Shown piece after piece: positions 1 to 39,473 of a stretch of 39,473 nucleotides of DNA. How positions within the stretch are numbered: position 1 is the stretch's first letter; each line of letters begins with the position of its first letter. Source of the DNA: Thermoanaerobaculia bacterium. GTDB lineage: Bacteria; Acidobacteriota; Thermoanaerobaculia; UBA5066. The DNA lies in the NCBI GenBank assembly GCA_039919545.1, contig JBDSFL010000342.1, positions 1 to 39,473 on the forward strand. The letters run 5' to 3'. Position numbers and translations under genes: made by a program. The notes under the pieces were generated by a model that did no database searches, was not told the origin of the DNA, and saw nothing but the letters and a program-made list of their open reading frames with translations.

Positions 1-523
1 GGGGCGCTGCTGAGCTCTTGCGACACCTGGAGCCACGGGGTGCCCGACGCGAGCCTCGCGACCGCGCTCTCGGCCTTGGCGCGGATGGGGAAGAACATCT
101 GCGAGAGCCTCAGCATCTCGGGCGCGCTCTTGCTGGCGTCGGCGTCGTATTCGCGGCGCAGCTCCTCGTCCGTGATCGATTCCAGGCGCGCACGCCGGTT
201 GATCAGCTCACGCCTCTTCTCGACCAACGTGCCGGCGAGCGCAGGGCGGATGGCGTCGGCCGAGCGCGTGAGCAGGATCTCCTCGAAGTATTGATCGAGC
301 AGGCTCGACGCCACCTGAGGCGAGACGTTCTGCGCGCTCTCGCCCGACTGCCCCTTGAGGTAGAGCTCGAAGTCGGCGAACTGGACGGGCTGGCCGCCGA
401 CGAGGGCGATGACCGATGCGCGCGCGGCGGCCCGAGGACCCCGGCGGGCGCAGCCCGTGTCCGTGAAGAGAGCCGCGGTCACCACCAGGACGGCGAGTGC
501 GCGTGTCGTTCGCCGAGCCTCGT

Positions 524-527
<4 letters not shown>
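1..527 (-). CDS. SurA-like / PpiC-type peptidyl-prolyl isomerase lipoprotein, N-terminal part (3' end runs off the window)
   Basis: Absent from the ORF track because it has no stop in the window. My translation of the reverse strand from GTG at 527 gives VNEARRTTRALAVLVVTAALFTDTGC (signal peptide plus Cys, lipoprotein-like). It continues ...SVIALVGGQPVQFADFELYLKGQSG...LLDQYFEEILL...ITDEELRREYDADASKSAPEMLRLSQMFFP... and stays stop-free to position 1. The GTG overlaps the mfd stop (GTGA at 524-527). The family call rests on resemblance to SurA_N/rotamase proteins, from memory. Confidence 0.55.
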
Positions 528-4054
<3,527 letters not shown>

Positions 4055-4152
4055 GGGCTGATTATGACGAAAGCCGCCCGGGCCGTCGCAGCGCGCTTTT
4101 CGGGGAAAGGTGTCCCGGGAACTTCCGGGGCGCGGGGGCGATCGAAGGGAGC

Positions 4153-5073
4153 GTGGAGTTCCAGGCAAGGGTTCCGTCGGAACGGAACCGGTTCGTTCGG
4201 CAAGAGGCCCCGCGGCGCATGCGGTCGGAGGTGCGCCGCATCTGGAAGCTTTATGCCGCGCTCTTCTCCCTGGTCCTGGCTTTTCTGGTCTGGAGCTTCC
4301 TCGTCGAGCCGAACCGGCTCGTGGTGCACCGCGTGACCGTGCCTCTCATCGCGCGCCAGAGCGGTGGGCCGCTCACTCCGCTGATGCCTTTGACCGTGGC
4401 CGTGCTCGGCGATCTCCACGTCGGCTCGCCTTTCATCGATCGCGCCAAGCTCCGGACGATCGTCGACACGACCAACGCGCTCGCTCCCGACCTCGTCGTG
4501 CTCCTCGGCGACTTCGTGATCCAGGACGTGCTCCTCGGAAAATTCGTCCCTCCGGAGGTCGCTGCCGAGGAGCTTGCCCGCCTTCGCGCGCCGCGCGGCG
4601 TCTTCGCGATCCTGGGAAACCACGACTGGTGGCTGGATGGCCCCCGCATCCGCACGGCCCTCGTGAGCGCGCACATCACGGTCCTGGAGAACGAATCCGC
4701 GCCAATCCAGCCGCACACCTGGGTGGCCGGGGTCGCCGATCTCTGGACGAGGAAGCCGGACCTCGAGGCCACGCTGAGAGCCATTCCAGACGGGGACGCG
4801 ATCCTCCTCCTCACGCACAGCCCCGACCTGTTTCCCGACGTGCCGAGCCGGGTCGCGCTCACCTTGGCGGCTCACACGCACGGCGGGCAGGTGGCCCTGC
4901 CGTTCCTGGGACGGCTGATCGTGCCGTCGCGCTACGGCCAGCGCTTCGCGGCCGGGCTCATCGAGGAACGCGGACGGAAGATGTTCGTGACCTCGGGGAT
5001 CGGCACCAGCATCCTGCCGATCCGGTTCCGCGTTCCGCCCGAGATCGCGCTCCTGACGCTCACGTTCCGCTGA
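4153..5073 (+). CDS. Membrane-anchored metallophosphoesterase (YaeI-like calcineurin-fold phosphoesterase)
   Basis: Metallophos signature blocks are in the right order: LGDLHVG, LLGDFV, GNHDWW, THSPD, AAHTHGGQV. An N-terminal hydrophobic helix (IWKLYAALFSLVLAFLVWSFLV) is present. An alternative ATG start lies at 4219. Confidence 0.85.
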   Translation: MEFQARVPSERNRFVRQEAPRRMRSEVRRIWKLYAALFSLVLAFLVWSFLVEPNRLVVHRVTVPLIARQSGGPLTPLMPLTVAVLGDLHVGSPFIDRAKLRTIVDTTNALAPDLVVLLGDFVIQDVLLGKFVPPEVAAEELARLRAPRGVFAILGNHDWWLDGPRIRTALVSAHITVLENESAPIQPHTWVAGVADLWTRKPDLEATLRAIPDGDAILLLTHSPDLFPDVPSRVALTLAAHTHGGQVALPFLGRLIVPSRYGQRFAAGLIEERGRKMFVTSGIGTSILPIRFRVPPEIALLTLTFR

Positions 5074-5091
5074 ATACGGGCCTGACCTTGT

Positions 5092-5108
5092 GGGGAGATC
5101 GTCTCCCC
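5092..5108. terminator. Candidate bidirectional stem-loop between convergent genes
   Basis: GGGGAGA-tcg-TCTCCCC forms a perfect 7-bp stem with a 3-nt loop. It sits in the 43-nt gap between the stops at 5073 (+) and 5117 (-). There is no U-tract on either side, so terminator function is only a guess. Confidence 0.35.
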
Positions 5109-5116
5109 GAGATACT

Positions 5117-6457
5117 TCAGAACCCGACGCGCAGCGTGGCCAGGAACTCGTCGGGGTGAATCACGCGCGCCTTGCTCGTGACGTCGTGGCGCGAGTACTC
5201 GGCGGTGAAGTCGATTCCGCGCACGATGCCGAGCCGGAACCCGAAGTCGTATTTCGTCCAGTCCCATCCGATCGACGGCGCGAAGTAGCCGGCCGGCGCG
5301 AACTCGACGTCGAACTGCGAGACGCGCACCGTGGGCTGGATCCAGTTCAGGACCGATGTGTCGCCGGAAGCGAACACGCCGTTGAGCGGGATGCGGAACG
5401 CGGCCTCCGCCTCGAACCCCTTGCGCACGAAGCCCGCGATGTCTTCGTGGATGAACTGCCCGAAGAGCTGCAGCCCCCCGAATCGGGCCTCCAGGTTCAC
5501 GCCGATCGTGGTCTTGTCGGTGCCGTCCAGCGGGAGCGAGACGCCGCCGAAACCGCGCAGCAGATCCAGCTCGCTGGTCGGCCTCTCCGCCAGGGTGCGC
5601 TGGAAATACCAGCCCAGAACGTCGACGCCGTTCTTCTTCGCTTCGCCGAAATTGAACCGGAAACCGAGCCCGCCGCCGTACTGGAACTGGCCGCGGGTGT
5701 TGAAGTCATCGGCCCGCGCCTCGTAGAGGATCGGGAAGCCCGAGGTGATCGCAGCGTTCGTGGTGCGGTCGAGGGCGCCGTTGTTTCCCGAGAGCGCGTT
5801 CGGGTCGCGCAGGAACAGCGGGTTCCCGTTCGAGACGGCGCCGCGCCAGTACACGTTGCGTCCGAGGGTTCCCCCGAGCTCGACGCCCACCTCCTCCAGC
5901 CGCGCCACCGCGGTGCCCCACAGCCCGTAGCTCTCCAGCTTCCTCAGGACCTGCTTGTGAAAGCGCGGCGCCTTGCCCGCCTGGATGTAGAGCGTGGTGC
6001 CTGGAATCGGCGTGAGCGATTCGAACTTGCGGCCGAAGCGGAGCCAGGCCTCGCGCACGCTCACGGTCACGCCCGCGCTCGTGGGATTGCGCGTGTAGAG
6101 ATCGATGAAGTGAACGACCACGCGGCCCGAGATATCGGGGGTGAAATCCCCCTCGCCCACGATCGCCACGTTCGAGATCTCGAACGAGCTGTGCGGCGAG
6201 ACGACCGTCTCGTTGAACGGCTGGGCCGGCGCGGCCGGCGTGAAGGTGAGTGTCTCGTCGCGCGAGCTGCGCCCGTTCACCCTGAACTCGCCCTTCAGGC
6301 GGAACTTGCCGGCCGTGCTGACGAGCCCCGACTCCGAGACGACCGAGCCGACGTCCTGGGCAAGCGCCCCGGAAGCCAGCAGGAGCGACGCGAACGCCGC
6401 CCCGCCGAGGGAGAAGGTCCGGACGAGCTTTCTCCGGGGCACGAGGGCGTCCTGCAT
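5117..6457 (-). CDS. Outer-membrane beta-barrel protein (porin-like)
   Basis: Signal peptide LGGAAFASLLLASGALAQD. The sequence has alternating amphipathic, Gly/aromatic-rich strands and ends in the canonical OMP terminus ...ATLRVGF. AAGGAG lies 7 nt upstream of the ATG (6465-6470, reverse strand). The subfamily (for example the phosphate-porin O/P type) cannot be determined by eye. Confidence 0.6.
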   Translation of the reverse strand: MQDALVPRRKLVRTFSLGGAAFASLLLASGALAQDVGSVVSESGLVSTAGKFRLKGEFRVNGRSSRDETLTFTPAAPAQPFNETVVSPHSSFEISNVAIVGEGDFTPDISGRVVVHFIDLYTRNPTSAGVTVSVREAWLRFGRKFESLTPIPGTTLYIQAGKAPRFHKQVLRKLESYGLWGTAVARLEEVGVELGGTLGRNVYWRGAVSNGNPLFLRDPNALSGNNGALDRTTNAAITSGFPILYEARADDFNTRGQFQYGGGLGFRFNFGEAKKNGVDVLGWYFQRTLAERPTSELDLLRGFGGVSLPLDGTDKTTIGVNLEARFGGLQLFGQFIHEDIAGFVRKGFEAEAAFRIPLNGVFASGDTSVLNWIQPTVRVSQFDVEFAPAGYFAPSIGWDWTKYDFGFRLGIVRGIDFTAEYSRHDVTSKARVIHPDEFLATLRVGF

Positions 6458-6510
6458 GGCGTCGCTCCTTTTCGGAAGATCCGAAGTGTAACGCCGCCGT
6501 GCCCGCAGGT

Positions 6511-9500
6511 TCAGGGGAGCTCGATGAGCGTGCTGCCGCCTTCCCGCACCGAGAACGGCTTCGAGTCGCCACCGGTGAGCGCGAGGATGTAGCTGCCGGC
6601 CGCGAAGTTCTCGAGCCGCCGCACCGGGCTCGCCAGCGCGACCTGCCCATCGGCTGCGAAGAGCGAGTACGCGTACGAAACGCCCGATGCGGTCAGGAAC
6701 CGCGCCTGCGTGCCGGTGCCCCCGGCGAGCGTCTTGGGCCCGGAACGGATCTCCACGTTTCCCCCCGCGGTCAGCGTGACCGGGACCGTCTGCGAGGGCA
6801 CAGAGACGCCGTCGATCGTCACCGGCGCGTAGCCCGAGGCGTCTGCCATCACCGTGTAGCGCCCCGGCTTCAACGATGGGATGTCGCCGCGCCCCTGGCT
6901 GTCGAGCACGATGCTGCCGGTAAAAACGGCGCTCTTCTGCGCGTCCAGCACGCGCACGAGAAGGCCCCTCAGCGGGATGTTGTAGATGCCGTCGCGTGCC
7001 TGGACCCCGATCCCCTCGCCGCGCGTGAGCTCGATCGTGAGCTGGTCGGTGCCGTTCTCCGCGGCGACGACCTCGCGCTTCTCGAACAGGTAGTCGTTCT
7101 TGCGCACGTTGAGCGTGTAGCTCTTGTTCTCGAGATCCTCGACGGAGAAGTGCCCGTTGCTGTCGGTCGTGAAGGCGCGCATGAAGGGGCCGGCGCTACT
7201 GCCTGCGGCGGACGAGAATTCGACGGTGGCATCCGCGAGAGGCTGCCGCGAGCCGCTCTCCACCACGTTCCCGGCGAGCCGGGCCGACGGGAAGTTCAGG
7301 TCGAGCGTCTGATCGGACGCGAGGGTCACGCTCTCGTTCCGGGCCGAGCGCCCGAACGCGCCCGACATCGCGGTCACGTTGTAGGTGCCGGGTGCCAGGC
7401 CCTCGAGGCGATAGGAACCGCCCTCGTCGGTGCGCGCCGAGGCGCTGCGCCCGCTCCCCTGCTGGCCGGCGAAGACGGTCCCGTCCGCGACGGGGCTGCC
7501 CGCCTTGCTCACGCGTCCCGAGAGGACGAACCCGGGCTCGAACACGATCTCGGTCTCGACGACCGATGCGCCCTCCGCGGTCGTGACCTGCCTGGTGGCC
7601 GTGCGTGTTGCGCCCAGCATGTCTCCCGCCTGCGCGCGCAGCTGGATGGAGCCGGCAGGAACGCCGGTCAGCTCGAAGCGGCCGTCGGCTCCCGTGCGCG
7701 AGCTGCCGAAGTAGCTCTCCGGTCCGGTTGCCGAAACGTTCACACCGGATCGCTGCTCGTCGGGAAGACCCGACACCGTGCCGCGGATGGTGGCTCCGGC
7801 CGCCAGCGTGAGCGCCACGTCTTCCTTGGAGTCTCCCTCTTGAACCACCACGTCGGCAGGTGCGCTCGTGGCGCTGCGCAGCGACGCAGTGACGGAATAG
7901 CGCCCCGCGTTGAGATGCTCGAAGTGAAAGCGCCCCGTCGCGTCGGTCTGCGTGGCCTGCGCACCCGCTCCGAACCCCATGCGGCCGAAGCCGCTCTCGC
8001 CCGCGGGGGCGAGATTCACGTCCACGCCGGCCACACCCTGCCGGCCATCGGAGAAGACGGTGCCGCCGATGGTGCTCCCCTTGGAGAGATGGAGATCCAC
8101 GTTCGCCCCTCCCTCGCGCAGCTCCACGCTCTCGGTCGTCTCGGAATAGTCGGCATGACGCGCGGTCACGCGCAGCTTCCCGACCGCGAGCCCCTCGATC
8201 TCGAAACGGCCGTCGGCATCCGTCGTGACCTCGGACTCCCCGCCGCCGATCCTCATCAGGCCGCCCAGGCCGCCCCCCTCACCGGTCTCGGAGGTGATCG
8301 CGGCCTCGGGCACGGCGCGCCCGGAGCGGCCATCGCTCACGCGCCCCTTGAGCGTGCCCCCGGCCGTCGCCTTGATCTCGACGTTCTCTTTCGTCACGCC
8401 CTCTGCCACCACGATGCTACCCACGCGCGCCGTCTGGTAGCCCTTCGACTCGACGATGACGGTCCACGTGCCGGCGGGAACGTTCGGCAGGAGAAATTTA
8501 CCGTCCTCCTGATGCACGGTTTCCCGCTCGCCGATGCCGCTCATCCGCCGGCCCGCGCCGCGGTTCACCATGCGCACCATCATCCCCATGCCGCCGCCGC
8601 GATCGGGCTCGTAGGACACGTTGTAATCGGTGATGGGGCGTCCGGTGCGCGCGTCCAGCGCCACACCCGAAATTTGTCCGGTGCCGTTCACGAGGATCTC
8701 GACGTTGTCCGCCGGCGCCAGCACGCCGCGCTTTTGAGGCCCGGGCCCTCCGCCGCCGAAGAGCTGAAGGTCGTAGGCCTGGCCGGCCTTGAGACCCTCG
8801 ATGAGGAAGGCGCCGTCCTGCCCGGTGGGCTCCTGGTCCCCTGCGCCCATCATCCTCATGGCGCCACCCGCGCCGCGGCCGGGCGGGGACGGGGAGACGA
8901 GGTAGCCCTCCACGCCGATCCCGCTCTTGGCCTTCACGAAACCGCTGATGGACGCGCCGGGTGAGAGCGTGACCACGATCGGCGCGGGCGCCTCTTCACC
9001 GACTTTCACGTCCACGCGCTCCGTCCCGAAGCCCGCCTTCTTCACGTTCAGGAAGTAGTCGCCCAAGGAGACTCCCCGCACCAGGAAGCGGCCGTCGGGA
9101 CCGCTCGTCTCGTGCGGACGCTCGGCGGAACCACGGCCGCCGAGGTTCACCGCCGCACGCATCCCTCCGCGCCCTCCGCGGAAGGTGGGCATGCCGCCGC
9201 CGAGCTCGACGTCGGCGCCCGCGAGAGGATTTCCGTCGCCGTCGCGCACGTGCCCGGTGAGCACGAGTCCGCGCCGCAGCAGCACGCCGACGTTCGCCTT
9301 CACGCCTCCCGCAGGCAGGGCCAGCCCCGCGAGCGTGGCGCTCTCGAATTCCGGATGCCCCACGGTGAGCCGCTGGTTGTCGCCCGGCGCGAGCCGCGCC
9401 GCGCGAAAGGTTCCGTCCGGACCGGTCCGGAACGCGACCGGATCGCCCGAGCGCATCTGGCGCATCATCGCGGCCATCCCGGTCTCGCCACCGCGCGCCA

Positions 9501-10719
9501 GGCGCCCCTTCGCGCCGGCGACCGGGGCTCCGTTCTCATCGGTCACGCGCCCTGCGATGGTGCTGCCGAGCGTGAGCGCGATGTCGAGCTTCCTGGTCTC
9601 GCCCGGCGTGAGCGCGAGCTCGGGCTTCTCATACGGCACGTAACGCGCGTCATCGACCCGCAGCGCATAGCGCCCCGCGGCGAGCGGACGCAGGCGATAG
9701 CGGCCGTCGGCTTCCGAGCGGATGAAGAGGAGCGACGTTCCGGCCCGCAGCCGAACCTTCGTCCTCGGCAGCGCGCGCCCGGTCTTCGCATCCACGATGC
9801 GGCCCTCGATCGAGGCGGGACCCGTGAGCACGAGATTCAGCTTGCGCTCAAGAGCGAGCGGAAGCGTGAGCCCGCCGAGCTCCGTCGCCCCGGCCTCGCT
9901 CTCGGCCACGACGCGGCCGCGCGTCCCCTCCGGAACTTCCCGGAGGGAGAACGCGCCGTCTTCACCCACCTCGACCCAGCGCGTGTCGGTGAGGCTCTCG
10001 AAGCGGACGAGCGTGCCCTTGCCCGGCGTCTTGCGGTCGCTCTCGCGAACGGTTCCGGAGATCGTGGACCCCTTGCGCAGCACGAACGGGTGTGAGACGC
10101 CGCCGGCACGCAGACCGGTCTGCCGCATCGGAGCGAAACCCTCCTTGAAGACGCCCACGGCGTTGCCCGTGGTCGTCGCTCCCTCGATCCGAAACGACCC
10201 ATCGGCGCCGGTGGTCGCGAGCACCGCGGCCCGCGACACTCCGGCATCCTCGAGCCGGTCCCGGCCCGCCAGGAGCGTGACCTCGGCATCGGGCACCGGC
10301 GCGCCAGCGGCGTCCACCACGCGACCCGCCAGCTTCTCGCCGCGCGCGATCGTCTGATCGCCCAGCTCCTCCGTCTCGCCGCTGCCGTAGATTCCGTCGA
10401 GCACGGTGGCGGCGACGCCCACCCCTTCGAACCGCACACGGAAGTCCGTCTCGGCCTTCGCCCGGTCGTGTGGCACGACCAGAGTGAAAGAGCCGTTCGC
10501 CGCGGTGGTGGCCGATGCGAGCGGCGCAGGAGCGGCGGTCTTTCGTGCCTGGCGCCGCGCGAGGGCAAGCGGCGTCTCGTACGGCACTGCCGTGACGATG
10601 ACGCCAGCAGTCGGCTTCTCGCCCGCGAGAACCCGGCCTCTCAGCTCTCCGGCGTGGAGAGGATGCGCGAGGGCGAGCAGCGTGAGCGCGAGAAACGGTT
10701 TCGCGGCGGATGAAAGCAT
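6511..10719 (-). CDS. Large secreted protein of tandem CarboxypepD_reg-like (Ig-like beta-sandwich) repeats, about 1402 aa
   Basis: ORF 6511..11082, trimmed to the ATG at 10719. That ATG is preceded by GGAGG (10727-10731, reverse strand, 7-nt spacer) and followed by the signal peptide MLSSAAKPFLALTLLALAHPLHAGE. There are about 14-15 repeats whose starts read like GRVVDAAGAPVPDAEVTL, GRIVDAKTGRALPRTKVRL, GRVTDENGAPVAGAKGRL, GHVRDGDGNPLAGADVEL, GRVSDGRSGRAVPEAAITS and GNVVESGSRQPLADATVEF. The ORF's upstream 121 codons are R/S/P-rich and overlap egtD. Confidence 0.75.
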   Translation of the reverse strand: MLSSAAKPFLALTLLALAHPLHAGELRGRVLAGEKPTAGVIVTAVPYETPLALARRQARKTAAPAPLASATTAANGSFTLVVPHDRAKAETDFRVRFEGVGVAATVLDGIYGSGETEELGDQTIARGEKLAGRVVDAAGAPVPDAEVTLLAGRDRLEDAGVSRAAVLATTGADGSFRIEGATTTGNAVGVFKEGFAPMRQTGLRAGGVSHPFVLRKGSTISGTVRESDRKTPGKGTLVRFESLTDTRWVEVGEDGAFSLREVPEGTRGRVVAESEAGATELGGLTLPLALERKLNLVLTGPASIEGRIVDAKTGRALPRTKVRLRAGTSLLFIRSEADGRYRLRPLAAGRYALRVDDARYVPYEKPELALTPGETRKLDIALTLGSTIAGRVTDENGAPVAGAKGRLARGGETGMAAMMRQMRSGDPVAFRTGPDGTFRAARLAPGDNQRLTVGHPEFESATLAGLALPAGGVKANVGVLLRRGLVLTGHVRDGDGNPLAGADVELGGGMPTFRGGRGGMRAAVNLGGRGSAERPHETSGPDGRFLVRGVSLGDYFLNVKKAGFGTERVDVKVGEEAPAPIVVTLSPGASISGFVKAKSGIGVEGYLVSPSPPGRGAGGAMRMMGAGDQEPTGQDGAFLIEGLKAGQAYDLQLFGGGGPGPQKRGVLAPADNVEILVNGTGQISGVALDARTGRPITDYNVSYEPDRGGGMGMMVRMVNRGAGRRMSGIGERETVHQEDGKFLLPNVPAGTWTVIVESKGYQTARVGSIVVAEGVTKENVEIKATAGGTLKGRVSDGRSGRAVPEAAITSETGEGGGLGGLMRIGGGESEVTTDADGRFEIEGLAVGKLRVTARHADYSETTESVELREGGANVDLHLSKGSTIGGTVFSDGRQGVAGVDVNLAPAGESGFGRMGFGAGAQATQTDATGRFHFEHLNAGRYSVTASLRSATSAPADVVVQEGDSKEDVALTLAAGATIRGTVSGLPDEQRSGVNVSATGPESYFGSSRTGADGRFELTGVPAGSIQLRAQAGDMLGATRTATRQVTTAEGASVVETEIVFEPGFVLSGRVSKAGSPVADGTVFAGQQGSGRSASARTDEGGSYRLEGLAPGTYNVTAMSGAFGRSARNESVTLASDQTLDLNFPSARLAGNVVESGSRQPLADATVEFSSAAGSSAGPFMRAFTTDSNGHFSVEDLENKSYTLNVRKNDYLFEKREVVAAENGTDQLTIELTRGEGIGVQARDGIYNIPLRGLLVRVLDAQKSAVFTGSIVLDSQGRGDIPSLKPGRYTVMADASGYAPVTIDGVSVPSQTVPVTLTAGGNVEIRSGPKTLAGGTGTQARFLTASGVSYAYSLFAADGQVALASPVRRLENFAAGSYILALTGGDSKPFSVREGGSTLIELP

Positions 10720-10853
10720 CAGGAGACCTCCGAAGTCGATTCGTCGTGCACGATGCGGACGAGGCGAACGGTGCGGAACAGCAACTTGCACGCCACGCTC
10801 TCGATCGCGCGCGTTTTCGAATTCCAGTGAGACGCAGGCGCGCCGTGGCGCGT

Positions 10854-11831
10854 TTACTTGGGACGCAGCAGGATCAGAGCGTACCGCGCTTCCTCGTCCA
10901 CGAAGCGGCGCTCCAGGCGAAACCCTTGGCTCTCGGCTTGGCCGGCGAGGCGACCCAGCTCGAACTTGTACGAGCTCTCCGTGAAGATCGATTCCCCTTC
11001 CTCGAATGAGGGAGAGATTCCCGATTCCGGGATGTCGACCCTCAGCGCTCGTGTCGCGACGAGATGCATCTCGACGCGGCATTCGGCGGCGTTCCAGCGC
11101 GCGCGATGCGTGAAGGCTTCCAGCGGAAACGCGGAGCCCAGCTCGCGATTGATCCGCACGAGCAGGTTCTTGTTGAACGCCGCCGTGACTCCGAGCGGAT
11201 CGTCATACGCGAGCAGGAGCCGGCCTTCTTCCTTCACCAGATCCACGCCGAGAAGGAACCCGTCGCCTGGACGCAGCGATCGGCGGACACGGCCCAGAAA
11301 CGCGGCGTCGGTGGGAGGCTCGAAGTTCCCCAGATTGGAGCCGAGGAAAAGGACGAGCCGCGGGTCGGCGCCCGTTCGTGCCGCGGCGATCGAATCGAGC
11401 CCCTGCTCGAAGGTGGCGCAGCGCGCGGTTGACGTCACGCCCGAGAGGCTCGACAAGCGGTGGGACGCGAGGTCGAGCGCCGAGGCGGAGATGTCCACGA
11501 GGTCGACCATCAGAGTCCGCTCGTCACCACGCCCCGCTTCGATGAAGAGCGCGAGCTTCTCGCCGTTTCCCGGCCCGAGCTCGACGATGCCGAGCGGATC
11601 GGGAAAGGCGGAGAGAACCTCGGCCGCATGAAGCGCGATGAGCGCCGATTCCGCGCGCGTGATCGGGTACCAGGGCAGCCGGCAGATCGCATCGAACAGC
11701 AGCGAGCCGAGCTCGTCGTAAAAATATCTGGGCGACAGGCTCTTCGGCGTGCTCGAGAGCCCCGTCCTCACATCTTCCCTGAATTCCCCTCGAGTTCCCG
11801 ACGCCACCTCGACGGCCGGGCTGGCGCTCAC
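10854..11831 (-). CDS. egtD: L-histidine N-alpha-methyltransferase (ergothioneine biosynthesis EgtD)
   Basis: Within ORF 10854..12242. From the GTG at 11831 it reads VSASPAVEVASGTRGEFREDVRTGLSSTPKSLSPRYFYDELGSLLFDAICRLPWYPITRAESALI...VELGPGNGEK. This matches the N-terminal pattern I remember for EgtD/Methyltransf_33 (..DVR.GL...PK.L.PK.FYD..GS.LF..I..LPEYY.TR.E). The length of 325 aa fits. It lies immediately downstream of egtB. Confidence 0.85.
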   Translation of the reverse strand: MSASPAVEVASGTRGEFREDVRTGLSSTPKSLSPRYFYDELGSLLFDAICRLPWYPITRAESALIALHAAEVLSAFPDPLGIVELGPGNGEKLALFIEAGRGDERTLMVDLVDISASALDLASHRLSSLSGVTSTARCATFEQGLDSIAAARTGADPRLVLFLGSNLGNFEPPTDAAFLGRVRRSLRPGDGFLLGVDLVKEEGRLLLAYDDPLGVTAAFNKNLLVRINRELGSAFPLEAFTHRARWNAAECRVEMHLVATRALRVDIPESGISPSFEEGESIFTESSYKFELGRLAGQAESQGFRLERRFVDEEARYALILLRPK

Positions 11832-11872
11832 GTCGTCGCCTCGGGGCTGACGGTGGCGCTCACGTCGTCGCC
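11822..11872. repeat. Exact 19-bp direct repeat (TGGCGCTCACGTCGTCGCC) at 11822-11840 and 11854-11872
   Basis: Read directly from the sequence, with copies offset by 32 bp. One copy carries the egtB stop (reverse strand ...ACGACGTGA). The other carries the egtD GTG start (GTGAGCGCC). Confidence 0.9.
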
Positions 11873-13266
11873 GCCGTTCGGAACGAGGCGTAGAGGTACG
11901 GGTAGTTCGGCCGAAACCAGTTGCGGAAGCCGGGACGGACGAGATCGACAGGTGTCGCGGGGGAGGCGCCTTTGAGGACGAAGTGCGAGCCGTCAAAAAA
12001 ATCGGTCGAGTAGAGAGGGTAGGAGGCCATCGGCGTGAACCCGGGGAACGGTGCGAAGACCGAGGCCGTCCATTCCCAGCCGTTGCCGACGAGGTCGTCC
12101 ACTCCCCACGCGCTGCGTCCCCGGGGTCGCGCGCCCACCGGCACGGGCTCGTAGCGTGCGGCCCCGAAGTTGCCCCGCGAAGGCTCCGCCGGCGCGTCTC
12201 CCCAGGGAGCGCTCCTCTCGGGCCCTCCGTCGGGCGTGCCATAAGCCGCGCGATGGAACTCCGCCTCGGTCGGGAGGCGGCGTCCCTTCCAGCGCGCGAA
12301 GGCGGCGGCCTCGGCCCCGCTCACCCACACGGGCCACGCGGGCGGAAGCGGAATCGCGTCGTACATGCCGCGCCACATGAAGACGGGCGCGCCGTTGCCA
12401 GAGGACGTACGCTCCCAGAGGAGCGGGTGCGTGATCCCCTCGTCGTGAATGAAATCCCAGTCCTGGGCGGTGAAGAGCGAGGCGTCCTGATAGCCCCCAG
12501 CCTCCACGAAGGCCAGGTAGTCGCGATTGGTCACGTCGAAGCGGTCGATGCGGAACGCAGGCACGAAGACCCGGTTCTCGGGGAACTCGTTGTCCCAGCC
12601 GAAACTCACCCGCTCGCGGTTCGCCCCCAACGTCGCCGTGCCCGCGGGAATCGCGATCTCCTCGGGTACCGGCGGCTCGCCTCCCACCTCGAGCGGATAG
12701 GTGGTCGGGCGCTGTTTGCGCGCGAGCGAAAGTCGATGAGCGACGTAGGAGAGCGTCTCCTGGTGCATCAGCTCGTGCTCCAGGATCGTCTCCAGGGCCT
12801 CGCCCCCGCGCATCGCCGGGCGCTCGCTTCCCTCGAAATCCTCACGGACCGTCCGCTCGATGGCGAGGCTCACTGCGGCGTCGGCGGCCTCCACGTAAGC
12901 GAGGATCGAGCTGCGCCGCGGCCAGCCCGAGTTCTCGAATTCCTGGGCTGCTTTGCGGTCCGACGGATCGATCCCGCGCTCGAACAGCTTCTCCATCCCC
13001 GCGTCGACTCCGGGCTGCCCGAGACCCAGCTTCAGCAAGGTGTTCACGTTGAACGCCGCGAGATGCCCTTCGTAGAAGCAGAACGGATGGCGCAGCGGGA
13101 TGGGTCGCTCCTCGTAGCTGCCCGCGGGAAGGGCATCGAAGAACCGGCGGGATTCCATTCGCCCGCTCCGGAAACGGTGGAGCAGAGCAACCCGGTCGGT
13201 GGAGGTCGCGACCGCGCCCATCGATCGGAGGTTAACGCGCACCCGATCGACCTCCAAGTGGGTCAT
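11860..13266 (-). CDS. egtB: EgtB-type sulfoxide synthase (DinB_2 + FGE-sulfatase domains)
   Basis: ORF 11860..14055, trimmed to the ATG at 13266 (MTHLEVDRV...). DinB-like metal-binding segments: RHPFCFYEGHLAAFNVN and HELMHQETL. FGE-sulfatase-type C-terminal domain: GWDNEFP, RLPTEAEFHRAAYG, GNGWEWTAS. It is adjacent to egtD and 468 aa long. The discarded N-terminal extension of the ORF is low complexity and overlaps the next gene in another frame. Confidence 0.85.
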   Translation of the reverse strand: MTHLEVDRVRVNLRSMGAVATSTDRVALLHRFRSGRMESRRFFDALPAGSYEERPIPLRHPFCFYEGHLAAFNVNTLLKLGLGQPGVDAGMEKLFERGIDPSDRKAAQEFENSGWPRRSSILAYVEAADAAVSLAIERTVREDFEGSERPAMRGGEALETILEHELMHQETLSYVAHRLSLARKQRPTTYPLEVGGEPPVPEEIAIPAGTATLGANRERVSFGWDNEFPENRVFVPAFRIDRFDVTNRDYLAFVEAGGYQDASLFTAQDWDFIHDEGITHPLLWERTSSGNGAPVFMWRGMYDAIPLPPAWPVWVSGAEAAAFARWKGRRLPTEAEFHRAAYGTPDGGPERSAPWGDAPAEPSRGNFGAARYEPVPVGARPRGRSAWGVDDLVGNGWEWTASVFAPFPGFTPMASYPLYSTDFFDGSHFVLKGASPATPVDLVRPGFRNWFRPNYPYLYASFRTAATT

Positions 13267-13289
13267 GACCTGCTTTCCAAAAATCTTTT

Positions 13290-13868
13290 CTAGAGATCGA
13301 GGCCCAGGGCCAGCGCGTGAAACGTCAGGCCCGGGTTGATGTCGCCGAGCAGGCTGAGATTCGAGATGTGCACGTAGCGATAGCCCGCGCGCACCCGTCG
13401 ACCCGACGCCAGGCGATGCAGCAGCCAGAGCCCCCCCTGGTCGAAGAAATTCGCCCTCGAGCCCTGGGCCGGCACGCGATGGGTCGCATAGAAGAGCCCG
13501 GATCCCGCGTCCATCCGCACGTTCCACGCTCCGGCCGGAGGGCCGATGGTGAACGTGACGAGCAGCGCCGCGGCGACGGCGGGAACGGTTTCTCGGGACA
13601 GGTGATCCTCCCGCGTTTGATGGATCGCCAGCAGGGGATACAGCTCGACGGCACCCCCCAGATGCGAGACGAGCCGAAAGTCGCGCGCGAGGCCGGCCCC
13701 GGCGAACTCCGCGAAACGCTGTGACGCGGGGGCGAACGCCTGTCCCCCTTCCCCCTGGACGCGCCACCCCCTCGCAGAGGGGGTCTGATCCTGTGCCAGC
13801 AGCGGCGCGTCGAACGCGAGCGTAGCTCCCACCAGAGCCCCCAGAAGAATCGCGCTCCCTCGTGTCAT
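13290..13868 (-). CDS. PagL-like acyloxyacyl hydrolase / lipid A deacylase family outer-membrane protein
   Basis: ORF 13290..14066, trimmed to the ATG at 13868. Signal peptide MTRGSAILLGALVGATLAFDAPLLAQ. It is a small beta-barrel-like protein with an H-x-S-N motif near the C-terminus (YRYVHISNLSLLGDINPG), as in PagL-family proteins. The family call is from memory. Confidence 0.55.
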   Translation of the reverse strand: MTRGSAILLGALVGATLAFDAPLLAQDQTPSARGWRVQGEGGQAFAPASQRFAEFAGAGLARDFRLVSHLGGAVELYPLLAIHQTREDHLSRETVPAVAAALLVTFTIGPPAGAWNVRMDAGSGLFYATHRVPAQGSRANFFDQGGLWLLHRLASGRRVRAGYRYVHISNLSLLGDINPGLTFHALALGLDL

Positions 13869-13906
13869 CGCGGCGCGAGCGTAACCCGACATGGCATCCT
13901 GCGCCG

Positions 13907-14821
13907 ATGCCCGCCGCATCGTTCCGGCTTCCAGGAGCCAGCCTCTTCGTCGAGACGAACGAGGAACGGCTGCTCGTGCTGGCCCGGCGCCTCTGGGAGG
14001 AAACGGCGCCCGCCCCGCGCCGTGACGCCGAGCTCCACGCCGCGTGGACCGCCACGTCGGGGCCAAGACCCGAGCTCCTGCCCGAGCGGCGTCTGACGTG
14101 GACGCTCCTCCCCGAGGTTTACAGCGCCGAGATTCCGGGGCACCTGGCGGCGCGCATCACCTTCGAGCCCCCGAGCGTGGTCGGGGCCGTCTCGCTGTCC
14201 CTGCTCGAGGCATTTCCCTCGACCGTGGCGCGGTACCTCCTCGAAGCTCCGCTCGCGGCGCTGCTCGGCGCGCGCCGGCATCAGCCGCTGCACGCGGGAG
14301 CCGTGATCGGCCCACGCGGCGCCGTGGTCATCCGCGGCGGCTCGGGCGCGGGAAAATCGACGCTGGTGGCCGCGGCGTGGCAGGCGGGGCTGGGCGTGCT
14401 GGGAGACGAGAGCCTCCTCGTTTCGCGGGAAGATCCCGACGACCTCTCGTCCACCGTGCGGGATCTGACGCTGCTTCCCCACGCTGCGCGCCTGCTGGGC
14501 CTCGAGACGCTCTGCGAGCTCGCTTTCTCCGGAGGGGAAGAGAAGCGCCGCATCGATCTGTTTCCCGGAGCAACGCCCTCGGATCGCATCGCCCGGCGAC
14601 GCGCGACGGTGCTTCTGGGGCCGCGCACACCGGGTCCGGCGCGCCTCGTGCCCTTGACGCCGGAAGAGTTCGTCACGGAGTTCCGGCACGGTGAGATCCC
14701 GCAGGAGCGGGCGACCGGGAATCCGGATTTCGTCGCGCGCGCCTGGAGCGCCGCTCGCGCCTTTCGCCTGGAGGGTGCCCTGGACCTGCCTGGCGCCGTC
14801 AGTCTGATCGCCTCTCTCTGA
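13907..14821 (+). CDS. HPr-kinase-C-terminal-like ('HprK-related') P-loop protein
   Basis: ORF 13862..14821. I prefer the ATG at 13907 because the GTG at 13862 overlaps the divergent PagL-like start. The P-loop context PLHAGAVIGPRGAVVIRGGSGAGKSTLVAAAWQAGLGVLGDE resembles the HprK C-terminal domain and the HprK-related kinases found in RiPP-type and glycan-type clusters. The N-terminal 130 aa or so are unassignable. Confidence 0.6.
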   Translation: MPAASFRLPGASLFVETNEERLLVLARRLWEETAPAPRRDAELHAAWTATSGPRPELLPERRLTWTLLPEVYSAEIPGHLAARITFEPPSVVGAVSLSLLEAFPSTVARYLLEAPLAALLGARRHQPLHAGAVIGPRGAVVIRGGSGAGKSTLVAAAWQAGLGVLGDESLLVSREDPDDLSSTVRDLTLLPHAARLLGLETLCELAFSGGEEKRRIDLFPGATPSDRIARRRATVLLGPRTPGPARLVPLTPEEFVTEFRHGEIPQERATGNPDFVARAWSAARAFRLEGALDLPGAVSLIASL

Positions 14822-14855
14822 AGCCGCGAAGCACTGAAATATACTCGTCCCGGCG

Positions 14856-16379
14856 ATGAGCGGCACCCCGAACGCGGTTCCGAGGGTCTTGGTGGCCCAT
14901 TCGTACTATCTGAAGTACGACGCGAAGCAGACGCGGAAGATGAAGCCCTATCCGCCGCTCGCGACGCTCATCACCGCGGCGATCCTGAAGAAGGCGGGCT
15001 ACGAGGTGATCCTCTTCGACGCGATGCTCTCCGAAGGGGAAGAGGAATTCGAGCGCTTGCTCGAAGAGACCGCGCCCACGATCGTCGGGCTCCTCGAGGA
15101 CAACTTCAATTTCCTCACGAAGATGTGTACCACGCAGATGCGCGCGGCCGGCGCCCGGATGATCGCCGCGGCCCACGCGCACGGCTGCCGTGTGGCCGTG
15201 AACGGCTCGGACGCCACCGACCAGCCGGAGCTCTACCTCGCCGCCGGGGCGGACGCCGTGATCGCGGGCGAGACGGAACGGACCTTTCCGGAGCTGATCG
15301 CCGCGTGGACGAGCCATCCCGCGGGCGCGGACGATTCCCTCCTGAGGGCCCGGCTCCACGAGATCCGCGGCCTCATCCTCCCGCCCCCCGGCGGAGACGA
15401 CACTTTCCCCCCCACACACACGCCGCCGCGCGCGTTCGTGGAGGATCTCGACGCGCTGCCGCTCCCCGCGTGGGAGCTGGTGGACGTGGAGCGCTACCGC
15501 CGCGCCTGGACGTCCGCGCACGGACGCCTCTCGTGGAACATGGTGACGACGCGCGGCTGCCCGTACCACTGCAACTGGTGCGCGAAGCCTCTTTACGGCG
15601 TTCGCTATGCGCAGCGGGCGCCCGCCAGCGTCGCCGAGGAGCTGAGGCTCTTGAAGGAAAGCGTCGCCCCCGAGCACATCTGGTTCGCCGACGACATCTT
15701 CGGTCTCACGCCGCGCTGGATCGAGTCGTACGGCGAGGAGGTCGTGAAGCGCGGCGCGATGATCCCCTTCACGATGCAGTCGCGCGCCGACCTCATGAAA
15801 CCCTCGGCCGTTGCCGCGCTGGCGGCTGCAGGGGCCGAAGAGGTCTGGATGGGGGTCGAATCGGGCTCCCAGCAGATTCTCGACGCCATGGAGAAGGGAA
15901 TCCGCATCGAGCAGGTGAGGGAAGCCACGCGGCTGCTGCGCGAACACGGCATCCGCGCCTCCTGGTTCATCCAGCTCGGCTATCCAGGCGAGGAGTTCGG
16001 GGAGATCCTGGAGACGCGAGACCTCATCCGCGCCGAGCGCCCGGACGATATCGGCGTCTCCGTGTCCTATCCGCTTCCCGGCACGAAGTTCTACGAGCGC
16101 GTGAAGGAGCAGCTCGGCGCGCAGACGAACTGGAGCGATAGCGACGACCTCGCGATGATGTTCGAGGGAACGTACTCGGGACCTTTTTACCGCAAGGTTC
16201 GCGACCTGCTTCACGAGGAGGCCGCGCCGCATCCGGAGAGCGGGCGCGCCGGACGGTTGCAGGCGCTGGACACAGCCTGGCAGGAGCTCGCGGCGCACCA
16301 GGAGGAATACCGCTCGGCGCGTCCCACACCCGTCGCCGTTCTCTCGGACTCTGGCGCCCATCCCCTCGTCGCCGGCTGA
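14856..16379 (+). CDS. B12-binding-domain radical SAM enzyme (class B rSAM), copy A
   Basis: The N-terminal Rossmann-like segment VLVAHSYYLKYD...PPLATLITAAILKKAGYEVILFDAML is typical of the B12-binding-like domain. The rSAM cluster motif is RGCPYHCNWC (CxxxCxxC). Further rSAM core blocks include VWMGVESGSQQILDAMEKG. Length 507 aa. Confidence 0.85.
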   Translation: MSGTPNAVPRVLVAHSYYLKYDAKQTRKMKPYPPLATLITAAILKKAGYEVILFDAMLSEGEEEFERLLEETAPTIVGLLEDNFNFLTKMCTTQMRAAGARMIAAAHAHGCRVAVNGSDATDQPELYLAAGADAVIAGETERTFPELIAAWTSHPAGADDSLLRARLHEIRGLILPPPGGDDTFPPTHTPPRAFVEDLDALPLPAWELVDVERYRRAWTSAHGRLSWNMVTTRGCPYHCNWCAKPLYGVRYAQRAPASVAEELRLLKESVAPEHIWFADDIFGLTPRWIESYGEEVVKRGAMIPFTMQSRADLMKPSAVAALAAAGAEEVWMGVESGSQQILDAMEKGIRIEQVREATRLLREHGIRASWFIQLGYPGEEFGEILETRDLIRAERPDDIGVSVSYPLPGTKFYERVKEQLGAQTNWSDSDDLAMMFEGTYSGPFYRKVRDLLHEEAAPHPESGRAGRLQALDTAWQELAAHQEEYRSARPTPVAVLSDSGAHPLVAG

Positions 16380-16502
16380 CTCCCGGGCAGGCACGCCGTT
16401 TCGCACACCCTTCCTCCCGCGGTCCAGGCGTTCGGAAAGCTCGCGTCGCGTTTCGACGAGACCTTCTCACCCTGGCTCAGTGTCGCCGCGCAGCGCCGGG
16501 CC

Positions 16503-17243
16503 GTGCGTCGATCGCTGCTGCGCGCGTTTCCCGAGGGAGCGCGGCTCCTGGAGCTGGGGGGCGGAACGGGCGAGGACGCTCTGGCGCTGGCCAGGCAGGG
16601 GCGAAGGGTTCACCTCACGGACGGCTCTCCCGAGATGGTCGCGCATGCCGAGCAGAAGGTGCGAACGGCGGAGCTGACGGGCTTCGTGGCGTGCGAACGA
16701 CTCAGCCTCGAGGAGCTCGAAGCGTTTGCGGCTGCGAGGCAGACGGCGCATCAGCCGCTCTTCGACGGCTGCTTCTCGAACTTCGCGTCGCTCAACTGCG
16801 TCGAGGATCTCGGCGGGGTCGCGCGCGGTCTCTCGGCGCTCCTTCACGAAACTGCGCGCGCGCAGCTCGTGGTGTTCGGCCCCTGCTCTCCGGGCGAGGT
16901 CGCCACCTTGCTCCTGAAGGGGCGCTTCCGGAGCGCCTTCCGGCGGTTCTCGCGCCGTCCCGCCGCCGCGCGCGTGGCCGGGCACACGTTCACCGTGAGC
17001 TATCCCGCGCCCGCGGCCTACGCGCGAAGCTTCGCCCCCTGGTTCCGGCTCGAGCACATCCGCGGCATCGGTGTGCTCGTGCCCCCCAGCTCCGCCGAAC
17101 CCTTCATCTCCCGCCTTCCCGGGCTCCTCGCCCTGCTCGAAGCGGGCGACCGCGTCCTCTCCGCGCCGCTGGCGCTGCTGGGCGATCACGTGCTCCTGGA
17201 TTTCGTGCGGACGGACGCGCCGGCCGCCGCGGGGCGTTCGTGA
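16503..17243 (+). CDS. Class I SAM-dependent methyltransferase (MT1); 5' end problematic
   Basis: Motif I is ARLLELGGGTGEDALALARQGRRVHLTDGSPEMV. The first canonical start, GTG 16503, leaves only about 16 aa before motif I. The 41 in-frame codons upstream (16380-16502) are stop-free, look like a methyltransferase N-terminus (AFGKLASRFDETFSPWLSVAAQRRA) and run straight back to the TGA of the preceding gene in the same frame. Confidence 0.8.
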   Translation: MRRSLLRAFPEGARLLELGGGTGEDALALARQGRRVHLTDGSPEMVAHAEQKVRTAELTGFVACERLSLEELEAFAAARQTAHQPLFDGCFSNFASLNCVEDLGGVARGLSALLHETARAQLVVFGPCSPGEVATLLLKGRFRSAFRRFSRRPAAARVAGHTFTVSYPAPAAYARSFAPWFRLEHIRGIGVLVPPSSAEPFISRLPGLLALLEAGDRVLSAPLALLGDHVLLDFVRTDAPAAAGRS

Positions 17244-18043
17244 GCGCCTCGCCGCGCGAGCGTTATCTCGCTGCGTACGCGCAGCTGCGCGCGGGCGAGG
17301 GGCGCGGGGCCGGAGGCGAGGCCGAGCTGCTGGCGCTCCCCTATCTCACGACCGGTCCGCTGGCGCGACAGTGGGAAGTGCGCGCACGCACGTACGACCG
17401 CTTCGTCACGCGCGTGCTCTCTCCGCTCACGGCAAATCGCGGCCGTCCGCTCCGACTCGTCGATCTGGGGGCCGGGAACGGCTGGCTCTGCTACCGCGCG
17501 CGGCTGCTGGGCCATCGGGCGGTCGCATGCGATGTGCGCTGCGACACGGTGGACGGACTCGGGGCGGCGCGCCCTTACGCGCGCCACCTCCCGCGCCCTC
17601 TCGACGCGGTGGCCGCCACCTTCGAGGCGCTCCCGTTTCCCGCCCGCACCTTCGACGTCGCGCTCTTCAACGCGTCGCTGCATCACGCCGAAGATCTCGG
17701 CCGGGTGCTGCACGAGGCCGCCCGGGTCGTCGCCTCGGGAGGTCGCGTGGCGATCCTGGACAGCCCCTTCTATCGTCGCGCCGAAACGGGCGAGGCCATG
17801 GTGGAAGAGAAGAAGCGAAACACGGTTCAGAGGTATGCCGCGCTGGCCGACGACCTCCTGGCCCTTCCGTCCATCGAGTACCTCACCGCGCGCAGCTTGA
17901 AAGAGGCCGCGGGAAGCGCTCTCACGTTCCGGAAGCACCGCGTCACGTATCCGGCGTGGTACGAGCTGCGGCCGCTGAAGGCGCTTCTCACGCGGTCGCG
18001 CCCGCCGTCGCGCTTCGATCTCTGGGTGGCGGACGTGGCATGA
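17240..18043 (+). CDS. Class I SAM-dependent methyltransferase (MT2)
   Basis: Second half of ORF 16691..18043. The GTG at 17240 overlaps the MT1 stop (GTGA). Motif I is LRLVDLGAGNGWL, and the post-motif blocks are FDVALFNASLHHAEDL and ASGGRVAILDSPFY. Length 267 aa. Confidence 0.8.
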   Translation: MSASPRERYLAAYAQLRAGEGRGAGGEAELLALPYLTTGPLARQWEVRARTYDRFVTRVLSPLTANRGRPLRLVDLGAGNGWLCYRARLLGHRAVACDVRCDTVDGLGAARPYARHLPRPLDAVAATFEALPFPARTFDVALFNASLHHAEDLGRVLHEAARVVASGGRVAILDSPFYRRAETGEAMVEEKKRNTVQRYAALADDLLALPSIEYLTARSLKEAAGSALTFRKHRVTYPAWYELRPLKALLTRSRPPSRFDLWVADVA

Positions 18044-18056
18044 GACGGGTGCTCGC

Positions 18057-19124
18057 ATGACGCTCCTGGTGCCCGCCCCGGCCCCGGCTCCCGCGCGTGA
18101 ACAGGACGAAGCCCCCCCGCTCCCGCGCGTGGATCCGGTGACGCGCCTGCCGATCCTCATCCTCTTTCCGCACAACCGCTGTAACTGCCGCTGCCTGATG
18201 TGCGACATCTGGAAGGAACGCGCGCCGATGGAGATCTCCGCGGCGCACGTCGCCCCGTGGCTCGCCGAGTGGAAGGAGCTCGGCGTCTTGCGCATCGTCC
18301 TGACCGGCGGTGAGGCGCTCATGCACTCGCATCTCTGGCCGCTCTGCGACCTCTTCCGCGGTGCGGGGATCGGCCTCACGCTCCTGTCTTCGGGCCTTCT
18401 TCTGGCGCGGGATGCCGCCTCCATCGTCAAGGTGATCGACGACGTGGTCGTCAGCCTCGACGGGCCGCGCGACGTGCACGACGCCATCCGCAACGTGCCG
18501 CGTGCGTTCGACCGGCTCGTCGAGGGCGTCGCGGCGATCCGGGCTGCCGGGCCCGGTGTCTCGATCACGGCGCGTTGCACGGTGCAGCGCCGAAACGCGA
18601 CGCGGCTGTGCGACACGGTGACCGCCGCGCGCGAGGCCGGGCTGCAGCGCATCAGCTTTCTCGCGGTCGACGTGTCCTCCGAGGCCTTCAACCGCCCCGA
18701 CGGAATCGGGCAGGAATCCCCGGACTCGCTGGCGCTGCCCGAAAGCGAGCTGCCGGCGCTCGAGGCCGAGCTCGCGCGCCTCGAACACGTCCACGCCCAC
18801 GACTTCGCCAGCGGTTTCATCGCCGAGAGCCCCGGAAAGCTGAGGCGCCGTCTGCTGGACTATTTCCGGGCGATCGCCCTCGGCTCGGATTTTCCGCCGA
18901 ACGAATGCAACGCACCGTGGGTGTCGAGCGTGATCGAATCGGACGGCACCGTGCGCCCCTGCTTCTTCCAGCCCGCGCTCGGGAACATCCATCGTGCGGG
19001 AGGCCTCGCCGACGTGCTGAATTCCGAAACCGCGCGCACGTTCCGGCGCAACCTCGATGTGGCCACGGATCCCATCTGTCGGCGCTGCGTCTGCACGCTC
19101 AACCTGCGCGAGCCGGCCCCCTGA
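18057..19124 (+). CDS. Radical SAM enzyme with a SPASM/twitch-type C-terminal auxiliary-cluster domain
   Basis: The rSAM motif is NRCNCRCLMC (CxxxCxxC), with GGEALMH downstream. The C-terminal CNAPWVSSVIESDGTVRPC fits the SPASM CX9-15GX4C pattern and is followed by ICRRCVC. Confidence 0.85.
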   Translation: MTLLVPAPAPAPAREQDEAPPLPRVDPVTRLPILILFPHNRCNCRCLMCDIWKERAPMEISAAHVAPWLAEWKELGVLRIVLTGGEALMHSHLWPLCDLFRGAGIGLTLLSSGLLLARDAASIVKVIDDVVVSLDGPRDVHDAIRNVPRAFDRLVEGVAAIRAAGPGVSITARCTVQRRNATRLCDTVTAAREAGLQRISFLAVDVSSEAFNRPDGIGQESPDSLALPESELPALEAELARLEHVHAHDFASGFIAESPGKLRRRLLDYFRAIALGSDFPPNECNAPWVSSVIESDGTVRPCFFQPALGNIHRAGGLADVLNSETARTFRRNLDVATDPICRRCVCTLNLREPAP

Positions 19125-19158
19125 CGGCATCGAGCCCGGGTGATCGTCCCGTCAGGGG
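19118..19158 (+). promoter_or_regulatory. Perfect 10-bp inverted repeat (CCCCTGACGG ... CCGTCAGGGG) with a 21-nt loop, overlapping the stop of the SPASM gene
   Basis: Read directly: arms at 19118-19127 and 19149-19158. The loop contains a CCCGGG palindrome. It lies in the only gap over 100 nt inside the rSAM cluster. No U-tract follows. Its function (terminator, attenuator, processing site or protein-binding site) is unknown. Confidence 0.4.
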
Positions 19159-19235
19159 CGCGAGCACCGCTCGGGCATCGCCGGACTCTTCCGCCGCGGA
19201 CGGGCTGCCCGCCGAGCAGCCTAGAATGCGGCGTG

Positions 19236-20681
19236 ATGTCTCCCCCGCCGAGCCACAGCGGCGCTTCCCCCGCCCGGTCGCGCGTCGTCTTCTACAACCC
19301 GAAAGCGGTCTTCTTCACGATGCCGCTGGGCCCGCTCGCCGTCGCCTCGCACCTGGACAGGAGCCGCTACGATGTCGTCCTGATCGACGGCCGGCTCGAG
19401 GCGGATCCCGCTGGTGCGGTGGTCGATGCGCTCGAGGGCGCGCTCTGCCTCGGCGTCTCGGTGCTCACCGGGGCGCCGATCCACGATGCGGTGGAAGTCT
19501 CACGCGCGGCGCGCGCCGCCTATCCCGATCTCACGATCGTGTGGGGCGGGTGGCACCCGTCCCTGTTCGCCGCGGGCTGCCTGCAGGAAGCGAGCGTGGA
19601 CGTGACGGTGCAGGCGCAAGGGGAGGAGACCTTCGCCGAGATCCTGGAGCGGCTGCAGGACGGCCGCTCGCTCGAGGGGTGCGCGGGCTGCACCTATCGT
19701 GGGGTGGACGGCAGGCCCGTCCAGAACCCGCCCCGCGTGTTCTCCAACATCAACGGTTTCCAGACGCACGACTACGACCTCCTGCCCGTGGAGCGGTACT
19801 TCACGCTCAAGGGAAAACGGCAGCTCGACTACATCGCCTCCCAGGGTTGCTTCTTCCGCTGCGCTTTCTGCGCCGACCCCTACGTGTTCGGCCGGAAGTG
19901 GGTAGGGCTCGAGCCGGCACGTGTCGGCGAGGAGCTGGAGCGCCTCTGGCATCGCTATCACTTCGATGACGTGAACTTCCAGGACGAGACGTACTTCACG
20001 TACGCCGACCGCGTGGAGGCGATCGCCGACGAGCTGATCGACCGGAAGCTGCCGGTCTCGTGGGCGGCCACGATGCGGGCCGACCAGGGAGAGCGCCTGC
20101 CCGAAGAGGTGATGGCGAAATGCCGCCGCTCGGGGCTGCGCCGCCTGATCATCGGGGTCGAATCGGGCTCTCAAGAAACGATGGACCGCATCAAGAAGGA
20201 CATCAAGCTCGAGCAAGTTTTCTCGAGCGCCGAGAAGTGCGCGCGGCACGGCGTGGCGGTGAATTTCCCCTTCATCGTCTGCTTCCCGAACGAGAGTGAG
20301 GACAGCCTGCGCGCGTCCATCGAGGTCGCCAAGAAGCTGCGTGCGATGAGCCCGAGCTTCCAGACGCCCTTCTATTACTTCAAGCCCTATCCCGGGACGC
20401 CGATCACCGACGACGCGATCCGCGAGGGCTTCCAGCCGGCCGAGACGCTGGAGGAGTGGGCGAACTTCGACTGGTATCAGACGGGGCCCTGGGTGACCGA
20501 GGAACGCGAGCGCCTGATCGAGCGCTTCAAGTTCTACCAGCAGCTCGCCTTCGACCGTCCGAAGCCCTGGCAGCACACGCTGCAGCGGCTCGCGCGGTGG
20601 CGGTGCGCGAAGGATTTTTACCGGCTCCCGCTCGAGATGCTCGCGATGAACGCCCTCGCTCCCACCACGCGGCTCTCGTGA
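19236..20681 (+). CDS. B12-binding-domain radical SAM enzyme, copy C
   Basis: ORF 19140..20681. I prefer the ATG at 19236 (MSPPPSHSG...); the GTG at 19140 lies inside the hairpin loop. The B12-like N-domain reads VVFYNPKAVFFTMPLGPLAVASHL...GVSVLTG...IVWGGWHP. The rSAM motif is QGCFFRCAFC, with IIGVESGSQETMDRIKK downstream. Confidence 0.85.
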   Translation: MSPPPSHSGASPARSRVVFYNPKAVFFTMPLGPLAVASHLDRSRYDVVLIDGRLEADPAGAVVDALEGALCLGVSVLTGAPIHDAVEVSRAARAAYPDLTIVWGGWHPSLFAAGCLQEASVDVTVQAQGEETFAEILERLQDGRSLEGCAGCTYRGVDGRPVQNPPRVFSNINGFQTHDYDLLPVERYFTLKGKRQLDYIASQGCFFRCAFCADPYVFGRKWVGLEPARVGEELERLWHRYHFDDVNFQDETYFTYADRVEAIADELIDRKLPVSWAATMRADQGERLPEEVMAKCRRSGLRRLIIGVESGSQETMDRIKKDIKLEQVFSSAEKCARHGVAVNFPFIVCFPNESEDSLRASIEVAKKLRAMSPSFQTPFYYFKPYPGTPITDDAIREGFQPAETLEEWANFDWYQTGPWVTEERERLIERFKFYQQLAFDRPKPWQHTLQRLARWRCAKDFYRLPLEMLAMNALAPTTRLS

Positions 20682-20702
20682 GCCTGGCGTGAGCGTCGAG
20701 CC

Positions 20703-21395
20703 GTGAACGCGCTGGTCGGCTCGTTCTACCGGGTCGCCATGCCGTTCCAGCGCTTCGTGCTGAGGCGCCGCGTTCGACGGCTGACGATGGAAAATCTGGA
20801 CGGCCTCTCCATCGTCGTTCTCCCCGACGTCTTCAACGGCGTGGTCTTCCGTACCGGCGCGCTGCTGGCGCGAGCGGTGGGCGGGCACGCCGCGCGCGAC
20901 ACGAAGGCTCGGGCGCTCGACATGGGCACGGGAAGCGGCCTCGGAGCGCTCGCGGCCGCGCGGGTCGGGTACCGCGTGACGGCCGTGGACGTGAATCCCG
21001 AGGCCGTGCGCTGCACGCGCGTGAATGCGCTTTTGAACCGTCTCGAGGAGCGGGTCGAGGTGCTCGAAGGCGATCTCTTCGACGCCGTGCCTCGTCAAGT
21101 TTTCGATCTGATTCTCTTCAATCCCCCCTTTTTCGGCGGGGCACCCCGCGACCTTCACGACCTCTCGTGGCGCAGCAACGACGTCTTCCCCCGCTTCGTG
21201 GCGGCGCTCCCCTCCGCGCTGAAGACCGACGGGCTGGCGCTCGTCGTCCTCTCCACGCACGGAGACGCGGCCGGCCAGGCCAGCCTCCTGCTGACGGCTC
21301 CGTCCCTTTCGGTGCGCGCCGAGGTGGTGCGCCACTTCGGAAACGAGACGCTGACCGTCTATGCGGTGCGTCACGCGCCCGCGGCGAACGCATGA
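20703..21395 (+). CDS. SAM-dependent methyltransferase, HemK/PrmC-like 'MTS' type (MT3)
   Basis: Motif I is ALDMGTGSGLGALAAARVGYRVTAVDVNPEAV. The N-methyltransferase-type motif IV is DLILFNPPFF (an NPPY-like motif). Length 230 aa. Its stop overlaps the next start (ATGA at 21392-21395). Confidence 0.75.
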   Translation: MNALVGSFYRVAMPFQRFVLRRRVRRLTMENLDGLSIVVLPDVFNGVVFRTGALLARAVGGHAARDTKARALDMGTGSGLGALAAARVGYRVTAVDVNPEAVRCTRVNALLNRLEERVEVLEGDLFDAVPRQVFDLILFNPPFFGGAPRDLHDLSWRSNDVFPRFVAALPSALKTDGLALVVLSTHGDAAGQASLLLTAPSLSVRAEVVRHFGNETLTVYAVRHAPAANA

Positions 21396-22918
21396 GCGCG
21401 CGCCCGGTCCTCCTCGTCAACCCGCGCATCTGCTCGCCGAGGAACGCGCGGCTCCCTCTCTCGCTTCTTTCTCTCGGCGCTGTGCTCGAAGGGCGCCGCG
21501 AGTACGAGATCCTGGACGGGAACCTCGAGCCCGACCTCGACGGCAAAGTCCTCGCCGCCCTCGCGCGAACGCCGCATGCGCTCGTGGGCGTGAGCGTGAT
21601 GCCCGGCCCCCAGGTCGCGCCCGCGATCGCGGTCTCGTCCGCCGTGCGCGCGCGGTTTCCCGAGGTGCCGATCGCCTGGGGCGGCTACTTTCCCACGATG
21701 TACACCGAGGCCGCGCTGAACGCGCCGTACGTGGACTTCATCGTGCGCGGACAGGGCGAGGAGACGCTGCTCGAGCTGCTCGCGCGGCTCGACGAGGAGC
21801 CCGGGGCCTCGCCCGGCGCCGAGGCGGGATTCGCCGAGGTGACCGGCCTCTCGTGGAAGCGCGACGGCGTTTTCGTGCACAACCCCGAGCGGCGCTTCCG
21901 CCCGCCGGACGAGCTCCCCGCGCTCCCCTACGCACGGCTCGGCGACGTCACCCGGTATCTCGGGAAAACGTTCATGGGAGAGCGGACCGGCGTTCATCAG
22001 GCGGCCATCGGCTGCCGCTACCGCTGCGGCTTCTGCGGCGTCGTTTCCATGTTCAACGGCACCACGATCCTGCCGCGCCCGCGGCACATGGGCGACGCCG
22101 TACGCGAGCTGCGCGATCGCTACGGCGCCACCGGCATGCAGTTCTTCGACAACAATTTCTTCGATCGGGAGGAGAACAGCATCCCGGCGCTCCAGGAGCT
22201 GGCGGGGCTGGGAATGCCGTACTGGGTCTACGCGCGGGCGGACACGCTCGCCAATTTCTCCGCGTCGACCTGGGAGCTGGTCAAGGCGAGCCGGCTGCGC
22301 ATGGCCTACATCGGCGCGGAGGCCGCCAGCGACGACGTGCTGCGGAAGATGCACAAGGGCGCCCGCGTGGAGCACACGCTGGAGGTCGCCGCGCGCTGCA
22401 GGGAGAACGACGTCATCCCGGAGTTCTCGTTCGTCCTCGGAGGGCCGGAGGATGCCGAGGGGGAGATCGAGAAGACGCTGAACTTCATCAAGCGGGTGAA
22501 GGGTCTCCATCCCGCATGCGAGGTGATCCTCTATTTCTACACGCCCACGCCGCAGCGCGATCCCGCCGCGGCGCGAGGCGGGGCCGTCCTCCCGACGCAG
22601 GAGGCCTACGGGCCGACGGGGCTGGCGCTGCCCACGACGCCCGAGGAATGGACCGAGCCACGCTGGATCGAGTTCGTCTGCCATCAGGACGCTCCGTGGC
22701 TCACCGCCAGGACCCGTCAGCGCGTGAAGGATTTCGCGCAGGTCCTGGCGTGCCGCTTTCCCACGGTGCAGGACACGCGGACCCCGGCGTGGGGGCGCGC
22801 GGCGTTGAAGGGGCTGGCGTCATGGCGCTATGCGACCGGTGTGTACGCACGGCCCGCCGAGCTGGCCGCCGCGCGTCGCCTCATCCCGCTGCGTGAACCT
22901 CAGCGGGAAGGGCTCTGA
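21392..22918 (+). CDS. B12-binding-domain radical SAM enzyme, copy D (paralog of copy C)
   Basis: ORF 21167..22918, trimmed to the ATG at 21392 (MSARPVLLVNPRI...). The N-domain reads LPLSLLSLGAVL...GVSVMPG...IAWGGYFP. The rSAM motif is IGCRYRCGFC, with YIGAEAASDDVLRKMHKG downstream. Visible block-by-block similarity to copy C. Confidence 0.85.
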   Translation: MSARPVLLVNPRICSPRNARLPLSLLSLGAVLEGRREYEILDGNLEPDLDGKVLAALARTPHALVGVSVMPGPQVAPAIAVSSAVRARFPEVPIAWGGYFPTMYTEAALNAPYVDFIVRGQGEETLLELLARLDEEPGASPGAEAGFAEVTGLSWKRDGVFVHNPERRFRPPDELPALPYARLGDVTRYLGKTFMGERTGVHQAAIGCRYRCGFCGVVSMFNGTTILPRPRHMGDAVRELRDRYGATGMQFFDNNFFDREENSIPALQELAGLGMPYWVYARADTLANFSASTWELVKASRLRMAYIGAEAASDDVLRKMHKGARVEHTLEVAARCRENDVIPEFSFVLGGPEDAEGEIEKTLNFIKRVKGLHPACEVILYFYTPTPQRDPAAARGGAVLPTQEAYGPTGLALPTTPEEWTEPRWIEFVCHQDAPWLTARTRQRVKDFAQVLACRFPTVQDTRTPAWGRAALKGLASWRYATGVYARPAELAAARRLIPLREPQREGL

Positions 22919-24374
22919 GGATCAGCTCCAGCACGCGGGGATCCAGGCGCGGCGTGATTCCGGGCCCGAAGGCGAAGCGGATCCCTTCCCCGAACGCGCC
23001 CCGCAGCTCTACCGGAACGAGCGCGGCAACCCGGCGCACTCGCTCGACTCCGGCCAGGCCGGCGGGCGAGGTCGCGTCCGCCGTCTCGAACAGCGCGGCC
23101 GCGTAGCCCCAGCCGTAGCCGAAGACGAGGTCCCGCCGGCGCGGACCCCCGACCTCGAGGAGCCGGATGAGTCGATCCGGATCGTGTCCGAGCTTGTGCG
23201 CGAGCACCCAACCGGTGGACGTGTCGTTCGGCACCGACGCCTTCACGTCGCGGAGGGCGTTCACGCCCGCGGCGATCGACGTCGCGATCAGGACGAGCGC
23301 GCCGAGCCGCAGCGCATGGCGCCGCGCGGAGAAACCGGCGAGGGCGAGCAGGGAGAGAAGGGGAAGAATGAACGCCAGGTGGCGGTAGTAGATGAAATCG
23401 TCGAAGTCGCGGCGCGGCCCGAAGAGCGGGCTCGCGGCGTAGAGCAGCAGCCACGTCACGAGCACGAGAGCCCCGAGCGCCGCGGCTCGGCGCGTCTCGC
23501 GGCGCAGGATCGCCAGGAGCACGCCTCCCGCGGCCACCAGCACGAAGCCGACGCGCAGCGATTCCTTCCCGAGGCCGGCGAGCGCGGGGAGCTGCGTGGC
23601 TCCGGGCAGCGTGTGCGAAAAGACGCGGCGCCAGAGGCTCAGGAGATCGCCGAGCGGCGGCGAGAGAAAATCGAGGCCGCGAACGGAGAGCGGCCCGTGA
23701 GGCTGCAGCAGGAATCCGGTGGGCACCGTGACGCGCACGAGCAGATGGAGGGAGAGCAGCCCCGCGCAGCTAGCCGCGAACCCGAGCATCACGCGGCGGC
23801 CTGCGGCCCCGCGCGCTCCGCGCGCTTCGAGCACGACGAGAACCAGAGCCGCCGGCACGAGCGCGAGGTCTTCGTAGGAGAAGACGATCGCGAGCGCCAC
23901 GAACGCACCGAAGAGCGCTGCCCGCCGCCGCGTGCCGAGCCCCACGTGCGTGAAGAGCAGGAAGACGATCGGCCAGATGCCGCTCGCGGCATGGAGACCG
24001 AAGCCGAGGACCGACCAGGGGAGAAGAAGCGGAAGCGAGAAGACGGAGAAGAGCGCGTAGGTGAGCGCGGCGCCGCCTCCGAAGACGCGGCGCGCCACCG
24101 CGATCGCGGCCGCGCGCGCGGCCGTGTCGAAGAGCAGCGCCGCCAGCACGAGCGAGGGGAGCCCGGCGCTCCGCACCAGGGGCGTGAGGAGCAGCGCGAG
24201 CAAGGAGAGGACGATGCTCCCTCCCTCGTGCGGGTAGTGAACGAGCTGGTCATAGCGAAGTCCGGTACTTCGCGCCTCGTCGAGCAAAAGCTCCCACGCG
24301 AGCTGGTCGGGTGCGCGCGTCCAGCCCTGGAACTTCAGGGCGTAGACGAACCGAATCACGGTTCCCGCCGCCAC
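22881..24374 (-). CDS. Polytopic integral membrane protein, possibly a GT-C-fold glycosyltransferase; 5' end uncertain
   Basis: About 10 or more hydrophobic helices, for example SIVLSLLALLLTPL, IWPIVFLLFTHVGL and LAFILPLLSLLALAGF, followed by a roughly 110-aa soluble tail. No motif is diagnostic by eye. The context (a divergent ArnT/PMT-like gene and a nearby Ppm1-like GT2) suggests GT-C. The stop-free in-frame sequence upstream of the GTG at 24374 encodes the first half of a transmembrane helix but has no start codon. Confidence 0.45.
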   Translation of the reverse strand: MAAGTVIRFVYALKFQGWTRAPDQLAWELLLDEARSTGLRYDQLVHYPHEGGSIVLSLLALLLTPLVRSAGLPSLVLAALLFDTAARAAAIAVARRVFGGGAALTYALFSVFSLPLLLPWSVLGFGLHAASGIWPIVFLLFTHVGLGTRRRAALFGAFVALAIVFSYEDLALVPAALVLVVLEARGARGAAGRRVMLGFAASCAGLLSLHLLVRVTVPTGFLLQPHGPLSVRGLDFLSPPLGDLLSLWRRVFSHTLPGATQLPALAGLGKESLRVGFVLVAAGGVLLAILRRETRRAAALGALVLVTWLLLYAASPLFGPRRDFDDFIYYRHLAFILPLLSLLALAGFSARRHALRLGALVLIATSIAAGVNALRDVKASVPNDTSTGWVLAHKLGHDPDRLIRLLEVGGPRRRDLVFGYGWGYAAALFETADATSPAGLAGVERVRRVAALVPVELRGAFGEGIRFAFGPGITPRLDPRVLELILRALPAEVHAAG

Positions 24375-24536
24375 GAGCAGTCCCGCGACGATGACGAGAG
24401 CGGCGGCGCGCGATTCTTGCCGCGCGCACGGTTCATCCGGAGGGAGGCGTGCGGAAAGGGGACGATCGTCGATGGTTGGCTAATATAGCCCCGCCTCCCG
24501 AGCGCTCCCCTGTCAGATCCGAGAAAGAACGGTTCC

Positions 24537-26135
24537 ATGCTGAAGAGAGAACGCCTCCTGGATCTCGCGGCTCTCGGAGTCGTCGTGGCCTTCGCGGCGG
24601 TGAGCTGCGTGGGACTCGACCGCTTCCCCGCGGCCCAGCTCGACGAGGTCTGGCAGGCGGCTCCGGGATACGACTTCTTCGAGACAGGACGCTTCGCCAC
24701 GCCGATCTTCGCCGGGTTCTTCGGCATGGAGCGGCACTACTACGGCTTCATGCCGCTCTCGCCTCTGTTCCTCGGCGCCTCGCTTCGCCTCTTCGGGCTG
24801 TCGCTCGGGGCGCTTCGCCTCGTCCCTTTGCTGATGGCCTGCGGCGTGCTCGCGCTGACGTACCTCCTCGGGAGGCGCCTTTTTTCGGCGGCCCACGGGC
24901 TGCTCGCGATCGCGATGCTCGCCTGCTGGCCCATCGCGTTCCGGCTGCCCTATCTCACGACAGGGATTCCCCTGGCGGACCTGGCCCGCATCGGGCGGTA
25001 CGACATTCCCGTGCCGGTCTTCGGGCTTCTCGCTCTGCTGGTGGTCGCACCGCGCGAGGACGGGGACATGGCGAGCGTTCGGAGCGCTCGGTTCTTCTGG
25101 GCCGGCGCCCTGGCCGGGCTCGCCACGCTCTGCCACGCCTACGGCGCCGCCTGGCTCGCGGTGATTCTGGTTCCGTTCGGCATCCGCAACCTCTCGGTCT
25201 GTGCACGCCGCGCGGGCGCCGCCGTGCTGGGGTTCCTGCTCGCGCTCGCGCCCTGGCTCGTCTTCGTGGCCTCGGGCTGGCAGGACTTCGTGGATCAGAA
25301 CCGCAACTACAGCCCGCGATTCGCGCTCTCGCGCGTCGACTTCTTCACCTCGAACGTGCTGCGCGAGATCGAGCGGTATTCATTCGTCGGCAGCGCCATG
25401 CGGCGCGGCGGGGTGACGGCCTGGATCTTCGCGCTCTCGGTGCTCGCCGGATCACTCGTCCTCGCGAGCGGAGCCCGCCGGCGGCCGATGCCGCGGGCAG
25501 CCTGTTTCCTCCTCGGCCCGTTGCTCGTGCTGGCCGGCTCCTTCGCGCTGCTGCTCGAGCAGAAAAACCGGATGTACCTCGCCACGATCTGGCCGTTCCT
25601 CGCGTTGATCGCCTCGGTGGGCCTGCTCGCCGTCGTGCGGCGCCTCCCGAAGGGGCTCTCCTTCGCCCTGCCGCTGATGGTGGCGGTGACGTGCGTCGAA
25701 GGAGCGCTGGCCTACCGCCGCTTGGTCATCGAAGGTCGCGCGGCCACGCCCTACGCCGCACTCGTGAAGCGGCTCCATGCGGCCGTCCCTCTCGGAAGCC
25801 GCGTCCTGGCCGTGCCCCTCACCTGGATGGACCCGGTGCCGCGCACGGCCGATTTTCGCGCGCTGAACGTCCCCATCTATCTCGCCAGCGCGAGCTTCGT
25901 GCGCCACCCCGTCCCTTTCGGCACGGCGGCCGACGCGGTGGGGGCCGACGTCCTGATCGTGGATCGCACCGTCAGCGGCTTCCTTCAGGAGTCACGTGAT
26001 CCGAAGCATCCCTTCCATGCGCTGGGCGAGCAGATGCGCGCCTGGATCGAGAGCCGGCGTGAGGGGCTGCTCGCGGACTTCGAGGATCCGACGTATGGGC
26101 GCTTCGAGGTCTGGAGACTGAGGCGGGCGCCATGA
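24537..26135 (+). CDS. ArnT/PMT_2-like (GT39/GT83-type) GT-C membrane glycosyltransferase
   Basis: Multi-pass membrane protein. The first periplasmic loop carries an acidic DE motif (AAQLDEVWQAAPGY) right after TM1, as in ArnT/PMT-type GT-C enzymes. A long run of helices follows (LRLVPLLMACGVLALTYLLG and others), then a soluble C-terminal domain of about 130 aa. Confidence 0.6.
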   Translation: MLKRERLLDLAALGVVVAFAAVSCVGLDRFPAAQLDEVWQAAPGYDFFETGRFATPIFAGFFGMERHYYGFMPLSPLFLGASLRLFGLSLGALRLVPLLMACGVLALTYLLGRRLFSAAHGLLAIAMLACWPIAFRLPYLTTGIPLADLARIGRYDIPVPVFGLLALLVVAPREDGDMASVRSARFFWAGALAGLATLCHAYGAAWLAVILVPFGIRNLSVCARRAGAAVLGFLLALAPWLVFVASGWQDFVDQNRNYSPRFALSRVDFFTSNVLREIERYSFVGSAMRRGGVTAWIFALSVLAGSLVLASGARRRPMPRAACFLLGPLLVLAGSFALLLEQKNRMYLATIWPFLALIASVGLLAVVRRLPKGLSFALPLMVAVTCVEGALAYRRLVIEGRAATPYAALVKRLHAAVPLGSRVLAVPLTWMDPVPRTADFRALNVPIYLASASFVRHPVPFGTAADAVGADVLIVDRTVSGFLQESRDPKHPFHALGEQMRAWIESRREGLLADFEDPTYGRFEVWRLRRAP

Positions 26136-26170
26136 GCGCCAGGTTCCATCGACGGTGCGGCGCCCCGTGA

Positions 26171-27202
26171 TCAAGGTCGACGTTCCGCGATGACGTCCGG
26201 CAGCGTCGCGCAGACGCGTTCGAAGACCTCGTCCACGGATACACGCGTCAAACACAGCAGATCGCCGCGGGCGCAGCTCGGTTGCATGCACGCGCCGCAG
26301 GCCAGATCCTCGCTGTAGAAGCCGCTACAGCCCGGGCCGTTCGGCCGGCTCCACACCGAGCGGCTCGCTCCGAAGATCGCGACGGCCGGCACCCCCTGCG
26401 TCCAGGCCAGGTGCATGAGGCCGGAGTCCTCGCTCACGATCGCCTCGGCCTCGGCCAGCAGAGCCATCGCCTCGTCCGGCGTCGTCTCTCCGCTGAAATC
26501 GAGGAGCGACGCGCCGAGAGCGGCCTTCAACGCGGCGAAGCGCGGCAGGAGCCCGCCCTCGCCGATCGTCAGGAGCTGCGCGCCCCGCTCGCTCCGGAGG
26601 CGCTGGCCCAGAGCCACCCAGCGCTCGAGAGGCCACTGCTTGGTCACCCAGCCTCCCGCCGGATTCAGGCAGACGAGGGGGCGCGCTTCATCGCGGCCCC
26701 GCGTGCCGAGCATCTCCCGCGCCCTCTGTTCGGCCGCGAGCGTGAGCCCTGGCGCGAGACGCGGCTTTATCGGACCGAGCCCGACCCAGTCGAGCGCCTC
26801 GACGTAGCGCGTCAACCCGTTGCGCGGAGCGAAGCGGTCGAGCGCGACCCAGGCCGGAGGATTGGCGAGACGCACGAGGGCGCGCGAGAAGGGCGAACGC
26901 TGGAGGTCGACGACGACATCGAGCGGTTCGCGGCGCAGCGCACGCGAAAGCCTCAGCAGCGCGAGGCCGCGCTGCATCCGGCTGGCCCGGCCATCGACGG
27001 TGTGGACGCGCGCGACGTCTTTTCGCGCGGTGAACAGCGATCTCGAACGCTCGTCGGTGACGATCTCGATGGCACACGCGGGCCAGCGCTCCGACAGCGC
27101 ACCGACCAGAGGCAGGAGACCCGTCGTGTCGCCGAACGCCTGGAGACGGATGAGCACGAGACGCCGCGGGGCCTGGAGTGAGGTACGTGACACACCGACC
27201 AT
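26171..27202 (-). CDS. Glycosyltransferase family 9 (heptosyltransferase-like)
   Basis: ORF 26171..27475, trimmed to the ATG at 27202. GT9 hallmarks: RRLVLIRLQAFGDTTGLLPLVGAL, LVCLNPAGGWVTKQWPLERWVALGQRL and SEDSGLMHLAWTQGVPAVAIFG. A Cys-rich C-terminal segment CGACMQPSCARGDLLC is present. Confidence 0.85.
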   Translation of the reverse strand: MVGVSRTSLQAPRRLVLIRLQAFGDTTGLLPLVGALSERWPACAIEIVTDERSRSLFTARKDVARVHTVDGRASRMQRGLALLRLSRALRREPLDVVVDLQRSPFSRALVRLANPPAWVALDRFAPRNGLTRYVEALDWVGLGPIKPRLAPGLTLAAEQRAREMLGTRGRDEARPLVCLNPAGGWVTKQWPLERWVALGQRLRSERGAQLLTIGEGGLLPRFAALKAALGASLLDFSGETTPDEAMALLAEAEAIVSEDSGLMHLAWTQGVPAVAIFGASRSVWSRPNGPGCSGFYSEDLACGACMQPSCARGDLLCLTRVSVDEVFERVCATLPDVIAERRP

Positions 27203-27332
27203 CCCTTCCGGCTCGAAGGGCAAGATCGGAATCGGAGCGGGAAGGGCGGAGGCCACGCGCGAGTCTAGGCCGGAGGCCGGATGGAATGGCGGCGCCGCAT
27301 GGCGATCGTCGAAGCTTCTGTTCGGCATTACG

Positions 27333-28472
27333 ATGCCGCCGATGCGCATCGGCCTCGTGATTCCGGGCGGGGTCGACCCGAGCGGCGAGGAACGGGTCAT
27401 CCCGGCGCTGCTCTGGCTGATCGAACGGCTCGCCCGCCGCCACGAGGTCCACGTCTTCTCGCTGTTCCAGCTCACCCGTGCGCAGACCTTCTCGTTTCGT
27501 GGCGCGCACGTTCACGATCTCGGATTCGCCGGACACCGTCGCTCGCTGCCCGGCTTCTTCCTGTGGTCATCCGGGCGGGCGCTGCGGAAGGAGATCGCGC
27601 AGGCCGGACCCTTCGACGTGCTGCACGCGTTCTGGGCGGACACCACGGGCGCCCTCGCGAGCGAGATCGGACGAGGCCTCGGGGTTCCGGTCCTCGTCAG
27701 CCTGGGGGGAGGCGAGCTCGTCTCGCTTCCCTCCATCGGTTACGGCGGCGCCTCCACGCTGCCGCGGCGCCTCCTCGTGCAGCGCACGCTCGCCCGCGCC
27801 GACCGGCTGAGCGCGGCCAGCGAGGAAATGCGGCAATCGGTGCAGGCGCTGGGCCTCCCGTGCGAGCTGGTGCCGCTCGGGGCGGACGCGGCGCTCTTCC
27901 ACGCCGATGTCGCGCGCCCGGAAGGACCGCCCTGGCGGCTCGTCCATGTCGCGGACCTGAACCCGGTGAAGGACCAGCCCACGCTGCTGCGCGCCCTGCG
28001 CTGGGTCGTGGATCGCGAGGCCAGCGTGCATCTCGACGTCCTCGGACAGGACACGCTCGGGGGCGCGATCCAGTCGCTCGCCGCCGAGCTGCGGCTGCAG
28101 GGACACGTCACGTTTCACGGGCGCCGCACGGTCGGGCAGCTCGTTCCCTTCTATCGAGGCGCGCACCTGCTGGTCCATTCTTCGCTACACGAGGCGGGTC
28201 CGCTGGTGGTGCTGGAAGCGGCGCTCGCCGGCTTGCCTGCGGTGGGCACGGCCGTCGGCACTCTGGCGGACCTTGCGCCGGAGCGCGCCGTCGCCGTTCC
28301 TCCCGGCGATGCCGAGGCGCTCGGGGCCGCGATCCTTTCTCTCCTGCGCGACGCCCCGCGACGTCGGGCGCTCGCGCGCCGTGCCCAGCAGTGGGCGCTC
28401 GCTCACGACGCCGATTTCACGGCGCGGCGCTTCGAGGAGATCTACCGCGAGCTCGTCGAGGGACGAGGGTGA
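27333..28472 (+). CDS. Glycosyltransferase family 4 (GT-B, Glycos_transf_1)
   Basis: ORF 26820..28472, trimmed to the ATG at 27333 (MPPMRIGLVIPGG...; an alternative ATG lies at 27342). The C-terminal GT4 block is LLVHSSLHEAGPLVVLEAALAGLPAVGTAVGTLADL (an EX7E-like motif). It is divergent from the GT9 gene, with a 130-nt shared upstream region. Confidence 0.85.
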   Translation: MPPMRIGLVIPGGVDPSGEERVIPALLWLIERLARRHEVHVFSLFQLTRAQTFSFRGAHVHDLGFAGHRRSLPGFFLWSSGRALRKEIAQAGPFDVLHAFWADTTGALASEIGRGLGVPVLVSLGGGELVSLPSIGYGGASTLPRRLLVQRTLARADRLSAASEEMRQSVQALGLPCELVPLGADAALFHADVARPEGPPWRLVHVADLNPVKDQPTLLRALRWVVDREASVHLDVLGQDTLGGAIQSLAAELRLQGHVTFHGRRTVGQLVPFYRGAHLLVHSSLHEAGPLVVLEAALAGLPAVGTAVGTLADLAPERAVAVPPGDAEALGAAILSLLRDAPRRRALARRAQQWALAHDADFTARRFEEIYRELVEGRG

Positions 28473-28533
28473 CGGGGAGCGAACGGCGCGGTCCCTCGCG
28501 GTCTCATGCCCATCGCCTAGACTGGAATACGAG

Positions 28534-29607
28534 ATGAGCGTCGGCGTCCAGGCCTCGCCGATCACGGTGAGGGCGTACCGTCCGGGAGACGAGACCGAGC
28601 TCGTCGCGCTCTTTGCGCGCGTGTTCGGAAAGCCGATCTCGGAGGCGCACTGGCGCTGGAAGCTCAAGGCGCACCGCTGCCCCGTGGAGAACGTCTGGCT
28701 CGCCGAGCAGGACGGGCGCATCGTCTTCCAGTACGCGGCCATTCCGGTGCGCGTGAAGGCACGCGACCGCGTCGTCACGGGCTTCATCTCCGTCGACACG
28801 ATGGTCGCCCCGGAAGTCCAGAAGCAGAGCCTGCTCACCCGCTTCGCTCCAGGCATCTACGAACACTGGAAGGCCGAGGGCATCGCGTTCGTCTGCGGCT
28901 CTCCCAACGAGCGCTGGGGCTCCATGCTGCGCACGCTCGGTCTCGTGCGGCTCTTCGATCTCGACTGGCTCATCCGTCCGCTCGCGCCCGAGAAGACCCT
29001 GGCGCGACGGCTGAGACTTCCTTTCCTTTCCCGCCTCTCGCTCGTGGGCGCGGTCACGAACGCGTTTTTCAACCGGGGCCTTCGCGACGGAAACCTCTTC
29101 GGGGTCTCGACGCGCGAGGTCACGTCGGCGGACGGCGCGTTCGACCGGCTGTGGGGGTCCGTCAGCCCGCGCTATGTCACGTCGCTCGTCCGCGACGCCG
29201 CGTTCGTGACGTGGCGCTTCTTCGATTCCCCCTCGTGCTCCTACCGGGTGCTCCTGGCCGAGCGCGACGGCGAGCCCGCGGGCTACCTGGCGTTCTGGAT
29301 CAAGGAACGCGCCGACGTGCGGGACGCGTATCTCGTCGAGCTGTTCTGCGCGCCGGACGATCGCGCGACGGCGGCGGCTCTCCTGCTGCGCGTGGTTGCG
29401 ATCGCACGGGAAGCCCGGGTCGAGAAGCTCCTGGCGCTGTCGGTGCCGGAGACCTTCCTCCATGAATTCTTCCACCACGCCGGCTTCCGGAAGGGGCCCG
29501 GCCGCTGGAACGTGGTGCTCTCCCCTTTCGATGCCGGCCTCGCGATGAACGATCTCTCGCAGCCCAGGAGCTGGTACTACGCCGGTGCCGATACCGACTA
29601 CGCTTAA
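28534..29607 (+). CDS. GNAT-superfamily acyltransferase, apparently two GNAT-like halves
   Basis: ORF 28273..29607, trimmed to the ATG at 28534. The N-terminal half reads ITVRAYRPGDETELVALFARVFG...VWLAEQDGRIVFQYAAIPV...DTMVAPEVQKQSLL. The C-terminal half reads YRVLLAERDGEPAGYLAFWIK...LVELFCAPDD...AAALLLRVVAIAREARVEKLLAL...HHAGFRK. The acetyl-CoA loop is degenerate, so the call is only moderate. Confidence 0.55.
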   Translation: MSVGVQASPITVRAYRPGDETELVALFARVFGKPISEAHWRWKLKAHRCPVENVWLAEQDGRIVFQYAAIPVRVKARDRVVTGFISVDTMVAPEVQKQSLLTRFAPGIYEHWKAEGIAFVCGSPNERWGSMLRTLGLVRLFDLDWLIRPLAPEKTLARRLRLPFLSRLSLVGAVTNAFFNRGLRDGNLFGVSTREVTSADGAFDRLWGSVSPRYVTSLVRDAAFVTWRFFDSPSCSYRVLLAERDGEPAGYLAFWIKERADVRDAYLVELFCAPDDRATAAALLLRVVAIAREARVEKLLALSVPETFLHEFFHHAGFRKGPGRWNVVLSPFDAGLAMNDLSQPRSWYYAGADTDYA

Positions 29608-30511
29608 GCGGCTGCTGCGTCCGGCGCTCGCCCCCGCACGCGCCTTCGTCGAAAGGTCCTGGCGCGCCTGCTTCTGGGCCTCGGGCCGCCTCGCGCGAAC
29701 TGCCACGCGGCGGTGGTCGTCGAGCGGGGGCCAGCGCGTGCTCGTCGTGGCCCCGCATCCGGACGACGAGACCGCGGGCTGCGGCGGCACCCTCATGGCG
29801 CACGTGGCGGCGGGAGACGAGGTGCACGCGCTCTTCGTCACCGATGGCCGTCGTTCCCGTGCGCTCGGCCTCGCCCCCGACGAGATGGCGGCGCGGCGAA
29901 GGGACGAGGCGCGAGGCGCGGTCGGGGCGCTCGGCCTCTCGGGTCACACCTGGCTCGGCCTCCGCGAAGGCGAGTGGGAGCTCGCGCAGGGGCAGCCGCT
30001 CCTGTCCGGATCGCTGAAGGCATTTCGTCCGGATGTCGTGTACGCCCCCTCGCGATTCGACTTCCATCCCGAGCACGTGAGAACGGCGTTCGCGCTCGGA
30101 TCCGTCCTCGCGGACTCGCTGCCGGCGAACGCGCGTGTCCGCATCTACGGCATCCAGGTCCCGCTCACGGCGATCCTCGTGAACCTCGTCTGCGCAACAG
30201 GCGCACCCGACGCGCTCGCCCCGGCGCTCTCGGCCTACGAGACGCAGGCCGCATCGCTTCTCGCCAGCGCGCGGCCGCATCTCCACGCGGCGGCGTACCA
30301 CGGGCTGGACGGCCTGGCCGAGGAGTTCTGGGAGCTTTCTCCCGCGGCCTACGCGGCGCTGCACGAGGGAGATCCGCCCGCGCGACCGTGGCTCCAGTTC
30401 CGAGGAATCCATCCGCAGCCGTGGAGCGATCCGCTGGCCTATCTCGTCGGCCGCGCGGCACGACGCGCCGCGCGGCGCCGCGTCAGCGCGGCTTCTATCG
30501 GCGGCGTCTGA
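29585..30511 (+). CDS. PIG-L / LmbE-family N-acetylglucosaminyl deacetylase
   Basis: The diagnostic zinc-binding motif is VLVVAPHPDDETAGCGGTL, followed by FVTDG and the later H-containing block FDFHPEHV. The GTG start overlaps the GNAT gene by 23 nt. Confidence 0.85.
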   Translation: MPIPTTLKRLLRPALAPARAFVERSWRACFWASGRLARTATRRWSSSGGQRVLVVAPHPDDETAGCGGTLMAHVAAGDEVHALFVTDGRRSRALGLAPDEMAARRRDEARGAVGALGLSGHTWLGLREGEWELAQGQPLLSGSLKAFRPDVVYAPSRFDFHPEHVRTAFALGSVLADSLPANARVRIYGIQVPLTAILVNLVCATGAPDALAPALSAYETQAASLLASARPHLHAAAYHGLDGLAEEFWELSPAAYAALHEGDPPARPWLQFRGIHPQPWSDPLAYLVGRAARRAARRRVSAASIGGV

Positions 30512-31193
30512 AGAGCAGCCGGAGGTAGCTGAAGCTCGTGCTCACGAAACCCATCTTCGACCGCCCCTCGGTCCGATAGATGAAATGAATCGGAGCCTCG
30601 TGGATGACGAGTCCCTTCCGGCACGCCAGGATCAGCATCTCCGGCAGGAACGCGAAGTCGTCGTTTTCATAGGGAAGCTCGCGCAGGACACTCGATCGAT
30701 AGACCCGGAAACCCGACGTCTTGTCGCCGATCGGGATGCCGAAGAAGAGCCGCATCCAGGCGTTGATCACCACGCTCAACGTTCGCTTCCAGAGCGGGAT
30801 TCCCTCCACAAGGTGGCCGGCGGCGACGCGCGAACCGATCACGATGTCGGCGCAGCGAGTCTTCAGCTCTTCGACCAGCCGGGGGATCTCCTCGGGCTGA
30901 TGGTTCAGGTCGGCATCGAGGGTGACGACCACGTCGGTGTCTGGCTGGAGCGCCGCGAACCCGCGGCGAAACGCATGACCGAGACCCGAGGGCGTCTCGC
31001 CGTAGAGCATCCGGATCGCGCCCAGCTCGGCCGCAAGTCCTTCGACGATCTGGCGTGTCCCATCCAGGCCATCGACGACGTAGAGGATCTCGAACGGCTC
31101 TCCCAGAGCGCTCAGCGTTCGATGCAGCCGGAGGGTCAGCTTCTCGATGTTTTCACGCTCGTCATAGGCGGCGATGACGACGGAGATCTTCAT
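30495..31193 (-). CDS. GT2 polyprenyl-phosphate glycosyltransferase (Ppm1/DPM1/ArnC-like)
   Basis: ORF 30495..31229, trimmed to the ATG at 31193. It reads MKISVVIAAYDERENIEKL...EILYVVDGLDGT...VVTLDADLNHQPEEIPRL, which is the DxD/DAD pattern. At 232 aa it is the short soluble GT2 typical of polyprenol-monophosphate sugar synthases. Confidence 0.8.
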   Translation of the reverse strand: MKISVVIAAYDERENIEKLTLRLHRTLSALGEPFEILYVVDGLDGTRQIVEGLAAELGAIRMLYGETPSGLGHAFRRGFAALQPDTDVVVTLDADLNHQPEEIPRLVEELKTRCADIVIGSRVAAGHLVEGIPLWKRTLSVVINAWMRLFFGIPIGDKTSGFRVYRSSVLRELPYENDDFAFLPEMLILACRKGLVIHEAPIHFIYRTEGRSKMGFVSTSFSYLRLLFRRRR

Positions 31194-31230
31194 CGTGGCG
31201 TCTCTCTCAGCAGACGCGCATGGTCTCACG

Positions 31231-32409
31231 TCAGGCCAAGCGATCCCGGCAGTAGCGTCCGAGCGCGCGCACGTACGTCATCGGACCTCCCGCGCCGGTA
31301 CCGTAGAGATTCTGGAGCACGGCCCGCTCGGGGAGCGCGTCGTAAAAGCGTCCCGCGGCGCTCGCGAGGTCCCGGCACAGGCCCAGCTCGGCGAGCAGGA
31401 GAAACCTCTTCTCTTCGCTCCCCGTCATGAGCCCTGGCCGCGACAGCCAGCGAAGCTGCCGGCCGGGCGCCGGTTGAAATCGCCCGAGCTCGGCGCGGAG
31501 TGCGTCCGGCAGCGCGCCCGGAAGACCCTTCTCGAAGAGCGCGGCCAGGCCCCACGCGGCCTCGCCCAGGTGCTCGCGCAGCACCGCGACCGTGTCCGCG
31601 CGCGGCTGCAGATGCGTGAGGTCGACGAGCTGGATGAGACGCAGGCCGCGCCCGATCGCGGCGGGGGCCGCGTGGGCGAACAGGTGAAGCGCGAGCGCGG
31701 CGTCGTCCGGAATCCGCGCGGTCACCGTGTCGCCCACGAAACCGTCCGAGAGCCTCTCGACGATCGAATCGGTGAGGTCCACGAAACGCCCGAGAAACCG
31801 CTCGCGCACCCGCTGATGCAGCTCGACGGGCCGAGGGTTGTCCGGATGCTCGCCGAAGCCGTCGGGCTCACGGTGCCCGGGCCGGATGTAAACGCGGTTC
31901 TTCCAGGACTCGTGGCGGAGGACGTAGCCCGACTCCTCGAGCAGGCGGGCCCAGGGCGCGAAGGTCTCGGCCGGCGCCAGGAGGTCGATGTCGGCCGCGG
32001 GGCGCAGCGAGAGATCGCGATAGCGCTCGGCGGCGAGGTAGGCGCCTTTCAAGGGAATGAGCGGCAGACCGCCGCGCTGCGCGGCGGCTCCCAGCGTCGA
32101 GAGGTCTTCGAGCAGGCGGCGCCCGCGCGCGCCCACTTGCTCCCTCTCGTGCCGCAGAGCCTCGGCATGCTCGGCCGGCAAGGTCCCGGGCTCGTTGTCG
32201 GTCAGGCGCGAAAGCAGGCCGGAGACGCCGTGCACGCGGGCGCAGAAGAGCAGCGTGTCGGCGCTCGCCCGATGGCGCCCCACGACGTCCGCGAGGGAAC
32301 CCAAGCTCCGGGCCGCAAGGGAACGCGCGGCGCCCCACGAGAGGGCGCCGAACTCAGGAGTCCGTCGCCGACGGCCCGCCTCGAGGACGAGAGGAAGGGA
32401 GATCGCCAC
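31231..32409 (-). CDS. Uncharacterised nucleotidyltransferase family protein (NTP_transf_5-like)
   Basis: The core LPLIPLKGAYLAAERYRDLSLRPAADIDLLAPAETFAPWARLLEESGYV matches the KG...Y......R...D.DLLV pattern of the PF14907-type family as I remember it. It has a GTG start and is 392 aa long. Confidence 0.6.
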   Translation of the reverse strand: MAISLPLVLEAGRRRRTPEFGALSWGAARSLAARSLGSLADVVGRHRASADTLLFCARVHGVSGLLSRLTDNEPGTLPAEHAEALRHEREQVGARGRRLLEDLSTLGAAAQRGGLPLIPLKGAYLAAERYRDLSLRPAADIDLLAPAETFAPWARLLEESGYVLRHESWKNRVYIRPGHREPDGFGEHPDNPRPVELHQRVRERFLGRFVDLTDSIVERLSDGFVGDTVTARIPDDAALALHLFAHAAPAAIGRGLRLIQLVDLTHLQPRADTVAVLREHLGEAAWGLAALFEKGLPGALPDALRAELGRFQPAPGRQLRWLSRPGLMTGSEEKRFLLLAELGLCRDLASAAGRFYDALPERAVLQNLYGTGAGGPMTYVRALGRYCRDRLA

Positions 32410-32485
32410 GAGCGGCGAGCGTAGCGTGCTCGACCGCTCGTGACGTCATCAAACCGCCCCGGCGGCCTTCTTCACTTGACCTGTT

Positions 32486-32812
32486 TTATTTCCAGTGGCC
32501 TTCCGCCCAGTACCAGCCCGCGCGCCCGCGATACCAGTGTCCGGAGACCCAGCGCGCCCGCCGGTTCGGTCGCCGCTCCCAATGTCCCGGAAACCAGGTG
32601 TAATCGTTGCCGTTCCAGACGTGGTGTCCGGCAATCCAGTAGTGGTCGTCTGCCGGACGAACGGTGAGCACCTCGCGCAGCGCCCGGGGGGGCGCCGTAC
32701 GCACGTAGACGACGTTGCGCGGCGGCGGCGGCGGACCGCAGGCCGTGAGCAGCGGTAAAGAGAGGGCGAAGCCCGCGAGCGCCACGAGTGAACCGCGTTT
32801 GATTCTGGCCAT
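32486..32812 (-). CDS. Small lipoprotein with WxxGHW-type repeats (108 aa)
   Basis: Within ORF 32486..33283. The ATG at 32812 has the best Shine-Dalgarno sequence in the window (AAGGAGG at 32820-32826 on the reverse strand, 7-nt spacer). Signal peptide and lipobox: MARIKRGSLVALAGFALSLPLLTAC. Four repeats are visible: YWIAGHHVW, YTWFPGHWE, RWVSGHWY and WYWAEGHWK. TAA stop. Confidence 0.7.
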   Translation of the reverse strand: MARIKRGSLVALAGFALSLPLLTACGPPPPPRNVVYVRTAPPRALREVLTVRPADDHYWIAGHHVWNGNDYTWFPGHWERRPNRRARWVSGHWYRGRAGWYWAEGHWK

Positions 32813-32870
32813 CTGGATTCCTCCTTTTGTGAAACGGGAAAGGTCATCGCGGCCACGCAAGACGCGCGCC

Positions 32871-33983
32871 ATGAACTCGTCGGGCGCATGTACACTTCGA
32901 CCGATGTCCGCAGGGCGCCTCGAAACCGATTCTCGCGGTGCCGCTTCCCCATCGGCCCTGCCGGACGAGGCTCCCGCGCGCACGCTGTTGATCCCGCTGC
33001 GCCGTTCGTTTGCCCTCCTCGCCGTCCTCGCTCTCGTCGGCGGCGCGGTCTCGGTGGCCGTGTCAGCGATTCGGCCGCAGTCTTTTCGAGCGGGAGCGAC
33101 GCTGCTCGTCGTGGAGCCGCGGCTCGGAGGAGGCGGGGTGGATTTCAATCTCACGCCCATCCGGTCGTATCTCGCATTGCTCACCTCACCTGCGCTCTGC
33201 GTGCCTTGCGCCGCGCAGCTGCCGGCCGCCGAACGGTCCGCGCGCGGCGGTCCGCGCGTGAAGGTGCGCATGCCGGAGAACACACGCCTCCTGGAAATTT
33301 CCTACGATGGCGCGAACGCGGCTGGCGCGACGGCGTTCGTGAACTGCGTGGCTTCGGGGGCGGAAGCCGAGAATCGCCGCTTGAACCTGGAGCTGCAGGG
33401 CCGGATGCGCAGCACGATCGACGATGCGCTCGCACCGGCCCACGCCGTCGTCGAGACCCTGGACGCGGAGCTGACGGCCGCGCGCGCGAAAGAGCTCGTC
33501 GAGCTGCGCCGGAAAGAGCTCCGGCAGGCCTTTGCCGAGCTCGAAACGAGCCGCGACGAGCGTCTCCGCGCGCGCCTCCAGCTTCCGCAGGCCATGGCGC
33601 GCGCGAAGAGCCTGGGCACGGGCGAGAAGGGCGCTGCGGAAGCGCGCGCCGACGCGGAGGCAGCACGGGCGCTGGCCACGGAGTCAGAAGCGGCCGGCCG
33701 TGAGGCCGAGCAGCGCGCGACGCGGCTCGAGCAGAGCCTCTCTCGAACGGAGGCCATGCTGGACCGGATGCGTCGTGGCCTCGAAGGCGCCGCGGCGGTG
33801 GAGGCAGAGATGCTCCGGCGCGGCCGGCTCGCGTCCATCGAGGGCGCGGCCAAGTCCTTCGACCTCATCACGGTGGTTCCGGCAACGAGCCGCTCGACTG
33901 CGCCTGCCGCATCCCTCGTCTTCGCGGCAGGCGCCCTGGCGACCTTCGTCCTCGGCGCTCTGGGCGTCCTCTCGCGCCCCTGA
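32871..33983 (+). CDS. Wzz-like polysaccharide co-polymerase / chain-length determinant (no kinase domain)
   Basis: ORF 32715..33983, trimmed to the ATG at 32871 (an alternative ATG lies at 32904). TM1 is FALLAVLALVGGAVSVAVSAI. It is followed by a Wzz-like segment (FRAGATLLVVEP...LTPIRSYLALLTS...RLLEISYDGANAAGATAFVN), a long coiled-coil, and a C-terminal TM (LVFAAGALATFVLGALGVL). Confidence 0.6.
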   Translation: MNSSGACTLRPMSAGRLETDSRGAASPSALPDEAPARTLLIPLRRSFALLAVLALVGGAVSVAVSAIRPQSFRAGATLLVVEPRLGGGGVDFNLTPIRSYLALLTSPALCVPCAAQLPAAERSARGGPRVKVRMPENTRLLEISYDGANAAGATAFVNCVASGAEAENRRLNLELQGRMRSTIDDALAPAHAVVETLDAELTAARAKELVELRRKELRQAFAELETSRDERLRARLQLPQAMARAKSLGTGEKGAAEARADAEAARALATESEAAGREAEQRATRLEQSLSRTEAMLDRMRRGLEGAAAVEAEMLRRGRLASIEGAAKSFDLITVVPATSRSTAPAASLVFAAGALATFVLGALGVLSRP

Positions 33984-34077
33984 CGGCTCGAGATGCAGCA
34001 AGGGGTCAGGATTTGGAAATCAAATTGAGCGCTTTCCGCGCCCGTTTGCGGCAGGCGCCGAGCGGCGGACCCCGCGC

Positions 34078-35574
34078 GTGACGACCCTGCACGAAAGGCT
34101 GCCCTCGCGTTCCCTGTATGCGCTGCTGATCGCGGTTTCGGCCGGCTCGGCGCTGCTGGGGTTCGTGCGCGAAGCGTCCATCGGAGCCCTCCACGGCGCC
34201 TCCCGCGGCACCGACGCGTATTACGCGGCTCTCACGATCCCCTTCACGGCGGCCTACTTCCTGGTGGGCGGCGCGCTCGCTCCCGCGCTCACCGCGGCCC
34301 TGGCCCGGCATTTCGCGATGGGAGATCGAGACGCGGCGGGGGCGCTCTTCGCCCGTTCGCTGCGCTCGTTCGTGCTGGCGGGCGGGTTTTCGGCGGTGAC
34401 GCTGGCGTTTCTCGCCCCGCACGCGGCGAGGTTCATCGTGCCGGGTTTCGACGCGGCGGGCATCGTGCTCACCGGCCGCCTCCTGCGAATCCTCGTGCTC
34501 TACGGCGCGCTGACCTCTCTCGGTCAGCTCGTCACGGCGGGCTTGATCGCGGCTGGCGCGTACCGGACAGCGCCGCTCGCGGTGCTGGCGGGCAATGCCG
34601 TCTCGCTGCTCGTCCTCCTGCTCCCGAGCGGACGGGCGAGCATCGAGTCCGCGGCCTGGGCCATGAATGCCGGCAGCGCGGTGTTCCTGATCGGCCTCCT
34701 CCCGCGTGCGTTCTCGCTCGGGCTCCTGGCTCAGCGGCCGCTCGCCTCGGCGCGCGTGCCGTGGCGGGAGGCCGCGACGCTCACGCTCTCTCTCTGCGCG
34801 GCGGGAGGCGTAGACCTCGCAGAGCGTCCGTTCGCGTCGACGGCGGGGGTGGGAGCGATCGCTCTCCTGGCGTTTGCATCGAAGCTCATCCATCTCCCGA
34901 TGCGCCTCTTCGCCGCGCCGCTGGCTTCGGTGGTGCTTCCTCGCTTCGCGCGCAGCCGCGTGCGGCCACCAGGCCCGTCCGACGAGGCCGGAGAGACGGC
35001 ATCCTGGGTGCTCCGTTTCCTTCTCTATGCAGCGGTGCTCACGGCCGGCGCGGCCGCACCGCTCGCGGCGCTCGCGTTCGGACGCGGCCACTTCGACGCC
35101 GCGGCCGTGGCGGCCCTCGGACGCGTGCTGGCGCTGCTCTCGCCGGCCATCGTCTTCATCGGCTTCATCGAGCTCGCCTCCAAGCTTCTCGTCGCCTCCG
35201 ACCGGGTGCGCGCCGTTGCCTGGGCGCAGGGCGCGGGCCTGCTGGCCTATCTCGTGGCCGCCCCCGCGCTGCGGGCGCAGGGCGTGACAGGGCTCGCGAT
35301 CGCGCGGGACATCGCCTGGGGGGTCGCGGCGCTGGGGCTGGCTCTTCCGCTCCTTCGCCCGCACACCTCTCTGCGCCCGTTCCGGCGGTTCGGAACGAGC
35401 GTGCTGGCGGCCTGCGTGACTCTTCCCGTGGCCGTGCTCGCCGTGCATCTGCCGGTCTCCCGGTCGAACCTCCTGGCCTGCGTGGCAGCCGGCGGACTCT
35501 CGGCCGCCGCGTTCAGCCTGATCCTGATGGGCGGGCCGTTGATGGCCCGGATTCGAAATGGACAGCGTCCCTAG
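34078..35574 (+). CDS. MurJ/MviN-family lipid-linked oligosaccharide flippase
   Basis: Within ORF 33532..35574, starting at the GTG at 34078. The N-terminal pattern GSALLGFVREASIGALHGASRGTDAYYAALTIPF matches the MurJ signature (LGF.R...IA..FGAS..TDA...A..IP). About 14 hydrophobic helices, 498 aa. Confidence 0.7.
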   Translation: MTTLHERLPSRSLYALLIAVSAGSALLGFVREASIGALHGASRGTDAYYAALTIPFTAAYFLVGGALAPALTAALARHFAMGDRDAAGALFARSLRSFVLAGGFSAVTLAFLAPHAARFIVPGFDAAGIVLTGRLLRILVLYGALTSLGQLVTAGLIAAGAYRTAPLAVLAGNAVSLLVLLLPSGRASIESAAWAMNAGSAVFLIGLLPRAFSLGLLAQRPLASARVPWREAATLTLSLCAAGGVDLAERPFASTAGVGAIALLAFASKLIHLPMRLFAAPLASVVLPRFARSRVRPPGPSDEAGETASWVLRFLLYAAVLTAGAAAPLAALAFGRGHFDAAAVAALGRVLALLSPAIVFIGFIELASKLLVASDRVRAVAWAQGAGLLAYLVAAPALRAQGVTGLAIARDIAWGVAALGLALPLLRPHTSLRPFRRFGTSVLAACVTLPVAVLAVHLPVSRSNLLACVAAGGLSAAAFSLILMGGPLMARIRNGQRP

Positions 35575-38191
35575 AGACGCAGGCGACGGGCCGATCGCCC
35601 GGAGGATCCCGCGCGACGCGGGCGGGCGATTCTCCTCGCGACTCCTCCTGTCCTCCTTCGCCGCGGCCATCGGAGCCGTCGTTCTCTTCGCGGCTCCGCG
35701 CGCTCCCGTGGCCCTGCTCGCCGCCTGCGGTGCGGTGCTCGGCGTTCTGGGCAGCGTGGCGATCCCCGCGCTCGCTGCGGCGCATCTCATCACTCTGTCG
35801 TCTTTCCTGTCGGGGGTGGCCTTTCCCGTGGGGGGATTGCACATTCGCCCCGAGCAGGTGGTGGCACCGGTAATCCTTGCCGGCTGCCTGCTACGGCGCT
35901 CGCGGGGATTCCTGCCGCGCGAGGGGCTGCTCGTCGCGCTCTGGATCCTGGCGGGACTCTGCGGCTCCGTGGGCGAGCCCTCGCCCGAGCGCGCGCTGCT
36001 GCACACGGTGCGGCTCTCGGCCACGGTGCTCCCCTTCTTTCTGCTCCCGCTTCTCTTGCCGCGCGAGGAGGCGGCAGACCGCGGCTGGAACGGCTTTCTC
36101 GTCCTGGCCTCTCTCGAGGCCTGTTGCGGGCTCCTGGCGTGGGTGACGCATCACGTGCTCGGGACGACCTGGGGCATCACCTCGGCCTGGGGTCTCGGCT
36201 ACGTCCACCCGCACGGCACCCTGCTGGAGCCGAATCTTCTCGGCGCGCTCTCGGCCGCCTCGGCGATACCGCTAGTCGTGCGCAGCCTCGGCGTGCGGCG
36301 ATCCGTGCTCCATCGGCTCGCGGCGGCCGGCGGCGCGCTCCTGCTCGGGGCGGCCACCGCCGTGAGCCTCACGCGCGCCGCCTGGATCGCGCTGCCCGGG
36401 GTGCTGGCGCTGGTGCTGGCGCTCCGCTGGCTCACCGGCGCAGCCTCACTGCGCCAGCTGCGGCGCCGCGCGCTCGTTCTCGCCGGCGCGCTCGCGGCGG
36501 GGCTCCTCGGCCTGCTCCTGCTCGTCCTGTTCATCCCCGAGCGGCAGGCGCTCGAGGGGAGGACCGGTGTGATGGGAAAGATCGCGTCGCTACGTTCCCT
36601 CGCTCAGGACCCGAATGTGCGGGTGCGCGTGCGGAGCTACGAAGAGGCCCTGAGAACTTGGCGCTCCTCGCCTCTCTTCGGTGCGGGACACGGCGCGATG
36701 GAACGCCTCGCAGGGGGCGAGGACAAGGAGCTCGCCTGGGCCGGAAACCTGGAGGTGCATCTCCTCGTGGACACCGGGCTCGTGGGCCTGAGTCTCTTCG
36801 CCGCCATGCTGCTCCGGATCCTCTGGCTCACCGTGCGCGGAATTCTCCGCGGCCGCCATCAGGCCGCACGCGATCGGGGGCTCGAACGGCTCGGCGCGCT
36901 CCTCGTGCTCTTGCTCTGCGCGCAGGCGACCGAGACGAGCTGGCTCGCCTCGCTCTGGGTGGTCCTGGGATTGTCCCTCGCCGGCGGGCTCTCCCGAGGG
37001 GACGCGGCCGACGACGCGACAGACGAACCCGCGACGGACTCAGACTCCTCGCGCCCGCCGCTGCGGATCCTGTATGTCCACCCGTCCGATGAGCTCTACG
37101 GCTCCGACCGCGTGCTGCTGGATCTCATCGAGCGCCTGGATCGCCGCCGCTTCGTCCCCCTCGTCCTCCTGTCGAGCGATGTGCCCTACGCGGGGCGGCT
37201 CTCGAGACGACTGGCCGAGCAAGGCGTGGCCGTGCGGCGGATGCGCATCGGCGTGCTGCGTCGCCGCGTGCTGACGAGCCCCCTGCTCGCCGCGCGCTAC
37301 ACGCTGGACGTGGCCGTTTCTACCACGCGCATCACCGCGCTCCTCCTGCGGGAGCGGATCGACCTCGTGCACGCCAACACCGTCACCGTGTTTCCGGCCG
37401 CGGTGGCCGCCCGACTGGCCCGGCGCAGGCTCGTCTGGCACCTGCACGAGATCGTCACGGCGCGTCCGGGGCGCGGGCTGCTGCACGCGCTCGTCCGCCT
37501 GCTCGCCCACCGCATCGTCGTCGTGTCGGAAGCGGCGCGGCAATCGCTCGGGAAGGCAGGGGCGGACGCACGCGTGGTGTTCAACGGGGTGGCGGTCCGT
37601 CCGCTCGCGGCGGCACCCGACGAGCCGCCGGTGGTGGCCTACATCGGCAGGCTCTCACTGCGAAAGGGTCCGCACGTCCTCCTCCACGCGGCGGCCCGCG
37701 TCCTGCGGGACCACCCGGACGTTCGCTTTCTCTTCGCCGGAGATGAATTCGGCGGGGGCGCGACGCTGCGCCGCGAGCTCGAAGCGGAAGCCGAACGGCT
37801 GGAAATTGCCGGGGCGCTCGGGTTTCGCCCGTTCACCGAGGATGTCTCGCCCCTGCTCGCCCAAGCTTCCATCGTGGTGAGTCCGTCGATCCTGCCCGAA
37901 TCCTTCGGGCTGATTCTCCTCGAGGCGATGGCGTTCGGCCGCCCCGTCGTGGCGAGCGCGCACGGCGGACCGTCGGAGCTGATCGTCGACGGGGAGACGG
38001 GGCTCCTCGTTCCCGCCCGCGACGAGGAGGCGCTCGCGACCGCCCTCGACCGCCTCCTGCGGGACAGGTCCCTGCGCCAGAGGCTCGGCAGCGCCGGACG
38101 CACCCGCGCTCAGCTCCGCTTTCCCTTGCAGGAGACCGTGCGCCGCTTCGAGGCGCTCTACGACGAGCTGGACGACCGACCGCGACGCTGA
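35558..38191 (+). CDS. Fusion protein: O-antigen polymerase/ligase-like (Wzy_C) membrane domain + C-terminal GT4 glycosyltransferase
   Basis: A single uninterrupted 877-aa ORF. The N-terminal 480 aa or so are multi-pass membrane, with a Wzy_C-like segment (LLLGAATAVSLTRAAWIALPGVLALVLAL). An acidic linker (GDAADDATDEPATDSDSS) follows. A GT4 domain starts at about nt 37061 (LRILYVHPSDELYGSDRV...; ESFGLILLEAMAFGRPVVASAHGGPSELIVDGETGLLV). The ATG overlaps the MurJ-like stop by 17 nt. Confidence 0.75.
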   Translation: MDSVPRDAGDGPIARRIPRDAGGRFSSRLLLSSFAAAIGAVVLFAAPRAPVALLAACGAVLGVLGSVAIPALAAAHLITLSSFLSGVAFPVGGLHIRPEQVVAPVILAGCLLRRSRGFLPREGLLVALWILAGLCGSVGEPSPERALLHTVRLSATVLPFFLLPLLLPREEAADRGWNGFLVLASLEACCGLLAWVTHHVLGTTWGITSAWGLGYVHPHGTLLEPNLLGALSAASAIPLVVRSLGVRRSVLHRLAAAGGALLLGAATAVSLTRAAWIALPGVLALVLALRWLTGAASLRQLRRRALVLAGALAAGLLGLLLLVLFIPERQALEGRTGVMGKIASLRSLAQDPNVRVRVRSYEEALRTWRSSPLFGAGHGAMERLAGGEDKELAWAGNLEVHLLVDTGLVGLSLFAAMLLRILWLTVRGILRGRHQAARDRGLERLGALLVLLLCAQATETSWLASLWVVLGLSLAGGLSRGDAADDATDEPATDSDSSRPPLRILYVHPSDELYGSDRVLLDLIERLDRRRFVPLVLLSSDVPYAGRLSRRLAEQGVAVRRMRIGVLRRRVLTSPLLAARYTLDVAVSTTRITALLLRERIDLVHANTVTVFPAAVAARLARRRLVWHLHEIVTARPGRGLLHALVRLLAHRIVVVSEAARQSLGKAGADARVVFNGVAVRPLAAAPDEPPVVAYIGRLSLRKGPHVLLHAAARVLRDHPDVRFLFAGDEFGGGATLRRELEAEAERLEIAGALGFRPFTEDVSPLLAQASIVVSPSILPESFGLILLEAMAFGRPVVASAHGGPSELIVDGETGLLVPARDEEALATALDRLLRDRSLRQRLGSAGRTRAQLRFPLQETVRRFEALYDELDDRPRR

Positions 38192-38238
38192 CGGCGGATG
38201 CACTTGTCTTGCTCGCCGCGCCTGTTCTACTGTCGCCC

Positions 38239-39473
38239 GTGCCCTCCCAGCGCCCGCGCCTGCTGATTCTCGTCGTGGCGTATTACGCCGAGTCGACCCT
38301 GAAGTGGGTGCTCGACCGAATCCCGCGCAGCGTCTTCGGGGAGTTCGAATGCGAGGTGCTCGTGGTGGACGACGCCTCGGGCGATCGCACCTTCGCGGTG
38401 GGGAACGAATACCGGCGGGAGCACCCCGACGTCCCGCTCGTGGTCCTGCAGAACCGCTACAACCAGGGGTACGGCGGCAACCAGAAGATCGGCTACGCCT
38501 GGGCGGTGAAGCACGGCTTCGATTTCGTGGCGCTCGTCCACGGCGACGGCCAGTACGCGCCCGAGGAGCTGCCGCGCCTGCTCGCGCCGCTCGTGGCCGG
38601 CGACGCGGCGGCGGTGTTCGGCAGCCGCATGATGAGCCGCTGGGACGCCCTTCGTGGCGGCATGCCGCTCTACAAGTTCGTGGGCAACCGGATCCTCACC
38701 GCGTTCGAGAACTTCGTTCTCGGAACCGATCTCTCCGAGTTTCACAGCGGCTACCGCATCTACTCGACCCGCGCCCTCTCGGCCGTGCGCTTCCGCCTGA
38801 ACTCCAACGATTTCCACTTCGACACCGAGATCATCATCCAGCTGCTCAACGCGCGCATGCCCATCCTCGAGCTGCCGATCCCCACGTACTACGGGACGGA
38901 GATCAGCCGCGTGAACGGCACGAAGTACGCCTGGAATGTCGCCGTGGCCACGCTGCGCAACGCGGCCCACCGGAGCGGCCTCCTGTACCAGCGCCGCTTC
39001 GATCCCATCTCTGAGGACAACCGCCACTACGACTCGAAGCTCGGCTATGACAGCAGCCATTCGTGGGCGCTGGCCGCCGTGCCCGACGGGGCGAGCGTGG
39101 TGGACCTCGGCGCCGGGCCCGAGGGTCTGGCGCCTCACCTCAGGAGCAAGGGCTGCCGCGTCGCAGTGGTGGATCAGTTCCCGCCGGTGAAAAGCCATCC
39201 GGACGTGGACGTCTTCGTGCAGGATCTCGAGCAGCCGCTCACGGTGAACCTGGCGCCCTACCGGTACCTCCTCATGCTGGACATCATCGAGCACCTGCGC
39301 GACCCCGAAGGGTTCATCCAGCGAGTCCGCACGCAGTTCACTCACGAGACGACCACGCTCGTCCTGACGACGCCGAACGTGGCCTTCGCGGTGCAGAGGC
39401 TGATGCTGCTCTTCGGGCAGTTCAACTACGGCAAAGCCGGCATCCTCGATCGCACTCACGCGCGCCTCTTCAC
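38239..39473 (+). CDS. GT2 glycosyltransferase fused to a class I SAM-methyltransferase-like domain (3' end off window)
   Basis: Absent from the ORF track because it has no stop in the window. My translation from the GTG at 38239 reads VPSQRPRLLILVVAYYAESTLKWVLDRIP...CEVLVVDDASGDRT...GYGGNQKIGY...VALVHGDGQYAPEEL...FHSGYRIYS. The methyltransferase-like part starts at about nt 39100: ASVVDLGAGPEGLAPHLRSKGCRVAVVDQ...YLLMLDIIEHLRDPEGF. An alternative TTG start lies at 38209. The antisense ORF 38227..39459 is a shadow ORF. Confidence 0.8.
   Translation, partial: MPSQRPRLLILVVAYYAESTLKWVLDRIPRSVFGEFECEVLVVDDASGDRTFAVGNEYRREHPDVPLVVLQNRYNQGYGGNQKIGYAWAVKHGFDFVALVHGDGQYAPEELPRLLAPLVAGDAAAVFGSRMMSRWDALRGGMPLYKFVGNRILTAFENFVLGTDLSEFHSGYRIYSTRALSAVRFRLNSNDFHFDTEIIIQLLNARMPILELPIPTYYGTEISRVNGTKYAWNVAVATLRNAAHRSGLLYQRRFDPISEDNRHYDSKLGYDSSHSWALAAVPDGASVVDLGAGPEGLAPHLRSKGCRVAVVDQFPPVKSHPDVDVFVQDLEQPLTVNLAPYRYLLMLDIIEHLRDPEGFIQRVRTQFTHETTTLVLTTPNVAFAVQRLMLLFGQFNYGKAGILDRTHARLF

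Follow-up and report, generated by a model that had tools for sequence, protein, structure and literature searches.

In a contig of 39,473 nucleotides from an uncultured Thermoanaerobaculia bacterium (referred to here as the window), the radical SAM gene rSAM-A is followed by MT1, an intact class I SAM methyltransferase gene under selection. The protein truly begins about 35 codons before the annotated start, GTG 16503, and no ATG, GTG or TTG start is available for the gene in the window or in the window's closest relatives. Our preferred reading, to which we give a probability of about 0.5, is that MT1 starts at a non-canonical codon within 16389-16409, most probably GTT 16398-16400. Both the identity and the efficiency of this initiating codon are predictions from sequence. 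The features of the region are as follows.

14856-16379, plus strand: rSAM-A, a B12-binding radical SAM protein of 507 aa (Pfam PF02310 and PF04055).
16376-16379, plus strand: CTGA, the rSAM-A stop with its preceding C, at the usual site of the overlapping MT start (NTGA) in orthologues.
16380-16397, plus strand: probable untranslated spacer of 18 nt between TGA and GTT, affected by a frame-breaking 4-nt indel.
16398-16400, plus strand: GTT, the likeliest, putative non-canonical start of MT1, invariant in 4/4 clade members.
16398-17243, plus strand: MT1 as proposed, a class I SAM-dependent methyltransferase of about 281 aa.
16410-16502, plus strand: conserved N-terminal 31 codons of MT1 (LPPAVQAFGKLASRFDETFSPWLSVAAQRRA), omitted by gene callers.
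16503-16505, plus strand: GTG picked by gene callers, corresponding to Val42 in the middle of helix 3 (call P0001, 246 aa).
17240-18043, plus strand: MT2, the next methyltransferase gene, whose GTGA start overlaps the MT1 stop in the ordinary way.

The frame of ATG 14856 ends at the rSAM-A stop TGA 16377-16379, and GTG 16503 lies in that same frame. The 41 codons in between translate as LPGRHAVSHTLPPAVQAFGKLASRFDETFSPWLSVAAQRRA and contain neither a stop nor any of ATG, GTG, TTG, CTG, ATT, ATC or ATA; the CTG of the CTGA (16376) is out of frame with MT1. A preliminary description of this DNA had reported the shared frame and the missing stops and start-like codons, and both were found again when the sequence was reread. 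A run of 41 codons without a stop is unremarkable at 70% G+C (P about 0.46). The absence of all seven start-like codons has a probability of about 0.05 from base composition and of 0.001-0.009 when calculated from how often these codons occur in the genes nearby.

The upstream codons are methyltransferase sequence. Orthologues of MT1 are 272-285 aa long and begin with M or V, 3-12 further residues and then LPPAVRAFDALA..FD..F..W.SVAAQRRAVRR; residues 11-41 of the intervening peptide align with this conserved N-terminus, and 11 columns upstream of GTG 16503 are invariant in an alignment of 52 orthologues. In comparisons with the three closest relatives (L016, L017 and L018) codons 16410-16502 gave dN/dS values of 0.06-0.14 at dS 0.78-1.09, against 0.20-0.24 for the gene body. 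Such low values near synonymous saturation imply that these 31 codons have been translated throughout the divergence of the clade, and selection on codons 11-41 as methyltransferase coding sequence is thus shown. In an AF2 model of MT1 (pLDDT 94.7) residues 1-10 are disordered and are followed by helices at 13-20, 22-29 and 33-49 with pLDDT about 95 or more, GTG 16503 lying inside the third. Foldseek searches with the model retrieved 2avn (1e-16) and CmoM 8joz (5e-15), with 4htf also matched, and the sequence contains ELGGGTG as its GxGxG SAM-binding motif and matches Pfam Methyltransf_25/23/12/11. The preliminary description had already likened the second half of the 41-codon peptide to the N-terminal helix of class I methyltransferases and had questioned GTG 16503 as the start, and the orthologue alignment agrees with it on both points. 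It had also allowed for orthologues that were equally short and preceded by a non-conserved spacer; with orthologues of 272-285 aa this is not what is found, and therefore the anomaly stands.

The usual arrangement of this gene pair is well defined. At 64/64 orthologous loci the rSAM gene ends at the equivalent place with TGA and is followed by a separate MT gene. The start of the MT gene overlaps this stop as an NTGA with NTG in the MT frame at 40 of the 51 distinct junctions (G 17, A 14, C 5, T 4), among which CTGA is in the MT frame at five; another junction, L083, has GGAGG, 6 nt and CTG. Odd starts thus appear, from sequence, to be tolerated in this junction family. A census of NTGA junctions in the source genome (A 187, G 165, C 127, T 47), for which start calls were not homology-based, is unreadable for CTG starts because C and G are common third-position bases.

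L016, L017 and L018 are metagenomic contigs from independent assemblies. In a phylogenetic tree they group with the window as (window,L018)(L016,L017) with support values of 100/98 and L027 as sister; the clade comprises only three independent lineages. Protein-based scans yielded 59 loci, none closer than about 65%, and 63 genomes of the family added no closer relative. The exact DNA pattern CCTCCCGCGGTNCAGGCNTTCGG had no match in metagenome or genome contigs, and a search with the rSAM protein added the contig of L016 as the only further clade member. The lack of an ATG, GTG or TTG start for MT is shown for the whole clade. L017 has no canonical MT start; neither has L018, in which an in-frame TGA within the spacer directly precedes an AGG codon; and in L016 the sole candidate is a TTG that lies 72 nt before the conserved LPPAV codon and is absent from L017.

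The same comparison explains why the rSAM-A stop is in the MT1 frame. In L016, L017 and L018 the MT gene is read in the +1 frame relative to rSAM, which shows that the in-frame TGA is not conserved in the clade. The window differs from all three by a 4-nt indel upstream of AGG and by a 3-nt indel downstream of GTT; in general, indel lengths are multiples of 3 downstream of GTT and not upstream of it. The TGA of the window is in the MT1 frame because of a 4-nt deletion in the probably untranslated spacer, which put it there by chance. A spacer indel can therefore, as a by-product, leave a TGA in frame with open sense sequence behind it.

GTT 16398 lies where this change in indel pattern occurs. 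Counted from the conserved LPPAV codon it stands at -12 in the window and at -15 in each of L016, L017 and L018. In L027, -15 is occupied by GTG, the one canonical start that this sequence has ahead of the conserved N-terminal region, and a Ser codon follows this GTG as it follows GTT in the window and in L016/L017, although the positional homology of GTG and GTT is based on this one long-branch outgroup. GTT would then descend from a GTG start still kept in the sister lineage. In the clade the stretch AGG CNC GNC GTT has no variable third position among its four codons, as compared with 38.6% of third positions invariant in the gene body; four such positions in succession have a chance of about 0.02, an argument made post hoc. 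GTT accounts for 5.1% of the Val codons in this genome.

A weak Shine-Dalgarno-like GGCAGG (16386-16391) is located 6 nt upstream, with a GAAGG variant within the clade, and may aid initiation. Its pairing with the anti-SD sequence (-6.5 kcal/mol) is reached by 27% of random 20-mers; across the clade the values are -5.3 to -6.5 kcal/mol, reached by 27-40%, and SD strength upstream of GTT is therefore indistinguishable from this background. Ribosomes terminating at the rSAM-A UGA, 18 nt upstream, may also contribute. The distance from the rSAM stop to GTT is 18-22 nt in the clade, a distance at which reinitiation has already fallen sharply in E. coli and Haloferax (PMC10666635). In E. coli, codons outside AUG/GUG/UUG/CUG/AUH initiate at 0.01-1% of the level of AUG (bioRxiv 10.1101/063800). 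We would go only tentatively, and with the odds against it, as far as to propose that GUU is a genuine initiation codon kept by selection for a biosynthetic methyltransferase in this Thermoanaerobaculia-like Acidobacteriota clade.

Near-cognate starts are known in bacteria from infC (AUU or AUC) and from CUG and AUH starts in general. The proposed start would resemble them by analogy in being a codon other than AUG, GUG or UUG, of low output, probably checked by IF3 and missed by annotation pipelines; it differs in that GUU is two positions off AUG and outside the start set of NCBI table 11. The closest parallel is sigR of Streptomyces, for which a GTC start was shown by experiment (Feeney et al. 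2017, PMC5472188) and which has GTT at the start position in S. griseoflavus and S. griseorubens (PMC5472188). Both cases concern a high-G+C bacterium, a GTY conserved within a clade at the position of the start codon, and a conserved N-terminus without a canonical start that leads gene finders to mis-call the gene. However, the sigR start is proven and preceded by a very strong ribosome binding site (AGGAGGTG), whereas MT1 has a weak SD-like element and a start deduced from sequence; moreover, sigR is the first gene of its pair, while MT1 would begin 18 nt after an upstream stop. The -4 nt NTGA overlap is associated with termination-reinitiation coupling (Huber et al. 2019/2023, PMC6728339, PMC10666635; review PMC12548453). 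The rSAM-MT pair is so arranged at most orthologous junctions and CTGA persists in the window, but there the CTG does not share the MT1 frame, and the probable start comes 18 nt past the stop, outside the typical reinitiation range of -8 to +10 nt (PMC6728339, PMC10666635, PMC12548453).

Ribosomes might instead enter the MT frame by a route that is not recognised as such: initiation at AGG 16389 or at CTC 16380, taken as near-cognate codons, or a frameshift from the CTG of CTGA. AGG is invariant in the clade and stands directly after the TGA of L018, CTC is the MT-frame codon after the rSAM stop in 4/4 clade sequences, and the CTGA tetranucleotide is conserved. On the other hand, in L018 a TGA lies between CTC and AGG, and AGG initiates very poorly in E. 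coli (bioRxiv 10.1101/063800). A programmed frameshift was rejected: the sequences of the window, L016, L017 and L018 contain no slippery heptamer at the junction, and to reach the MT frame from CTG the ribosome would have to move by +1 in the window and by -1 in the other three, in opposite directions. We regard entry by one of these routes as unlikely.

The preliminary description had also considered a truncated but functional methyltransferase. Such a form would be produced solely from GTG 16503 or from some other internal codon, leaving the 41 upstream codons untranslated. GTG 16503 is indeed the first canonical start and the one chosen by gene callers (P0001), which likewise choose internal starts in the relatives (P0003, P0004). 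Such a protein would nevertheless lose 31 codons under strong purifying selection (dN/dS 0.06-0.14 with synonymous sites near saturation) that carry 11 family-invariant residues and form core helices, namely helices 1 and 2 and half of helix 3, each predicted with a pLDDT of about 95 or above. Among solved structures the closest relatives, CmoM 8joz/4htf, align with MT1 from its N-terminal helix onward. Truncation is accordingly improbable.

An error in sequencing or assembly might have destroyed a normal start, as might a mutation of very recent origin. The source genome is a fragmented MAG (710 contigs, 81% complete). A 1-nt insertion in CCCGGG after an overlapping CTG or ATG start, for example, would give MTPG followed by RHAVSHTLPPAV. 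Translation in the CTG frame gives L-T-P-G and, once shifted by +1, R-H-A-V-S-H-T-LPPAV, which resembles orthologue N-termini such as MTPGRTVSTLPAAV (P0020). P0020, however, belongs to a different subclade from the window, and a canonical start is equally missing from the clade's three other independent assemblies, which share the GTT. The offset of the CTG from the MT frame is different in the relatives (11 vs 7 nt), which means that the window does not descend from an ancestor with this CTG in frame, and the ACTCCCGGG string is accounted for by the 4-nt deletion relative to L016/L018. The frameshifted CTG start (MTPG and then RHAVS...) was rejected on these two grounds, the different offset in the sister lineages and the origin of the string in the deletion. 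We consider an error or a very recent mutation quite improbable.

The in-frame TGA could suggest that UGA 16377 is read through by a near-cognate tRNA or as selenocysteine, a fusion of rSAM-A and MT1 of about 795 aa supplying the N-terminus of the methyltransferase. As in programmed read-through or selenocysteine insertion, the UGA is in frame and is followed by an open frame that looks coding and has no start codon. The rSAM-A stop context is UGA-C, a comparatively leaky one in E. coli, and the genome contains homologues of selA (421 bits) and selB (302 bits) above cut-offs. Unlike in such systems, the stop is not followed by a structure: the first 60 nt downstream fold less stably than shuffled sequence (z = +1.67, with 193/200 shuffles folding at least as well), and the region contains no Rfam match and no SECIS-like hairpin, in agreement with the preliminary description, which had seen none convincing. 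An Rfam match to tRNA-Sec above threshold is a tRNA-Ser(CGA), and tRNA-Sec is absent among the 46 tRNAs found by ARAGORN in this 81% complete genome. TGAs flagged within matches in the genome search were terminal stops and not internal TGAs; TGA is also the predominant stop in this genome (68%). Cys- or Sec-aligned homologues are likewise lacking, and none of the 64 orthologous loci is fused, which speaks against the interrupted rSAM::MT fusion that the preliminary description had entertained. Alignment of the orthologous loci, which it had proposed as a check, also places the rSAM TGA of the three closest relatives +1 out of the MT frame while the MT N-terminus is equally conserved there, and the frame identity in the window is traced to the 4-nt spacer deletion. 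Its suggestions of programmed read-through and of selenocysteine insertion both fit poorly with a stop whose frame relation and position are not conserved, with the missing structure and, for selenocysteine, with the lack of a tRNA-Sec among the tRNAs found in the 81% complete genome. Incidental low-level read-through at UGA 16377 is possible, but as the source of the MT1 N-terminus read-through is very improbable.

Some consequences concern annotation. The public calls P0001, P0003 and P0004 lack 35-50 N-terminal residues, including invariant positions and two and a half helices, and the calls of the CTGA group (P0098, P0116, P0117) are likewise too short. Models, expression constructs and family profiles based on such calls would be wrong.

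If initiation at GTT is real, this would be a rare natural GTY start codon kept across a clade and, after sigR of Streptomyces, the second gene family in nature to start at GUY. The rSAM-MT junctions, which occur with ATGA, GTGA, TTGA, CTGA, separate ATG or GTG, an SD sequence with CTG and, in this clade, GTT, would then form a natural series for start-codon stringency in coupled genes. Initiation at GUU could hold the output of MT1 low relative to that of the upstream radical SAM enzyme, and would bear on start-codon selection beside a terminating ribosome and on the tuning of enzyme ratios within an operon.

The reading frame of the B12-binding radical SAM gene rSAM-A runs on for 41 codons past its TGA (16377-16379) up to GTG 16503, the start chosen by the gene caller for the 246-aa methyltransferase P0001 (gene MT1). 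Neither a stop nor any of ATG, GTG, TTG, CTG, ATT, ATC or ATA occurs among them, so the preliminary description of an in-frame TGA followed by an open frame without a start-like codon is correct. The openness is uninformative by itself, because 41 stop-free codons are expected with a chance of about 46% at the composition of the window (70% G+C). The lack of start-like codons has a probability of about 0.05 given the base composition and of 0.001-0.009 given the codon frequencies of neighbouring genes. MT1 is part of an eight-gene cluster on the + strand (13862-22918):

13862-14821, +, HprK-related (P-loop) protein
14856-16379, +, rSAM-A, 507 aa, Pfam B12-binding and Radical_SAM, stop TGA 16377-16379
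GTG 16503 (called start), +, MT1
17240-18043, +, methyltransferase MT2, GTGA overlap
18057-19124, +, SPASM radical SAM protein
about 19140-20681, +, B12-binding radical SAM protein
20703-21395, +, methyltransferase MT3
21392-22918, +, B12-binding radical SAM protein, ATGA overlap

The cluster thus comprises three B12-binding radical SAM genes, one SPASM radical SAM gene, three class I methyltransferase genes and the HprK-related gene, and it lacks an evident gene for a precursor peptide or a substrate. Its gene order is kept at the orthologous loci L016, L085 and L088, in L016 as far as an EgtB-like gene upstream.

The open stretch codes for part of a methyltransferase. A comparison of the 287-aa extended frame with 5.8 billion proteins yielded hundreds of class I methyltransferases, 272-285 aa long, with 93-98% coverage. 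Their N-termini start with M or V, which 3-12 variable residues separate from LPPAVRAFDALA..FD..F..W.SVAAQRRAVRR..L..FP.GA.LLELGGGTGEDAL; the corresponding MT1 sequence is ...HTLPPAVQAFGKLASRFDETFSPWLSVAAQRRAVRRSLLRAFPEGARLLELGGGTGEDAL. When 52 orthologues were aligned, GTG 16503 corresponded to Val42 of extended MT1 and was preceded by 11 invariant columns (A14, A17, F18, A22, D26, F29, W32, S34, V35, Q38, R39). An AlphaFold2 model based on this alignment (pLDDT 94.7, pTM 0.91) showed a disordered stretch (residues 1-10, pLDDT 53) and helices at 13-20, 22-29 and 33-49, the third of which is therefore split mid-way by GTG 16503. Foldseek matched the model to 2avn (1e-16) and CmoM 8joz (5e-15), and the predicted fold is that of a class I SAM methyltransferase. 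The sequence of CmoM can be aligned with MT1 from the same N-terminal helix onward. The suspected methyltransferase helix in the upstream peptide is thus borne out by orthologue alignment, invariant columns and modelled helices.

The closest relatives were found on the metagenomic contigs L016 (P0002, 77% identity), L017 (P0003, 79%) and L018 (P0004, 76%). A maximum-likelihood tree had the topology ((window,L018),(L016,L017)) with support of 100/98-99, and L027 represented the sister lineage of this clade (support 90-97). All four rSAM genes end with ...HPLVAG-TGA, and in L016, L017 and L018 the methyltransferase lies in the +1 frame relative to rSAM. L017 possesses no canonical start 5' of the conserved N-terminal region, which begins with the codons for LPPAV; in L018 an in-frame TGA not shared with the others lies eight codons 5' of LPPAV; and the sole canonical candidate of L016, a TTG 72 nt 5' of the LPPAV codon, is missing in L017. 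Gene callers shorten the protein in all these relatives (P0003 from VAAQRR, P0004 from LELGGG).

Selection on the methyltransferase gene within the clade
Window vs L016, L017, L018; 31 N-terminal codons (LPPAV to window GTG); dN/dS 0.06-0.14; dS 0.78-1.09
L016/L017 vs L018; same 31 codons; dN/dS 0.14-0.23; dS 0.65-0.90
All pairs; rest of the gene; dN/dS 0.18-0.24; dS 0.39-0.96

The 31 codons are under strong purifying selection. Therefore the N-terminus has been translated throughout the divergence of a clade without canonical start, which counts against an assembly artefact in the window only, a recent nonsense mutation and a truncated but functional enzyme, all of which had been considered before.

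Loci were gathered from related genomes, metagenome and genome collections, and contigs coding for the closest proteins. In 64 loci the same rSAM gene lies directly 5' of the methyltransferase gene and ends with TGA, and none of the 64 is fused, contrary to the idea of an interrupted rSAM::MT fusion. L018 was too short for the junction census but behaved similarly to L016.

Junction types among 51 distinct sequences
GTGA, GTG in methyltransferase frame: 17
ATGA, ATG in methyltransferase frame: 14
CTGA, CTG in methyltransferase frame: 5
TTGA, TTG in methyltransferase frame: 4
Methyltransferase in other frame, own ATG/GTG few to ~35 nt past the stop: 7
No canonical start: 4 (window, L016, L017, L083)

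The first four types, 40 of the 51, show the -4 overlap, the classic arrangement tied to translational coupling (PMC10666635, PMC12548453). One of the seven separate-start junctions, L022, resembles the window in having the methyltransferase in frame with the rSAM stop, with an ATG 24 nt past it; on three additional contigs, L087-L089, the ATG comes after a spacer of 19-23 nt. In L083 (G059:C216) a strong GGAGG (anti-SD pairing -11.7 kcal/mol) is followed after 6 nt by CTG, ~15 nt 5' of the LSPAIRAF codons and at the alignment position where orthologues such as P0030 (MTAPALPPAV) have their ATG, and this is the sole plausible start. The CTGA junctions (L006, L008, L021, L030, L063) have no canonical start before the LPP..AF motif, and gene callers shorten proteins of this group (P0098, P0116, P0117). 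CTG seems to have long been used as overlapping start, since the TTGA group is nested among CTGA junctions in the tree. L002 (G012) and L080 (G067) kept the GTGA or ATGA overlap, but the variable leader has gained or lost 1 nt and the overlap is now out of frame; an in-frame GTG 9 nt 5' of LPAAV appears to have taken over; the leader thus tolerates a frame change if a new start is available. In the window's genome (G000), a crude census of confident ORFs that end with TGA and have a coding-looking ORF next to them in the frame of the NTG gave A 187, G 165, C 127 and T 47; in 28 CTGA cases the next 15 codons offered no canonical start.

Past the rSAM stop the aligned DNA reads TGA-C-TC----CCG-GGCAGG in the window, TGATCTCGCTCGCGGCAGG in L016/L017 and TGACCTCGGTCGCTGAAGG in L018, the window being 4 nt shorter than the others. 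Since the tree pairs the window with L018, the +1 arrangement is the ancestral one, and the common frame of TGA and MT1 is derived by a 4-nt deletion. The L018 in-frame TGA falls within the same short segment, and the sole indel between GTT and LPPAV in the clade is 3 nt. This suggests that the segment 5' of AGG acts as untranslated spacer and GTT onward as reading frame, which places the start within AGG CAC GCC GTT TCG CAC ACC (16389-16409).

As this stretch contains no canonical or table-11 start codon, MT1 would be initiated at a non-canonical codon within it, a reading to which we assign a probability of about 0.5; that the codon is GTT 16398-16400 in particular is more tentative, at roughly one chance in three. 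GTT is invariant in all four clade sequences and precedes the LPPAV codon by 12 nt in the window and by 15 nt in the three relatives. At -15 L027 carries GTG, the sole canonical start that it has 5' of the conserved region, and a Ser codon follows it as it follows GTT in the window and L016/L017 (GTG TCC ACG CGC GCT/CTT in L027 vs GTT TCG AAC TCG TCT/CTC); relative to L027, the clade has 15-18 nt inserted between TGA(N)CTC and GTN. The block AGG CNC GNC GTT varies at two second codon positions, whereas each of its four third positions is invariant (in the gene body this holds for 38.6% of third positions across three lineages, so that a run of four would have a chance of ~0.02, calculated post hoc). 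Together with the rarity of GTT (5.1% of Val codons in G000), this fits nucleotide-level better than protein-level constraint. In Streptomyces sigR a GTC start has been proven by experiment, with GTT at the same position in two species; this start is weak and subject to checking by IF3, and it determines the sigma/anti-sigma ratio (PMC5472188). Against GTT count the SD-like GGCAGG/GAAGG 6 nt 5' of it, whose anti-SD pairing is matched by 27-40% of random 20-mers, the low initiation in E. coli at codons other than AUG/GUG/UUG/CUG/AUH (0.01-1% of AUG; bioRxiv 10.1101/063800), and reinitiation, which is already much lower 14-23 nt past a stop (PMC10666635).

UGA read-through or Sec insertion joining rSAM-A and MT1, both raised in the preliminary description, is not supported. 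selA and selB homologues above NCBIfam cut-offs are indeed present in G000 (G000:C150:19701-21035 (-), G000:C306:4662-5852 (+)), but the sole over-threshold Rfam tRNA-Sec match (G000:C649:11043-11130 (+)) is tRNA-Ser(CGA) according to ARAGORN, which found no tRNA-Sec among 46 tRNAs of this 81%-complete genome. The frame relation of TGA and methyltransferase is not conserved in L016, L017 and L018, the 60 nt past the TGA are less stably folded than shuffled sequences (z = +1.67) and gave no Rfam match, and TGA is the stop of 68% of confident ORFs in G000. A start at the CTG of CTGA with a +1 shift at CCCGGG, giving MTPG/RHAVSHTLPPAV, similar to P0020, was rejected because the shift would have to be -1 in L016, L017 and L018, there is no slippery site, and the string is due to the deletion. 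An assembly error is improbable and need not be assumed, since three other assemblies share GTT and the missing start.

Low-level incidental UGA-C read-through would now give a small amount of fusion protein in the window organism, as a side effect of the 4-nt deletion. MT1 is best classed among the genes with non-canonical starts that annotation pipelines shorten, GTT being the likeliest start codon. Genes with such starts are a known but rare kind, of which MT1 would be a new case.
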